Assembly (NCBI GenBank): GCA_963677485.1
Contig: OY781964.1
Span: forward strand, 1,888,001-1,952,000
Source: Armatimonadota bacterium
GTDB lineage: Bacteria > Armatimonadota > HRBIN16
Length of the DNA stretch: 64,000 nucleotides
Reading direction: 5' to 3'
Every line of letters starts with the position of its first letter. Within the stretch, counting starts at the first letter, position 1. The position numbers were made by a program, and so were the translations under genes. The notes under the pieces were generated by a model. The model made no database searches, was not told the origin of the DNA, and was given only the letters and a program-made list of their open reading frames with translations. Shown one piece after another: positions 1 through 64,000 of the stretch.

Positions 1-264
1 CGTTACATGCGTGCAAGTGCGTATGTGGGTGAACGCGTTGACGAGATAGTGGATGCACTGCAGCTTAAGCGGGTAGCTACAGGCGCGAATGTCAGACTCA
101 TACTGGATAAAGATGGCGGTTCATTCCTGCGATCCCGCGAGGTAGACGGTTTGAAAATTATATCGCCTGTGCAAGCATATCTGGACTTGTCCAAGATACC
201 GGGACGTGGCGAAGAAGCGGCTGAAGGGATATTGAAGAAGGAGATTGAGCCGAAATGGCGGTAA
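1..264 (+). CDS. AbiEi-like antitoxin of a type IV toxin-antitoxin pair, C-terminal part (5' end outside the window)
   Basis: Frame is open from the window start. The C-terminal 'IISPVQAYLDL...GRGEEAAE' is typical of AbiEi-type antitoxins. It overlaps the downstream nucleotidyltransferase gene by 10 nt. Confidence 0.65.
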   Translation, partial: RYMRASAYVGERVDEIVDALQLKRVATGANVRLILDKDGGSFLRSREVDGLKIISPVQAYLDLSKIPGRGEEAAEGILKKEIEPKWR

Positions 265-1073
265 CTCAAACAGACTATTCTGGTGATCAGGTTGAAGCCG
301 CGAAGTCGGTGATGCTGGAATTGACACACCTGCTGGGCGAGTATAAAGATGACATAGTGATCATCGGCGGATGGGTTCCTGAGCTTCTGCTGTCTGATCA
401 TGTAGGCAACATTGACGTTGATCTAGCACTGAACCATCTGACACTACACGAAGCTGGCTACACTACAATCGAGAAGCTGCTTCTGTCTCAGGAATACCGT
501 AAGAACGTGGACCAACCTTATATCTTTTACCGCACAGTGGTCGTGAACAACAAAGAGATTGATGTAGAAGTTGATCTTCTATCTGGCGAATATGCCGGAA
601 CGAGCAAGAGCCACCGACACCAAAGTATCCAAGACATTAAGGCGAGGAAAGCGCGCGGATGCGAGCTTGCATTCGACCTGGCCTCCGAGGTGACAATATC
701 CGGTCATCTTCCTAACGGCGGTAAGGATACAGTCAAAGTGAGGGTGGCATCCATAGTGCCCTTCATCGTAATGAAGGGTATGGCGATCTACGACCGTCTC
801 AAAGAAAAAGACGCTTACGACATCTACTTTTGCCTTAAGAACTACCCGGGTGGCCTTGACACGCTTGTCGAAGAGTTTCGGCCGCACGCATCGAACGGGC
901 TGGTCAAGGAGGCTTTGGGGAAGATCGCAGGTAAATTCGCCACATACGATAGCGTAGGGCCGGTCCACGTGGCTGACTTCCTGGAGATAGTAGACTCGGA
1001 AGACCGTGAACGAGTGCAGCGTGATGCCTATGAGCGTGTGAGCTACCTAGTTGGAAAACTGGTAACTGAATGA
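255..1073 (+). CDS. AbiEii-like nucleotidyltransferase-fold toxin (type IV TA)
   Basis: 272 aa with 'IVIIGGW', 'GNIDVDL' (G-x-x-D-x-D NTase motif) and C-terminal 'K...KDAYDIY'. Confidence 0.7.
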   Translation: MAVTQTDYSGDQVEAAKSVMLELTHLLGEYKDDIVIIGGWVPELLLSDHVGNIDVDLALNHLTLHEAGYTTIEKLLLSQEYRKNVDQPYIFYRTVVVNNKEIDVEVDLLSGEYAGTSKSHRHQSIQDIKARKARGCELAFDLASEVTISGHLPNGGKDTVKVRVASIVPFIVMKGMAIYDRLKEKDAYDIYFCLKNYPGGLDTLVEEFRPHASNGLVKEALGKIAGKFATYDSVGPVHVADFLEIVDSEDRERVQRDAYERVSYLVGKLVTE

Positions 1074-1300
1074 CCCCAAAGTTGAATGAGGTCTTCTAAT
1101 ACAGTCCTTTCCGCTCATCTCCGACTAGTTATGAACACCCCTGTTTCTACACCAAACATTGAAAGAGATATGCGGATACCTGCCCCAAACCCGCATACGG
1201 CAAGCGATCGGCATCGCGCCATTTTCTCGTTACCATAGTCTATTACGTCAACCCAGGTTGGACAAACACAGTGCTGCACGACCGATCGGAGAAGACTGCT

Positions 1301-3928
1301 CTATTTCATCGGGCCGATCTTCAGAATGCGTGTCTGTGCATAGCTCATCGGCAAGGTCAGTTTGGGTCCCATACCCAGCTTCTGCCCGGTCATCAAATCA
1401 AAAACCGGCTCATTGCGACCGGTGTCAACCCGGACAGCTCCATCAGTGGACGCATGTAACGCCAGAACATCGCCGTTAGCATACACGATGCAATCCTGCT
1501 GCGTATACAGATGCACTCCAGCGGCAGCGGCCAGTTTCCGCAACAGAACCCTGTTCCAACCCGGCGTTCCCCAGAACACCGTAAGGCCTCCCTCACGCTT
1601 ACGGACAGCAACCGCAGTCGATCCATCGGAGTATCTACCTTTGATTTCGGAGGGTTTCGCGTCCGTCACCGCGAACGTCGGATCCATCTTTTCCGGCCTC
1701 ACGTAGAATACGCTGCCTATGAGCTCTTTACTTGCAGGAAGCGCATATGACTGATCGAGTTGAGCAAGTTTCAAGGAAAAGCCTGTCAACTGCTTCATCG
1801 CCGAGAGTGAGTGGTACAGACCATTAAAATAACCAGGGGCATATGCCCAGATGCACACGCTGCCTTTGGTCGCTTTCAATAGTGCTGCCCTTTGCCTGGC
1901 GTCCAGCTTCCAAGCGCCAGCGAACACATACATTTTCGCCTTCACTTTACCCGCAAGCACATCATCCAGCAGATACTGCCCAAATGGAGCTCCTATACGG
2001 CTCAGTTCACGGCGAGCTTCGGTGACCAACGGCCCACCCACCTTGTCGGAGCCATCAGACAGCATCAGCATGCTTTGCTCATCGAGAACAAGGGCGATTT
2101 CTGGCCGAAATGGCTTGGCATTGTTGATGTAGTAGTCATCCATCATCGCCATCTTCTTCATCTGCGCCCACATGCTGGGGCTATCAAACCAGCCGCTGGC
2201 CGCCAAATCCGCCCACCATGTGGCGAAGTTACGGGTGGCTTCCTGGGCCACATTTCGGGTAAGCAGTTGGTTGGTCTGATCCACCGATGTCAGCACCTGC
2301 TCTGTCCCCGAAAAGCCCTTCTCCGTCACAAGCGATGTGCGGGTGTCATCCTCATTCAGCCACATCTTGCCCGCCAGCGCCACGCTTTCTGCGGCAGTCA
2401 TGCAGGGCGAAGATTGCCCCAGTCCACGGTCGCCATACGAAATCGGTGAGCAGACGATGTCGATATCCGGGCAGTCGAGTATCTGGCGAAGCGCATAGTG
2501 ACCGGACGACCCCGCTCCAGTCGTCATTGGCGCGAATTCAAATACATAGCCGTAGAACACCAACACCAGTTTGCGGCCGGAGGTGGCCTTTCGAACTACT
2601 TTGGCGTAGTCGCACACGCTGTCCGCCATACTTTTCTGCTGGAACTGCACAAAGTCCATCACCTGCCGCTCGGTCTTCGGGTCACGGAATATCCCGCCAG
2701 GGGAGCTGTGCCGTCTCTCGGGGCCAGGAACTTCAGCCGTAGTCAGTGTGACGGATTTGTCATTCCAGGCCTGCTGTATCTCAAGGTCACTCTTGTACTG
2801 TGTCTTCAGCCATTTGCGGAAGGCCGTAGCGTCGCAGGGTGAATAGCCATTCAACGGCCGATCCCAGCTATCCTGGTAGAACCACTCACCGGTCATCTGG
2901 CCGTTCGGGTGGTAGCCGGCGATGTGCTCGCCTAGTGTGCTTTCAAGGTGCTGAACCAGCTTCTGCAGCCGTACCGATGCCTCTTTTTTGAATAGCTCAG
3001 AGGCCGGAGAGGCGGTGTTGGGGTGAGTGCCGCTCTCCCAGCGCATCTTCTCGTCAGGATGCTGTGCCAGCCACCATTCAGGCGCATACACCTGTATTCT
3101 GGGGATAAGCAGCGCCTTGGGGTTGGCCTTTAGTGCGATATCCAATATGGCATCTACATTACACCAGTCCTCTGGCTCGCCGGGTTTCGGCCAGGGGAAT
3201 GGGATGGTTGTGCTCACAAAGTGGACCCCAGCCGCGGCTGCCAACTTCACTTGAGACTCGAAAGGCCCGGGAGGCCATCCGAGGAACTCATAGACATCTC
3301 CTGGTCGATAGAATGCTGTCTGTAACGACCTCTGGGTAGTAGACTTCATCCACAAGCTCACCCGATAGCGGTGAGCTGCTTCAAGCTTCAGGTTCGGCAC
3401 ATGGTGGATAAAGAAATCTGGCCAAACACCATCTGGAGGGTTGTTGATTTGAACATGCAGTCCGGCTGAGCCATCCTGCCCGACTCCGGGTTCCACACTT
3501 ACTTTGCCCACAAAATTCTTATCGTCAGGCGGCCATGTCAACCATTCTTTGGTGAATGATGCGTGGCCATCTTCGAAATCACAAACGGGGATGGTTTGTG
3601 CACCTGTAGTGAGGTCCACGACGCGGATGTTATCAATATAGACATCCCCTGCAGTGTGACCTAATCTCAGACGCATCGTCGCAGTCTTAAGCTCTGCTTG
3701 AAGAGGGGTGAACTCATATTGGATGATCTGAACCTTTGGAAGGATGGTGATCAATCCCGGCTGTGGCTGCCCCCAAAACATGCGCGCCCTGACAGGCTGC
3801 CCGTTCACCATGATCCGCGGAGCGCCTGACCGGCTTTGCACTCGCACAGTCAGCGGCTTAGCCTGTGCCATACTCACTGCGAGCATGACTACAGCTGTCA
3901 GCAGATTGATCGGACGACTGGGGGTCAT
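1301..3928 (-). CDS. Secreted GH42/beta-galactosidase-like glycoside hydrolase with an inserted carbohydrate-binding-like module
   Basis: 875 aa with a signal peptide. Motifs include 'GYHPNGQMTGEWFY', 'AFRKWLKTQY', 'SPISYGDR' and 'WLNEDDTRT'. Paralog of 30403..32346. Confidence 0.7.
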   Translation of the reverse strand: MTPSRPINLLTAVVMLAVSMAQAKPLTVRVQSRSGAPRIMVNGQPVRARMFWGQPQPGLITILPKVQIIQYEFTPLQAELKTATMRLRLGHTAGDVYIDNIRVVDLTTGAQTIPVCDFEDGHASFTKEWLTWPPDDKNFVGKVSVEPGVGQDGSAGLHVQINNPPDGVWPDFFIHHVPNLKLEAAHRYRVSLWMKSTTQRSLQTAFYRPGDVYEFLGWPPGPFESQVKLAAAAGVHFVSTTIPFPWPKPGEPEDWCNVDAILDIALKANPKALLIPRIQVYAPEWWLAQHPDEKMRWESGTHPNTASPASELFKKEASVRLQKLVQHLESTLGEHIAGYHPNGQMTGEWFYQDSWDRPLNGYSPCDATAFRKWLKTQYKSDLEIQQAWNDKSVTLTTAEVPGPERRHSSPGGIFRDPKTERQVMDFVQFQQKSMADSVCDYAKVVRKATSGRKLVLVFYGYVFEFAPMTTGAGSSGHYALRQILDCPDIDIVCSPISYGDRGLGQSSPCMTAAESVALAGKMWLNEDDTRTSLVTEKGFSGTEQVLTSVDQTNQLLTRNVAQEATRNFATWWADLAASGWFDSPSMWAQMKKMAMMDDYYINNAKPFRPEIALVLDEQSMLMLSDGSDKVGGPLVTEARRELSRIGAPFGQYLLDDVLAGKVKAKMYVFAGAWKLDARQRAALLKATKGSVCIWAYAPGYFNGLYHSLSAMKQLTGFSLKLAQLDQSYALPASKELIGSVFYVRPEKMDPTFAVTDAKPSEIKGRYSDGSTAVAVRKREGGLTVFWGTPGWNRVLLRKLAAAAGVHLYTQQDCIVYANGDVLALHASTDGAVRVDTGRNEPVFDLMTGQKLGMGPKLTLPMSYAQTRILKIGPMK

Positions 3929-4101
3929 GGGATCACCTCAAAGTATTGTTCATTAACGAGATGATACTGTCTTTTGCCCCTAAGCGCACGCATGGTGAAT
4001 CGGCCAGACGACCAGATCGAACGAAGTGAGCTAATGAACGACCTTCTCCTCCCATATCTGAGACGGTAGTTGTGAGGGTATACATTTATATGTTTCATTA
4101 A

Positions 4102-7100
4102 GTGCTATACTTAAGAACATACTACTCAGCCGGGGGTAACCGTGTGCGAAGAATGCTCGCTTTACTTCTCATATCGATGGTGATGCTGGGCTCAGGAACA
4201 TCTGCCCAGGATGCCGTCACCTACTATAAACAGGGCGATACTTTTCAGACTAGCGGCCAGTTTGTTGAGGCGGTTAAGTCATATGATAAGGCCATCGAAC
4301 TCGATAATAAGTATGTTGATGCCTTTATCAAGCGCGGCCAGTGTAAGCGTCAACTGAAGCCCCCCGACTATAACGGCTCGCTTGTTGATCTTAGCAGGGC
4401 CATTAAGCTTGACCCAAAGTCCTTCGTTGCTTATAACAGCCGAGGCGGCACCTATAAGGCCATGATGAAATACGATCTGGCTATGTCGGACTTCAATAAG
4501 GCCATTGAACTCGATTCAAAAAGCGAGAAAGCCCTATACAACCGCGGCACTCTGTGGCTGGATACCAAGGAATATACCAAAGCCGTCGCCGATCTGACCC
4601 TCGCCATCAACCGCGTCCCATCATATGTGTTTTCCTACTTTCAACGGGCCAAGGCCTACCAAGCCCTGAAGAGAGATCAAGACGCACTGGCTGATTATGA
4701 TAAAGCGGTGTCTATGGAACCAAAATACGCCGATGCCATGCACTACCGTTCAATATTGAAGCAAGCGATGGGTGATATACAGGGGGCGATTGCAGACTCC
4801 CGTAAAGCGGTTGAAATAGATCCCAAAAGCAACCTCTATAAGGCCCAACTTGGTGATCTCCTTAACGCTAAGCCTGTTGATGCCACCGTCGCTGACACGC
4901 CTGATAAACCGATTGCCTCTGTGAATTCAACATCAATCCCAATCACATTCCTTCCCGATAAACCGGACGATATTGCTATCTGGAACAATCCAGCGACGCC
5001 CTGGCAAAAAGGCGCGACCCCGATAACAGGCAACCTTACTGCTGCCGAGATGAACACTAACATGGATTTCAGCACGTTGGATTTCGACGGTTATCAGTCT
5101 GCCGTCATGGCCGCAATGGGCAGCATGCGGCTCGTATACGGCGATATGGCGCCAGAGGAAGAGGGTCGGTTCCAAGCTGGATGGTCGCCACTGATTGACT
5201 TCCCCACTCCGATAGGGCTCGGATACCTCAACAAGATGAATCCGCTGCTGCAGGAGTTTTTGCGTCTGCGCTCAGTCATGGTCTCAACCGCCATGCAGTT
5301 CGACGAGGCTTGGACTGAGGCAGGGGTTGCCGCTGGCTTCGGACTAGAAGATATGGCTGCCGGAGCACTTCAGAATGCGAATGTATATAAGCAAGGCCTT
5401 GTGAACCTCAAGCAGCGCATGGATGCCGTCGTCCAACAGATCACGGTACTCGGCGATCCACCCAACCCAATCGCCGCCAAACAACGCGCCAGAAAAAAAC
5501 TGGTACAGACGTTAAAGTCATTACCGTTTGTACAGATCACCCCTGCGAATCAGACCGTCTCGCTGGGGCAACCGTGCAAATTCATGCCGACTGTAAGGAA
5601 TATGCCTGCAGCAACTAAGCTATCATGGACGTTTGGTGACGGAAAATCGGCAGTCAAGCCGTCAGCTACCTCAGTTTCGTACGCCTACGCTAAACAGGGC
5701 ACATACACGGTCAAGCTCGTGGTCACAGATGCCAAGACAGGCGCAAAAGTTGGTGCATCCGAGGCAAAAGTGACCATAGGGGATGCTGCTCCCAGAGGTA
5801 GATATGTGTTGATTGATGTGACGTCGAAGATGGAGCCTGAAGAATGGCTTGAGGTTACCGGTGGTCTTGGTAGCATCACTGAAACCCACACCAGTCACGA
5901 AGATCCCAAGGATTCGACGAAAGAGACCGGTAGCTGTAGTGTGGAGTACAGTTGGACGAACCCGCCAAGCTACATAGACCCAAAGGTCAATACTAAGTTT
6001 ACGTCAAGGACAGCCTTCAAGAGTAGATCCGGACGCTGGAGCATCACGGTTCAGGGGCTTAACGCTGCTCTGCAATTCTTCAAGACTGACCAGGTAGATA
6101 TCATGAACCAGATATGGACAGGGCAGTTCAACAGTCTATCAATGATGGATATGGTCAGTATAGGCTCTACATCATTTCTTGATGAACCACGGATTTCAAC
6201 TGATGGGCCCAAAACCGAATGGCACGAAAAACCCGGCAAATATCCCCAAGAGCAGACTTGGACAGCCGAATCCGACCATATCGACACAAAAGATTGCCCA
6301 TTTGCGATGGTTGTGATCAGGGTTAGTTGCGGCTACCATATCGGGTATACATGCTATAAATACAAGTATGACCCCACCGGCGTCGAGCAGGCAATTAGCC
6401 TGGCGAAGATAGAACAAGCATCGAAGGAACAAATAGAGACGCAGACTGCGCAACAAGCCGCAGCTAATGCGCAGGAGCAGTCGAGGAAAGACGCCATCGC
6501 GGGTCATACCAGTACCATCGCGTTCTATACAACCAGCATCACCGGTTTGCGTTCACAGCTAGCTACAGAAACTAATCCTGACCGCACAAAGGAACTGAAC
6601 AGCCGGATCGTTGATGCCCTCACGGAGATACAACACGAGAAGGACCTGATCGCGTCGATCCAAACCGGCACCATCGTGCACAACCGCACGGTAGCAGAGG
6701 ATGTGCAGCACACCCAGCTCATAAACTCATGCTTCCGAGACATTCAGATTAGCAAGCAGATCCAAGACAATGCACTGCGAGCTCGAAACTTCTTCAAAGC
6801 GGCTGATAACCTGCAAGCACTCATCAACATCCTACCTCAGGCCGAGGCGGCTCAACTCCGTGAGTGGGCGAACAAGAAACTGGATGTCAAGGCGATGGTT
6901 AACCGCGATTCCTCCAAATTGAAGCAGATCAGCTCTGCCGTGTTAAACGTCGTTCAAGGTAAGAACCTGGGCGATGAGGCACAGGCCATGGAAGCCATCA
7001 ATACTCTTGAAGAGATCAAATGGGGAGCGAGTACAGCACTCATCGTAGTGGCTCCATTTGCTGCTGCTGAGGGCATCGTCGTCGGCTCGACACTGGCGGC

Positions 7101-8364
7101 GCAGGCTCCTTCATGGATCGCCACCGGATACGGTATCGGCACTGGCTACATCGAGGGTGGGCCAAAGCAGGCTATCATTACCGGCGCACGGTTCTACTCC
7201 TCATTTGTTGATGTCGCCATGGCCGGTATGGAAGGCTACCAGGCTGAAGAAGGTGGAGGGGTGAGTGGCGCAGCCAAGAACGTGGCAATTACGCTTCTCA
7301 TGCGTAAGGGCAGCGAGTTGTCCGCCAAACAGCTCATGCAAGGCAGGCTGAAGGCCAACCAGCCCGTACGCACCTGGAAAGAGGTAGTTGAAGACGCAGA
7401 TTTTGAACAGGCTAAGCAGGACGGCCAGTCGCTTGTGAAAAAGTACCAGGGCGACCAGGATGCATTTGATGCAATGGTGAACAAAAACAAACCTTCAAAC
7501 CAGAAGGCGCAGGAATATATCGCGGCTAATGCCAACAGTCTTGCCAAAACCAAAGAAGGTAAGGTGCTAACGGAATCTCTCGCGACAGTCGAAAGCAGTT
7601 ATACCGCGAAGATGGCCATCAACGAACAGAGCATATCTGCTGCGACAAAGCAAAACTACAACCAGAATCTGGAACTGTTCATGGAAAAGCCGGTCGTCGA
7701 CCGTACCAAGGAACTGATGAAGCAGCGCGGCTGGAACGACTTCGAGATGAATCAGATCCGACATGGTGCCAACATAAACAAGGTGGGACGTGACCATGAC
7801 CTGGCCGTTCAAGAAGAGGGTTTCGATCCTCAAAAAGGCGGGCAGAAGAAGACCATCATGGAGTTTCAACAAGAGTTGGAGCTGTGCCTCAAGCAGGCAT
7901 ATCAAGAAAACAGCGGAGGCCGCACATCAAAGATGGCCGACTGGAAGGCTACCACATCCGTCGACCCAGAGGCCTACATAGACAAGAGTGTACTGAACCT
8001 GAATAAGCTCCGCGATCAAGGTGGTGATCCTTACTCGATGTTGAACAAAGACCTTGCCGAGCAAACAGGCGGAGTCAACCTTTACAAGGTCAAAACGGCA
8101 CTTGCCAAAGGCTCACGTGAGGGCACTGCAGAGGCGTGTCGAACGCTCAGCAAAGAGCTTGACACTAAGATACTTCCGTCATGTCCTAAAGGTAGTTCTC
8201 AGGCAATATACTTCCTGAACTTGAAGAAGGCACTCGACAAAGGGGCGACTGACCCTCGGAATGGCGAAATGATGGTATACGGAATTACCGGCATCCGGCT
8301 CGAGGACCTGGCTTACAAGATCAAATTCGAGCTCATGAATATCACCCAAACAGGCAAGCTATAA
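4102..8364 (+). CDS. Large secreted TPR + PKD domain protein with a coiled coil and an uncharacterised C-terminal domain
   Basis: 1420-aa ORF (true start probably 4144 or 4153). It has a signal peptide, about 6 TPR repeats ('AYNSRG...AMSDFNKAIELD') and a PKD motif ('WTFGDG...YAKQGTYTVKLVVTD'). Confidence 0.8.
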   Translation: MLYLRTYYSAGGNRVRRMLALLLISMVMLGSGTSAQDAVTYYKQGDTFQTSGQFVEAVKSYDKAIELDNKYVDAFIKRGQCKRQLKPPDYNGSLVDLSRAIKLDPKSFVAYNSRGGTYKAMMKYDLAMSDFNKAIELDSKSEKALYNRGTLWLDTKEYTKAVADLTLAINRVPSYVFSYFQRAKAYQALKRDQDALADYDKAVSMEPKYADAMHYRSILKQAMGDIQGAIADSRKAVEIDPKSNLYKAQLGDLLNAKPVDATVADTPDKPIASVNSTSIPITFLPDKPDDIAIWNNPATPWQKGATPITGNLTAAEMNTNMDFSTLDFDGYQSAVMAAMGSMRLVYGDMAPEEEGRFQAGWSPLIDFPTPIGLGYLNKMNPLLQEFLRLRSVMVSTAMQFDEAWTEAGVAAGFGLEDMAAGALQNANVYKQGLVNLKQRMDAVVQQITVLGDPPNPIAAKQRARKKLVQTLKSLPFVQITPANQTVSLGQPCKFMPTVRNMPAATKLSWTFGDGKSAVKPSATSVSYAYAKQGTYTVKLVVTDAKTGAKVGASEAKVTIGDAAPRGRYVLIDVTSKMEPEEWLEVTGGLGSITETHTSHEDPKDSTKETGSCSVEYSWTNPPSYIDPKVNTKFTSRTAFKSRSGRWSITVQGLNAALQFFKTDQVDIMNQIWTGQFNSLSMMDMVSIGSTSFLDEPRISTDGPKTEWHEKPGKYPQEQTWTAESDHIDTKDCPFAMVVIRVSCGYHIGYTCYKYKYDPTGVEQAISLAKIEQASKEQIETQTAQQAAANAQEQSRKDAIAGHTSTIAFYTTSITGLRSQLATETNPDRTKELNSRIVDALTEIQHEKDLIASIQTGTIVHNRTVAEDVQHTQLINSCFRDIQISKQIQDNALRARNFFKAADNLQALINILPQAEAAQLREWANKKLDVKAMVNRDSSKLKQISSAVLNVVQGKNLGDEAQAMEAINTLEEIKWGASTALIVVAPFAAAEGIVVGSTLAAQAPSWIATGYGIGTGYIEGGPKQAIITGARFYSSFVDVAMAGMEGYQAEEGGGVSGAAKNVAITLLMRKGSELSAKQLMQGRLKANQPVRTWKEVVEDADFEQAKQDGQSLVKKYQGDQDAFDAMVNKNKPSNQKAQEYIAANANSLAKTKEGKVLTESLATVESSYTAKMAINEQSISAATKQNYNQNLELFMEKPVVDRTKELMKQRGWNDFEMNQIRHGANINKVGRDHDLAVQEEGFDPQKGGQKKTIMEFQQELELCLKQAYQENSGGRTSKMADWKATTSVDPEAYIDKSVLNLNKLRDQGGDPYSMLNKDLAEQTGGVNLYKVKTALAKGSREGTAEACRTLSKELDTKILPSCPKGSSQAIYFLNLKKALDKGATDPRNGEMMVYGITGIRLEDLAYKIKFELMNITQTGKL

Positions 8365-10194
8365 GAGACGAGGAGCTATACACTGTATACCGACAGTGTG
8401 CAGAACTTCACAATGCGCACGAACTGGGCCACACGATTCTGGCCCCCATGTTCAAAAACTCGAATTCGAGCATGATAAAAGTCATCTCATGACTATGATG
8501 ACCAAACCTATCTTGGAGATAGTGATGCGGATGCCGCCATATACCCGCACATTGGTGTCGTAGCAACAAAGCCGATTGAAGCATTATGGGATCAGATTTG
8601 ACTATATTGAACGTTAATAGTGCTATACTGATGCCAGACCACACGGTAAGTAGCTTGTCACGTCTGGTATAGGAGTTATACACATGTCTCGTTTACTCGT
8701 TATGACCACTCTGGTATGGCTATCTTTGCTTGCATTGTTATTCCCAGCTTTACCAGTCTATGCATGCAGCACAGTGCCAACGATAGCCTCTTTTACGCCA
8801 ACAAACGGGAAAGCAGGTGATGCAGTAACGATTACCGGCACATACTTCACCTTGGCATCTGTCGTGAGATTCAATGGCATACTTGTGACCGCACTGACCG
8901 TGAAGAACGCAACCACACTCATCTCCACTGTGCCAGTTGGTGCCACAACCGGTGCTATTTCCGTCGCTACTGCATTCGGTACCGCTTCGAGCGCAATCCC
9001 CTTCTACATCGCACCTACGATAAGCTCTCTCTCCCCGACTAGTGGTAAGGTTGGTAACATCATCACGGTCACAGGGACGAGCTTTACTGGAGCAACGGCG
9101 GTTCAATTTAACGGCATGGTTGCGGAATTCAGCGTGGCAAACGACACATCGATCACTTCTACGGTTCCCGAAGGAGCCACTACTGGTAAGATATCGGTCA
9201 CTACCCCAGGCGGAAATGCGGCAAGCGGTGCAGATTTTACGGTCGTTGAGACGTCAACACTAGCAGTTACGATCGATCCTGGTGGTGGATATATCGGGAA
9301 ATTCAGTGATATATCACTCAACTATCATCTGATAGGGCCACAATCATACACTGGAACATTGTTATTAGGCGATGACGGAAAATCAACTATAAGTGGGCTT
9401 CTCCCCGGTGCTTACAAGCTATCTCTCACCGGTAGTCATTGGTTGAGGCGGATTATAAAGGGCATCTATGTAGATGGTTCCAACAGCGTGAACACGGCAT
9501 TAGCCAATGGTGATGCTGATGGCAATGATCAAGTAAACCTGTTCGACTTCGTAGTGCTTGACTCCAAGTTCAACTCAGCCGATATCATGGCCGATCTTGA
9601 TGGCGATGGTCAGGTTAACCTTTTTAATTACATGATCATTGACCTGTATTTTGGCGCACAAGCAGACAGCCTTCTTCTTCTCGAACCTAAGCTGAACCCC
9701 AAAGATGGCGCGGAGATGGTGTGGGTGCCTTCGGGGGAGTTTTTGATGGGATCCAACTCGAATAATTCGGATGAAAGCCCCCAGCGATCGGTCTATCTGG
9801 ACGGATTCTGGATGTATAAAGACGAGGTGACGGTGGGGCAGTATCGCACGTTCTGTCAGGCAACAAGCCGTTCTATGCCTGGTGCACCAGATTGGGGATG
9901 GCAGGATACACACCCGATGGTGAATGTGAGCTGGCAGGACTCGACGGCATATGCCAGTTGGGCAGGTGCTTCGCTTCCTACGGAGGCTCAGTGGGAAAAG
10001 GCTGCTAGAGGTACAGATGGGCGACAGTATCCTTGGGGGGACGTGTGGAACACATCCAAATGTGCCAACGCTGGTAATTCGCCATCGGGTACGAAGCCGG
10101 TAGGCAGCTACCCCTCTGGTCTCAGTCCATTTGAATGCATGGACATGGCGGGCAACACATGGGAGTGGTGCAATGATTGGTATAGTACCACCTA

Positions 10195-11847
10195 AGGCGG
10201 CTTAGCCGCAACCAAAAAAGGAATGATTGCATTCGCCACGTAATATACATTCAAACACCCTTTCGTGAGGTTGCCCAGAATGACATCACTTCAAGAACGC
10301 TATGCAAAGCAGATAGCTGGGGTATATTCATGCTTCGACCGCATAGTTATCACCGGTACAATCCCAGGCTGGTGTCATAGCGACGGAATGGGCATCTATC
10401 TTCATCAACGCAACATCAGGCTATTTGACTTTCCTAAGGAATTTGCCGAACCTCTACGAGATGAGATCAAAGCCAATGCGGAACGCCTTGCCGTTACCAA
10501 CAGCATTGAAATTGAGTATATACGCCGTGCCTCTTCATTTCGAAAAGAAGACCGCATCAAAGAGATCATTAGTAGTCGAGGGTGTCACCCCGGTCTCGTC
10601 CACATATTCTCAGTGTTGGAAAAATGTCCTGCATACACCCCGTGGCACGACAAGATTACCCACAAAACCCGGCTGAATATCAAGGAGACCAAGTGTCTTC
10701 ATTACTACTTCTATTTCATCGATGCAGAGTTTGGACTGTGCTATCTACGAGTTCCGACCTGGGTGCCCTTCCGTCTGCAATTCTATTGTAATGGACACAA
10801 TTATCTCGCGCATTGCCTTCAATCCGAGGGAGTAGTTTTCACTCCACTGGACAACGCCTTTGTAAAAATCGACGACTTTAGCTGTGCTCAGAGGCTGGCA
10901 GACGCTTTTCCTGCTGATAAGCTGCACCATGCGCTGGATGCATTTGCCAGAATGTATTGCCCCGTGATACGGCTTGCTGACAATTCATATCATTGGTCGC
11001 TAATGCAGGTGGAATATGCTACAGACATCGTGTTCAAACGCGCCGAAGACCTCAAAGCCATCTACGATAATCTAGTCAAAACAGCGATACATACGGTAAC
11101 GCCAGAGTCTATCGCGATGTTTCTTGGTAAGAAACTTGATGGGCGAACACTCGCTGAGATCGGCACTGACTACAAGTTCGATCGCCGCATACAAGGCACG
11201 CGCATCAAACACTACATGGGATGGGCTTCTATCAAAATGTATGACAAGCAAGGGATAATCTTGCGTATCGAGACGACTGTGAATGACGTCTCTGAATTTA
11301 AACACTACCGTGAGGTAGAACATCATGATGGGACGACTGAGATTAAATACGCCCCTATGCAAAAGACCATCTACAGCCTTCCTCCATTGAGGGAACTGTT
11401 ATTATCTGCAAACAACAGATATCTTGACTTTCTTTCCGCCCTTGATGACAACAGCGATGGTGAACATCAGATCATCAAAATCGCGACCTCGACCACCCGT
11501 GATCATCGCTCGTATCGAGGATTCAACCTTTTCCTCAAGAAGGATTTGGAATGTCTCATTGCACTTGCTCGCGGAGAGGGATGCATCAGCGGGATCACAA
11601 ACCGTATGCTTCAAAAAGCCTTACCGCAGATGTCCAGCTCTCAGATATCATACTTCATCAAGCGATGCCGAGTATTCCGGCTCGTTAAAAAATGCGGTAA
11701 ACGCTACAAATACTACCTCACTGCACTTGGCAAGCGTATCATCATGGCAGCACTTGCTATTCGCCAGATCGTTGTGCCTAACGCTTTGTGTGGTGCGTAA
11801 TATCAGAATATTCTATACACCGTGTTCAAAATATGGTTGGTAAGATA
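10195..11847 (+). mobile_element. Insertion element, about 1.65 kb, flanked by a duplicated CTA
   Basis: CTA lies at 10192-10194 and 11848-11850. The element interrupts an FGE domain, is lower in GC than its flanks and carries a single long ORF. The left end forms a GCGGC-TTA-GCCGC hairpin. Confidence 0.85.
10280..11800 (+). CDS. Putative transposase of the insertion element (Rep-like core, C-terminal winged helix)
   Basis: About 506 aa, starting at ATG 10280 after GAGG. Contains 'LQFYCNGHNYLA', 'QVEYATDIVF', 'IKMYDKQG..LRIETTVND' and a MarR-like wHTH ending 'YKYYLTALG'. Confidence 0.7.
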   Translation: MTSLQERYAKQIAGVYSCFDRIVITGTIPGWCHSDGMGIYLHQRNIRLFDFPKEFAEPLRDEIKANAERLAVTNSIEIEYIRRASSFRKEDRIKEIISSRGCHPGLVHIFSVLEKCPAYTPWHDKITHKTRLNIKETKCLHYYFYFIDAEFGLCYLRVPTWVPFRLQFYCNGHNYLAHCLQSEGVVFTPLDNAFVKIDDFSCAQRLADAFPADKLHHALDAFARMYCPVIRLADNSYHWSLMQVEYATDIVFKRAEDLKAIYDNLVKTAIHTVTPESIAMFLGKKLDGRTLAEIGTDYKFDRRIQGTRIKHYMGWASIKMYDKQGIILRIETTVNDVSEFKHYREVEHHDGTTEIKYAPMQKTIYSLPPLRELLLSANNRYLDFLSALDDNSDGEHQIIKIATSTTRDHRSYRGFNLFLKKDLECLIALARGEGCISGITNRMLQKALPQMSSSQISYFIKRCRVFRLVKKCGKRYKYYLTALGKRIIMAALAIRQIVVPNALCGA

Positions 11848-12664
11848 CTATTACCAAATAGCACCTGGCAGAAACCCTCTCGGTCCCGTTGATGGCCAAT
11901 ATCGGCTGATGCGTGGTGGGTCGTGGCTCGACGGTGCCGAAGCCAGTTCGTTCCGCTGTTCGTTCCGAACCTACAATCTACCTACGAACCGGTACATCAG
12001 CATCGGCTTTCGTTGCGCCATGACGGAATAGCGGCTTGCGCATTGCCAAGACAGCCGCCTCTGCCCATTTGCGAGTATGCGATCAAGCCCTACACACCAC
12101 GGTTTTGCACAGGTGTCATCCGCATACCTGGCGGCTCCATGGGCAAGCCGGGTCTCAGTAAGGCCTTTACGCAAGGAAAATACATCGGCATCAACTGGAA
12201 TGTATCTGGTGCTGATACCGCCGAGAAATGCCTGGCTGCGAGCATCATTGCAGCTAATGTGAAACAGTGGGCGAATAAACGGCAATGCCTGGTGGTTTTG
12301 GACCACGATTCCTCTATGAAGAAGAGCCTTCCTGCTGCTTTATAGATGATCATCCCCTACTATCTTTCGAAGGGGTATCACTTCGGTACACTCTGTTCCG
12401 ATAGCTCCTGGCGAAAAGCCGTGGCTGCCGGACTGGTTCCACAAGAGCCCGCTTATACAATCAATAACAAAATCAAGCCGAAGTTATGAGTGGTTTTCCT
12501 GTCCCCAGACAACATGATGACCGCGCGTTGAATGCCTGGTTTCCGTGCAGCAGGCTTGCCCGTGGCCTGCAGATGGAGGTAAAATGCATTCGGTGATACC
12601 GCATTTTGCCTCAACCAACCGATGATTCCCCGCTCATGCGGGTTGATACAAGGAGATTCAGCTT

Positions 12665-13621
12665 ATGATCGTCCCCACCAGTGTGCTGTTTAAGCACGCG
12701 TATTTAAAATACGCACTTGGTGCATACAACATCAACAACCTCGAGCAGACCATGGGCCTGTTCAAGGGTAACATGGATTCCAAGGCACCCTTCATTATCC
12801 AGATTTCCAAGGGCGCACGCAGCTACACCGACAAGCGCATGCTTGAGGCGATGATCCGCGCAGCAGACGAAATCTGGCCAGACGCACTTTTTGCTGTTCA
12901 CCTTGACCATGGCGACGAAGAAGCATGTATGGACTGCATCGCCAGCGGCTTCTACAGCTCCGTGATGATCGACGGCAGCAGCCTTCCCCTGGAAGAGAAC
13001 ATCGCCGTCACCAAGCGTGTCGTCGAAGCAGCTCATGCTAAAGGCGTGAGCGTGGAAGCGGAACTCGGCACCCTGGGTGGCGTGGAAGAGCACGTTGCAG
13101 TGGACGAGAAAAATGCGCACCTCACCGACCCCAAAGAGGCAGAGTATTTCATCAAGAAGTCCGGCTGCGACAGCCTCGCCTGCGCGATTGGCACCAGCCA
13201 TGGCGCATTTAAGTTCAGCGGTGGTCAGGGTATCCATTTCGAGATCATTGACGCCATCCGCGAACTAGAGCCAGGTTTCCCGCTAGTTATGCACGGTTCC
13301 TCCAGCGTTCCGCAAGAAGAAGTTGAGTTGATCAACAAATACGGCGGCGCCATCAAGGGTGCCAAGGGTGTGGATGCTAACCAGTACCTGCCCGCAGCCA
13401 AGAAGGGCGTCACCAAAATCAACATCGACACCGACGGCCGCCTGGTGTGGTGCCGTGTTCACCGCCAGATGTTCGTAGAGAAGCCTGAAAACTTCGACCT
13501 GCGACCTCCCGGTATCATCTTCCAGAAGGAATATGCCAAGTTCATCGCCAGCCGCAATGTACTGCTTGGTTCCGCTGGTCAGTTGGATTCCGCCCGTGAG
13601 TTCTGCAAAGCCAATCTGTAG
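12665..13621 (+). CDS. fba: Class II fructose-1,6-bisphosphate aldolase
   Basis: Motifs 'VHLDHG', 'SSVMIDGS', 'VEAELG', 'AIGTSHGAFK', 'LVMHGSS' and 'KINIDTD'. AGGAG RBS upstream. Confidence 0.95.
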   Translation: MIVPTSVLFKHAYLKYALGAYNINNLEQTMGLFKGNMDSKAPFIIQISKGARSYTDKRMLEAMIRAADEIWPDALFAVHLDHGDEEACMDCIASGFYSSVMIDGSSLPLEENIAVTKRVVEAAHAKGVSVEAELGTLGGVEEHVAVDEKNAHLTDPKEAEYFIKKSGCDSLACAIGTSHGAFKFSGGQGIHFEIIDAIRELEPGFPLVMHGSSSVPQEEVELINKYGGAIKGAKGVDANQYLPAAKKGVTKINIDTDGRLVWCRVHRQMFVEKPENFDLRPPGIIFQKEYAKFIASRNVLLGSAGQLDSAREFCKANL

Positions 13622-13645
13622 TCTTTCGATTGGTACGGTTCGAAA

Positions 13646-13674
13646 GCCCCTCCTTGACCGGAGGGGCCTTTTTT
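13646..13674 (+). terminator. Intrinsic terminator of fba
   Basis: GCCCCTCC-ttgacc-GGAGGGGC stem-loop followed by a T-tract. Confidence 0.85.
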
Positions 13675-13745
13675 CGTATGTATGAGTAGCCGTTTATGAG
13701 GGCAGGCTAATACCCACAAATGAATAACAGGTATATGGCCACGGT

Positions 13746-13900
13746 GCCGCGACATGAATGTCTCGGCTATTGACATGCCAAGCCTGCTGAAGCAGTCTGG
13801 GTGCAGCCACCATACAACAACGGCACCCTCCCAGGGCGAAGCCCTGCAGCCTGCTTCAGCAGGCTTGGTATGACAATAGCCATGTGCTTTAGCGCGTGGC
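13746..13900. repeat. REP/MITE-like palindromic element
   Basis: 31-bp inverted repeat at 13765-13795 / 13851-13881 (2 mismatches) with small terminal hairpins. A partial reverse copy lies near 36527-36554. Confidence 0.75.
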
Positions 13901-13935
13901 GGTGCTTCAATGATATTTGTGTGTATGAGTAGCCG

Positions 13936-15735
13936 TTATTTGGGCATGGATGGGGTATGGCGTATGGAGCCAGTGAATAGCGGCGTCATCCCGGGCTTTG
14001 TTCGAGGATACACGCCGACCACGCTGTTCCCTTCCCACAGATAGCTCATCTTCAAATCCGGCACCGAAGGCCACAAGCCCGACACCGTATGCTCAAACCG
14101 TATGACCGGGTATGTGATGCTCAGCGTATCACCTGCTGAGGCGCTAAACTGCAGGTAATCACCTGACCACTTCGGACTGATCTGCTTGGAGTTCTGAAAG
14201 GCCCGTATAGCGTCTCGTTCAGCCCAGTGTGGGGGACGGATATAGAACCGGTCACTGACACGGGCAGTGACCGACAACCGCCCCTCATCCGGCAGGGATG
14301 AGCTCACAGTTCCCCACTCGGAATCGCGGCTGAAGCACATATTGACATAAACGCCAGATGGCCCTAACGGTGAGTTGGGGTTCTTGCAGATGGTGTTCAG
14401 CCAGGTGGTATACACTGCACGCATACCCTCCGGTGCGCAGCAACCTGCGATTTTGAACACATAACCGGCTCCGCCAAGTTGACTGTTTTCGAAGTCGTTC
14501 AGCCCGGCGTTGTAGAACCCGCCCTGGAATTTACGGACCTCTGCCAGTCCATTTTCAACCTTCTCTTTTCCCAGTGCTTTATTCATTTCTCGATATTTCG
14601 TCTCAAACTCTGGGGTTGCAATGAACTGCAGATTACCTATATAGTTCCGCATGTAGCGTTCGATATAGTCGTAGTATTCCGGGTGCCCATCAAGCGCGAT
14701 GTATGAGGCCGTGGACATCATATCGGATATCAGACAAACCTCGGTGCACGTCGATGCCCAGGCTGGTGCTGCAGGAAACCATCCCGTTCCGGTGCTGCGG
14801 CTGAGCATCCAGTCCCATGAACGCTTGGCAAACTCCACATACCGCCTCTCTTCAGTCACTATACCCAGATGGGCAATCCCCCAGACCGCATGCATGGTCA
14901 TGTGGCCATGACCGCTGCCAAAGTTTCCATCAGCCGCGAATGCGATGCTGCCAGGCTGCAATCCCTCTATGATCCCATCTGCATACGCCCTGGCGAAATC
15001 CAACGCTTCAGCGTCACCAGTTGACAGCCAATAGTTGATCAGTGCTTCGACTAAGGGTGCTGGTTGGGCCGTTGGTAATGCGACGGTGCCGTCTGGATGC
15101 ATCCCGCCCATCCCGCTTAGAATCCAGCACCGGCCTTTTGCGTCCCACACCGCCAGCTTCTTCAACATGAGCATGATCTTCCGAGCCAGTGCTTTCGACT
15201 TTGGATTACTCGTCCTGCGATAGTCTTCCGAAAGACTCGTCAGAATCTTGGTCGCACCCCATATATGGATGATGTAGTCGCTCTTTTTGTATACAGCGTC
15301 GACATTGCCCTCATAGAAACATCCTGGCGCACTCCACACGTAACCATTGTCATCGACATAGCTCAACATGCGCTTATGGAAAGCCTTCTCGACATCGCGC
15401 CCCATATCTGAGCCGGTGATGTCGCGCATGTAATACCACTCCCAATCCATACGGGCATCTGTGTCACAAGGCACAATCGGGTCGGTACCCTCTGGAGCTG
15501 GCGGGCACTGGTAGGTAAAACACTGGAAGACAGGATCATAGTTCAGGTGCTTACGGGGTGATTCCGTTAGGTAACGCAGTGACCATTGGGCCATGCGGTT
15601 CAAGTCGATATCTTCAGATCGTGCGAGAACAGAGGATTGCGAAGCTGCCTCGGACACTTGTTTTGCCAGCCGGATGTTTCTGACCGTTCCTGTCAGGCCC
15701 TTAATACTTGCCGCCGTCACAGATGCAGTGCTCAT
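13936..15735 (-). CDS. GH127-like (beta-L-arabinofuranosidase-like) glycoside hydrolase
   Basis: 599 aa with Cys/Glu motifs 'TCTEVC' and 'GCCAPEG', plus C-terminal beta-sandwich motifs 'FYIRPPHW' and 'GDTLSITYP'. Confidence 0.65.
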   Translation of the reverse strand: MSTASVTAASIKGLTGTVRNIRLAKQVSEAASQSSVLARSEDIDLNRMAQWSLRYLTESPRKHLNYDPVFQCFTYQCPPAPEGTDPIVPCDTDARMDWEWYYMRDITGSDMGRDVEKAFHKRMLSYVDDNGYVWSAPGCFYEGNVDAVYKKSDYIIHIWGATKILTSLSEDYRRTSNPKSKALARKIMLMLKKLAVWDAKGRCWILSGMGGMHPDGTVALPTAQPAPLVEALINYWLSTGDAEALDFARAYADGIIEGLQPGSIAFAADGNFGSGHGHMTMHAVWGIAHLGIVTEERRYVEFAKRSWDWMLSRSTGTGWFPAAPAWASTCTEVCLISDMMSTASYIALDGHPEYYDYIERYMRNYIGNLQFIATPEFETKYREMNKALGKEKVENGLAEVRKFQGGFYNAGLNDFENSQLGGAGYVFKIAGCCAPEGMRAVYTTWLNTICKNPNSPLGPSGVYVNMCFSRDSEWGTVSSSLPDEGRLSVTARVSDRFYIRPPHWAERDAIRAFQNSKQISPKWSGDYLQFSASAGDTLSITYPVIRFEHTVSGLWPSVPDLKMSYLWEGNSVVGVYPRTKPGMTPLFTGSIRHTPSMPK

Positions 15736-16154
15736 TCATAATCTCCAAAACGCGACAACCAATCTGCCGTATATGTAGTTAGCCAACGAACCGCCGTCAA
15801 AAGATGACGCCCAGATCAGACCACGTTGATAGTATCATAACCCGCGGGTTTGCACAGGTCTATGTTTTTCGGTCATTGTGAGCATCATAGCTTCGGTACC
15901 GGTGGCATGTAGGTACACCCAGGGCGATTCGCCAATCGCCCCAAGTACGCTGAAGCGGACGGGGGAATACTCCCTGCGCCGGCCGGAGCGTAGCGACGCC
16001 GGCCGCTAATGATCAGCCACGCGGTGAGGAAACCCCGTAGGGACGCCAGTCCCGTGGGGTGACTGAACCCGTGGCCATTTGCCAATATCGTCAGTTACAC
16101 CCTGGGCTGCCGTGCCATCACGGGCGGTTGCTTGTTCCTGACACACATCATCCA

Positions 16155-16830
16155 TGGCTATCCGCCAGACCGGCGCGGTCTTGGGACTTCCGCCACCGCT
16201 AGCGTACCGCCAGACCGCCCCGGACAGTGGCAATTGGGTACCCATCCACGTCATCCTTGGTTCAGACAATCCGCGTTCATCTGTGTCCATTCGTGTCTAT
16301 CGGTGTAAATTCGTGGTTGAAAATGAATCCATAACTATTTCGTGCCAATCGCCCCCTGCTACGAAAAAAGACCGGCGCGGTCTTGAGCCTTCTGCATCCG
16401 CTAACCTACAGCCAGACCGCCCCGGACATAGCCAATTGGGCTGTGGTGTGCTCACGACAATCCGCGTTTATCTGTGTCCATTCGTGTCTATCGGCGTTTA
16501 TTCGTGGTTAAGAAATGAATCCAAACAATTTCGTGCCAATCGCCCCCTGCTACGAAAAAAGACCGGCGCGGTCTTGAGCCTTCTGCATCCGCTAGCGTAC
16601 CGCCAGACCGCCCCGGACAGTGGCATTTGGGCACCCATCCATGTCATCCGTGGTTCAGACAATCGGCGTTCATCTGTGTCCATTCGTGTTTATCGGTGTT
16701 AATTCGTGGTTAAGAATTGAATCCAAAACAATTTCGTGCCAATCGCTCCCTGCTTAGGAAAAAGACCGGCGCGGTCTCGAGCCTTCTGCAGCCATGAGCC
16801 TGCGCGCAGACCTCCCCGGACAGTGGCAAT
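16155..16830. repeat. Tandem array of ~200-bp units (four GACCGGCGCGGTCT...CCCCGGAC cores)
   Basis: Cores start at about 16168, 16370, 16561 and 16764. They alternate with 'ATCTGTGTCCATTCGTG...TTTCGTGCCAATCGC' linkers. Confidence 0.9.
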
Positions 16831-17076
16831 GCGTGGCTGCAACGTAAGCGAACAGTTGGTGGTGCCGATTCTATGTCTTCTATTGACCAAATGCAGGCTA
16901 GCAGTTATCATATTTGAGGCATATAGGCATTTGGGAACAAAATACATGGTAATTTCCGTCTATATTTCACAGGACGTAAACATTGGTCGTCAGGTTAAGG
17001 TATAACTAACATATCATCACCCCCCGCCCAAAGGGGCCTGTCAACGCACACTCCGTGCGGGAAAGGGGCAAACACA

Positions 17077-17562
17077 ATGAGCACGACACACCTAAGAGGC
17101 TTTCTTCTCACTGAAGAGGGCCATGAAACACTAAAAAAAGAGCTGGAGCATCTGGTCAGCGTCGGTCGAAAAGAGATTGCCGACCGCATCCGTACCGCCA
17201 AAGAGTTCGGGGAGATCACAGATAATCCCGAGTATGATGATGCCAAAAACCAGCAAGCCTACATAGAGGGCCGGATCGAGGAGCTTCATAGCTTCCTGGA
17301 CAATGCGTATACTATAAACAGTGACAGCATCACCACCGATACTGTGGGATTCGGCTCGGTCGTTACAGTTTACGACGCCGACAACGACGATGAGTGGACT
17401 TTTCGACTGGTCAGCGCGCCTGAGGCTGGCGATGACGATGATCTGCTATCGATTGACTCTCCTCTAGGCAAGGCACTGGTAGGGCACGCCCCAGGCGAAT
17501 CGCTGGAGGTAAAAGCCCCCGCAGGTACGGTGAGAATTAAGATATTGGGTATTTCAAAATAG
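17077..17562 (+). CDS. greA: Transcription elongation factor GreA
   Basis: Motifs 'LTEEG...LKKELEHL', 'AKEFGEITDNPEYDDAK' and 'SIDSPLGKALVG'. Confidence 0.95.
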   Translation: MSTTHLRGFLLTEEGHETLKKELEHLVSVGRKEIADRIRTAKEFGEITDNPEYDDAKNQQAYIEGRIEELHSFLDNAYTINSDSITTDTVGFGSVVTVYDADNDDEWTFRLVSAPEAGDDDDLLSIDSPLGKALVGHAPGESLEVKAPAGTVRIKILGISK

Positions 17563-19068
17563 ATGGAACAGACAACCGTACAGGACCTGAACGATCAGAT
17601 GATGCGCCGCCGCGAAAAGCTGGCGGCGCTAGTCGACATGGGGCTCAACCCATACGCAATAGAGGCCTTCGAGCGCACACACACCTGCCAGAAGGTTCAT
17701 GATGAATTTGAGGCACTGACCGAGCAGCAAGTCGCGGTGTGCGGTCGTGTCGTGGCATTACGCCATATGGGCAAAGCGGCCTTCCTGCATGTGGAGGACT
17801 GGAGCGGAAAAATCCAGGCCTACCTGCGTAAGGACGACATCGGCGAAGACAAATGGCCGGTCGTGAAGCTGCTGGACCTCGGTGACTATATCGGTGTGAC
17901 CGGTAAGCCGTTCATCACCAAAACCGGTGAGCAGTCCATCCACGCCGAAAGTGTGTTGGTGCTCAGCAAATGCCTGCGCCCTATTCCTTACGGCAAAGAG
18001 AAGGAAGGGCAGAACTGGAACACGCTCCAGGACGTGGAGATACGCTATCGCCAGCGCTATCTTGACCTGCTGACCAACGATGAGGGCCGCAACCGGCTGG
18101 TACAGCGCTGCCACATCATATCGGAGGTTCGCCGCTGGCTGGATGACCGCGGCTTCCTGGAGGTCGAAACCCCCATGCTGCAGGAAGTGGCAGGCGGGGC
18201 CGCCGCCCGGCCTTTCATGACGCACCACAACGCGCTGGATTTCGACTTCAAGCTGCGCATCAGCATCGAGCTCTACCTGAAGCGACTGATCGTGGGCAAC
18301 ATCGAAAAGGTGTATGAAATCGGCAAGGTGTTCCGCAACGAGGGCATGGACCGCCGTCATAACCCGGAGTTCACTCTGCTGGAGCTGTATCAAGCCTACG
18401 TGAACCTGGAAGAGATGATGGAGATCACCGAACAACTTTTCTACACATGCTGTATGAAGCTGCACGGTGTGCCGTACATCGAAGTGGCCGGCGAGAAGGT
18501 AGACTTCACCCCGCCGTGGCCCCGCCGCAGCATGATGTCGCTGATTGAGGAGTATGCCGGGGTCAAGCCGGAAGAGCTTGCGACATTTGATACCGCTTGT
18601 GCCGCGATGAAGCGATGCGGCCTGCCTACCGCTGACGAGAACCAGGTGGGCGGAATCATGGAGAAGCTGCTGGAGCGGTTTGTTCAGCCCAGAATGATTC
18701 AGCCGATCTTCATCACCGATCATCCGCTGGAGACGTCCCCTCTGGCTAAGAAGAAGCAGGATGATCCTACGCTCACACGCCGTTTTGAGGCCTATATGCT
18801 GGGCCAAGAGGTAGCTAACGCCTTTAGCGAGTTGAACGACCCTGACGACCAACGTGAGCGGTTTATGGAGCAATTGCGCATGAGGGCTGCCGGTGATGAT
18901 GAGGCCCATCCGCTTGATGAAGACTTCCTGCAGTGCCTGGAATACGGCATGCCGCCTACGGGTGGTTTGGGGATTGGCATGGACCGCATGGCCATCATCC
19001 TGACAGCCGCCGATAGCATCCAGGATGTGATGTTCTTCCCTGCCATGAAGCCGAAGTCACAAGGCTAG
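17563..19068 (+). CDS. lysS: Lysine--tRNA ligase (class II)
   Basis: Motifs 'RYRQRYLDL', 'EVETPML', 'GGAAARPF', 'FRNEG...HNPEFT', 'NAFSELNDP' and 'YGMPPTGGLGIGMDR'. Confidence 0.97.
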   Translation: MEQTTVQDLNDQMMRRREKLAALVDMGLNPYAIEAFERTHTCQKVHDEFEALTEQQVAVCGRVVALRHMGKAAFLHVEDWSGKIQAYLRKDDIGEDKWPVVKLLDLGDYIGVTGKPFITKTGEQSIHAESVLVLSKCLRPIPYGKEKEGQNWNTLQDVEIRYRQRYLDLLTNDEGRNRLVQRCHIISEVRRWLDDRGFLEVETPMLQEVAGGAAARPFMTHHNALDFDFKLRISIELYLKRLIVGNIEKVYEIGKVFRNEGMDRRHNPEFTLLELYQAYVNLEEMMEITEQLFYTCCMKLHGVPYIEVAGEKVDFTPPWPRRSMMSLIEEYAGVKPEELATFDTACAAMKRCGLPTADENQVGGIMEKLLERFVQPRMIQPIFITDHPLETSPLAKKKQDDPTLTRRFEAYMLGQEVANAFSELNDPDDQRERFMEQLRMRAAGDDEAHPLDEDFLQCLEYGMPPTGGLGIGMDRMAIILTAADSIQDVMFFPAMKPKSQG

Positions 19069-19090
19069 AATCCCGCAGGGTAGCCGCCTT

Positions 19091-19129
19091 AAGTCCGTCG
19101 ACCAGTTATTAGCTGGCCGGCGGACTTTT
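19091..19129 (+). terminator. Terminator-like hairpin after lysS
   Basis: AAGTCCGTCGaCCAGTT-att-AGCTGGcCGGCGGACTT stem followed by TT, located between convergent genes. Confidence 0.6.
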
Positions 19130-19225
19130 ACATTTATAGGACCGGTAGGATGAGTAAGACGAGTAGGACAGTGGAATACCCAGCGGTTCTCTCCTGCTCT
19201 CCTACCCTCCGATACTCCTCTTCTC

Positions 19226-20317
19226 CTACCCTCCTACCTTCTCCAGCAAAACCAGCCCTGGCTCACCACCCTCCACACTACCGCTCAGAATATAGCTCAC
19301 AGCCGGGCAGCCGGCATCACACGCCACCTGCTCGCTGCAGCCATTACAGCCCTCCGGCTTGAACTCACGCAGCACATGCTGCATCCACAACGGGTGCTGG
19401 GGGAAATCCTGGCACTGCGTGTAGTGACCCAGCCGCACCGGCGAGTGGTTGCACACCCGCACGTAACCCGAGGGGTCGACCGCCACGAAGTTGTGAACCG
19501 CGGAACACTGACTGGCCACATACAGATGCTTCAACTCCAAACCGCGAATCGCACAAGCGGGCAGCTCCGTACCCATCGAGCCATACCGACCGGCATCAAC
19601 CAGAGCCGATTCGGCGGTGAGCAGCGCCTCGCGCAGCTCGTCATTACTTAACGACAGCATCTCCCGATAGCCCAACCCCCTGCCGCCTGGCATGAAGCGG
19701 TTGAGCAGCAACTGGTCGGCCCCGGCCAGCAGACCCTCGGCGATGTTCTGGTAGAGTTCTTGCAGGTTGAGTTTGGTCACGGTGACCGCCACCGTGACCA
19801 GCAAGCCAGCGGCTTTGGCCACTCGGATGGCGTTCAACGCGCTCTGCACATCGCCACCGCCGGTGAGCTGTTCAAAGCTGCGCCATCCCGGCAGCGAGAC
19901 GGTCAACTGCAAGCCGCACTCCGCCGCGACAGCCGCGAACGCCTCATCAACCAGCCGACCATTGGTGTTCATGTGCAGTGTCGGAGGGGCTTGAGTGGCC
20001 ACAAGCTCGCCATCCACCGTCCGGAAGTGCGTGCCGGTGGCAGTGGCCGAGTGGCGCAGTATCTCCAGGATGTCCGGCCGCAACAGCGGTTCGCCGCCCG
20101 TGAAGGAGAGATGGCTGACACCCATTTCCAACAGATTGTCGATCATCTGCTTGACCTGCTGGGTGTCCTGCTCAGGCAGTCGCTCGAAGCTGCCATCGGG
20201 GGCATCCCAAGGGCAGGAGCAGAACAGGCAGCTATGGTTGCATCGGTAGGTGAGTTCCAGTGCAACGGTAGGAGGAAGCGGCGAGGGCATCAGCACCCCG
20301 CTACTTTTTTGGTTCAT
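19226..20317 (-). CDS. Radical SAM enzyme with SPASM domain
   Basis: 'ELTYRCNHSCLFC' (CxxxCxxC), 'FTGGEPLLR', 'NTNG' and SPASM cysteines 'CSA...VDPSGYVRVC...CNGCSEQVACDAGCP'. Confidence 0.93.
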   Translation of the reverse strand: MNQKSSGVLMPSPLPPTVALELTYRCNHSCLFCSCPWDAPDGSFERLPEQDTQQVKQMIDNLLEMGVSHLSFTGGEPLLRPDILEILRHSATATGTHFRTVDGELVATQAPPTLHMNTNGRLVDEAFAAVAAECGLQLTVSLPGWRSFEQLTGGGDVQSALNAIRVAKAAGLLVTVAVTVTKLNLQELYQNIAEGLLAGADQLLLNRFMPGGRGLGYREMLSLSNDELREALLTAESALVDAGRYGSMGTELPACAIRGLELKHLYVASQCSAVHNFVAVDPSGYVRVCNHSPVRLGHYTQCQDFPQHPLWMQHVLREFKPEGCNGCSEQVACDAGCPAVSYILSGSVEGGEPGLVLLEKVGG

Positions 20318-20861
20318 GATCCATACCTAACAGTTGCCGCAGTTTCGGGGCTACTTCCGACAGCGGGGTAAGGCCCGCATATCGCTTGCCCTGGAACAGG
20401 CAGAGCAACTGGTAGATCGCTTCCGGTTGCTCCAGGTCCGCCCGATGGGCATTCCCCTTGCGGTCGGTGGTGACCAGCACGGCATAGTAGCCTGTCTTGC
20501 CCTTGGAGCAGCGTGAGCAGAGCGTTGTTTCGTCCAGCGAGATACGTATCTGCGCGCGGACCGCTGCCAGCCGGGCGTTGAGCGGTTTGACTTCACGACG
20601 GGCCGCTGAGAGTTCCAGAATGTAGTCTTTATGAAAATCGGTGAAGACTGTTCGTGCGCCGCATTTCGGGCAGAGGTAGTCCACACGATCGGGCGGCATG
20701 GCCACATCGTAGCACATGGCGGACTGCACCACCTCGTAGCGTTCGGCCTTCTCAAGCTGGTCAAGGCGCGCTTTGATCTGCTGTGCGGTTTGCAGCGGGA
20801 CGCGGTCTACTTTTTTCGCCGCGTCACTGTCGCTGATACGCTTTACTGGCTCATTTCTCAT
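20301..20861 (-). CDS. SAMCY-motif zinc-ribbon protein, paralog B (candidate rSAM substrate or partner)
   Basis: 186 aa with VVQSAMCY, CPKC and CSRC. Its stop overlaps the rSAM start by 17 nt. RBS GAAAGGG. Confidence 0.8.
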   Translation of the reverse strand: MRNEPVKRISDSDAAKKVDRVPLQTAQQIKARLDQLEKAERYEVVQSAMCYDVAMPPDRVDYLCPKCGARTVFTDFHKDYILELSAARREVKPLNARLAAVRAQIRISLDETTLCSRCSKGKTGYYAVLVTTDRKGNAHRADLEQPEAIYQLLCLFQGKRYAGLTPLSEVAPKLRQLLGMDHEPKK

Positions 20862-20982
20862 AGCTTACCCTTTCGAGATTTTTTACCATCCGATGAGATT
20901 TTCGATTCTTTTTACTTCGTCACGCAACTGCACGTAACCATATTTCTGCCTGCGACACCATTTTACATATAGCAGACTTTCA

Positions 20983-21531
20983 TCAATGCTCCAAACCCAT
21001 CAATTTAGTTAGTCGTTCCGAAATATCGCCCAGGCTGACTAGCTTTGAATACCTCTTACCCTTAAGCAGACATTGGATGGCTTGCAAATCGGTGGGATAC
21101 TCGATATCAGCTCGATGCACGTTCTTACGCTTATCCGTCGTCACCAAAGATGCACGGTTGCCGGGCTTTTCTTTGGCGCAGCGAGCGCACAACGGAGATT
21201 CATCAAGCGTGAAGTGTAGTTCAGACTTCAACTTATCAGACAGCCTGTTCAGCTCCGGAATTGTGCTTCGAGCCGACTCGATACCACGAATGTAACTCAC
21301 CATACTCTCCGTAAACACCGTGCGCGCACCGCACTTGGGACAGAGGTAGTCCACACGAGTGGCTGGAGCGGCAGGTTTGTAGCACATGGCGGACTGCACG
21401 ACCACATATTGCTCACCGCGTTTAAGTTGGGCCAGCCGTTGTTTGATTTCACTGCGAGTGCGCATCGGAACACGATCGACGATCTTCTCAGCCTGGATTT
21501 CGGGAATCTGTTTCACTGGCTCAGTTCTCAT
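20983..21531 (-). CDS. SAMCY-motif zinc-ribbon protein, paralog A
   Basis: 182 aa. Aligns without gaps to 20301..20861 with about half of the residues identical, and has an identical leader. Confidence 0.8.
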   Translation of the reverse strand: MRTEPVKQIPEIQAEKIVDRVPMRTRSEIKQRLAQLKRGEQYVVVQSAMCYKPAAPATRVDYLCPKCGARTVFTESMVSYIRGIESARSTIPELNRLSDKLKSELHFTLDESPLCARCAKEKPGNRASLVTTDKRKNVHRADIEYPTDLQAIQCLLKGKRYSKLVSLGDISERLTKLMGLEH

Positions 21532-21726
21532 AGCTTACCCTTTCGAGAGTGTATGCTTTTATGACGGTATCCTGCGCTGTTGGTTACATTTCGGGTGATC
21601 TTGTTCAGGGCAGGCACGGGGGCCTGCCCCTACGGTTGTGACCATACCCATATGACATGTCAGACGAGGTGGACGAGTAGGACTGGTGTGTTTCTTCCGT
21701 CTCCGGCTCTCCTATTCTCCCATCTC

Positions 21727-22800
21727 CTAACTCCTCCAAAAGAACGCGTAACGCTCCATCGCGTCCATCAGCGCGTTGGCGTTCTCCAGCGGTACGCCGT
21801 GATACAGGCCGTAGACCATCATCAGCCCGCCTTGAGGGCTGCCCAACTCGGACACTTCTTCGCGGATCATCTCGTCAATCTGCGCTGGCGTGCCAAACCG
21901 CGTGGTCTTCTGACGGTCGATATCCAGCTCGATGCAGACCTTCCCCTTGACGTTCTGCTTGATCCAGTCGATGCCGTTGACCAGGTCCTGCAGGTTCATG
22001 ACATCCACTCCGCCATCTACGATGTCGGCATACAGGCTGCGGATATCGCCATCGGAGTGCATGTGGACCAGGCAACCGGCCTCTTTGGCCGGCTTCATCA
22101 ATCGCTGGTAACTCGGCTTGATATACTTTCGGAAGTGCGCAGGCGAGAGCATCGGGCCGTTTTGCATGCCCAGGTCTTCCGCGTAGCCCATCGTGTCGGG
22201 AGCCAAACGAACGTAACGCTTTACCAGACCAAGGTTGAACTGCTCTACCATCTCGATCAGCACGTCCAGCCTCGGATCCTCATCGGCCATATCATACATG
22301 AGGTTCTGGTAACCCCTGATATCCACCAACTGCAGGAAGGTGTGTCCATGCCGCAGGCCAGCCGCACACAGCGAGCCGTTGGCTTTCGTTTGCTCAAAGG
22401 ACTTTGCGGTCTGCTCCCAGTCGATAGGCCCTATCCCCATGCATGTTTCGGGATCGGGCGCGATGTAACCTTGCAGGCTGTCCCAGTTCTCCAGCGGGTG
22501 TTTCGTGACCACGCCCACGATACCCGCCTCAGAGGTTTCCCAGAAGCATCCCCAGTCGTCCGTGTAGGTGATGTTCCCGCTTTGCTTGGGAGACGGCGTA
22601 AATCCTTCTGGCGGCAACCAGACCGAGGGGTCGGGATACAGTAACGGGTGAGACAGGATCAACTCCTTCAAGGCGTCTACGGGGTAGTTGTTCCAGCAAG
22701 CCCCATTGATGTGGAAGGCCATCGGAATGAAGTCTGGCTTCTCAAAACGCACCGCGCGCAGATAGTTCTGTCGCCTTTCCGATTCTGATATCTTTGTCAT
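21727..22800 (-). CDS. Uroporphyrinogen decarboxylase family protein (URO-D/MtaA-like)
   Basis: Motifs 'DDWGC.W', 'IRGYQNLMYD', 'EDLGMQNGPMLSP..FRKYIKP', 'HMHSDG' and 'GVPLEN'. Confidence 0.85.
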   Translation of the reverse strand: MTKISESERRQNYLRAVRFEKPDFIPMAFHINGACWNNYPVDALKELILSHPLLYPDPSVWLPPEGFTPSPKQSGNITYTDDWGCFWETSEAGIVGVVTKHPLENWDSLQGYIAPDPETCMGIGPIDWEQTAKSFEQTKANGSLCAAGLRHGHTFLQLVDIRGYQNLMYDMADEDPRLDVLIEMVEQFNLGLVKRYVRLAPDTMGYAEDLGMQNGPMLSPAHFRKYIKPSYQRLMKPAKEAGCLVHMHSDGDIRSLYADIVDGGVDVMNLQDLVNGIDWIKQNVKGKVCIELDIDRQKTTRFGTPAQIDEMIREEVSELGSPQGGLMMVYGLYHGVPLENANALMDAMERYAFFWRS

Positions 22801-22899
22801 AGGGATGCCTTTCGTCGTGGTTTTGTCAATTTAAGAGGTCGGACCCACCCACATGTCATTTCATATTCCTCATCCTGGCTATAGACTTCTGTCCCCATG

Positions 22900-24954
22900 C
22901 TATTTGACAAACCGCACGCTGAGCTGCCGAGAGGCCGGCACGCGAACCACCACAACCCCCTTCAGTTCATCGGATACCACGAGCTTGAGTACCTTGCCGG
23001 TGCGAGCGTCCACCACTCGCGAGAAATCGGCAGGCTGGGCGAACTCTACCTGCTTCACGCCGATCGGGCCGGTGAACACCACATCGATGCGGCGTGAGCC
23101 GTTCGCCTCGGGGCTGATGCTGACACTCAGGCGGCTGCCCTCCGAATTCGGCAGCTTGATCTTGGATATCTCAAGCTTATCCGCCTTCACCGCCTCCGGA
23201 ATGAGCGGAAAGACACGCAGACGGTTGGCGATCTGGTCGTAATCTACACCGAATAGTTTCTCCACCACGCACTGGATCCACTGCGAGGCCGACCAGCCGT
23301 AACGCTGCACGCCCTCACCGCTCCCGGTGGTGGGGTGCAGGAACTCCGTCCAGCGCCGGTTGAACTGCTTGATGGTCATCCAGTTCAGTTCCGCTGAAAG
23401 GTCGTAACGCCCCACGTCTCTCAGACCGTCGATCACGGGCAGGTTGCGCATCGTCCAGATATCGCCCCACCAGGCACGGCCATCGTAAGGTCCGGTCGCC
23501 TCCACATAGCGAGGTTCAGTCTTGGCCAGGCTGGTGATAGCCACTCCGCCCCAGTTGAACAGCTTGGGATCAAGTAGCTGCGGAATCAGCTTACCGACCT
23601 GCGCTTCTGAGGCCGTATTCAAACGCATCGGGTCAAAGGTTGTGCAGATGAGTTGCGGGTCGTGCTCACGTGTCTGCACGTTCACATTGAAGTAGTCACC
23701 GCGTGTGTTATCCCAGCTATATTTGTTTAGTGCCGATTGAAGTTCACGCTTTTGCTTCTCGTAGTAGTCTGCTTGCTCGGTATGTCCTAAGGCGCGTGCC
23801 AGTTTGGACACGTTGTCGCATCCGATAATGACCGCCATATTGGTATCCACCGGCGCCACCGTTTGGGAGGTGGGGATATCTGCACCGAGACTCTCCTCGA
23901 AGATGGCGGTGATGAGCTTCGTCTTGGCATCGCGCTTCACGGGGGAGAGCCACCAGTCCAGATAGCCCTTCAGACAAGCGTAGACGTCTTCGCGGGTTTT
24001 GATGTCGCCGCTGCGCCGCGCCACATCGTAAGCGGCCTCGAACAGCCGAGGGGTGCTGCTCTGCTCGCCCATGGTGCCCCTGACCGAGGCTGAGCCCCAC
24101 AGGTCGATGCGGCCATCGGGGTTCAACGCCTGCACGGCGGCGAATCCCCGGCACATCTGCTCAGCCAGTTGCGGGTTGGCCCACTTCGTGCCGATGATGT
24201 TCAATCCGCTGTCCAGTTGCCACCAGTTCTCGCCGTAAGCTCCGCCAGGCCCCATCACAGGCGTGGGGAAGCCCTGCACCGGCACGCTGGTGATCAAACA
24301 CTCATCCAGCACCTTGAAGGCGTCTGCAAAGTCGGCTTGAGTCACGCCTGCTATCTGCACTACCGGCACCACCGCCGGGCTGCACACATCCGGGCGGGGA
24401 AGTTTGGGCCGTGGGTCGCCCTTGGCAAACCGGATGCTGCGGATCCACATATCGCCAGCCCGCGCCAGACAAATCGGCCTAATGCGGATCTGGTCAATGG
24501 GCTTGCCCCAAGCTCCGTCCACATGAACCACCACCTCTTGCCACTCCTTGCAGTAGGACTTCATGGTGAAGCGGATCACGCCGGCATCTTGCGTGGGGTT
24601 GTCTGGATGGCGCCAGAACAGGAAGCCGTCGGTCTCTGGCGACTGGTTGAGCATGGTGATGATCACCTTGTTATAGCTCTCGTATGGGATATTCAAACCG
24701 TGCGGCGAGTCGATCTCACCCATCGGCGGAGCGTAGGTCTGGTTGGGGATCGCCGCATAGTCGTAATTCGCAGGCAGATTCGCCCTCAGGCGCATCGATC
24801 CGCCCATGATGCTGGCACTCAGGTTCGGTGCGATCGTCCAGCCCAGTGAGTCTCCGCTGCGGCTAAACTGCCACATCGGTGCATCGGCCTGTGCGGCCAT
24901 CGAAATCATGCATGGAGCGGCTATCAGTGCCAAGATAAGTATTATCGTCTTCAT
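22900..24954 (-). CDS. Secreted (alpha/alpha)6 glycoside hydrolase (GH63/MGH1/trehalase-like)
   Basis: 684 aa with a signal peptide. Motifs 'NWWQLDS', 'APVDTN', 'WWGDIW' and 'EFLHPTTG...YGWSA'. Confidence 0.7.
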   Translation of the reverse strand: MKTIILILALIAAPCMISMAAQADAPMWQFSRSGDSLGWTIAPNLSASIMGGSMRLRANLPANYDYAAIPNQTYAPPMGEIDSPHGLNIPYESYNKVIITMLNQSPETDGFLFWRHPDNPTQDAGVIRFTMKSYCKEWQEVVVHVDGAWGKPIDQIRIRPICLARAGDMWIRSIRFAKGDPRPKLPRPDVCSPAVVPVVQIAGVTQADFADAFKVLDECLITSVPVQGFPTPVMGPGGAYGENWWQLDSGLNIIGTKWANPQLAEQMCRGFAAVQALNPDGRIDLWGSASVRGTMGEQSSTPRLFEAAYDVARRSGDIKTREDVYACLKGYLDWWLSPVKRDAKTKLITAIFEESLGADIPTSQTVAPVDTNMAVIIGCDNVSKLARALGHTEQADYYEKQKRELQSALNKYSWDNTRGDYFNVNVQTREHDPQLICTTFDPMRLNTASEAQVGKLIPQLLDPKLFNWGGVAITSLAKTEPRYVEATGPYDGRAWWGDIWTMRNLPVIDGLRDVGRYDLSAELNWMTIKQFNRRWTEFLHPTTGSGEGVQRYGWSASQWIQCVVEKLFGVDYDQIANRLRVFPLIPEAVKADKLEISKIKLPNSEGSRLSVSISPEANGSRRIDVVFTGPIGVKQVEFAQPADFSRVVDARTGKVLKLVVSDELKGVVVVRVPASRQLSVRFVK

Positions 24955-25121
24955 AGAACCTCCCGAATAACCCGGCTATACGCCTAGTGAGTTAGTCAGG
25001 GGTAACATTCGGCATGTTGTGCTTGCATCCCTGCATGGGTGTCTCTGCAAGCCGCACTTTATCCGTCAGGTTCCGATATGCTACACTACAACGGAAACGT
25101 CAATTATCAAGGTGAAGGCTT

Positions 25122-26138
25122 GTGATTAAGAAGTGGAACCTGTCTGACAAGTACGCCGACTGGCTGATGATGGCATCAATGGGAAGCAAATTCTTGGTGT
25201 TTATGGGCACCGCGTTCATGATCTCTGCCCTGGTAGACCCAAAATACTGCGAAGTATGCATGATCATCGCCCTTTGTGCTTATGTAATCCAGATACCAAT
25301 AATGAACACCCGTAGTTTTGAACCATTTACGTTGACATATTCCCACACCTACCCGGCGATATTCAAGGTTGCTCACTCTGACACCGCACCACACTATGTG
25401 TGCAGTTCTGACGATCCATTACTGGATACTGATATACTTTCCGAAGGCCGTACCAGTGCGTTCGGTGGGTTTTTATTTATAGTTGGTGTCATGTGTCATG
25501 CGGAACATAACTACGTCTGTTCGATACCACTCACATTTATCGGACTGACCATGGCCCTTCAAACATCGACATTTGTGCGACGCTGGATGCGTGGGCGTCG
25601 ATGGGGCGTGAAGGGCTGGCATATCGATGGGCTATATGCGTTGTTCGAGTTGCCTGGGTTGGTATTTAACCGCATCTCCGAAAAAGAGAAACTGGTTTTT
25701 GTCACCTGCTGGCCAGATAACACACAGGACGCATTTAGTGCCGCGGTTTGTGATCGTCGGCCATCGATGTACCTGGTGGGATGGCGTTATGTGTTGCCCG
25801 TCAGCTACGATTCGGAGAAGAACGCCGAGGTTCGTGAGCAGATGGTACAACAGCTATTTGGGCGTAGTTTGCCGCTAGTTGAGTTACCCCAGGAAGTCAT
25901 GCCCCAACCACGACCTACCCGGACGATCGTGACCGCAATGGTTTTATCGGCCCTAGGGTATTACTTCTTGCTTGGCTTCTTATTCCGGCTAGGCCGCCCC
26001 AATATCGAGTTGTTGCGCATGTCCCTGCCACTCCAATCGGTCATCTGCTCGTGGTTGACCATGCTGGCATATGCACATTGCCTTCAGGTTTCAGGCCGCA
26101 GACGCCTTAAGGCGGCAGCTTCAAGCTGGTGGACTTAG
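25122..26138 (+). CDS. Hypothetical multi-pass membrane protein
   Basis: 338-aa ORF with about 6 hydrophobic segments. No recognised motif. Confidence 0.6.
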   Translation: MIKKWNLSDKYADWLMMASMGSKFLVFMGTAFMISALVDPKYCEVCMIIALCAYVIQIPIMNTRSFEPFTLTYSHTYPAIFKVAHSDTAPHYVCSSDDPLLDTDILSEGRTSAFGGFLFIVGVMCHAEHNYVCSIPLTFIGLTMALQTSTFVRRWMRGRRWGVKGWHIDGLYALFELPGLVFNRISEKEKLVFVTCWPDNTQDAFSAAVCDRRPSMYLVGWRYVLPVSYDSEKNAEVREQMVQQLFGRSLPLVELPQEVMPQPRPTRTIVTAMVLSALGYYFLLGFLFRLGRPNIELLRMSLPLQSVICSWLTMLAYAHCLQVSGRRRLKAAASSWWT

Positions 26139-26364
26139 GCTGGCGAAGCAGGGCAGGCAACCTAAGTTTCTTTTTACATATAGGTAACTACTCAGCCATA
26201 GTTGACGGGTTCCATCAACCTGCTGAAGCAGGCTTCGTCACCCGTCCCTCATCAGATGGCTGTCCGCTGAAGCGGACGCATTCCGGATTCCCTCGGCAGC
26301 GTGGCTGGTGGCTTTCGATCCACACCACCGGCACTTGGCGACGGGTTCCGTGGCCCGTCCGCGA

Positions 26365-26780
26365 GACCGGCGCGGTCTTAAGCCTTCTGCTCCCGCTAGC
26401 CATCCGCCAGACGGCCCCAGACTTAGGCAATTGGGGCCGGCGGATTTTAGGTAACAACCTTAAATACCTCCGACACGCTTAAAAGTTAGTGTTGCCACCG
26501 TCCGGGGCGGTTTTCTCCTAACCGCGCCGGTCTTGTTTCCGCCACGAGGCCTTGAGGCTATCCGCCAGACCGGCGCGGTCTTAAGCCTTCTGCTCCCGCT
26601 AGCCATCCACCAGACCGCCCCGGACTTAGGCAATTGTGGCAGGAGGATTTTAGGTAATAACCCAAAGTACCGCCGACACGCTGAACAGTTAGTGTTGCCA
26701 CTGTCCGGGGCGGTTTTCTCTAACCGCGCCGGTCTTGTTTCCGCCACGAGGCCTCGAGGCTATCCGCCAGACCGGCGCGG
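26365..26780. repeat. Tandem ~202-bp hairpin units with GACCGGCGCGGT terminal inverted repeats
   Basis: Cores start at about 26365, 26568 and 26770. Each full unit contains an inverted ACCGCGCCGGTC. Same core as the 16.2-16.8 kb array. Confidence 0.9.
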
Positions 26781-26923
26781 ACTTTGGCAATTGAGGGAGG
26801 GCGATTCGCGAATCGCCCCTACAGATCCAACCGCCCTGGGCATCGCGAACCTGAACACCTCAGAGCCGTCCCCATATAATCTGCGTAATCTGTGTCATCT
26901 GTGGATGATTCTATATACCCCAG

Positions 26924-29900
26924 CTAATACCGAGCCTCAACTGTCACCCTGCCGCTCAAGCCGTGCAGTCGAACGGTATCGCAATCGAACTCCAGCCAGT
27001 TCTGGCCATTCACCAACATGGCCTTGATCGGCATGCCCTTTGGGTGGCGGAGACGAAGCTTCACGGCAGCGGGTTGAGACCGTTTTGGCATATCGAGCTC
27101 AGCCTTGATGGTGTTTTGCTCCACATCCGAGACGATCTCGTAGGAGACCACGCCAAAGTGGGTCGGCGCGTTCTGGACGCTGATCCGCTTCCCCTGTTCC
27201 AGCCAGACCCGCGGCGTGGCCCTCGCCAGCCACAGGTTCTGCCCCTCCTCCATCACCAGCAGGTTTCGGAAGCGCTCCAAGAAGGCGGCTTCTTCGAAAA
27301 TCTTATCTGGCGGGCCATGCACGGCGTGCTCGTTGAAGATATAACCATCAAACGGCAGCAGGTCGATGGCATAGCAGTTGAAGAAGGAGCGCAGGAAAAC
27401 CGGCACATCATCGCCCGCCAGATGCATGTTCGCGGTGCGCTCCAGACCGCCCTGATACTGCCAGCCAGCCATGAACCAGTCGCCCTTGGCACGCTGGGCC
27501 ACGTAGGCGTTCTCCAACAACAGCCTGTCCTCCAGCACGTCCAGGTAGCCCTGCACCCGCACGTCATCCGGGGGCAGCAGACCCGCGAGACTGATCAGCG
27601 CGGCCGCCGATTGCACGGTCTCCCAATACATGGGCCCCACGTGGCTGCCGGAACCATCGCGCAGCCATCCCCACGCCCCAGTGCTCAGACCGCGCACATA
27701 GCAGCTAAACGGGATCACCGAATGGTATGTGCCGTCACGCACAGGCACCACCGGCGAAAGCGCGATCGAACGCTCCACCGCCGCGAGCAGGTCTTTGCGG
27801 TAAGACTTCGCCTCAGCCGCGAGCTTGGCACCAGCTTCGGGATCGACCACGCTGAGGGTGGCTGCCAGTCGTGCGATCGAAGACCAGTAGTAGGCCTCGC
27901 ACTCGTAGAACTGCATCCACAACCCGCCGCTGTCGGGGGTCACCTGCAGAGCGGGCTGTAACCCCTTACACCAGAGACGCTCACCGCCAGGAAGCATGTT
28001 TCTGTTTACCTGCCGCTGGCGCAGCATCCATTCGGCATTGGCTTGGATGCGCGGAGCGGCGGCCTTCAGCCACTGCTTGTCGCCGGTCATCCAATAGTGC
28101 TCCGTCAAGGCCAAACCGATCGAGCCCGGCCCGAAGGCGTGGATACCATCCATCTGACCACCCGCACCATCGGGACCCACCGCGTTGGTGAGGCAGCCAT
28201 GGCCATCGGTGAAGAGACCATTGGGGCGGTTGGGCAGAGCACCCGCGTTGTGGCCCACCGAGTTGGTGTCCATCGGCAGCGAGATCCACTGGTCCAGACC
28301 ATCGGCCGCCGCGGAGTGGGAACCGAACAGGTCCAGAGCCATCAGCACCATGTACGTCTCGGCGCCGAGAATGCCGTAAGGATAGTCGTCGAACCACAGT
28401 CGACCGTTCGCCAGGTTCTTCTGCGCGTGCCGCAACAGATGCCAGTTACCGAGGTTCCATTGGGCGGTCATGCGTTCTGAGGGCACGGATATCTGCATCG
28501 CCGGTTTGAACTCGGCAGGAGCCGTGGGGTGCGGTGGCAGATTCTCGCCACACATCGCGGTGACGGCGCCTTCCCAGCTCTGCTCCTCATGATCGCGTGT
28601 TTGCTGGCGGATGGTGCTCAGCTTCTTAGCCTTGAGTTGCTTCAGAAACGCCCTGGCACTAGTGGCTTTCGACGCGAGTGAGATCGGAGGATGGGACGGG
28701 ATCCCGGGCGAGACAACCGAGTTTTGCATCGCAAACTGCCAAACATCAGCATTACCCTGAGTGTCGCTGTGCGGATTACCGGCATGAAGCGATCCCAGCA
28801 CGTCCTGGCTGAGGTTCCATGTGCGTCCGCGGCCACCCACTTCCGTGATCACCAGACTGATCAGGGTGGTGTCACACACATGCGAGCCTTTCCGGCCGAC
28901 CGCCAGCGAGAGCACGTCGCCAGCTTCCAGCTTCACAGAATCCAGTGCTTTGGTCTGCTCGGAATCGGCCGGGATGCTCTGTGAGCCGGTTCCGTTGGTG
29001 GCTCCATGGGCCAGATCAAAGTGTTTTGCTTTGGTGTCGTGGGTGATCCACCACTCGATGCCGTCAGAACCGGTTTGAGCATGGGCCACACTGGCCGTGA
29101 CCTTCATGCTGCCCTTGATCGGGCTGTGCCAGCCCACCGCAACCTCGGCACTCTGACCAGGGTGCATGGCCAGGCTGTTGGCGGGAAGTTCGATACCTTG
29201 AACAGAAACCAGATGGTTGGTCGGGTTGCCTCCGAACCAGGGGGTTTCGTCGCTCCCCCATCCCACTAGCTCCGCGTTGCCCGCGATGGAGTTCATCTTG
29301 CTGGAGAGCGGAACCATCTTATTGCGATGGTCTTGCGCGGATTGCTTCTTGACCGGCGGCAGCTTTGAGCTGCGCCGTATGAAGAATCCGTATTCCGGCG
29401 CATAGATCGGGCCGTTCTCCAAGTCCGCCGCCAGGAAGGAGAAGTTGCCGGACTTAGTCCAGAGTGTGACGATGGTTCGGGCGACATCCTCGCGCTGACT
29501 AGTGAAGGGAATCTGCTCACGCCATTTGGAGGTGCCCATATACAGCAGGCTGGCTTTGATGCCCCGCCGGTCCGCAGCTTTCCCCGTTGATGACCATGAG
29601 GTGCCATCGGCTGATGTGCCCGCGTCCCCGTTCAAAGGCTGGAGGCCAGTGAGGATGCCGTCGTAACACTCGTAACGCCCGCTGTAGTCCTTCTGAGCAG
29701 TCGACTTCTCGAAAGCCCATTCGATCTCAATGTCCATATTCTTCCAGGTATCGGCGACCAGTACCCTCACCGTGGGCACATCATATTCAGAGGCGGTCTT
29801 GGGACCGGCCACGCTCAGCACGATGCCGCAGGTGTTGTGCTTCAAGTCGTAGGTATAACTCCTGCCGTCGCTGGATTTCACCGGTTTTGCGGCCTGTTCG

Positions 29901-30325
29901 ACCGCAGCGAGGTTGTTCCACCATGAGCTGGCGCTCCCTTGGTTGTCCAGCGTGGTGACCGTAAGCTGCTCGGGTGCTGGGTGGCGATTCGCACTTGATG
30001 GCCAGCTCAACTCCAGTTTTTCTATCGGGCGGATCTCTTCCCACAACAAAGCACACAGCACCCGCTTGATTTGCTCATTCTCTCTGTCCACGGGCTGGTT
30101 TAGGGGCAGTTTGGCATAATGCAGCAGTGCGATCCAGCTCTCAGGCGGGTTATCGCCGGCTTTACGGTCAGCACGATACTGGTAGGCACTCGATGCGATG
30201 TCTACCGGTTGACCCACCAGCTTGCTGGCGTCTTTCACTGCCAGCGGGGCCGAATAGCCGGCCATGGCGAAGCATAAACTCAATATGATCACTGTGAAAA
30301 TGAACATGGGATATCTGACCTCCAT
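26924..30325 (-). CDS. Large secreted protein with a probable six-hairpin glycosidase C-terminal domain
   Basis: 1133 aa with a signal peptide. Contains 'EHYWMTGDKQWL' and 'LLVMEEG..LWLARATPRVWL...VQNAPTHFG', typical of (alpha/alpha)6 GH C-termini. Confidence 0.65.
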   Translation of the reverse strand: MEVRYPMFIFTVIILSLCFAMAGYSAPLAVKDASKLVGQPVDIASSAYQYRADRKAGDNPPESWIALLHYAKLPLNQPVDRENEQIKRVLCALLWEEIRPIEKLELSWPSSANRHPAPEQLTVTTLDNQGSASSWWNNLAAVEQAAKPVKSSDGRSYTYDLKHNTCGIVLSVAGPKTASEYDVPTVRVLVADTWKNMDIEIEWAFEKSTAQKDYSGRYECYDGILTGLQPLNGDAGTSADGTSWSSTGKAADRRGIKASLLYMGTSKWREQIPFTSQREDVARTIVTLWTKSGNFSFLAADLENGPIYAPEYGFFIRRSSKLPPVKKQSAQDHRNKMVPLSSKMNSIAGNAELVGWGSDETPWFGGNPTNHLVSVQGIELPANSLAMHPGQSAEVAVGWHSPIKGSMKVTASVAHAQTGSDGIEWWITHDTKAKHFDLAHGATNGTGSQSIPADSEQTKALDSVKLEAGDVLSLAVGRKGSHVCDTTLISLVITEVGGRGRTWNLSQDVLGSLHAGNPHSDTQGNADVWQFAMQNSVVSPGIPSHPPISLASKATSARAFLKQLKAKKLSTIRQQTRDHEEQSWEGAVTAMCGENLPPHPTAPAEFKPAMQISVPSERMTAQWNLGNWHLLRHAQKNLANGRLWFDDYPYGILGAETYMVLMALDLFGSHSAAADGLDQWISLPMDTNSVGHNAGALPNRPNGLFTDGHGCLTNAVGPDGAGGQMDGIHAFGPGSIGLALTEHYWMTGDKQWLKAAAPRIQANAEWMLRQRQVNRNMLPGGERLWCKGLQPALQVTPDSGGLWMQFYECEAYYWSSIARLAATLSVVDPEAGAKLAAEAKSYRKDLLAAVERSIALSPVVPVRDGTYHSVIPFSCYVRGLSTGAWGWLRDGSGSHVGPMYWETVQSAAALISLAGLLPPDDVRVQGYLDVLEDRLLLENAYVAQRAKGDWFMAGWQYQGGLERTANMHLAGDDVPVFLRSFFNCYAIDLLPFDGYIFNEHAVHGPPDKIFEEAAFLERFRNLLVMEEGQNLWLARATPRVWLEQGKRISVQNAPTHFGVVSYEIVSDVEQNTIKAELDMPKRSQPAAVKLRLRHPKGMPIKAMLVNGQNWLEFDCDTVRLHGLSGRVTVEARY

Positions 30326-30402
30326 CGCTTTGGTTCCCTTCTATGATCGGGGTTTCGACGATTCCTCAAGGGATGTCACCACACGTCCGTTAGTTCGCCA
30401 CT

Positions 30403-32346
30403 TTACCGGTTGATATGGAACAACCGGGTTTCACCAAGCAGCATATCGAACTTGAACGAAGTTGCTCTGCCCATCTCAACACCGTCTGTCACCGATGTCA
30501 GACTGCATTCATATGGCATATGGAGCGTCTTCGGACCCGCCGTGCTGGCATGAATCGAGACATAGCCGTTACCGGCGGCGACAACATCATTTTGCACACT
30601 GTAGAGATGAACACCTGCTTGGGCCGCATATTTTGATAGCGTGGCCGCGGGCAACGTGGTGGCATTGGCATAATAGCTGCGGCTACCGGTGCCCTCTCCC
30701 AGCTTCACGACCTCACTCACATTGCTGGGTGACACAACACCTCCGCGCACAATGCCCGGGTCGGACATCCACAGCAGCACGTTGCCCGGACGACAGGCCT
30801 GCTTCTTGATGGCGCGCAACTGGTTTGTGTCCAGCCGAAAGGTGTCCAGGAAGATGTATATTTTCGCCTTTGGCAGCTTGCCCGCCACCAGGTCCTCCAG
30901 CAGATACACGCCCACCGGTGCACCGATCCGGTAGTATTGCTGCCGGAACACATGAAGAAGGTAGTCCTGCGAGGCGGGATGGTAATAACAGCTTCGCTCA
31001 TCAAGAATCACCGCGATCTCAGGACTGTACTTTGTGAGCTCAGCGATGTTTGAGTTGTAGGCCTTTACCAGTTTGCCATTGTATTGCCAGATGGCCTCAT
31101 CGTTGAACCATCCGCGGCTGGCGATGTCGCCCCACCACTGGCCTGCGCCATGTGTTAATGAAACCGCAAAGTTGCGCTGCAGCACGCCCAGCGTTTCCCT
31201 GAGGTCCGCGCAGCGGCCGAAGCCAGCATCAGCATCGGCCAGGAACGTGCGCGTGTCGTCCTCGGTCAGCCAGAGCTTCCCGTGCAGCCTCACGGAGTCG
31301 AACGCGCCCATCATCGCCCCGGAGCCACCAGCGGAACGGTCGTAGTAGGAGGTGGGTGACACAATGGCGTCGACATAGGGTGACTTCAGCAGCCGCCCCA
31401 GCGCCAACCCGCCGCTGCCCGGCAGACCGAACTGCTCCATCTGGTAGCCGTAGAACGCGATCGCGAGCTTGTCCGGGGCCACATCCTTCACCGCTTTGCA
31501 CATCAACGCCACGGCGTCAGCCATACCGGTGTTCGCAAATTCGTCGAAGTCGATCGCCTTTTGCTGTTTCTGCGGGTCGCGATACTGGCCAACCGTCACT
31601 TCCGTGCGCTCAGACACGGTGGGCACATCCGCAGTGTTGATGGTCACGCTGGGGGCCGCCCAAGCCACCTGAAGTGCGCGGTCAGTGCGGTATTTCGTGC
31701 GCATAAACCTCTGGAATGCCGTCACAGCGGCCGGTTCGAAGCCGGTCACCTTCTGCGGAAAATTCCAAAAGAACCATTCGTCGGAGGTTTGTCCGGTCAC
31801 ATGGTATCCAGCGATGTTGTTGCCGTATTTTGCTTCCATGTGTTTCACATATGCACGGATGTTCATCGCGGCGTCTTTTCGCCATGCCGATGAATGGACG
31901 CACGCCAGAGGACCGACCGTGCCATCGTCGAACTTCATCACACCTCCTGGATGCTCGCTCTTCCACCAGTCAGGCGGGCCATCGGTCTGGAACCTCGGGA
32001 TGATCAGCGCGTTGGGGTTCGCCGCCAGCACTTTGTCAATCCATTGGTCGACCGCAGAATAATCGGGGGTCTGCCCTGGCCGCGTCCACGGGAATGTGGT
32101 GATGACCGACACGATATTGACGCCCTGCTGCTTCGCGGCCGATATCTCCGCCTGCCCAATTTCGGTGGAGCCGAAAATCAGGCCGGTGTATAGCATGATC
32201 GGCGCCGTTGGCTTTCCGTTGATCTGGAGCACCGGACCGGCTGGCGTTTGCGCCACCCTGGCGGTGAGTGCCATCACGCTGTGGTTCTGGCTGAGCATTA
32301 GGCTGCATAAAATCATGGCAAATACCTGCGTGTGGTGGATTGGCAT
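30403..32346 (-). CDS. GH42/beta-galactosidase-like glycoside hydrolase
   Basis: Probable ATG at 32346 after AAGGA. Motifs 'GYHVTGQTSDEWF', 'SPTSYYDR' and 'WLTEDDTRT'. Paralog of 1301..3928. Confidence 0.7.
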   Translation of the reverse strand: MPIHHTQVFAMILCSLMLSQNHSVMALTARVAQTPAGPVLQINGKPTAPIMLYTGLIFGSTEIGQAEISAAKQQGVNIVSVITTFPWTRPGQTPDYSAVDQWIDKVLAANPNALIIPRFQTDGPPDWWKSEHPGGVMKFDDGTVGPLACVHSSAWRKDAAMNIRAYVKHMEAKYGNNIAGYHVTGQTSDEWFFWNFPQKVTGFEPAAVTAFQRFMRTKYRTDRALQVAWAAPSVTINTADVPTVSERTEVTVGQYRDPQKQQKAIDFDEFANTGMADAVALMCKAVKDVAPDKLAIAFYGYQMEQFGLPGSGGLALGRLLKSPYVDAIVSPTSYYDRSAGGSGAMMGAFDSVRLHGKLWLTEDDTRTFLADADAGFGRCADLRETLGVLQRNFAVSLTHGAGQWWGDIASRGWFNDEAIWQYNGKLVKAYNSNIAELTKYSPEIAVILDERSCYYHPASQDYLLHVFRQQYYRIGAPVGVYLLEDLVAGKLPKAKIYIFLDTFRLDTNQLRAIKKQACRPGNVLLWMSDPGIVRGGVVSPSNVSEVVKLGEGTGSRSYYANATTLPAATLSKYAAQAGVHLYSVQNDVVAAGNGYVSIHASTAGPKTLHMPYECSLTSVTDGVEMGRATSFKFDMLLGETRLFHINR

Positions 32347-32651
32347 TATGTGAACATCCTTATCTGTCGCTGTGCTGTTCGGACTGCTTGGTACCATTCG
32401 GCGTGTTCCGCTTCCATCCCTGCCTGGTTGATGGCCAGATTGGAGAATCAATGACCACTTGGTTTCACGCGAAGACGCGAAGGGTATGACCGGCGTGAGG
32501 ATGGTGGTTAGCCGAACCCGTCACCCGTGACTCGCAGTCACGATGCCGCGGGTTCCTGCACCGCATGGCAAAACACCTGTAGCTGAGCACTGCACACCGG
32601 GTATATATACACTTGGTGAGTTTTGCAGTCTAATTTGCTGAGGTATGTTTT

Positions 32652-33356
32652 ATGAATGCACTGGAAAAGGCCATCATCGCGTTAACCAACAATGAGCGCA
32701 GCCGCAGGGGGCTCACACCCTGCAGCATGGATGAGCAACTGGCGAACGTCGCGCGGATGCACTCGGCGGACATGCTGAAACGTGATTTCTTTACCCACGA
32801 TAACCCCGATGGGTTGGGGCCTGACGAGCGCGTGAAGAAAGGCTATCCCACACTGCTTGGCGGTGTGGGTGAGAACATCGCCTTTCTGGAGAATTACCCC
32901 GATGGGGAGCTGGCTAAGCGGTTCGTGACGAACTGGATGAACAGCCCGGGCCACCGAGCGAACATCCTAAAAGCCGACTACAAACTGATGGGTCTTGGCA
33001 TCGCCCGCGAGGGCAGGAGGGTGATGGCCACACAGTTGTTTGCGGATCCCTTCGCCATCTTCAAAAGCCTGCCGTCGTCGACCATCCCTTACGGCAGGAA
33101 GCTGGTGTTGGAATTCTCCAGCCTGATCCCAGCCTCAGATCTGTTTGTTTCTGTGCAGTTTCCTGACGCTCAGGCGAAGTATTTCATCGACTCCCGCCGC
33201 TATTATGTGGGCAGCGCGAAGATCAAGCCGGAGTCACTGGGCGGCAGCAACTACCAGTTCAGCTTGAAGCTGGAGTATGGCCGTGGTGTTTACCGGGTGA
33301 ACATCACTCGTGGGAACTACCTGTATGGCGCGGGGATCGGCATCACTGTGAGGTAG
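32652..33356 (+). CDS. CAP (SCP/YkwD) domain protein
   Basis: Motifs 'TNNERSRRGL', 'ARMHSADM...FFTH', 'GENIA' and 'WMNSPGHRANIL'. Confidence 0.9.
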   Translation: MNALEKAIIALTNNERSRRGLTPCSMDEQLANVARMHSADMLKRDFFTHDNPDGLGPDERVKKGYPTLLGGVGENIAFLENYPDGELAKRFVTNWMNSPGHRANILKADYKLMGLGIAREGRRVMATQLFADPFAIFKSLPSSTIPYGRKLVLEFSSLIPASDLFVSVQFPDAQAKYFIDSRRYYVGSAKIKPESLGGSNYQFSLKLEYGRGVYRVNITRGNYLYGAGIGITVR

Positions 33357-33497
33357 GTGCTTCGGGAGGAGTTAGGAGCGGAGGAGAGTAGGAGTAAATC
33401 CGGTAAACCATACTCGTCTTACTCATCGTATGTGTCTTCCCGGTCAAGCTTTATGGTAGTGTTAATTGCTATGAAAAACAGGAGTTAAAGCTAAAGT

Positions 33498-35231
33498 ATG
33501 ATTCGTAAAGATTACTTGGGACAGCCGTGGGTGACGCAATCGGCACCCGATTTGAAGTTCACCACCCGCACTGTGCCATCACCGTACGGCATCGACTACC
33601 CATTTGCGGAACAAACCGCACAAGGCGTGACCCTGTTCACCAGGTTTCCGAAGTTTAGTCTGCGTGACCGCCACATACATGTCTCGGGGCCATGGTATAA
33701 CAACTGGGCCGACAACCAGCATTTCACGCGCGGCATCAGCACGGTTGAAGCGGTGCCGAATTATCGCGTTGGAACCGCCCCCACCGATGTCCGGAACCTG
33801 CCGTATACCCAAAAGCACCAACTGATGGGCGACCCGTTCTTCTGGGGACATGCAGAACGTCTGGCCAATGAGCTGGAACAGAAAAACCCCAAATATGACC
33901 GTATCGCCGCGCTGCGTCTTTTCCACAAAGAGCATCTCTTTTCAAACCACCGCGAGGCCTTCTTGACCTTAGGTGAACTGGCCTGGAACGCCGAGAGAGA
34001 ACCCACCGACTACAAACGCAAAGGGGTGCTCTACCCGTGCTTTGACATCGAGGCCACCGGCGGATGGGAGCACCAGCGAGACTGCTTTGGCTGGCTGTAT
34101 GAAGGTTACGCCAGAGCCGCACTGAAAGAGACGGGTATCAGGGTCTGCCCCATTTCCTATGGGCAATACACCTTCGAGGTCGGCGCGCTCTACACGTCTA
34201 TCCGCACGGGAGGCTCAGGCTTACCCGAATACCTTTTGCCCGATAAAGACTATTTGAGGGACAATGACCCCACCCTGAAGATATTCAATGAGTTCCACGG
34301 TGTGCTGTCCACCGATGGCTACCTGCGTGCGATATGGGGCAACGAGCCATTGTATAAGCGCAGCTCCGATGGCCGGCTGATCATGAAACAAGGTGTTCCT
34401 GAGTTTAGTGATCTCACCAGCACGAAATGCTATGGCCACAATCTGACGCTGGAACTCGGCGAAGCGGAGCACTGCCTGCAGGACCTCTACGTCCAGGCGG
34501 TCAGGCTCTACCTGATGCACCACCGCATCGCCGGCCAGTATCCTGCGGACAGCACCATCCGACGGCCGCATTTAGCTAATGTCAAAGTGGGGGCCTGGTC
34601 GCGAATCTGCAACGAAGGTGTTCAGGGTATTCAGTAGAATGACCGCCCGCTGCCGCCATGGCTGATGGACATGTTTACGGGGATGTCGCTGTTCGCTGCC
34701 GACGACTATGTGTTATGGGCCTCAGAGTTTAACACCAGACCGGGCGCCCCAGGAGCCGACTACACCCAGGCATGGAAATACAACGCCCATGGAGTGCTGG
34801 AGTTCCTGGTGAAAGCCGCTCACCGGTATAGCGCTCTGGACCCGATCCATGAAGGGCCGTTCAAGTGGTGCTGGTTCGACCTTCCGGTGATCGCCATGAA
34901 CAAATCCGATGGCGACCGTTACGAGCAAAAGCCCATCATCATGGGCAAACTGCGCAGCTTCAAGGGTAAACCGTGGCTTGAGATGTGGGCCGCTTGGCCA
35001 GCCATTGACAACCAACCGGCCAGCTTCACCGTGTGGATTGAGATGGACGGCAAGAAGTCGCCAGATTGGAAAATAAAACTCCGCAACGGCCGAAGCTACT
35101 ATCTTGATGCATGGCAGTTACCGGCTGAGTTCGCTAAGGCGGAAGGTAAGCATGTGCATGTGCGTTTCACAGACCAGCTTGGGGTCACTCGAAACTGGCA
35201 GGGCGACTGGCGCTTGCGGCTGCGCGGGTAG
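33498..35231 (+). pseudogene. Hypothetical 577-codon gene split by an in-frame TAG at 34635-34637
   Basis: ORFs 33498..34637 and 34665..35231 share a frame and are joined by nine sense codons (NDRPLPPWL). Confidence 0.7.
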
Positions 35232-35603
35232 GGACCCCCCGTTTACGGACGCCATTCCGTGGAGTGACTAAACCGCGGAAACGCGGCTGATCATCTGCGG
35301 TATGGACTGAACATCCCGTGTCGACGGGTTCCATCGCCCCAGGGGGCTCCATCACCCGTCGCTGATCAAATAGCTGCCCGCGTTCCGGCGGGCGTAGGGA
35401 GGACGCCTGCGCCGTCCGTGACTACGTAGCAGAACATAGTCGTGCAGGGTGACAAAAACCGCGGCACATCGGATCTAGTGCTGTTCAGGGTTGAGCAGTT
35501 ACATTCCAGTGTCACTCGGGGTATCATTAAGGCTGGAGTACCTCGCATTTGACTGCGCAGGCACCCGCATCAACGCAGTTTACAACCACCAAGGAGAACT
35601 TTC

Positions 35604-36074
35604 ATGGCATACGGAATACCGCACCTCATTTTCGCTCTGAACTACTCATATGGCAACGTGATGAAACACATAAACGGCTGCAGCGATGAGCAGTGGAATT
35701 GGAAACCCTACCCCGAATGCAAGAGCATCAGAGAGACCGTGGAGCACATGATCGTGGATTGCCGCGCCTGTGTCTATTGCCTCCGCACCTCTGCCATGCC
35801 CGACTTCGAGAAGATGGCGGTCACCGAAACGGACCGCAGCAAGCTGTTTGAGCTGCTGGATCAGGCTCATGGACAGATGCTCGAATACATCCAAGCCAAC
35901 TACGCCGATATCCCCTTGGATACTATGGTCACGATGTGGGGTATGCAGATGCCGCTAGCCGCTGCCATTGGTAGCATGACCACGGAATATCACTACCACG
36001 CAGGGCAGATCGCCTTTATCCGCATGGCCACCGATCCCAACTGGGATTACTACGCTGCGGTCTTCGGCGCGTAG
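35604..36074 (+). CDS. DinB/YfiT family protein
   Basis: Motifs 'SDEQWNWKP...SIRETVEHM' and 'EYHYHAGQIAFIR'. AAGGAG RBS. Confidence 0.85.
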   Translation: MAYGIPHLIFALNYSYGNVMKHINGCSDEQWNWKPYPECKSIRETVEHMIVDCRACVYCLRTSAMPDFEKMAVTETDRSKLFELLDQAHGQMLEYIQANYADIPLDTMVTMWGMQMPLAAAIGSMTTEYHYHAGQIAFIRMATDPNWDYYAAVFGA

Positions 36075-36143
36075 CCCATCCCGTGGTATGAATGCCAGTC
36101 AATCACCCACAAATACATAGCAAACTGCAGATACCTTCCGAGC

Positions 36144-36346
36144 ACCCACGAAGTGGGTAAGATTCTTATAGCCACGGGTGAGCGCCAGCGATACCCGTGG
36201 AATGCAGACAGAAACGATCTACCCCGAAGGGGTCTTCGGTGGTGTCAATGAGGTGCGACCCACTTCGGGGTAGGATTGTTTGCGGGTTTACCAGGGGTTG
36301 CGCTTCGCTTACCCCTGGCTATAATGAATCATACCCACTTCGTGGG
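36144..36346. repeat. REP-like composite palindrome
   Basis: ACCCACGAAGTGGG...TATAGCC pairs with GGCTATA...CCCACTTCGTGGGT, with internal hairpins (CCCCGAAGGGG; CCAGGGGT...ACCCCTGG). Confidence 0.75.
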
Positions 36347-36388
36347 TGCCGGACCATCCATGCCATATGCTATGATCGATTTATACTG

Positions 36389-36475
36389 GTCGTAGGGGCG
36401 TCCCTTGTGGGCGCCCTAAGCAATCATTATCGCCTGAACAACGATTAGGGCGCCCACAAGGGACGCCCCTACGAC
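36389..36475. repeat. GTAG-type REP doublet (REPIN-like), perfect 31-bp inverted repeat
   Basis: GTCGTAGGGGCGTCCCTTGTGGGCGCCCTAA at 36389-36419 and its exact reverse complement at 36445-36475. Confidence 0.9.
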
Positions 36476-36645
36476 AGTATCAGTTGCAGTATGGACTGTC
36501 GTGCCAAAACAGGCCGTTTCTTGTTGATCAATAGCCGAGACATTTATGCCGCGGAATCGGAGATATACGGGCTCGCAATGCGCGGGGTCGCATATATGAT
36601 TTCTAGGTCATTAACTGACCGCACATATACAGGAGTTCTTCACAG

Positions 36646-37893
36646 ATGATTTGTGCCCAATCGACACCGACAGGAACGCTGTCACCCCAGGATATCAACG
36701 CGAACTTATGCCGGTTTGCTGAGGAGATGCCGCAGCACGGCCAGCGGATTCTGCTGGTGGTGCCCGACCTCACCCGCACGGCACCCATCGATGTGGTCTA
36801 CCAGACCATATACCCCATCCTGGCCCGACGCTTCCGCGATGTCGATGTGATGGTAGCCCTGGGCACCCATCAGCCACTGACCGATCAGCAGATATGCCAG
36901 CGACTGGGTATCAGCGAGCAGCAGCACAAAGACACCTATACCCAGAGCCGCTTCTTCAACCACGCCTTTGACGACCCAGAGCAGTTGCAGCTCATCGGCC
37001 ACTTCAGCAGCGAGCAGGTGTGGGAGATCAGCGAAGGTTTGATGCGCGAAGAGGTGCCCATCACCATCAACAAGCGTCTGCTAGGTTACGACCAGGTGCT
37101 GATTATCGGGCCGGTGTTCCCCCACGAGGTGGTCGGATTCTCCGGCGGAAATAAGTATCTCTTCCCCGGCGTGGCAGGCCGGGAGCTGATCGACTTCTTC
37201 CACTGGCTGGGTGCGCTGATCACGAACGTGAAGGTGATTGGCGTAAAGCACAATCCGGTCAGGCGGGTGGTGGACGAGGCTGCGAAATACCTGTCGACCC
37301 CCCGTTATGCTCTCTGCCTGGTGGAGGACAGCGGTCTGGCGGGGATGTTCGGCGGATCACCCGAGGAGGCCTGGCAAGGCGCTTCGGAGCTGAGTTCACA
37401 GCGTCACATATTGTATACACCCCGGGCCTATCACACCATCCTAAGCTGTGCGCCCGAGATGTATGACGAGATGTGGGTGGGCGGCAAGTGTATGTATAAG
37501 CTGGAGCCGGTGCTGGCCGAGGGCGGCACGCTTATCATTTATGCCCCGCACATCAAGCTGATTTCGGTCACCCATGGGGCATTGATAGAGGAGGTGGGCT
37601 ATCACTGCCGCGACTACATCGTGTATCACTGGGAGCGGTTGAAGCACATCCCCCGCGGCGTTCTGGCGCACAGCACGCACGTGAAGGGTCAAGGCCGCAT
37701 GGAAGGCGATGTGGAGCATCCGCGCGCCCGAGTGGTTCTGGCCACCGGCATATCAGAAGAGCTGACGCGTAAGGTCAACCTCGACTACGTGTCGCCTGGC
37801 AGCATCAACCCGGCTGACTACGCTAACCGCGAAGCGGAAGGCGTGCTTCTGGTGCCCCACGCCGGCGAGCGGCTGTATAGGCTGCGGGAGTAA
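36646..37893 (+). CDS. LarA-family (lactate racemase domain) protein
   Basis: Motifs 'LVVPDLTR', 'VALGTH', 'PHEVVGFSGGNKYLFPG' and 'EGGTLIIYAP'. Confidence 0.85.
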   Translation: MICAQSTPTGTLSPQDINANLCRFAEEMPQHGQRILLVVPDLTRTAPIDVVYQTIYPILARRFRDVDVMVALGTHQPLTDQQICQRLGISEQQHKDTYTQSRFFNHAFDDPEQLQLIGHFSSEQVWEISEGLMREEVPITINKRLLGYDQVLIIGPVFPHEVVGFSGGNKYLFPGVAGRELIDFFHWLGALITNVKVIGVKHNPVRRVVDEAAKYLSTPRYALCLVEDSGLAGMFGGSPEEAWQGASELSSQRHILYTPRAYHTILSCAPEMYDEMWVGGKCMYKLEPVLAEGGTLIIYAPHIKLISVTHGALIEEVGYHCRDYIVYHWERLKHIPRGVLAHSTHVKGQGRMEGDVEHPRARVVLATGISEELTRKVNLDYVSPGSINPADYANREAEGVLLVPHAGERLYRLRE

Positions 37894-37921
37894 GCGAGGT
37901 CGGGGGGGGAATCGCACGAGG

Positions 37922-38845
37922 GTGAGTATGGAGATGGAATACAATAAACCAAGCCTAGACATCAATCAACAGGTTCAAAGACTAATGGGTCGTGGTATGC
38001 AAGGCGACCCTGAATACATGGCTGCCAAGTTAGCGATTGTTAGTTACAACCGCCTGAGTGCCTATTGGCGCATCTATCGTAACGATGATGGTAGGTTCAT
38101 GCCGAATACGAGCTTTAAGGCAGTTTGGGATGTATATGTATTTGATCAGCGATTGCGACTCCTTGTCATGGACGCGATAGAGCGGATCGAGGTAGCTGTT
38201 CGATCTAGGCTTGCCTATCATCACTCACAGGTATACGGGCCATTTGGCTATGCGAACGATCCGGTCAGCTTACCCGCTATCGGTAAGCATAACCCGCAAC
38301 TACTAATAATGATCCAGAACCAGATATCTAGAAGCCATGTAGAATATGTGATGAACTTCACTCAAATGTATGGGGACAAACATGAATACCCACCTCTCTG
38401 GATGACTGTAGAGGCGATATCATTCGGCTTGCTGGTCAATCTGTATAGAAGTGTACCTGATAAGATAAAAAAGTCCATTGCTATCGAGTTCTGCGTATGT
38501 GCACCCGTGTTTGAATCATGGATGATCATGCTGAGGATAATACGAAACATCAGTGCTCATCACGCCCGGTTATGGAACATTTCACTTGAGATGACTGCCA
38601 AGCCTAAGCTTCCCGACCGAAACAACGGTCGACAGTGGTATATACCAACTGACATCAGTAATAAAAACATGTATGCAATACTCTCAATATGCAAATGGTG
38701 TATGGATTCGATTTCGCCATCGAGCAACTGGTATAGACGTATCTTCAAACTATTCGATGATTTCCTGTCTGTTCCCAGGTCATATATGGGCATTCCTGAT
38801 GACTGGAGAAATCATGAAATATGGAAATCGACACACTCTCATTGA
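37922..38845 (+). CDS. Abi family (AbiD/AbiF, Abi_2) HEPN RNase
   Basis: Motifs 'SYNRLSAY', 'YVFDQRLR...IERIEVAVRS', 'PPLW..VE.ISFG' and HEPN 'RNISAH.ARLWN'. Lower GC than the flanks. Confidence 0.9.
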   Translation: MSMEMEYNKPSLDINQQVQRLMGRGMQGDPEYMAAKLAIVSYNRLSAYWRIYRNDDGRFMPNTSFKAVWDVYVFDQRLRLLVMDAIERIEVAVRSRLAYHHSQVYGPFGYANDPVSLPAIGKHNPQLLIMIQNQISRSHVEYVMNFTQMYGDKHEYPPLWMTVEAISFGLLVNLYRSVPDKIKKSIAIEFCVCAPVFESWMIMLRIIRNISAHHARLWNISLEMTAKPKLPDRNNGRQWYIPTDISNKNMYAILSICKWCMDSISPSSNWYRRIFKLFDDFLSVPRSYMGIPDDWRNHEIWKSTHSH

Positions 38846-38870
38846 CAAATGTTCAATAATGTGAGATAAT
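38842..38870 (+). promoter_or_regulatory. Sigma70 promoter overlapping the abi stop codon
   Basis: TTGACA at 38842-38847, 17-bp spacer, then TGn-GATAAT at 38862-38870. Confidence 0.75.
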
Positions 38871-38876
38871 GATCAT

Positions 38877-38940
38877 GTAATACCCCTCAAGCCTCTGCGG
38901 TTTCGGCTGCAAGCTCAAATTGAGGGGTTTTTATGTTTTT
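38877..38940 (+). ncRNA. Candidate abiF-type small RNA antitoxin
   Basis: Own promoter, outer stem ACCCCTCAA/TTGAGGGGT, inner UUCG hairpin and a U-tract. No plus-strand ORF follows. Confidence 0.6.
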
Positions 38941-39000
38941 AAGGAACGACTGTTATTCCATATCAACAAGCCATCATCACTGAGCGTGACGCCTCCTGTT

Positions 39001-39414
39001 TCATAGGCTGGGTAGTTTGGTTAGGATAGACATACGTTTTGTGCTTTCATCAATCACAGATATCTCCCTGCGTGCCACATCCAGAAATAGAGGTGCTCCC
39101 CATGATGTTTCCACTACGGAGGTTATTAAATACATAATCGTGAGTTCTTTTATGTGTCTGCGTGCATATATCACGCACTGTAGTATGAGGTTATATGGCG
39201 CTGGATTGGCGATGACTGAAAATAACGCATGCTCCGCTGTTATCGTAGCCGACATCAACACTGGCTCGATGACAGATAGTAGACTTGCAGTATTTGTGTA
39301 ATATGCCCTTTTGATCGTGATGGGTGCCTCTTCTTGTCCAACGACGTAGTGCTGTCCATCAACGCAACGCAATATCTTTCTAGTGTCATCTCGTAAGTCT
39401 ATGATCTTACTCAT
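39001..39414 (-). CDS. Hypothetical protein
   Basis: 137-aa low-GC ORF with a GAGGTG RBS upstream. Confidence 0.55.
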   Translation of the reverse strand: MSKIIDLRDDTRKILRCVDGQHYVVGQEEAPITIKRAYYTNTASLLSVIEPVLMSATITAEHALFSVIANPAPYNLILQCVIYARRHIKELTIMYLITSVVETSWGAPLFLDVARREISVIDESTKRMSILTKLPSL

Positions 39415-39617
39415 TGCGTTTCACCTCATCGAGTAGTTGTGAGCTCATCCCGCAACTGTTATCAATCGCCCGCTTGGTATGATAGGATCGGTTGAGCCGT
39501 TTAGGTTAACAAACACTTTCGGCTGCTTTGCTATTTTATACCCTTTTCAACATGGACTGTCAAGCCACCAGTTTTGGGCCAACCACCAGACCGACGTCGT
39601 CATCTCTTAGTCTGCGC

Positions 39618-39848
39618 CATCTGTGTTATTTGTGGATGAATTCATCCCATTCGTGTCCATTCGTGGTTAACTCCGGGCCGAGCTGGGCATTGTGAACCAC
39701 GGATTACGCGGATTACGCGGATTTCACGAATGGAGAGGTGGCAGAAACCCACCCTTCGCGTCTTCGCGTCTTCGCGTGAGAAATACCCCTCTGCGAAATC
39801 TGCGTGATCTGTGGATGAATTGATCCCATTATGTTCGTTCGTGGTTTG
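39618..39848. repeat. Composite short-repeat element
   Basis: Two copies of 'ATCTG.G..AT.TGTGGATGAATT.ATCCCATT...TTCGTGGTT' flank (CGGATTACG)n and (CTTCGCGT)3 tandems. Related to 26878-26910 and 32465-32482. Confidence 0.7.
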
Positions 39849-39858
39849 TTCTAACGGG

Positions 39859-40869
39859 TTATTGCTTGATATAAAGCCCGCTGAACAACGCCGATAACTG
39901 CTGTGTGGTCATGCCTTTCGTGTCAGTAGCAGCTTCTGCTCTGGCTACCCCGCCGCTGAAAGCCAGGTAGCGTTCACTGGCATTGGGGGCTACTATGATC
40001 CGAATTCGAACCCTTGAGATACCACTCCACCGCTCAAGCACCGACTTTGCAGCGAGTAGAGCCAGCCGCATCGCTTCCTCTGACGAAACCTGCTTATTAG
40101 TGACCGCCGTCAGCCCGGCTTCGTAAAGAACGGGGTCATAGTGCGCCGATCGCGTGACCATCTCGGTGTGAGCCGCCAACACGCCATTCACCACCTCCAT
40201 CATGCCAAGCTCTTCTGGCGTCATATCGGGGATATCTGCAGCAGGGGGTGTGCTCAACACAACTTCAGGGCTGTTGCCATCTGGAGTGACTTGGGGGGAT
40301 GTCCGGGCCGTGTTCTGTTTAGATATCGACACCTGACCGCGCAAGGCCGCCTGTTTCGATGGCTGTAAAACCTGTGACAGCATGACCAGCGTAAGCAGCA
40401 GCCCCACGCCCGTTATGATTCCAAACAGCCGGTAGTTTCGGGTGCGCCGACTGAGCATCGCCATCGTGTTCTCGTGTTCTTGAATCTGCGTGCGGCGGTC
40501 TACCTCGGCCATCACATCCTGCAGCCGCTGCTGGTATACCAGTTTGCCAGGGGCGGCGTCTGCTGCGGTGCGGTACCATCGGCTGGCCTCATTTAAGTCA
40601 CCTTCGTCAAACGAAAGGTCACCTCTTACCGCCAGCGCATCTGCATTTTCCGGGTGATATTTCAGTATCTCTTCACAGATGCTAATCGCTTCCCGCCGCT
40701 GACCGCGTATGCGCAGCAGGTTGATGCGCGCAAGCTGCAGATTGATAGAGCGCTCTTCACGGTCGCGCAGCAGGATATCAGCATCTTCACCCGATGTGGA
40801 GAGGCCGCACTCAGGGCATTTGCGATCGCCTGACTTCAATGGTGATAAACAATGGCTGCAAAAATCCAT
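39859..40869 (-). CDS. Zinc-ribbon + TPR single-pass membrane protein
   Basis: N-terminal CxxC...CxxC, TPR-like 'P.NADAL..RGDL...A..WYR.A', and one TM helix. Confidence 0.75.
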   Translation of the reverse strand: MDFCSHCLSPLKSGDRKCPECGLSTSGEDADILLRDREERSINLQLARINLLRIRGQRREAISICEEILKYHPENADALAVRGDLSFDEGDLNEASRWYRTAADAAPGKLVYQQRLQDVMAEVDRRTQIQEHENTMAMLSRRTRNYRLFGIITGVGLLLTLVMLSQVLQPSKQAALRGQVSISKQNTARTSPQVTPDGNSPEVVLSTPPAADIPDMTPEELGMMEVVNGVLAAHTEMVTRSAHYDPVLYEAGLTAVTNKQVSSEEAMRLALLAAKSVLERWSGISRVRIRIIVAPNASERYLAFSGGVARAEAATDTKGMTTQQLSALFSGLYIKQ

Positions 40870-40895
40870 AAACGCGCCAGACTCCCTTCGTGATT

Positions 40896-41345
40896 TTACG
40901 CTCGGCCTGTGCTGCCAAACCCGCCGTCACCTCGCTCGGTATCATCAAGCTCCTGTTCCTGCACAAAGCTCGCTTGAGTCACAGGGGCAATCACCATCTG
41001 GGCGATGCGGTCACCGCGATGGACCGTATAGTTATCCTGCCCGTGGTTGATGAGTATCACACTAATGGTACCCCGATAATCGCTGTCGATTGTGCCTGGT
41101 GAGTTTACCATCGTGATTCCGTGCTTAAATGCCAGACCGCTGCGAGGTCGTATCTGTGCTTCGTAACCTGGTGGTAATGAGATACGCAGGCCCGTGGTGA
41201 TCAGCCGTCTTTCACCCGGCACGATCACGGCCGATTTTTCTATCGCCGCACTCAGATCGCAGCCAGCCGAACCTTCGGTAGCATAACTGGGCAGAGGCAG
41301 CCCTTTCGCGCAGGGGTCCTGGGATATCTTGACTTCGAGGTTCAT
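40896..41345 (-). CDS. dut: dUTP diphosphatase
   Basis: Motifs 'GSAGCDL', 'RPRSGLA', '[12 protein letters not shown]', 'GDRIAQ' and '[10 protein letters not shown]'. ATG at 41345. Confidence 0.95.
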
Positions 41346-41473
41346 AAATATTAAATCATCCTGTTCTTTTATAACTCGATAGCCCGTGGTGTGGCGCACG
41401 GCTAATATGGTTGTCCGATCACTTCATTGGCCATGAATCCAAAGCGGTGCGACTTCCGACGCTTCGGTGTCGA

Positions 41474-42466
41474 TCAGGCCTTAATCACTCGGATGTGATG
41501 CAGATCGCCTTCGCCCAGTCCCATTTTGGCTGCGGTCACAAGATGACGCACCGGTTGGCCGGAAGCTTCCAGGCTGCCAATGCCCATCTCTTTACGCCGG
41601 GCATCGATGATCTTGGTACCAACAACATCCATGGCGAGTGCATCAAAACTGGCCAGAATACTTCCATATTTCCACTGGAATTTGGGGGTGAAGCCAGGTC
41701 CACCATCGCAAAGTGGCCTAAGCGCGTCGCACAGAATCAGTCTGGTTTTGTTGCGGATACTTGGGAGTGAGTTGACTTCAGACAGGAATGGATCGCAGCC
41801 GTTGCCGTGATGCTGACCAGGGTTTTCGAAACTGCCATAGTGATTTTTATAAGCACACGATAATCCCGTGATGCTGTGATGCTTCAGTATCGGCAAATTT
41901 ACTAGTGCGGTGATCTGTTGTGTCAGGATTTTGCTGAGACGGCCCTCAAAGCTGCCCACTTTGGTGGCTTCAGCCTCGTAGTCGTTGTTCGTGCCATAGC
42001 ATTTCACGCCTGCTTCGCGGTTCAGCCGGAACTTGCACTTCAGCAGGTCGGCGTCAGCCCGATCCCAGATGATGATCTTATCGGCAGGGACGCCCGCTAG
42101 TTTCACGCCTTCCACCACAGCATTGACTACTTCCGGGCTGCTGCAGGCACCTGGGCCAAACAGGGTGTTGATCTTAATGCCCACCACATCACTCTTATCG
42201 AAGAGCTGGCTCCAGGCAAGTTGGTCTTTCTTCTGCCCTGTGAGCAGCCTGACGGAGGCAAATACCATTTCGCGTACCGTATCACTGTGCAGGCGCATAT
42301 CAGCGGTCACAGCTTGAGGCCGATTCGCTTCAACAACCGTTGGCCCCACCTTCTTAGTGAGCTGTATGAATGCAGATACTAGTGGGCTCTGTCGCACCAC
42401 ATTGGCACCTTTTGATGCAAGACCCAATAAAAACGTACGTCGCGATTCGTCTACGTTCAATGTCAT
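41474..42466 (-). CDS. DUF362 domain protein with Tat-like signal
   Basis: Motifs 'SRRTFL', 'VGIKIN', 'VNLPILKHH...LSCAYKNHYG' and 'D.LAMD'. Confidence 0.8.
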   Translation of the reverse strand: MTLNVDESRRTFLLGLASKGANVVRQSPLVSAFIQLTKKVGPTVVEANRPQAVTADMRLHSDTVREMVFASVRLLTGQKKDQLAWSQLFDKSDVVGIKINTLFGPGACSSPEVVNAVVEGVKLAGVPADKIIIWDRADADLLKCKFRLNREAGVKCYGTNNDYEAEATKVGSFEGRLSKILTQQITALVNLPILKHHSITGLSCAYKNHYGSFENPGQHHGNGCDPFLSEVNSLPSIRNKTRLILCDALRPLCDGGPGFTPKFQWKYGSILASFDALAMDVVGTKIIDARRKEMGIGSLEASGQPVRHLVTAAKMGLGEGDLHHIRVIKA

Positions 42467-42475
42467 CCTCCGAGA

Positions 42476-43981
42476 TTAAGAAGATCGATGCTGAGTATAG
42501 CGTTCTTCACGGTTATCGCCCTGGGCGCGAACTCTAATGGCCGCTTCGGGCTGTATGGGACAGCGGTTTTCGCACTGCCCACAGCCAACACATATATTCC
42601 TGTCCACTACGGGGCACTTTGTGCCCTTGTTATCAACGCTTTTGATGGCCTGGTATCCACAGTGCTCACCGCAAACCAGACACTCACGCCCGTCGGCCCA
42701 GGCCATGCACCTGTTGTGATCTACACTTGCCTGACCTAGCCGGATTTCGTATTTTTTAGCCAGATCGTATAACTTGATCGCACCGGTAGGGCAGACATCC
42801 GCGCAAGCGTTGCACCCCTCGATGCAATAACCGATGCGGGGTATCAGGATCGGTGATTCAAACCCTTCAATTCCCGCCTCCCACACGGCAGGATGCAGCG
42901 CGTGCGTGGGACATATCTTCGTGCAAAGACCGCAACGAATACAACGATCCAAAAACAGTGATTCGGGTTGAGAACCAGGCGGCCTGATCAACCAGGGACT
43001 ACTACTTTTGACGGACGAATCCTGAATTAGTTTCGAACTGATGTCTGTCTTGAGCACGCCAGCTACGGCTACACCGAGTACGCCCATGCCCAGCACACGC
43101 CGTCGATCCAGGTCAACTGGCCGTAACTGCTGGCTGCTCTCCGTCGACAGGGCGATTTCCGTGGCATCCTGGCCACACGTAGGCACACAGTTGTAGCATA
43201 AAATACACTCGGGTTGGATAACCTCCGTGGTTTTCGCTTGCGGAATGGCGGCCATTTTACATTCGATACGGCACAACTGGCAGTTGGTGCAGCTCTCCTC
43301 GTCGACACGCCTTTTCCATAACGACCATCGGCCTGTGATGCCGAACAATCCACCCAGTGGGCAGATGTTCCGGCACCAAAAGCGCTTGCCCCACTTGCCC
43401 ATCCCAATCGCTGCGATGAAGATGACGAGCGACAATAGCCCCAACCGGGTGTATGGCTGAGTTTCAGACAGCCAGGGTGCAGTGAAACCCGTGGCATGGG
43501 CTACAGTCCACAACGGGGCTTGGACCGCCTGAATCAGGGCTCGGCTGGCGATGGCCATGGGGTCCAGCAGATATGCCAACTGAACGGAAAAGAGGGCACT
43601 CACGAGTATAAGCACCAGCAAGGCCTGCTTCAGCCAGCGTGGTCCGAGCTTCGGGGTGTTGTGTTTTGTGGTGACCTTATCTGCGATGTCGACACAACTG
43701 CCCATGGGGCACACCCAGCCGCAAAACCATCGGCCAAACAGCATAGAAAGAACCAGTACAGCCAACCCTGCAAAAAGGTGGTGATCGAGTTGCCTGGAGC
43801 TGATAAAGGTGGCGATGCCCACCAGAGGATCCAGCGCGAAGAATATCTCTGGTCTGGGCATGAGCCGCTCCAGCGATGTGCCAAAGCAGGCCGCTAAAAA
43901 GAGCACAAAGAACAACGACTGCACGATCATTCGGGCAGTTCTCATACGGCTGGGGCGAGTGCGGCGCGTTGATTTGGCCAT
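42476..43981 (-). CDS. Membrane polyferredoxin (NapH/MauN-like fused to NapG/MauM-like)
   Basis: Motifs 'GRWFCGWVCPMG', 'RFWCRNICPLG', 'IRPPGS...CIRCGLC..ICP' and multiple CxxCxxCxxxC. Confidence 0.85.
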   Translation of the reverse strand: MAKSTRRTRPSRMRTARMIVQSLFFVLFLAACFGTSLERLMPRPEIFFALDPLVGIATFISSRQLDHHLFAGLAVLVLSMLFGRWFCGWVCPMGSCVDIADKVTTKHNTPKLGPRWLKQALLVLILVSALFSVQLAYLLDPMAIASRALIQAVQAPLWTVAHATGFTAPWLSETQPYTRLGLLSLVIFIAAIGMGKWGKRFWCRNICPLGGLFGITGRWSLWKRRVDEESCTNCQLCRIECKMAAIPQAKTTEVIQPECILCYNCVPTCGQDATEIALSTESSQQLRPVDLDRRRVLGMGVLGVAVAGVLKTDISSKLIQDSSVKSSSPWLIRPPGSQPESLFLDRCIRCGLCTKICPTHALHPAVWEAGIEGFESPILIPRIGYCIEGCNACADVCPTGAIKLYDLAKKYEIRLGQASVDHNRCMAWADGRECLVCGEHCGYQAIKSVDNKGTKCPVVDRNICVGCGQCENRCPIQPEAAIRVRAQGDNREERYTQHRSS

Positions 43982-43984
43982 CAG

Positions 43985-44890
43985 TTATACTCTCGCGAGT
44001 TTGATGGCTTTCAGATCAATCTCACCCAGACCTTTAGCAGCCGCAGACTTCAAATATTCCAGTTCGGAAGGCTTGACTCCAAATAGTCCGGCGACCACCG
44101 CGTCCACAGCCACCGGGTCGGTGCTGGCGAACATCTTGTTCTCCTGGCGGGTGGTGCCGGGACCCTTCGGGCCGTTATCAAGCAAAATCCTTGTTGCATC
44201 TATGATGGTAAGGTCGGGAATGACCACGCTGGCAAAGTCGGCGATGCAGTCAGCCAGACCTTTCACGTGCCACCATTGCCTGTCCCAAACGGCACCCATC
44301 AGGTTTTTCAAACCCATACTTAACTTGGTTGCTCCATGGTTCTTGGCGACCGGCAAGTTGATAAAGCAATCAGCTTGCGTGATGGCGGTGAGCACCTCAG
44401 CCTCGGGCAGTTTGGTGGCGTTGGGGATCGATATCGGCTGGTAGAGGTTGCGAAGGTGAGCACTGACCAGTTTGCCGCCAGCCGCATCCACGGCGGCTTT
44501 CAGACCGCTCACGGCGAACACTAGCTGCGAAGGGGTGTCGCAGGTGTGCTCAATCACCAGAACCTCGGCGGCACCGGCGGCTCTGCATATCTCGATCATC
44601 GCAGCCACGACCTGGGGGTTGGTGTTCGCAGCCTGTAATGGCGTGCGTGACCATCCACAGTTTGGCTTAATGACGACTTTGCTGCCCTTCTTCACGAAGG
44701 CCTCGATACCGCCCATCGGCTTCAGCAATGCGGAGATCATCGCCTTGGGGTCGGTGCCATCAGCCTGATAGACCTGGCCTCTGATGATCTTGGGGGCGAT
44801 TTTTCGTATGGGACCTTTGGCCACTTGTTTTCGTTGGCAACCAGCCAGTAATACTGCGGCACCAATTGCCGCTGCGGCGATCTCTTTCAT
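43985..44890 (-). CDS. DUF362 domain lipoprotein
   Basis: Lipobox 'LLAGC', plus 'VVIKPN', 'TNPQVV', 'INLPVAKNH...LSMGLKNLMG' and 'DPVAVD'. Confidence 0.85.
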   Translation of the reverse strand: MKEIAAAAIGAAVLLAGCQRKQVAKGPIRKIAPKIIRGQVYQADGTDPKAMISALLKPMGGIEAFVKKGSKVVIKPNCGWSRTPLQAANTNPQVVAAMIEICRAAGAAEVLVIEHTCDTPSQLVFAVSGLKAAVDAAGGKLVSAHLRNLYQPISIPNATKLPEAEVLTAITQADCFINLPVAKNHGATKLSMGLKNLMGAVWDRQWWHVKGLADCIADFASVVIPDLTIIDATRILLDNGPKGPGTTRQENKMFASTDPVAVDAVVAGLFGVKPSELEYLKSAAAKGLGEIDLKAIKLARV

Positions 44891-45079
44891 TGGTTCCCTC
44901 CGATAAAGTGACAGGTGGGTAGCAGCCGTGCGATCCGATGTCCACCGACTGATGCGTTGAAGAGCCTAAAATGGGATTAGACACAATATATTATATGCAG
45001 ATATCAGCCGATTATGTGCCGCCGGTGTTTTGGGGTTCCGACGGCACTCGTCATCTCAACGAATCACTCTGGGCTGACT

Positions 45080-46897
45080 TTACAGACTGGGGCTGGCTTG
45101 CGCGCCGAAATACTGGTCGATGACCACATAATCGAACAGGTTGACGCTTCCGCTGCCGTCTAGATCCATCGGCAGGTCAAGACCAACCTGTCCGAAGTTC
45201 ATGTCTAGCTGCACGAAGTCAAACAGGTTCACCTGTCCGTTGCCATCGGCATCGCCGTTGGGAAGTTCCAGGTTTTTGCCTGCCAGGTTGGCCGTGCTGA
45301 CGTTAAGGCCCGTCATCGTGATGGCAGGGAAATGGCTGCCCGAAATGCGCAGGCTGTATGTACCCGGAGCTAGCCAGTCTACGCGGTATCCGCCTCCCAG
45401 ATTACGCATTAACGGCACGGTGACGGTGGGACTTGACACATCAGTGCGCTTAACCTGGGCCTGCAAATCCTCGAACCGTGCATCGCCAACATATTTACTG
45501 AGCGTGACCTGGCCAGATATCGTGCGATTGGTGCCGGTGGGCTTGCCGAACGCCTTGATGCACACGCTGGCATTGGGATACGAACTCACTATATCTGACC
45601 ACGAGGTGCCCGCCTTACTGATGTATGTCTGACCGGCTGAAGCGGTCGCCCCACCCGTGTAGCCATCAATCACACCTTCAAAGGAGATGGGGTAGTTATA
45701 GCCTGGAGTAGTCCACTTGACCACCACGGAAAACTTCTGACCAGATGTGACGGATACCGGTGATGCCAGTGTGATGGTGTGATATCCAGGATATGCGATC
45801 GTTCCGGTGGTGGTGCCATACGCGGTGCCAGCCACGGGACTTGTGGTGGGGTTGAGGTAGATCATCGCCTGATAGCTGGTGTTGACCACCGGGGTGTAGA
45901 AGGACACCGCTTGAATCTGCTCTGCGGCTGAAGAGGTATAGACTGCGGCTCCATATGCACTGTCCTGAGCATACCCTACCATGCGGGTAAAGCCAAGCGG
46001 GTCATACTGGTAGATATGCTGGTAATTCGATGCAGGCTGCACCACGGAGATACAAGATGCATTATGAGCCAGATTTACGTCGTAATAACTGACCCAGCCG
46101 TAACCGCTCTGACCCCAATAAGTGCTCCAGCTATTTTTGAACAGAAAGGCACCGTTACCGGGGGGCATTCCGTTGGCCATTTGAAAATTAGTTTTTGAGT
46201 AGTTGTCATCCCAGCCGATGATGCTGACTTCGTGACTCGGCGCCTGCACCACGTCCACATAGATGCTGGCGGTGACGGGTGTATAGGAATAGTCATCCCA
46301 GTAGAGGTCGGCTGCGACGGGCCCGTAGTTCGTCACGCAGTTTTTGATCACATCGTTGTCTAACGCCGATGCTCTGGGAGGAAGCAAGATATCTTCCTGC
46401 ACATGGGCATACGCGGGAACCGTGCCAGGAGAGACGAAGATGGAATCATTAAACGGATCGTCTGATTCCAGCACAGGGCCATCCCAGCGAGCGAGATAAG
46501 CCGCCGCCATGCCAGAGTTTCCGCCGGAGTCTACCGGCCAGTCAAACCCGTGGCGGTTGCTGATATGCAACTCAGACAAGTCCGTGGTATCCGATGGACG
46601 GATACGGCCTTCTATTGAGGCGATGCATGAAAAAGCCCAGCAGTCATTAGCTGCCCCCTGGTTTCTCACCGGGGCACTTCGGGCTGATGTGCGAAGATCA
46701 TAAGTGGCTGGGTAGACCGCCAGAGTGTGCATATCTGCTTTATAAGGCGGCAAAAGAACGGGGTTTGGCACCATCGCGCTGTGTTCATTGATAGCCTTGA
46801 TGAATGCAGGGTTGATAGGTGCCAGTACCTGCGCCTGCATTGTGGATGCCATGACTATCAGTGCTGCGATAGCGAGCATACGGTGATGGGTGATCAT
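45080..46897 (-). CDS. Secreted papain-family (C1A) cysteine peptidase with lectin-like and dockerin-like domains
   Basis: Catalytic motifs 'VRNQG..NDCWAF', 'HEVSIIGWDD' and 'KNSW..YWG..GYGWVSY'. Also 'IYQYDPLG' and C-terminal paired EF-hand-like repeats. Confidence 0.9.
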   Translation of the reverse strand: MITHHRMLAIAALIVMASTMQAQVLAPINPAFIKAINEHSAMVPNPVLLPPYKADMHTLAVYPATYDLRTSARSAPVRNQGAANDCWAFSCIASIEGRIRPSDTTDLSELHISNRHGFDWPVDSGGNSGMAAAYLARWDGPVLESDDPFNDSIFVSPGTVPAYAHVQEDILLPPRASALDNDVIKNCVTNYGPVAADLYWDDYSYTPVTASIYVDVVQAPSHEVSIIGWDDNYSKTNFQMANGMPPGNGAFLFKNSWSTYWGQSGYGWVSYYDVNLAHNASCISVVQPASNYQHIYQYDPLGFTRMVGYAQDSAYGAAVYTSSAAEQIQAVSFYTPVVNTSYQAMIYLNPTTSPVAGTAYGTTTGTIAYPGYHTITLASPVSVTSGQKFSVVVKWTTPGYNYPISFEGVIDGYTGGATASAGQTYISKAGTSWSDIVSSYPNASVCIKAFGKPTGTNRTISGQVTLSKYVGDARFEDLQAQVKRTDVSSPTVTVPLMRNLGGGYRVDWLAPGTYSLRISGSHFPAITMTGLNVSTANLAGKNLELPNGDADGNGQVNLFDFVQLDMNFGQVGLDLPMDLDGSGSVNLFDYVVIDQYFGAQASPSL

Positions 46898-47130
46898 TTT
46901 CGTAACCGCCTTTAGATATATAGAATCACATTATTATTATGTGTTAGTTTACTCTTAGAATGCGCCGTCATATCTGCTTGATTTGGAGAAGGCATCGATT
47001 ATGGTGCAATATCGTTCAATGTGTTGCAAGAAAACGAGAGATGGTAGTTCCGTGCGAAAAGGTTAGTGGAGCGGAGTAAGATCATGGTGCAGTCGTGTAT
47101 CCGCATTATGGCTAATGCCCGTGAAGGTCG

Positions 47131-47721
47131 CTACAAACCGGTCGATTCTACCTTCCACGAGACGGCTAAGCTGTGGCTGCCGGACCGTTTGATGGCGGTG
47201 TTGGCTTTCAGTGTGAAGATCAGCGTTGTAATGGTGCAACTCGCACTATCAGCATCGGAAACAGCCACCTCGTTAAATGATTCACTGAGGCTGCCTGCCA
47301 CCCCTCTTCCACCTGACCAGACCGGTGCATTCCACGAAACGTCAGCAGGTGCCCATGTGGGCGTTCCAGATTCGGAATGTGTAAACGTGCCGGCATCCGC
47401 TTTGATGTACAATTTTAACTGCTTCGTCGCAGTTGCCAATACAATATTCTCGACCTTGACCGCTTGTACCGCAGTCACGGTATTGGTTGTAATATCGGTA
47501 ACGTAGAATGCAAGAGTTGATGGCACTGTGATCTTACACTGCTCGGTCACATTTACGGTCATGGTGGTGCTGGTGAGGCCGTTGGCTTGTGCAGTGATGT
47601 CTGTGTCATCAGCCCGCGCTGTATGGCCGACCAATCCCACAAGAATCATACCGCTTATGACCCACGTTGCTGCGTTCAATCCCTCGGCCCCCATATAGTA
47701 ATAGTGATGGCAAAAGCTCAC
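47131..47721 (-). CDS. Secreted pilin-like subunit (paralog 3)
   Basis: Similar to 51699..52277. C-terminal 'RSGSHSLAVSWKVE'. True start is probably downstream of 47721. Confidence 0.6.
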   Translation of the reverse strand: MSFCHHYYYMGAEGLNAATWVISGMILVGLVGHTARADDTDITAQANGLTSTTMTVNVTEQCKITVPSTLAFYVTDITTNTVTAVQAVKVENIVLATATKQLKLYIKADAGTFTHSESGTPTWAPADVSWNAPVWSGGRGVAGSLSESFNEVAVSDADSASCTITTLIFTLKANTAIKRSGSHSLAVSWKVESTGL

Positions 47722-47958
47722 TAAACCGAAAGCGAGTTATATGGATTTTACCCTTGCCATGGCTTAACCATACCACAGAAACGCCTTAAAATGTTCGCAT
47801 GATCGAATAACGCGGAAAACGCGCCGGAATCGTGACACTCGCTGGAGGGCAGCAGCATGTAAGGGCATGACGTGCCGAGCTTCGCTTTCGCACGTGATTA
47901 TCTGCGTAACTAGTAGATGAATCTTCCTCTCCGCGCCTCCGTGTGACACATCCCGGCC

Positions 47959-48450
47959 TTAAGGGTTAATCGACTCCAGTTTCCAGGTTATAGAGAGCGT
48001 GTGGTTGCCCGCCCGAATGCCTGCTGGTAGAGGGGTCAAACGCCAGCTCATGTCGACCGTGCCTGATAGCGGGTTGGCGACGCTTTGGAACACATCAGTA
48101 TAGTTCAGGAAGTTCAAGCTTCCGTTGAAACCGGTCCCGCCGACAGCACCACTGGTTGTCCATGAGACATATGCTGCCGGTATGGCCGTGCCTCCACCGC
48201 TGGGTGTAGCGAAATCGGTGGCGTCTGCCTTGATGCTGATGCGAAGGGATTTTCCCAAATCGAGGCTGGCGTTACTGAAACTCACCGCTGTCGGGTTTGG
48301 ACTGCCAGTTGTTGGCACTGTCACATCGGTGACATAGAACCCAACGGAGCTGGGCACAGATATATCGACCGACTCCGCGGTTGCCAGGCGAGCGAAACCC
48401 GCACATACCGACAGGCATATGGCTAGAGTGCAGAGCGTTGTGTGTTTCAT
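47959..48450 (-). CDS. Secreted pilin-like subunit (paralog 2)
   Basis: Signal peptide, 'ISVPSSVGFYVTDVT', 'ISIKADA' and C-terminal 'RAGNHTLSITWKLE'. Confidence 0.65.
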   Translation of the reverse strand: MKHTTLCTLAICLSVCAGFARLATAESVDISVPSSVGFYVTDVTVPTTGSPNPTAVSFSNASLDLGKSLRISIKADATDFATPSGGGTAIPAAYVSWTTSGAVGGTGFNGSLNFLNYTDVFQSVANPLSGTVDMSWRLTPLPAGIRAGNHTLSITWKLESINP

Positions 48451-48473
48451 TATTTATAACTCCAAGATGCCGA

Positions 48474-50846
48474 TCAGGGCACCTCCTGGAAATCGATCTC
48501 CTTCTCCCGCACGATCAGCCTAAATGTGACGCCTGATACCTGCTTATCTGGCAGCAGCACCACAGACATTTCCACGGGCGATGCCGGAGCATATCCAGCC
48601 AGCAAGCGGTCGGTGTCCAGTTTTACCGAGTGATTGCCTGGCTCCAGATTGTAGAAGCTGAAAGAGCCGTCACGGCCTGTCACCGTCGCGAAATCGGCGA
48701 TGTGGATTACGATGTTCGCCACGCCCTCGCCAGGGTCGTAGCTTCCATTCTCATTCGTATCGCAGAACACCCGCCCGCTGATGGTATTAAGCGGGGCGAC
48801 CACAAGGTCGATCTTTTGACGGCTGGCACTGGTGATCTTAAGCGATCGTGTGGTATCATCACCTTTATAATCCGCCGCGAGGTTTTCGTTGTCAATGCTC
48901 AATACATAAACACCTGTGGGCACGTTGCGGAAGAGGTACTGTCCCTTACCGTCCGCCACAGCCCGATAAGCTCCCAGCTTCACCACCGCGTTGGAAATGG
49001 GCTGATTAGCCAGGTCCAGAACCCGCCCCCTTACCTCACCGCCGCGGACTGGAGTCGGGATGCCCCATACCCAACGCTTACGGAACATGAATTTCAGACC
49101 CATTATGTCTGTGCCGGAGCCATCACCAGACTGGTTACCGTATTCGGCACTGACTGAGAAGTTTTGCGGCATATCATGGTTCAGCCGCAGGCGTAGTTGG
49201 CTGGGCTCCATGATATGCGGAAAGGCACTGATGACCTGAAGCTGTGTGCGCGATGAGATCCGCCAGCTACTGACAAGGTTCTCATAACGTCCGCTGTAGA
49301 TGCCGTCCTGCCAGCGGTTACTCACCTGGTAGTCAAAGCTCAACCGAGGATTGACATAATACGAGGCCGATGCGGTGAGGTCGCTGCTGTCGTTGCCTAT
49401 CCAATCGAGAGTCGGGCCGCTGACCGGTCGGGCACTGTTACGCCACTGCTGGCGTATCAACAGCCGCACCGGACCGAGAGGCAAGCTCAACATGGCGGCA
49501 TCCGCGGAACTGTTGCCGAGGGAGGATGCCGCGGTGGTGTGTTCCATAGTCAAATCCACACCGCGGGCAATCGGTAAGCGTAACGAAAGGCTGGTGCCCT
49601 CTTGCCTATCCACGCCTTTCCCAGACCGGTTAAGGCTGCCATACAGGCTGATGCCCTTGCCAAGATCGTATGATGCAAATACGCCGCTCCCGCTGCCAGG
49701 GCCTGTGGAAGCCGTGGTTGACGCACTAGGAGCCGTATATCGAGCAAACCCACTAAGGTTAAACCGTTTGACATTATACTTAGCTTTGAACAACGACGAT
49801 CCATTGGAGGCGATCTCTCCACCTACCGACAGCTTGGGGTTCAGTATGATTTCATCTCTATAAGAAAACATCAGACTATGACTGCTGGTACGGTCATTCT
49901 TGAGATATAGAGACAAAGAGGGGCGTCGATTCGTGCCGATCTGCCAGGAGTAGCGCGCGCCTCGCTCGCCGCCGCCCAGCTCGCTGTAGAGGTCACCCGC
50001 TTCCCAACCGAACTCCTTGTCTACAAGAGAAAGGCGCAGGTTGGAGGGCAATATACCCTTCGGCCCTAGTGTGATAGAGGTGCCGAAATCCAGATAGACC
50101 CCACCGATACCGCCCGAGGCGGTGAGTTCGGTAGTCCAGTCACCGCCAGGCACATAGCCAAACCCGAGCCCAAGCTTCAAACTATCATGGCTGGGTGGAA
50201 GGATCGGCTTTATGGTGGTTTTATTAATCGAGGTTGACTGCGCCGATGAGCTTCTTTTCAACTCTTCCGGTGTCTTCTCGATAGAGATCGACTCCCAGCC
50301 GTCAGTCAGCTCTGATGTCTGTTCGGTGGGCTGTTCGGAAGGCTGCTGCTTGCTGGTGGTCAGCTCCGCGCGCCACTTCTCGTGATCCAGCTTCAGTTGC
50401 AGACCCGCCACCTCGGCGACGGCACTGAGCGGCAGATAAGCCGCCGGAGCCATGATGAGCAGAGGACTGTCGAGTGTGAGGGTTCTACCACCAGATTCGA
50501 GTGTGCCGTCACCGCTCCGTGCGTGCCACTCGGCACCTTTGGCATCAATGATAGTGAGCGTGTCGGCAGTCAGGCTGGTTGCAAAGCCAAGAGCCGTTTC
50601 CAGCGCCACCACATTGACTGCAGCACTCTCACCCCGTGTGATGGGAGCCGCGGGACCGGTGATGTCGGCTCCGTCAAGGTAGACATGCCACGAGGCCTGC
50701 GCCCAACCCGTTCCTGAAAACAAGACATACAGCAGCATTACTGTAAGCAGCACGGCTGCATGCAGCACGCAGCCGTGCTGCCATTTGCTACTTTGTGGCA
50801 GGAGTCGGTGGAGTATCACGGACGATGTCCATTTCTTTCTGGGCAC
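48474..50846 (-). CDS. Usher-like outer-membrane protein with Cu-amine-oxidase-N-like and SdrD-B/carboxypeptidase-regulatory-like domains
   Basis: 790 aa. N-terminal 'AYLPLSAVAE..G..L..D', central amphipathic beta-strands, and C-terminal 'VRGRV...GQYLF..VP.G.Y' and 'ISGRVF.D.N.NG.YD.GE'. Confidence 0.6.
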   Translation of the reverse strand: MPRKKWTSSVILHRLLPQSSKWQHGCVLHAAVLLTVMLLYVLFSGTGWAQASWHVYLDGADITGPAAPITRGESAAVNVVALETALGFATSLTADTLTIIDAKGAEWHARSGDGTLESGGRTLTLDSPLLIMAPAAYLPLSAVAEVAGLQLKLDHEKWRAELTTSKQQPSEQPTEQTSELTDGWESISIEKTPEELKRSSSAQSTSINKTTIKPILPPSHDSLKLGLGFGYVPGGDWTTELTASGGIGGVYLDFGTSITLGPKGILPSNLRLSLVDKEFGWEAGDLYSELGGGERGARYSWQIGTNRRPSLSLYLKNDRTSSHSLMFSYRDEIILNPKLSVGGEIASNGSSLFKAKYNVKRFNLSGFARYTAPSASTTASTGPGSGSGVFASYDLGKGISLYGSLNRSGKGVDRQEGTSLSLRLPIARGVDLTMEHTTAASSLGNSSADAAMLSLPLGPVRLLIRQQWRNSARPVSGPTLDWIGNDSSDLTASASYYVNPRLSFDYQVSNRWQDGIYSGRYENLVSSWRISSRTQLQVISAFPHIMEPSQLRLRLNHDMPQNFSVSAEYGNQSGDGSGTDIMGLKFMFRKRWVWGIPTPVRGGEVRGRVLDLANQPISNAVVKLGAYRAVADGKGQYLFRNVPTGVYVLSIDNENLAADYKGDDTTRSLKITSASRQKIDLVVAPLNTISGRVFCDTNENGSYDPGEGVANIVIHIADFATVTGRDGSFSFYNLEPGNHSVKLDTDRLLAGYAPASPVEMSVVLLPDKQVSGVTFRLIVREKEIDFQEVP

Positions 50847-51630
50847 CGATCAGGCGGTCTATGCCAATATCAAGAACGGTTCGCACCAAATAACGCCCTG
50901 AAGGCAGAGTGGCGGCATCCGGCAGCACAGCACTCAGGATACCTGTACTGATTGGCTCGGGAAGCAGCGTGCTTCGTGCGATCAATGCTGTGGCGAAAGG
51001 TTTCTTCTCTCCGGGCTTGACAAACTCAAAACGGCCTTCGATACCTAAAGGGCTGTTGCCGTCGTTGCGCAGCTTTACACTCGCGGAGTTGGGCAGCACC
51101 TTCACTTCCATGATCTTGGCGGACCGATTCACAGGGGAGATATACAAAAAGATTCCGGTGCTTATCGATGCATGAAAACGCATGCCGACGCCTGAAGGCA
51201 GCACCTCCTGCGGGTTAGGCAGCTCATCCACAGTCATGACACACCAATAACCACCTGGCTTCACATCGACCGGAATTGATATCGATATACGAACATACAA
51301 AGTGCCGCCCGGTACTACAGCCGCTTCTACTGGGTTGAGTTTGATCCAGCCTGCACATGAGTGTGATGGTGTACCGGCCGATCCTGGCTCGCGGTAGATA
51401 GACTGACCACCGTCTTCGCTGCGCCACCAGTCTTCCATATGCGCCTTAAAATAGGTTAGTTTTTCCGCTTTGTCAATTGTTAATTGGAAATTACGGTTCA
51501 CTAGCTGACCAGGCTTCCCTTCTATTTTGATAGATGTTAGTGCTGATCTGAACTTAAGTGCGTAGGAGCAATTAGGGACTAGCACAATGAGCATAAAAAG
51601 GAGGAGTAAGGTGGTCGCGGTCTGTCTCAT
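50788..51630 (-). CDS. Pilus assembly chaperone-like protein (PapD/DUF916-like)
   Basis: ATG at 51630 with a signal peptide. Motifs 'SCAGWIKLNP....V.PG....VRISI.IP....GGYWC' and 'LRNDGN'. Confidence 0.65.
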   Translation of the reverse strand: MRQTATTLLLLFMLIVLVPNCSYALKFRSALTSIKIEGKPGQLVNRNFQLTIDKAEKLTYFKAHMEDWWRSEDGGQSIYREPGSAGTPSHSCAGWIKLNPVEAAVVPGGTLYVRISISIPVDVKPGGYWCVMTVDELPNPQEVLPSGVGMRFHASISTGIFLYISPVNRSAKIMEVKVLPNSASVKLRNDGNSPLGIEGRFEFVKPGEKKPFATALIARSTLLPEPISTGILSAVLPDAATLPSGRYLVRTVLDIGIDRLIGAQKEMDIVRDTPPTPATK

Positions 51631-51698
51631 GTCTGCACCTCTATGTAGGTATCCAGCAGAGCGAAAGTCACCCTGCTGGATGGTTAGCGTCTGTATTA

Positions 51699-52277
51699 CT
51701 ATATTCCTTGGATCACTTCTACCTTCCAAATAAGGTCGATTTGGTGGTCCCCTGAGCGTGTGACCAACTCATTCGGGGCTAGTTTGAATGTGAGATCAGT
51801 GTTATGGAATGATGCTACACCCGGAGCTGATGTAGCGACTTCTGATGTCTCAGATAGTGTATTACTGAGTGTTCCAGCAAAACCAGTGGCTTCGCCTGCT
51901 GTCCATCCTGTAGCAAGCCATGTTACATCACTAGCAGCCCACGTTGCCGGGTCCGGCGCTTCGCCAATCATGTGTACAAAGCCGGTTCCATTAGAGGTTA
52001 GTGATAGCCTAATTTTATCACTTGCCTGAGATAGCACGATGTTCTCTACACTCACGCTGTTCCCAGCAGACGTTGTAGTTCCAGTGACGTTTTGTACATC
52101 GAATCCGATATTACTCGGTACAGTTACCTCGCATTGTTCGACGACATTAGCGGTCATGGTTGTGTTACTAATGGTTTCACCATCATGTAATACAACAGTC
52201 GTACCCTGTGCAAAAGCAGCGGTGGTGGAGAGGGCGATCAGAAGCGCGGAGCCGATAGCTAATTTTAAGGATTTCAT
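51699..52277 (-). CDS. Secreted pilin-like subunit (paralog 1, probable major subunit)
   Basis: First gene of the operon, after an AT-rich region. Signal peptide, 'TTMTANVVEQCEVTVP' and C-terminal 'RSGDHQIDLIWKVE'. Confidence 0.65.
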   Translation of the reverse strand: MKSLKLAIGSALLIALSTTAAFAQGTTVVLHDGETISNTTMTANVVEQCEVTVPSNIGFDVQNVTGTTTSAGNSVSVENIVLSQASDKIRLSLTSNGTGFVHMIGEAPDPATWAASDVTWLATGWTAGEATGFAGTLSNTLSETSEVATSAPGVASFHNTDLTFKLAPNELVTRSGDHQIDLIWKVEVIQGI

Positions 52278-52661
52278 CTGAAGCATACCTTTCGAGAGGT
52301 CCAAGATGTAACCAACCGTGGTTACTGGCTAAATGTGTTTCCCTATGCATTTTCATTTGCAAGGAACAGCATAGACAAGCAAGTGCATACAGGAAGTGAC
52401 AAAATACCCATGATATTATGGGGTGTCATAATAAAATAAAAATCACATTGCTTCTTGGCTACTGGGCCGAATGCGGTATTACATCGGGGTGGAGAGGGGT
52501 AAGCTACATGGCTTATAGTGAGATAGTACACTTCGCTCGCCAATAATTGTATGATATTTGGTTAAATCTATGGTAATTTTACGTATTTATTAAAAATCTA
52601 GTACAAATACTAATTAATAACGATAGCTATTGCAGGTCGGCGGTTGGTTGGAATCGAGGTA

Positions 52662-52689
52662 TTGCCGTCATGGGAAGATTTAGTATAAT
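52662..52689 (+). promoter_or_regulatory. Probable tRNA promoter
   Basis: TTGCCG-16 bp-TATAAT followed by a GC-rich leader before the tRNA. Confidence 0.5.
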
Positions 52690-52711
52690 ATCATATGGCA
52701 GACCCCGCCGG

Positions 52712-52786
52712 GCCGGAGTAGCTCAAAGGTAGAGCAACAGTTTTGTAAACTGTAGGTTGCGAGTTCGATTCTCGCCTTCGGCTCCA
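52712..52786 (+). tRNA. tRNA-Thr(UGU)
   Basis: Cloverleaf with acceptor GCCGGAG/CTTCGGC, D-arm GCTC/GAGC, anticodon arm ACAGT-TTTGTAA-ACTGT, T-loop TTCGATT and encoded CCA. Confidence 0.96.
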
Positions 52787-52956
52787 TTTTTTACCATACC
52801 AACCCACTTGGCCCATCACTGCTTCTGGCAGTAGCGTTTTAACACGTGTATTCCGAAGGAAAGCAGGCTCCACCCACCTCGCAAGCCGGTGGCCAGGCCG
52901 TGACAAAGAACAGGAGGCGCGATATCCCATCGCGCCTCCTGCCAGGAACCAGCTCG

Positions 52957-55900
52957 CTATTTCCCCTGCATCAGCCTCACTGGGCCGATCAAGCCACCGG
53001 GCTTGTGGCTGCCGTAGCTGTTGTTGATCAGGTTGGCCACGCGCACCTCGATGGTGTTCACACCGGGCTGCAGCAAACCGCTGACATCAAACCGGTAGGG
53101 TGCCCAAAGGCGCATTCCGGCCTTCTTGCCGTTCACCGTGACCTCTGCCGCATAGTAGACCGTGCCCAGATCGAGCTCGCACTTGGCGGGCACGTCCGTG
53201 ACGGTGATCTGCTTGCGGTAGTTCAACCGTCCGCTGAAGGGGGCCATGCCCCAGTCCGTCCAGTTACCCAGTGCTCTCAGGCTTCCCTCTCCGGCCAAGG
53301 CCGGGTTGACCGGGTTCTTGTGCTCCAGCGGGGGCTGATCATTGGGGATAAACCGGACCAGCCAGTCACCCTCAACGGTCATGACGGGGCTGTAGCTCAG
53401 CGGCTTGGGTGCAGTGGTGTTGGCCGGTTTGGCGGGATCGAACACCACATAGTAGGCCTGGTTGAGCTCGAAGCTCAAGCTCGCCTGGCTGCCGGTGGCG
53501 TTCTGGACGCTGTTGATGGGCGTCGTCTTGCCGGTCTCGATGTCCCACACGCTGGCGGAACCCTTCGCGCCGGGGAATGTGAGCGACATCTTGCGTGCGG
53601 CCCCGTTGTTGGCTAGGTAGAAGAACTCCTTGCCATCGATGCGGCGATGGTGTTGAAGCAGCGTGTGCCCATCGGAGGAGAGCACAGACGGGCTGAGACC
53701 AGGCATACGGCCATTGACCGCCGCTTGGATTTCACCCGGCATTATATGGTATCCCGGCAGAGCCGTGAGCTGGCTGCAAAGCGCCGCCATCTTGGCGTCA
53801 TTCAAGCCGTTCTCGGTGCTGCCGTTCGGCAGTTCACCCAGCGCATACACATGCCCGCCGGCCTTCACGAAGCCAACAAGCTGCTGCATCGTCTTCAGCG
53901 GCATGATATCCAGAGGGGGCAGAACCACCGCACTCACGCGGCGGTTATCCATGGTTAACTGCGCTCCGTTCAGTTTCAAACGCGCCATGGTGGGGCTATC
54001 GGCCACCAGGAACTGCACGCCGGAGCGCGCCATCTGGTCGAGAGCCTTGCTGTATACCTCGTTGATGTGGTTCATACGGCGGTTCTCGGGACGGGTGTTG
54101 GGAAGTGTCCATAGATCGGTAGGAGCGTTATTGGGATCAAACACGTTACTGTCTGTGTTTGACCAGATCGATTCGATTGGGTAGTAGACCACCGCGGAGA
54201 TCACCTGCTGACCGTGGCTGTTCACGTAGCTGGCGCGCCGCACCACATCAGTCCAGAGGTGCATCCAGGGGAAGAAGGGGTTGATCTCACTCCAGTCGGG
54301 TGTCCAAGGGTTGCCGTCCATCTTCTCATACATGAACACGCCGTGCGGGATCACGTGCCCTGTGCCCCAGGCAAACATTGAGTTGGTGCTTTGCTTCACG
54401 ATGTCCGGCTGATAGGGCTCCCAGCTAGCAGCTCCCAAATATTCCGCCATAAAGCGGCGGCCATCCCACTCAGCCACACTGTGCGCTTCCATAAAGTCGT
54501 GCGGGTTGAGGGCACTGAGTTGCAGGTTGTCCTGTCCAGGCATACTGAAGGCGCGCTGCATCTTCATGTTGCTGCCTGACCATCGCGCGACCGCCTGCAG
54601 ACTTTCTTCCCAGAAATGGCCTGTGACATACATGTTATATTTCTGGTGCCAGTCGCTGAGGTATTGGAAGGTGCCCGAATAGAGATCGGTCATCACATCA
54701 AACCAGCGGAACCGAACCGCCGCACAACGCCCTTCTACGTCACTGTCGACCAATAGCGGCAACTGCGTTTTAACGTCCACCTTGAACCGGCGCATGTAGT
54801 CCTTCTCAAGGTCGTTGCTCCAGGCCAAGCCAGATCCGTAAGCCCCCTCGTTGTCCGCGAAGTCGCCGGGGATGCCCTTGCCCATCTGGTCGCGATATTT
54901 CTGAGCATATGGCTCCAGACCGATCTTGGCGAATTTCGGGCCAAGCTGCCGGTCGAGGTAGTTCACCATGTTCTGACTGGTTTTGTAGAACACGTAGATG
55001 CGCCAGTCGTTGCCGGCTGGGATGGCCCATTTACTGCCGGGCTTGATGTTGACCATGCCCTTGCTGCGGATGGTGCGAGGTTTATGCTCGCTCATGCCGG
55101 CCATGTCTGTGCCGAGGTTCCAGGGCGGTGTGTTGGATGGGCCGATCACCGCGACCGCACTCTGTGGGCCGTTGGCGGTTTCCGATGCGGTCCAAGTGCC
55201 GTCGCTCTGCACCAGAGTGGAGCTGCCGTCGGCATGTCCAAAGCGCAGTGCGCACACGAAGCCCGCGGCCAGGTCCAGGTTGGTGGCCTGCACCGTGATC
55301 TGTATCGGCTTGTTGGCCTCGAAAGCTCGCTTCAGCGAGGTAGACGAGGGTGATGCCCAGTTTTTGCCCTCAAGTACCTGCTTGCCGTCCAGGCTGAGCA
55401 CGAAACTGTTGTCGCAACTGCCGATGATGGAGACATCGACGGCTGGTTTCGGCAGGCTCACCGTGTGGTAGAGGTTGATGACCGTGTTGTCCCGCGTATT
55501 CTTGTGCCATATCCACTGGCCCAGAGGCGGCGTAGGGCGGACATCGGTGACCTCGCCCTCCTTGAGATTTTGCGTCAGGGGGGCGGCGATAGCCGCATAT
55601 CCCGCGGGGATGCTGGCGGTCTGCCCGCCTTTCACGTCCATCGTGCGCCAGATCAGCGATTCAGCCTTCAGCTCAGGATACTGCTTGATCGTGCGTCCGT
55701 GCGCCTGAAGGCAGGGCCACATGTATTCATCTACATAGCCCAGATAGCCGCCTGCATTTGTGGTGGTCTTGAGCGCGGAGCTGAACTCGCGCCACCACTC
55801 GGGGCCAAGCCACTGCGCATCGGGCAGACCGGGACCGCCCTGGATGCTGATGCGCCCGTGCGCGTAGCCCGGGTTCAAGCCTTGAGTCATCATCGAGGCG

Positions 55901-56124
55901 GCCTGCTTCGAGGCCTTACCGGCTTGAAGCGGCTCATCCCAGAACCAAAAGGCGAATGGCCCGTAGAAGTTGTCCGGGTTGGCAAACTGTTTCGATAGCT
56001 CCGGGAATGTAACCGGCTTGATCCCTCCCGCCTTCACAGCGGTGGGTGCTGGTTTGGACTGTGCAGATAGTGTCATAGAGATCACCAATAGGCCGCCGAT
56101 GAGGCAGCTCTTTACGTTCGGCAT
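52957..56124 (-). CDS. Secreted GH106 (alpha-L-rhamnosidase-like) glycoside hydrolase
   Basis: ATG at 56124 with a signal peptide. Motifs 'FANP...GPFAFWFW', 'YVDEYMWP' and C-terminal 'LDLG.V...AEV.VNG...W.PYRFDV...L.PG.N.IEVRVAN'. Confidence 0.75.
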   Translation of the reverse strand: MPNVKSCLIGGLLVISMTLSAQSKPAPTAVKAGGIKPVTFPELSKQFANPDNFYGPFAFWFWDEPLQAGKASKQAASMMTQGLNPGYAHGRISIQGGPGLPDAQWLGPEWWREFSSALKTTTNAGGYLGYVDEYMWPCLQAHGRTIKQYPELKAESLIWRTMDVKGGQTASIPAGYAAIAAPLTQNLKEGEVTDVRPTPPLGQWIWHKNTRDNTVINLYHTVSLPKPAVDVSIIGSCDNSFVLSLDGKQVLEGKNWASPSSTSLKRAFEANKPIQITVQATNLDLAAGFVCALRFGHADGSSTLVQSDGTWTASETANGPQSAVAVIGPSNTPPWNLGTDMAGMSEHKPRTIRSKGMVNIKPGSKWAIPAGNDWRIYVFYKTSQNMVNYLDRQLGPKFAKIGLEPYAQKYRDQMGKGIPGDFADNEGAYGSGLAWSNDLEKDYMRRFKVDVKTQLPLLVDSDVEGRCAAVRFRWFDVMTDLYSGTFQYLSDWHQKYNMYVTGHFWEESLQAVARWSGSNMKMQRAFSMPGQDNLQLSALNPHDFMEAHSVAEWDGRRFMAEYLGAASWEPYQPDIVKQSTNSMFAWGTGHVIPHGVFMYEKMDGNPWTPDWSEINPFFPWMHLWTDVVRRASYVNSHGQQVISAVVYYPIESIWSNTDSNVFDPNNAPTDLWTLPNTRPENRRMNHINEVYSKALDQMARSGVQFLVADSPTMARLKLNGAQLTMDNRRVSAVVLPPLDIMPLKTMQQLVGFVKAGGHVYALGELPNGSTENGLNDAKMAALCSQLTALPGYHIMPGEIQAAVNGRMPGLSPSVLSSDGHTLLQHHRRIDGKEFFYLANNGAARKMSLTFPGAKGSASVWDIETGKTTPINSVQNATGSQASLSFELNQAYYVVFDPAKPANTTAPKPLSYSPVMTVEGDWLVRFIPNDQPPLEHKNPVNPALAGEGSLRALGNWTDWGMAPFSGRLNYRKQITVTDVPAKCELDLGTVYYAAEVTVNGKKAGMRLWAPYRFDVSGLLQPGVNTIEVRVANLINNSYGSHKPGGLIGPVRLMQGK

Positions 56125-56560
56125 GTTGATACGAAGCCCCCTGAATGCGAGTGTGTCGACACCCTTTTGTACCATTCTATCAGCTAGCGGCCAGTAAGTC
56201 GGCCCGCGGCGGCGGTGCGTAATGTGGCGGCGGTATATTTTGTGAATGCGGTTGTGGTATAATCGGTTCAAAGCGATGCGTTTTCTGGGGGATTCACCAC
56301 GCCACGAATGGACACGAATGAACGCAAATGGGAAGGTCGCGCGAAATCCGTCCGATGCCGGATTGTCTGAACCACGGATGACGCGGATGGCACGGATGCG
56401 ACCGGATGGAGAGGGAACGATAAACGGTAGGGGCATGGCGTGCCGTACCCACCCGGCCGATCATGAACCGGGGCGTGGTTTCCACGCCCTGGGGCACGCC
56501 GTGCCCCTACGATAATCTATCTATTAGGCAATGAAGCCTGAAGCGAATAGGAGAATCACA

Positions 56561-58336
56561 ATGAGGAACCGAGTGAAGGAACGAGCCCTCATCACCGTTG
56601 CGATCCTGGCTTGCCTGTTTTGGACATGCCGGTGTGCCATCGTATTCTCGACTATTCCCGATGGGATTTATCTGAGTGACTTAGGATCATTCCCATATGC
56701 TCGCTGGATATATAGGCTGGCCATCCAATACGCCAATACCGCAAGATCCAGCTCGCCGCTAGACGAATGGGATATGTCGGTTGAAAAGGCCGAATCGGTC
56801 TGGAAGCATCGGCAGATACAGATTCCTGACCGGGCTCTTTACGCACAGCTCACCATTCGTATACCGCCTGAAAAGTCTGACAACAGACAAAAGCGCATCG
56901 GGTATAACCGGCACTTGCTGGAATGGCTCAAGCGAGGTGCCGCACTAGACCCTGGTAACGCACTTTACAACCTCAGAATGGCCCACATCCATTTTGATAA
57001 CGCCTGTGAATACAACAGGAACCTGACTGTTGCATGGCGTATTGATCCAGTCAGGCGCAGTTTGACATATCAAAGATCAGCTCAGATGCCCCTGATCATA
57101 CACGACCGGGCCATGTTGGATGTCGGCATCACCCATTACCGCAAAGCCTTAAGTAAACCACTGCGTACGTACCAGTACGAAACGGCAAGAACTCTCACCC
57201 GCCATCTTCCTAGACCATGGGTCACCGAGCAATATATGCTTCGTGTAGTCGATTACTATCATATTACGGAGTCACCATATCTAGGCCAAACGAGGATATT
57301 GTTTGGAGTCGCTAGACGCTTGGCACAGGAAGGTGACACCCAAACCGCACAGGAGCTGCTAGATATTAACGCCTGGCTCCATATGCGCAGCACGGAGCTT
57401 GACGGCCCCATGCGAAAGGCTGAGTTGTTTGACCACACGGCCACCCTGTGGGATATCGCCGTTGATCAGGCAAAAACGGTAGACGCTCAGCGATATCTGA
57501 ACATGAACCAACGAATGAGCCGTTGGGGTGCACCGAGTCAGGGACCGATAGACTACCTGAACAACCTGCCGTACACCAGTCTGTATGCTCAGTCGGAATG
57601 GGCTTATGCCATGAACATACTCATATGGCTGGTATTGGCTTCCCTTGTTCGCGAGCTGGCTTGGTCTATATATCGGCGAATCGCACGCAAGCCGTTGAGT
57701 GAATTCTGCGCATCCAGGGCACCGACGACACTGTCGACAATCTGTGTTGGTATCGCCGTACTGAGCTGCCTTCTGTCTTTCGTGTTACCGACAACCGAAA
57801 ATGGCTTGTATGGGTGGATGGTCAACATACTCCCGTGCTTCGGTGCCAGCCTGATCACCATCTGCTGGTTCGTGCTTCGACATCAGTTTAAAAGGCAGTG
57901 TGAGCGAGAGGGTATCCCAGTGCCCAAACGATGGGTTGAGCTGTCCTGCAACCTGGCCACGCTGGCTGCAATCGGGTTGGTGTGGTTCATGTTCTATCAG
58001 TCGGCGTTGGTAGATCACAGTTATGACACGCTGGCAGCTATTGTGACTTTGCCCATCATCGTGGTCATCGTCTTCTGTATATGGTGCAAGCTCAGCACCC
58101 CCGACTACTACGCATTAGCGAACCGAGTAACCAGACGGTTCATGACACGGCTGGTGGTGCTCATCGCCGTCGGCGTGATGCCGCTGCTGCTGCTCCAGGA
58201 GGTGTTGATGCTGCAGGTGGGCAAAACTGGCCTATCGGCGTATAAGTCGATTGATACGGTGATCAAATACGACCAGGCGTCCAACCGCGAGGATGTGCAG
58301 CAGATGCAGCGCATCCTGAAGGACGCGGAGCGGTAG
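56561..58336 (+). CDS. Tandem membrane-protein family, paralog 1
   Basis: ATG at 56561 after AGGAG. N-terminal TM, 'DRALYA', 'G.ALDPGNALYNL' and about 6 C-terminal TMs. Confidence 0.8.
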   Translation: MRNRVKERALITVAILACLFWTCRCAIVFSTIPDGIYLSDLGSFPYARWIYRLAIQYANTARSSSPLDEWDMSVEKAESVWKHRQIQIPDRALYAQLTIRIPPEKSDNRQKRIGYNRHLLEWLKRGAALDPGNALYNLRMAHIHFDNACEYNRNLTVAWRIDPVRRSLTYQRSAQMPLIIHDRAMLDVGITHYRKALSKPLRTYQYETARTLTRHLPRPWVTEQYMLRVVDYYHITESPYLGQTRILFGVARRLAQEGDTQTAQELLDINAWLHMRSTELDGPMRKAELFDHTATLWDIAVDQAKTVDAQRYLNMNQRMSRWGAPSQGPIDYLNNLPYTSLYAQSEWAYAMNILIWLVLASLVRELAWSIYRRIARKPLSEFCASRAPTTLSTICVGIAVLSCLLSFVLPTTENGLYGWMVNILPCFGASLITICWFVLRHQFKRQCEREGIPVPKRWVELSCNLATLAAIGLVWFMFYQSALVDHSYDTLAAIVTLPIIVVIVFCIWCKLSTPDYYALANRVTRRFMTRLVVLIAVGVMPLLLLQEVLMLQVGKTGLSAYKSIDTVIKYDQASNREDVQQMQRILKDAER

Positions 58337-58556
58337 GGGCGCGGTCTCCACGCCCTGGGGCATAGCGTGGTTGCCCACAATTGCCATCCGTCCGATCCGT
58401 CGCATCCGTCCGATGCCGGATTGTCTGAACCACGGATGGCGCGGATGGCACGGATAGGTTCGGATGGGAAGGGAGGCCAATCGGGAGATTGGCGTTCCCG
58501 GGGGAATACCACAGTCTATCTATCAGGCAATGGTGCCTGAGGCAAAGGAGATATCT
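58337..58556 (+). repeat. Array linker copy 1
   Basis: Highly similar to 60393..60627 and 62461..62679. A rearranged version lies at 56345..56560. Confidence 0.9.
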
Positions 58557-60392
58557 ATGAAACGGATCCGACGAGTTCTCACTGTATCAGTCCCAGCTAT
58601 TGCTGTCCTTCTCGGTCTGTTAATCTTGCCAGGACGCCTGACATGGCTATCGATGGTGAGTTTTGCCAATCACTACGACACTCTCACGACCTTTTTAGGG
58701 TATGAGGTGGTCCAAAGGTTGACGCCTGCGTTATGGATATATACCTCACAAGAGCTGCCGAAGGCCACAGATTTCCCTGAACCAAAAAACAAGCAGCAGG
58801 CTGACCGCATCTGGGTCGACTACAAACACCTCTACAGTGACCGCCCACTGTATGCGCTGTTAAGTGGTTATGTTGGATATGGCAGGGGAGAAACCATAGT
58901 CACCCCTGCTGTGCTTCAAACGCGACGTGAATACGTGGCTTTCATGCGTCGAGGCGAACAGCTCGATCCGACCAATGCGCTCTACAACATGGAACTTGCT
59001 GACTACTATTGGGATCAGGCGGTACGAATAGCTGACAATCCCGGCAAGCCTCTTACATCCGTTTTGCCCAAGAGAACGTATCGAAGCACATTGTCTCTAG
59101 TGAACAAAGGATACGTTGAAGTTGTGAACCCAGGCTACCTGCAGCGGGGGTATGATGAATACCAAAAGGCGATGGGCAAACAGCTCCGTCGGTACCAAAC
59201 GCAATCTGTGTGGCGAAAGATGGCAAAAATGTCGGGGCCATGGTTGGCAGAGCAGTATGAGATGCGCGTCATGATGGTAGATAGCGCAACGTCACACTTC
59301 GCCCGGCCCCAGAATCTGGATAAAGCAGTGGTCGCCTTCATGTTGCTGGGCAGGAGCAAAGAGGCGATGGAGTTACTTAAGCTGCCGCTTGTGTTCAAAC
59401 TGTTGACCTCCGACAGCCAAACCACCAGCCAGATGTGTGACGACATCCTGCGTGTGAGCCAAACAAATGTGCGGTTCAAGAGCGATATGGCCCTAATGAA
59501 GGGTGATGTTTCTCAGGCAGATCGGTACCTAGAGGCTTATAAGGGACTGATAAAAATGAGTTTCGTCCGATCTTACAATGAGCGTACCGGATACAAGCCC
59601 CACTGGTTATCACCAGCATTGGCTGGCAACATGAAGGTCCAGATGGCCTGGGACACAGCGATGATCGTGTTGGCCCATTTGTTGATTTGGTGCTGGTTCA
59701 GGCAGATCGGCTGGAAGCTGCTGCGAAGGCGACACAAAATCGCGCATGAACCGACATTCACAGCATCTGTGCAAGTGGCTGGTGCTGCCGGACTGGTTGG
59801 GCTCATTTGCAGTCTGTTGGTGATCGTGCTGATGTCTGGACAGGTTATCACTCAGAGCTTACCCATCATGCTGATCATCGTAGCCACCATCAGCGCGATG
59901 AGCTGGCTGTGGTTCCGCCACCTGTATAAGCGGTACTGTCAGCAGATAGGGATCTCCGTGCCGAGTCGGAGCAGCGAGATCGTGTGCAACTGGCTGCCCG
60001 TGCTGTTTGGTGCGGCGGTAGGGTGCCTGACCGTGGTGCTGTACAGGATGAATGATCAATCTCCCCTGGCGTTTGAATACAACATCGTGCCAGTCATCGG
60101 GGGGCTGCTCTGCCTTGCCATGATGGTGTGGGTTATGAGTCAAAAACTCCGCACCCACGACTACTACGCATTGGCAAACCGAGAGACGCAGCGGTTCGTG
60201 GCCTGGCTGGTGGTGTTCGTCTCCATCGGCGTGATGCCGCTGCTGATGGTGCAGGAGGTGGTGCTGCTTCGGCGCGACCATACCGGGCTGGGCGTGTATC
60301 AATCGGCGGAGCTATTGCAGGCACGTGAACAGGCACTAAACCGCCAGTTCGTGCAGCAGGTGCAGCGCATCCTGAAGGATGCGAAGCGGTAG
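58557..60392 (+). CDS. Tandem membrane-protein family, paralog 2
   Basis: ATG at 58557 after AAGGAG. Motifs 'DRPLYA', 'GEQLDPTNALYNM' and 'IGVMPLLMVQEV'. Confidence 0.8.
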   Translation: MKRIRRVLTVSVPAIAVLLGLLILPGRLTWLSMVSFANHYDTLTTFLGYEVVQRLTPALWIYTSQELPKATDFPEPKNKQQADRIWVDYKHLYSDRPLYALLSGYVGYGRGETIVTPAVLQTRREYVAFMRRGEQLDPTNALYNMELADYYWDQAVRIADNPGKPLTSVLPKRTYRSTLSLVNKGYVEVVNPGYLQRGYDEYQKAMGKQLRRYQTQSVWRKMAKMSGPWLAEQYEMRVMMVDSATSHFARPQNLDKAVVAFMLLGRSKEAMELLKLPLVFKLLTSDSQTTSQMCDDILRVSQTNVRFKSDMALMKGDVSQADRYLEAYKGLIKMSFVRSYNERTGYKPHWLSPALAGNMKVQMAWDTAMIVLAHLLIWCWFRQIGWKLLRRRHKIAHEPTFTASVQVAGAAGLVGLICSLLVIVLMSGQVITQSLPIMLIIVATISAMSWLWFRHLYKRYCQQIGISVPSRSSEIVCNWLPVLFGAAVGCLTVVLYRMNDQSPLAFEYNIVPVIGGLLCLAMMVWVMSQKLRTHDYYALANRETQRFVAWLVVFVSIGVMPLLMVQEVVLLRRDHTGLGVYQSAELLQAREQALNRQFVQQVQRILKDAKR

Positions 60393-60627
60393 GGGCATGG
60401 TCTCCACGCCCTGGGGCATAGCGTGGTTGCCCACAATTGCCATCCGTTCGATCCGTCGCATCAGTCCGATGCCCGGATTGTCTGAACCACGAATTACGCG
60501 GATGGCACGGATAGGTTCGGATGGGAAGGGAGGCCAATCGGGAGATTGGCGTTCCCAGGGAGGCGTTCCCGGGGGAAAACAACAATCTATCTATCGGGCA
60601 ATGATGCCTGAGGCAAAGGAGATACCA
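60393..60627 (+). repeat. Array linker copy 2
   Basis: Same sequence as copy 1 with a short internal duplication (GGCGTTCCC twice). Confidence 0.9.
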
Positions 60628-62460
60628 ATGAAGCGCACCATTTACCAAATGCTCATCACCATAGGGATCACCCTCATCGCTTACCTGGGCAGCCAGCTCT
60701 GGATCAGCCGGTATGAACAGCTTACAGCCACGCTGGAGTTGCACAACCCTCCGTCACTAAGCGAGATGGTCGGAACCAGGTGCAACATGGCTGAGGGGTT
60801 TCAAGTATGGCCAGATATGCTGGCCGATTTCGATAGACCATCACCCACCAAGAACTCCGATCATCATGCCGAAGACGCGATGAAGGTCATTAGGCAAAAA
60901 CATGACGAATATACCGACCAGGCTTTATATGCCATCATCACGGCGGACCTGTGGTATTACCGTGAAGAACCCGACAGTTTCCGCAGCCTGGCTGATATCA
61001 AGCGTCGACTACAGGACCACCTCTCCTTCCTCAGGTTGGGTCAAGCGCAAGATCCCATGAACGCACTATATGGCTGGCGGTTTGCGGATGCCCAGATGTC
61101 ATCTCTGGTCAACCGAAAACTGCTGGGCAAAAAGGTAAATCATACATCCCCTGTGAAGCACATTTTGTCTACACCTCGACATAAGGAGGCGTATTTGAGC
61201 ACCATCGATGGCAGCCAATTGAAACAAGCCGTCGGCGAATACCGCACCGCTTTACAGCATGTGATGCAGCTTCACTACTTTGATAAGCTACAGCCCACCT
61301 ATGTAAAACTCACAGCCCCGGTGATAACAGAGCATTATGCCTGGCGTGCGCATATCGCAACGTGTTATGACCACTACTTGTTTTTTGATGACCGCTCCTT
61401 GATATACCCTGTCGCCCGTCATCTGGCAAAGACCGGCGATGCTCCAGCGGCACATGCCATTCTAAACATGCCGTCGATATTACGGATGATCATGTCTGAC
61501 TCTCACGCGACTTCAGATCGGCGTTTTACCGCATGGCGGTATTTGGTCGACGCCTCCGCCACAGAATGGGATATCGCGAAAGAAGCGAAGAGGCCACAAG
61601 ACATGCGGTATTACCAGCGTGTCAACAAACAACTGGTGGCGTTTCTGCGAAAAATACCCTACCAATGGGAGTTATCAAACCGTCTGGCGGCCAACCTGAC
61701 TGCCCAATCCGTATGGGCCAACATCAACGTTCTGCTGGTGTGTGCGATGTTGGTATCATTTGCGAGCCAGTTGTTCTGGCTGGTTTACCGACGACTGAAG
61801 CGGATTCCGGTCGCGCCGTCCATTGGACTACGAGCGTCTGTCAGAACGGCATTAGGAACAGTGGCGGGCGGTCTGATTTTTACCATATCTCTGTTGGTGA
61901 TCGCCCCTGCCCCATCACAACTGAACTCATGGGTGATGATGGCAGCCTACTACGTTATCATCGCGATGATGGTATCTGGATGGGTCATCTTCCGGCATCA
62001 GTTCAAACAGCAATGTGAACATATGGATATCGAAATTCCTGACCGCTGGACCGAAGCCGTCTTTAACTGGGTTCCTGCTTTGTGTGTGGTGGGCGTATGG
62101 GCAGCACTGAACTACAACCGCAACTACAGGGTTTTTACATGGGATGCATACGGCGTGTATGCTCTGATGATCGTTGTGTGCCTGCTTCTTCTTACACCTG
62201 TCGTGCTGACCAAATGGCGATACTCTCATTACTATGCCGAAGCCAGTCGGCAGACGAATTTCCTGCTTGCCGTGATGGCGGTGACTATCTCCATCGGTGT
62301 GATGCCGCTGCTGATGGTGCAGGAGGTGACGCTGCTTCGGCGCGACCATACCGGGCTGGGCGCGTATCAATCGGCGGAGCTATTGCAGGCACGTGAACAG
62401 GCACTAAACCGCCAGTTCGTGCAGCAGGTGCAGCGCGTCCTGAAGGATGCGGAACGGTAA
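60628..62460 (+). CDS. Tandem membrane-protein family, paralog 3
   Basis: ATG at 60628. Motifs 'DQALYA' and 'GQAQDPMNALY'. C-terminus nearly identical to paralog 2. Confidence 0.8.
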   Translation: MKRTIYQMLITIGITLIAYLGSQLWISRYEQLTATLELHNPPSLSEMVGTRCNMAEGFQVWPDMLADFDRPSPTKNSDHHAEDAMKVIRQKHDEYTDQALYAIITADLWYYREEPDSFRSLADIKRRLQDHLSFLRLGQAQDPMNALYGWRFADAQMSSLVNRKLLGKKVNHTSPVKHILSTPRHKEAYLSTIDGSQLKQAVGEYRTALQHVMQLHYFDKLQPTYVKLTAPVITEHYAWRAHIATCYDHYLFFDDRSLIYPVARHLAKTGDAPAAHAILNMPSILRMIMSDSHATSDRRFTAWRYLVDASATEWDIAKEAKRPQDMRYYQRVNKQLVAFLRKIPYQWELSNRLAANLTAQSVWANINVLLVCAMLVSFASQLFWLVYRRLKRIPVAPSIGLRASVRTALGTVAGGLIFTISLLVIAPAPSQLNSWVMMAAYYVIIAMMVSGWVIFRHQFKQQCEHMDIEIPDRWTEAVFNWVPALCVVGVWAALNYNRNYRVFTWDAYGVYALMIVVCLLLLTPVVLTKWRYSHYYAEASRQTNFLLAVMAVTISIGVMPLLMVQEVTLLRRDHTGLGAYQSAELLQAREQALNRQFVQQVQRVLKDAER

Positions 62461-62679
62461 GGGCGTGGTCTCCACGCCCTGGGGCATGGCGCGCCCATAG
62501 TTGCCATCCGTCCGATCCGTCCCATCCGTCGGATTCCCGGATTGTCTGAACCACGGATTACGCGGATGGCGCGGATAGGTTCGGATGGAGAGGGAGGCCA
62601 ATCGGGAGATTGGCGTTCCCGGGGGGGAAAACAACAATGCAACTATCGGGCAATGATGCCTGAGGCAAAGGAGATACCC
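62461..62679 (+). repeat. Array linker copy 3
   Basis: Same sequence as copies 1 and 2. Confidence 0.9.
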
Positions 62680-64000
62680 ATGAAGCGGTTCCTGTTATCA
62701 TTCGTCATCTGGTCACTGATCACGGCAGCGACTGCCGGGTTGGTGGTCGTCAGTGCGATTCGTCTCGTCAAGCTGCGCTCCCTTTGCCATGAACTCTGTA
62801 TAAGTATCACTCCTCAAGTAATAGATGATATGATCTGGCAGATTTCCTGGTTTGCACCTGAGCGTGAGTTGCCGTTTTCACTGGGAACATACTTTAGTCC
62901 CCTGACTCCCACATCTGCCACCAAGCTCTGGATGAACCACCGAAAGGAATACGGTGACCGGGCACTCTACGCTCTGCTGGCACAAAAGATCCGAAACAAG
63001 CCTGTTGAAGACATTTATTCACCCATACCGATCGTCCGTGCAGACTACGTGGCGTTCATGAGGCGTGGCGAGAAGATGGATCCGGGGAATGCGCTATACA
63101 ACCTGAAGCTGGCTCGACAATACTGGAGTTGCGCTGTGCGGTTCCAACCCAATGCGATCGCGATATCGAAACCACATGGCATATGTATGGCGCCATCTAT
63201 GGCTGAGCCATCGACAACACCATACCTCAGTCAAATCTACCAAAACACACGAAATGGACGAATGCGCGTCATCAACCAGCAGTACCTTGACCTGGGGATA
63301 TCGGAATACCGCAAGGCTATGCGTAAACAACTCAGTACCTATGAGCCTGACCTGATAAGGAGAGCCATTAAGGCGCAACCCACCGCGTGGTGGACCGATG
63401 ACTACTACCAGAGGCTCTGCCTGTCATACCTTATGAGTGCTTGATCGATGGAGATGTTCCGTGCCCATAGCGATGTTGTGAAAGCTCTGGTACAAAACGG
63501 TAGACATCAGCAAGCGCTGGAATTGTTAAATGTGAACGCGTACGCCAACACCATGCTTGGTGATGCGGACGTGCCAGATTCCGTGCTCCAGACCACCATG
63601 TTGCAGATATGCGAGGATGTGGCCATGAGTCATGATATCGAACTGGTGGCAGGCCACAATGAAAAAGCGGAAATACTCCGCCTGCTTTATGACAGGTTCC
63701 GATATGACCGGTTGGATGATAGCGCACGCATCGATAGCGACTATGAACCCTCGCAGATTACAATGGCGACCCTCGTGTTGCAGGTCATTTGGCTGACAAT
63801 AGTGATTGTCTGTGTTTTGCTGATGTATATTGGCGCATTGCGACAGGCTGGATGGTGGGCAGTGAAGCTTTGCTCACGACATCGCACCGTACCTGCGGCA
63901 GACCCATACATCCCTGGCTACATCAGGCGAAAGACTGCACGTGCGATGTGCATCGCAACCGCCGTCATTCTAGTTCCGTGGCCCTACTTGGTTACATATC
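62680..64000 (+). pseudogene. Tandem membrane-protein family, paralog 4, with an in-frame TGA at 63442-63444 (runs off the window end)
   Basis: Motifs 'DRALYA' and 'GEKMDPGNALYNL'. The same frame stays open after the TGA to base 64000 and still matches the paralogs ('LVQNGRHQQALELLNVNAY'). Confidence 0.75.

What the first reader, a model, noticed from the sequence alone, without database searches (positions are those of the whole stretch)
19226..21548. SPASM radical SAM enzyme with two paralogous 'VVQSAMCY' zinc-ribbon proteins: candidate new protein-modification system
Seen: a three-gene minus-strand operon. Two ~185-aa paralogs align without gaps (about 90 of 182 identical by hand count). 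They keep an invariant VVQSAMCY octapeptide followed by RVDYLCPKCGARTVFT and a distal LCxRC, and the second paralog overlaps the start of a complete rSAM/SPASM gene. Known: SPASM enzymes mature peptides or proteins (sactionine/ranthionine thioethers, aromatic cross-links, formylglycine in anSME, PqqE). Inference: the four CxxC cysteines bind Zn, while the extra Cys in Met-Cys-Tyr, flanked by variable Pro-rich sequence, is the modification site (Cys-Tyr or thioether cross-link, or a protein-derived cofactor). No short precursor, RRE, protease or transporter is present, so the substrate may be a folded protein. I do not recognise a described family.
Basis: partly seen in the sequence, partly recalled or inferred. 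Interest (0 to 1): 0.85.

Follow-up and report, generated by a model that had tools for sequence, protein, structure and literature searches.

The report
Radical SAM enzyme with zinc-ribbon protein partners
A three-gene operon encodes a radical SAM enzyme and two copies of a small zinc-ribbon protein with an invariant Met-Cys-Tyr motif; this pairing recurs almost without exception in many bacterial phyla and probably marks an undescribed protein-modification system.

Summary
Minus-strand ORFs 20983-21531 (182 aa) and 20301-20861 (186 aa) are gap-free paralogs (90/182 identical, E 9e-66). The second overlaps the start of a 363-aa radical SAM/SPASM gene (19226-20317) by 17 nt.

- Motif conservation: the small proteins belong to a family of at least 622 50%-identity representatives with no Pfam, NCBIfam or PADLOC model. 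In 173 domains, Ala-Met-Cys-Tyr is 97/84/98/98% conserved and the four ribbon cysteines 93-100%.
- Linkage: 45 of 57 genome loci found through the small protein carry an orthologous rSAM. 78 of 80 metagenome loci found through the rSAM carry the small protein beside it.

Arrays hold 1-7 small-protein genes per rSAM, and no third gene is conserved. A complex model supports binding (ipSAE 0.87, best control 0.00). The small protein folds confidently (pLDDT 91.7) without a clear solved analogue.

Best reading: a dedicated SPASM maturase acting on folded zinc-ribbon proteins, docking on the ribbon instead of using a leader and RRE. The modified residue and the chemistry are not established. This is a new variant of a known kind.

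The parts
20983..21531 (-). MCY zinc-ribbon protein, copy A (182 aa), first gene of the cassette
   Evidence: ORF. 49% identical to copy B without gaps. No Pfam or NCBIfam family. AF2 model pLDDT 91.7, pTM 0.86.
21379..21387 (-). Met49-Cys50-Tyr51 codons of copy A, the near-invariant motif and candidate modification site
   Evidence: Sequence read. Conservation M 84%, C 98%, Y 98% in 173 domains. M49, 52-54 and 58-59 are in the predicted interface.
21331..21342 (-). First CxxC knuckle of copy A (C64-P-K-C67)
   Evidence: C64 100%, P65 94%, C67 93%, G68 90%. The hairpin at 68-76 holds the best-defined contacts with rSAM residues 8-15.
21178..21189 (-). Second CxxC knuckle of copy A (C115-A-R-C118)
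   Evidence: C115 99%, C118 99%, preceded by Leu-Asp-Glu at 90-98%.
20301..20861 (-). MCY zinc-ribbon protein, copy B (186 aa). Met-Cys-Tyr at 20709-20717, knuckles at 20661-20672 and 20508-20519.
20301..20317 (-). 17-nt overlap of the end of copy B with the start of the rSAM gene (translational coupling)
   Evidence: Coordinates. The same close packing is seen in other loci: gaps of 6-60 nt or overlaps in most of 80 loci.
19226..20317 (-). Radical SAM/SPASM enzyme (363 aa) with no N-terminal RRE
   Evidence: PF04055 at 75 bits. All NCBIfam equivalogs are far below cut-off, the best being MftC at 80.7 against 265. Orthologs score 270-355 bits by phmmer in 45 of 57 loci.
20219..20242 (-). CX3CX2C radical SAM cluster motif (C26, C30, C33; also the invariant C35-P-W)
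   Evidence: 100% conserved in 43 sequences.
19307..19555 (-). SPASM-type auxiliary-cluster region with seven conserved cysteines (C255, C271, C289, C324, C327, C333, C337)
   Evidence: Conservation 93-100%. TIGR04085 at 32.9 bits against 27. The last cysteine of the canonical motif is missing: PqqE's final Cys aligns to a non-Cys position.
21525..21548 (-). 24-nt leader plus start codon region, duplicated identically in front of copy B (20855-20878)
   Evidence: Read directly. It shows that the duplication included the translation-initiation region.
21606..21641 (.). GC-rich palindromic repeat between the upstream URO-D-like gene and the cassette; a possible transcript boundary
   Evidence: 22 matches in the own genome. 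Very high contig depth and many loose ends in run X7.

Best explanation
The three genes form a self-contained protein-maturation cassette. The 363-aa radical SAM/SPASM enzyme is dedicated to the Met-Cys-Tyr ('MCY') zinc-ribbon proteins encoded just upstream. It most likely modifies them post-translationally in the exposed loop (residues 46-59) that carries the near-invariant Gly/Ser-Ala-Met-Cys-Tyr motif. Recognition does not use a leader peptide and RRE. Instead, the conserved N-terminal segment of the enzyme (residues 5-16) pairs with the beta-hairpin of the substrate's first metal knuckle (residues 68-76). The SPASM domain packs against residues 61-63 and 113-125, which places the MCY loop at the enzyme. 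My committed guess for the chemistry is H-atom abstraction by 5'-deoxyadenosyl radical followed by a Cys50-centred thioether cross-link (about 0.3 given the substrate reading). Less likely are a formylglycine-type oxidation of Cys50 (about 0.1) or a Tyr51-centred C-C/C-O cross-link (about 0.15). In most other organisms the same domain sits behind an N-terminal hydrophobic anchor, so the product probably works at the membrane. In this genome both copies are soluble. Shown: gene linkage, motif conservation, multi-copy arrays, predicted binding. Inferred: the substrate role, the site and the chemistry.
For: (1) Linkage from the small-protein side. 45 of 57 genome loci from at least 10 phylum-level labels carry an rSAM ortholog (phmmer E 1e-35 to 1e-107), nearly always directly downstream on the same strand. 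Of the other 12, 6 are cut by the contig end right after the MCY genes, and 3 are second loci of MAGs whose other locus has the rSAM.
(2) Reciprocal linkage. 78 of 80 metagenome loci retrieved with rSAM-only patterns have an MCY ORF adjacent on the same strand. The 2 exceptions have 87 and 150 bp of upstream sequence.
(3) Same phyletic pattern. Both families occur in the same 2 of 61 related genomes.
(4) Substrate-like copy number. There are 1-7 MCY genes, or 2-3 fused domains, per single rSAM. Each of 5 whole genomes has exactly one rSAM, while one genome (G063) also has MCY loci on two other contigs.
(5) No third conserved gene. The best neighbour cluster among 288 neighbour ORFs, a HisKA kinase, occurs in 8 loci.
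(6) Motif conservation. A48 97%, M49 84%, C50 98%, Y51 98% in 173 domains.
(7) Complex model. The verdict was 'supports binding': score 0.87 (runs 0.87, 0.88, 0.87), best of 3 controls 0.00. The mark was reached by 58 of 80 solved complexes and 2 of 110 mismatched pairs; these counts hold only roughly because my own alignments were used. The runs agree in at least 54% of contacts and partner pLDDT is at least 72. Interface residues include 49, 52-54 and 58-59 of the MCY loop.
(8) Enzyme relatives. The nearest solved relatives by sequence are peptide/protein-modifying SPASM/twitch enzymes: SkfB 6.5e-20, PqqE 7.8e-16, CteB 2.5e-11.
(9) No room for an RRE. The rSAM core starts at residue about 17-21.
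(10) Precedent. A SPASM rSAM modifying a whole protein encoded beside it: CrpC/CrpA, PMC13692751 (abstract and sections 8 and 14 read).
Against: No experiment or mass shift exists. Adjacency and predicted binding would equally fit an obligate non-substrate partner. Cys50 and Tyr51 themselves are not in the list of confident interface residues, and the best-defined contacts are with the ribbon hairpin, not the loop. Predicted-interface positions are not significantly more conserved than the rest of the domain (mean information 2.07 against 1.87 bits, one-sided Mann-Whitney p 0.15). The usual short Cys-to-acceptor spacing of ranthionine/sactionine motifs is not evident after Cys50. The ligand missing from the SPASM motif is the last Cys, not the upstream one whose absence is argued to let a substrate Cys bind AuxI in CrpC (PMC13692751 section 14); the same point for CteB is my recollection, from no call. 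That argument therefore transfers only loosely. In the sister genome G001 the rSAM carries a 1-nt deletion that splits it into 137- and 248-aa ORFs, while three MCY genes stay intact. So the MCY proteins may be kept without an active enzyme, or that assembly has an error.
Confidence: 0.6

Rival explanations
1. The MCY proteins are obligate accessory subunits rather than substrates. They could be a rubredoxin-like electron donor, or an adaptor that presents an unidentified substrate to the rSAM.
For: The two CxxC knuckles (C-P-x-C-G and C-x-x-C) are of the rubredoxin/zinc-ribbon type. This is read from the sequence; the Pfam ribbon models score only below threshold. The domain is a compact, confidently folded unit. 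The predicted interface is dominated by the ribbon hairpin. The intact MCY genes beside a frameshifted rSAM in G001 show they can persist alone.
Against: Up to 7 tandem copies and 2-3-domain fusions per single rSAM, plus unlinked extra loci, are unusual for a stoichiometric subunit. No other conserved gene could supply a substrate. Most family members carry an N-terminal hydrophobic anchor (122 of 156), which is unexpected for a soluble redox partner. The strictly conserved Cys-Tyr lies outside the metal site.
Confidence: 0.2
2. The rSAM acts on a non-protein substrate (a lipid, cofactor or small molecule), and the MCY proteins are membrane-tethered carriers, regulators or products' receptors.
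For: Weak HMM similarity to cofactor-making SPASM enzymes: AhbD at 64.6 bits, NirJ at 58.2, MoaA at 60.4, all far below their cut-offs. Most homologs carry a membrane anchor.
Against: No biosynthetic genes are conserved around the pair. The better hits are to peptide-modifying enzymes. The binding model places the MCY loop and ribbon on the SPASM domain and barrel opening.
Confidence: 0.1
3. A conventional RiPP pathway with an unusually long precursor: a short peptide around Met-Cys-Tyr is modified, excised and released.
For: Multi-copy precursor-like arrays, a SPASM maturase, and a conserved helix (residues 26-38) N-terminal to the motif that could act as a leader.
Against: No protease or transporter is conserved among 288 neighbour ORFs. 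The whole 155-residue domain, including the C-terminal helix (information 2.73 bits for residues 171-180), is conserved and folds as one unit. The motif itself is invariant rather than variable, as RiPP cores usually are.
Confidence: 0.07
4. The adjacency is fortuitous and the genes are functionally unrelated.
For: None beyond the absence of experiments.
Against: Bidirectional linkage in 45 of 57 and 78 of 80 loci across many phyla, identical phyletic pattern, overlapping reading frames.
Confidence: 0.02

Closest known systems
CrpC/CrpA of Methanococcus voltae (SPASM rSAM installing thioethers in a 28.8-kDa protein; PMC13692751; abstract and sections 8 and 14 read)
   Same: A SPASM radical SAM enzyme is encoded beside paralogous protein-sized substrates. 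There are seven SPASM cysteines. A protein, not a peptide, is the product. No protease or transporter has been identified.
   Different: CrpC has an RRE and belongs to TIGR04463. CrpA carries a 47-residue leader-like N-terminus and ten Cys-rich 17-residue repeats. Here the enzyme has no RRE, matches no equivalog model, and the partner has a single invariant Cys-Tyr beside a folded C4 ribbon.
Anaerobic sulfatase-maturating enzyme (anSME) and sulfatases
   Same: A roughly 370-aa SPASM enzyme without an RRE that acts on one Cys in a short motif of a full-length protein (recalled knowledge). There is weak sequence similarity in the rSAM core (E 2.1e-6).
   Different: The recalled sulfatase motif C/S-x-P/A-x-R is not present. 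Here Pro-Pro lies at +6/+7 and Arg at +9 from Cys50. The partner is not a sulfatase and is strictly co-encoded.
QhpD/QhpC (quinohemoprotein amine dehydrogenase maturation)
   Same: A SPASM rSAM that cross-links Cys residues in a small protein subunit (recalled).
   Different: TIGR03906 scores 36.3 bits against a cut-off of 453 for the Akkermansia-labelled ortholog. No dehydrogenase subunits are present in the neighbourhoods.
MftC and PqqE (best NCBIfam hits), SkfB and CteB (best solved structures)
   Same: The rSAM core and SPASM/twitch C-terminal domain align: MftC 80.7 bits, PqqE 59.3-100.9 bits, SkfB 6.5e-20.
   Different: All scores are far below the curated cut-offs (265 and 381). Those enzymes act on short peptides, with an RRE or a separate chaperone (recalled). 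Orthologs within the present clade score 270-355 bits with each other, so this is a separate clade.

Membership tests
Radical SAM superfamily (PF04055) | CX3CX2C cluster motif and a score above the Pfam gathering cut-off | tested here: met
   C26, C30 and C33 are 100% conserved. PF04055 scores 75 bits against 29.5.
SPASM subgroup | A C-terminal domain matching a SPASM domain model | tested here: met
   TIGR04085 scores 32.9 bits against a cut-off of 27 on residues 240-363. The L062 ortholog scores 36.4 bits. Pfam PF13186 gave no hit at E <= 0.1.
SPASM subgroup | The full cysteine set: Cx9-15Gx4C, then CX2CX5CX3C, then a final distal Cys (motif recalled) | tested here: inconclusive
   C271-x12-G284-x4-C289 and C324-x2-C327-x5-C333-x3-C337 are present, together with the upstream C255. 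No conserved Cys follows C337, and PqqE's last Cys aligns to a non-Cys position. One auxiliary cluster therefore has only three Cys ligands, or uses another residue such as the nearly invariant D352.
Mycofactocin maturase MftC (TIGR03962) | Score above the equivalog cut-off | tested here: not met
   80.7 bits against 265.
PqqE (TIGR02109) | Score above the equivalog cut-off | tested here: not met
   59.3 bits against 381.35 for the window protein. 68-101 bits for four orthologs.
CrpC family (TIGR04463, as named in PMC13692751) | Family model match and an N-terminal RRE | tested here: inconclusive
   The family is not among the 25 best of 74 NCBIfam matches shown, the 25th of which scored 31.8 bits. 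Its cut-off was not displayed. An RRE is excluded by length, because the rSAM core starts at residue about 17-21.
anSME | Substrate motif C/S-x-P/A-x-R (recalled) and sequence membership | tested here: not met
   The motif is absent from the MCY loop consensus. The only similarity is E 2.1e-6 in the N-terminal core.
RiPP maturase with RRE-leader recognition | An RRE domain in the enzyme or a separate RRE protein, with a short precursor | tested here: not met
   The enzyme has no N-terminal extension. No conserved third gene exists. The partners are folded proteins of 180-220 aa.
Zinc ribbon / rubredoxin-like C4 site | Two CxxC knuckles on beta-hairpins that bind one metal | tested here: inconclusive
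   The knuckles are 93-100% conserved and flanked by strands in the model. Pfam ribbon models score only below threshold. Metal identity cannot be tested here.
Known anti-phage defence systems (PADLOC) | A match to a PADLOC model | tested here: not met
   0 families for the 4 MCY proteins scanned. The rSAM matches only the generic N-terminal part of the pVip models (residues 18-101, 46 bits).

The most novel reading that the evidence does not exclude
The cassette makes a previously unknown protein-derived cofactor or cross-link from the invariant Cys-Tyr pair. The modification is installed by a leader-independent SPASM enzyme on a folded, usually membrane-tethered metal-ribbon domain of a new fold. 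It gives anaerobes from many phyla a redox- or metal-sensing module at the cytoplasmic face of the membrane. This reading fits the occasional histidine-kinase neighbours (8 loci) and the DksA/TraR zinc-finger fusions.
Probability: 0.15. Interest if true: 0.9.

Novelty: new variant of a known kind. Interest (0 to 1): 0.72.

Why it matters
Radical SAM/SPASM enzymes that modify whole proteins, rather than short peptides, are few. [quoted passage not shown] That paper states that validated examples on large substrates are limited.

This is a compact two-component system with several useful properties:
- Linkage is near-obligate in both directions.
- It occurs in many phylum-level labels of uncultured and gut-associated lineages, including loci labelled Akkermansia muciniphila and Victivallis vadensis.
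- The candidate site is invariant.
- A confident binding model suggests a recognition mode without a leader or RRE.

The question is directly testable by co-expression and mass spectrometry. A positive result could reveal a new post-translational chemistry and define two new protein families. The window's copies are convenient test substrates because they are soluble and lack the anchor.

Tried and rejected
Fold comparison. The AF2 model gave no Foldseek PDB match at E <= 0.001 (best 0.21, TM <= 0.30). Only one VIA-align chain reached Z >= 5 (5.9, below the tool's stated background of 7-8). No known fold can be named, and this does not prove a new fold.

ESM Atlas. Only unnamed 'hypothetical protein' clusters were returned (best score 0.90).

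PADLOC. Nothing for the MCY proteins.

Earlier findings of this scan. Nothing to show.

Literature. 'GAMCY' returned 23 papers; none of the 20 listed is relevant. 'AMCY' plus 'radical SAM' returned 1 paper, a review titled 'Unusual cysteine modifications in natural product biosynthesis'; its title and abstract start do not concern this family, and I did not open it. rSAM + SPASM + zinc ribbon + precursor returned 2, both irrelevant. rSAM + Akkermansia muciniphila + SPASM returned 0. Two broader searches yielded only the CrpC paper as a precedent.

Interface conservation. No significant enrichment (p 0.15).

Class-level sample around G061. Only G061 itself among 151 genomes had an ortholog-level rSAM match (604 bits). 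Five others scored 146-160 bits and were treated as other SPASM families. The sample shows rarity but gives no co-occurrence statistics. I did not run the matching MCY search on it.

RNA evidence. Contigs of two runs on record as metatranscriptomes (X17, X18) lie at 90-99% identity on pieces of the cassette between 19253 and 20915, one spanning the junction of copy B and the rSAM (20231-20534). The tool warns that DNA can be present in such libraries and that contigs cannot show a transcript. I do not count this as expression evidence. Uncovered parts mean nothing.

Promoter and terminator scan of 18900-22000. 0 promoter-like sites and 1 terminator-like site, no more than in shuffles.

Technical. 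The first attempt to scan genome contigs with the broad alignment A2 failed for lack of a conserved stretch, so the narrower alignment A3 was used.
Full report
OBSERVATION. One search lists three consecutive minus-strand ORFs: 20983-21531 (182 aa, copy A), 20301-20861 (186 aa, copy B) and 19226-20317 (363 aa). Copies A and B align over 182 residues with 90 identities, 126 positives and no gap (E 9e-66). Both hold the shared octapeptide ending in Met49-Cys50-Tyr51, a first knuckle C64-P-K-C67-G and a second knuckle C115-x-R-C118. Copy B overlaps the start of the third gene by 17 nt. A 24-nt stretch covering the leader and the first codons is identical in front of both copies (21525-21548 and 20855-20878, read), so the duplication included the translation-initiation region. 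The own genome (5.22 Mb, one contig) has only these two copies.

THE ENZYME. The 363-aa protein matches PF04055 (75 bits against 29.5). It has CX3CX2C at C26/C30/C33. Its last 124 residues pass the NCBIfam SPASM domain model TIGR04085 (32.9 against 27), although Pfam's SPASM model gives no hit at E <= 0.1. None of the 25 best of its 74 NCBIfam matches reaches its curated cut-off. The best is MftC at 80.7 against 265, and PqqE scores 59.3 against 381. The same holds for four orthologs from other phyla. In 43 clade members the conserved cysteines are C26, C30, C33, C35, C255, C271, C289, C324, C327, C333 and C337 (93-100%). That is the SPASM pattern, except that no cysteine follows C337. In the HMM alignment to PqqE (6c8v), that enzyme's last Cys faces a non-Cys position, two to three residues after the nearly invariant D352. 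One auxiliary cluster therefore has three Cys ligands or uses another residue. The rSAM core begins at residue about 17-21, which leaves no room for an RRE. The closest solved proteins by sequence are SkfB (6.5e-20), PqqE (7.8e-16), CteB 5wgg (2.5e-11), MoaA and anSME (2.1e-6).

THE SMALL PROTEINS. Neither copy matches any Pfam or NCBIfam family. Only generic zinc-ribbon models score, all below threshold.

A word-indexed search found just 7 close relatives among 43 candidates. A full profile search of 1.84 billion representatives found 622 at E <= 1e-3, 286 at <= 1e-10 and 13 at <= 1e-30. In all, 156 proteins were examined: the best 150 of that search plus close relatives. By hmmsearch, 133 have one domain, 20 have two and 3 have three.

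I scanned 44 of them against Pfam. None has a family covering the domain. A few multi-domain proteins accumulate borderline whole-protein scores on generic ribbon models with no single stretch passing. Two carry a C-terminal DksA/TraR zinc finger.

In an hmmalign of 173 domains, the conserved positions are as follows:
- A48 97%, M49 84%, C50 98%, Y51 98%
- Y62 96%, C64 100%, P65 94%, C67 93%, G68 90%, T71 96%
- L109-D110-E111 90-98%, C115 99%, C118 99%
- D148 95%, G158 89%, and the C-terminal Leu-Leu-Gly 84-91%

Cys154 of the window's copies is not conserved.

AlphaFold2 with a 38-row alignment gives a confident single-domain model: pLDDT 91.7, pTM 0.86, with strands 42-45, 60-63, 70-73, 106-110, 128-132 and 138-142 and a long helix 75-100. 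The MCY loop (46-59) is a coil of slightly lower confidence, with block means of 85-86. Foldseek against the PDB found nothing at E <= 0.001 (best 0.21). The exhaustive VIA-align run found only one chain with Z >= 5 (5.9), below that tool's stated background.

LINKAGE, TESTED BOTH WAYS. A scan of one genome per species with patterns from the small protein returned 57 loci. Their labels include Planctomycetota, Verrucomicrobiota (one labelled Akkermansia muciniphila), Lentisphaerae/Victivallales, Bacteroidota, Omnitrophota, Fibrobacteres, Melainabacteria, Myxococcota, Desulfobacterales, Gammaproteobacteria and others.

In 45 of the 57 loci, phmmer with the window's rSAM finds an ortholog at E 1e-35 to 1e-107. 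That is far closer than any curated family. In the great majority it lies directly downstream on the same strand. The rSAM lies upstream in L016, L020 and L048 and between two MCY genes in L052.

Of the 12 loci without it:
- 6 end at the contig edge right after the MCY genes (L009, L018, L026, L037, L046, L063).
- 6 have 3 kb or more downstream without an rSAM (L019, L023, L031, L040, L057, L061).
- Among those six, L019, L023 and L057 are second loci of MAGs whose other locus (L050, L060, L053) has the rSAM.
- L031, L040 and L057 have under 500 bp upstream.

In one rSAM-bearing locus (L038) my ORF and HMM step missed the MCY gene that tblastn had reported.

For the reciprocal test, a metagenome scan used two rSAM-only patterns. 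Of the best 80 loci, 78 have at least one MCY ORF adjacent on the same strand, usually 6-60 nt from the rSAM. The two exceptions have only 87 and 150 bp upstream.

Among 61 genomes related to the window's, both families occur in the same two, G000 and its congener G001. A third congener and 58 others have neither. The cassette is therefore patchy and probably mobile. In a 151-genome class sample around another carrier, only that carrier had an ortholog-level hit.

Arrays hold 1-7 MCY genes per rSAM. Five whole genomes each have exactly one rSAM, and one of them (G063) has further MCY loci on two other contigs. Among 288 neighbour ORFs within 4 kb, the largest cross-locus cluster, a HisKA-domain protein, occurs in only 8 loci. 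No protease, transporter or RRE protein is conserved.

BINDING MODEL. I gave both chains with their alignments (A4 with 36 rows, A2 with 38 rows). The complex predictor returned 'supports binding':
- Score 0.87 (runs 0.87, 0.88, 0.87); best of 3 controls 0.00.
- The mark was reached by 58 of 80 solved complexes and 2 of 110 mismatched pairs. These counts hold only roughly because my own alignments were used.
- The runs agree in at least 54% of contacts, and partner pLDDT is at least 72.

The lowest-error contacts join rSAM residues 8-15 to partner residues 68-73 and 116-117. That enzyme segment contains the conserved A10, S12, L14 and P15. rSAM residues 275 and 315 contact partner residues 61-63. 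The confident interface also includes partner residues 23-40, 49, 52-54, 58-59 and 113-125, and enzyme residues 98-105, 189-204, 238-249, 266-276, 306-318, 325 and 331-332. Cys50 and Tyr51 are not in the list, which the tool says means uncertain, not absent. Interface positions are not significantly more conserved than others (p 0.15). The model is not a measurement.

TOPOLOGY OF THE WIDER FAMILY. 122 of the 156 proteins have a strongly hydrophobic 17-mer starting around residue 3. Of these, 117 have no Lys or Arg before it, and the 15 residues after it hold a mean of 2.4 Lys/Arg. The first charged residue after the hydrophobic run is Arg or Lys in 110 of 122. By the positive-inside rule (established knowledge) this predicts an N-out/C-in anchor with the domain in the cytoplasm, where an rSAM can reach it. 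Against a uniform picture:
- 50 of 122 have a Cys in the six residues before that charge.
- 14 have a strict lipobox.
- A few of the proteins without a strong hydrophobic 17-mer start like classical signal peptides, with an N-terminal Lys-Lys (P0093, P0130, P0142, P0150).

The window's two copies and their close relatives have no hydrophobic segment.

INTERPRETATION. The data fit a dedicated enzyme-substrate pair in which the folded ribbon domain replaces the leader/RRE system as the docking element and the adjacent invariant loop is the site of chemistry. Multi-copy and fused arrays, one enzyme per genome, extra unlinked partner loci and the lack of any other conserved gene all favour a substrate over a subunit.

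The chemistry is open. I favour a Cys50-centred thioether because the nearest characterised relatives are thioether-forming or cross-linking SPASM/twitch enzymes. A seven-Cys SPASM enzyme has just been shown to cross-link a whole protein (PMC13692751). However, the missing ligand here is at the opposite end of the motif from the one discussed there.

The main rival is an obligate non-substrate partner, for example a rubredoxin-like one. In G001 the rSAM has a 1-nt deletion at gene position 366 (959 of 1091 aligned bases identical) that splits it into 137- and 248-aa ORFs, while three MCY genes remain intact. This is either early decay, an assembly error, or a sign that the small proteins have value without the enzyme.

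CONTEXT IN THE WINDOW. Downstream lies convergent greA-lysS (17077-19068), as in G001. Upstream on the same strand are a URO-D-family gene (21727-22800) and a GH63/MGH1-like glycosidase (22900-24954). These are not part of the cassette, because G001 has different genes there. A GC-rich palindromic repeat at about 21606-21641, present at least 22 times in the genome, separates them from copy A.

NOVELTY. I found no curated model (Pfam, NCBIfam 20.0, PADLOC), no named Atlas cluster and no paper in six full-text searches. Source names seen are only 'radical SAM protein' or none. Supplements of PMC13692751, which list other rSAM-associated Cys-rich proteins, could not be seen and might include this family. 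I rate it a new variant of a known kind: a SPASM maturase with a co-encoded substrate, but with a new enzyme clade, a new substrate family and fold, and apparently leader-independent recognition.

Noticed in passing
window 16167-16835: Tandem direct repeats of about 177-200 nt (three copies at 16265, 16456 and 16659, 61-88% identical, plus a 158-nt pair 393 nt apart). They lie in the non-coding gap before greA, and the mechanical ORF 16154-16702 merely reads through them.
   Followed up: partly
window 21606-21641: A GC-rich palindromic element of about 30 nt between the URO-D-like gene and copy A. It has 22 matches across the own genome, and contigs of run X7 show very high depth and many loose ends there. 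It looks like a REP-like dispersed repeat and may act as a transcript boundary.
   Followed up: partly
L007 4525-5636 (genome G001): The sister species has three tandem MCY genes, but its rSAM is split by a single-base deletion at gene position 366 into 137- and 248-aa ORFs. This is either a pseudogene or an assembly error.
   Followed up: yes
proteins P0054 and P0125: Two anchor-less family members are fused to a C-terminal DksA/TraR C4 zinc finger (43 bits against 24.9). This hints at a link to RNA polymerase or regulation. The window's cassette happens to sit next to greA.
   Followed up: no
L044 6216-7427 and 7 other loci: A HisKA-domain histidine kinase of about 404 aa is the only neighbour that recurs (8 loci), mostly upstream on the same strand.
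   Followed up: partly
L051, L053, L060 (for example L053 10123-11331): A second, unrelated radical SAM/SPASM gene of about 403 aa (PF04055 73 bits, PF13186 38.5 bits) lies 0.5-1.5 kb downstream of the cassette in three loci, together with a small 118-aa ORF family.
   Followed up: no
family-wide N-termini: 50 of 122 anchored homologs have a cysteine at the end of the hydrophobic segment, immediately before the first Arg/Lys, yet almost none has the positively charged n-region expected of a lipoprotein signal. This is unexplained.
   Followed up: partly
window 21727-24954: A URO-D-family protein (46.8 bits) and a 684-aa MGH1-like/GH63-type glycoside hydrolase lie upstream on the same strand. 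They are absent from the equivalent position in G001.
   Followed up: partly
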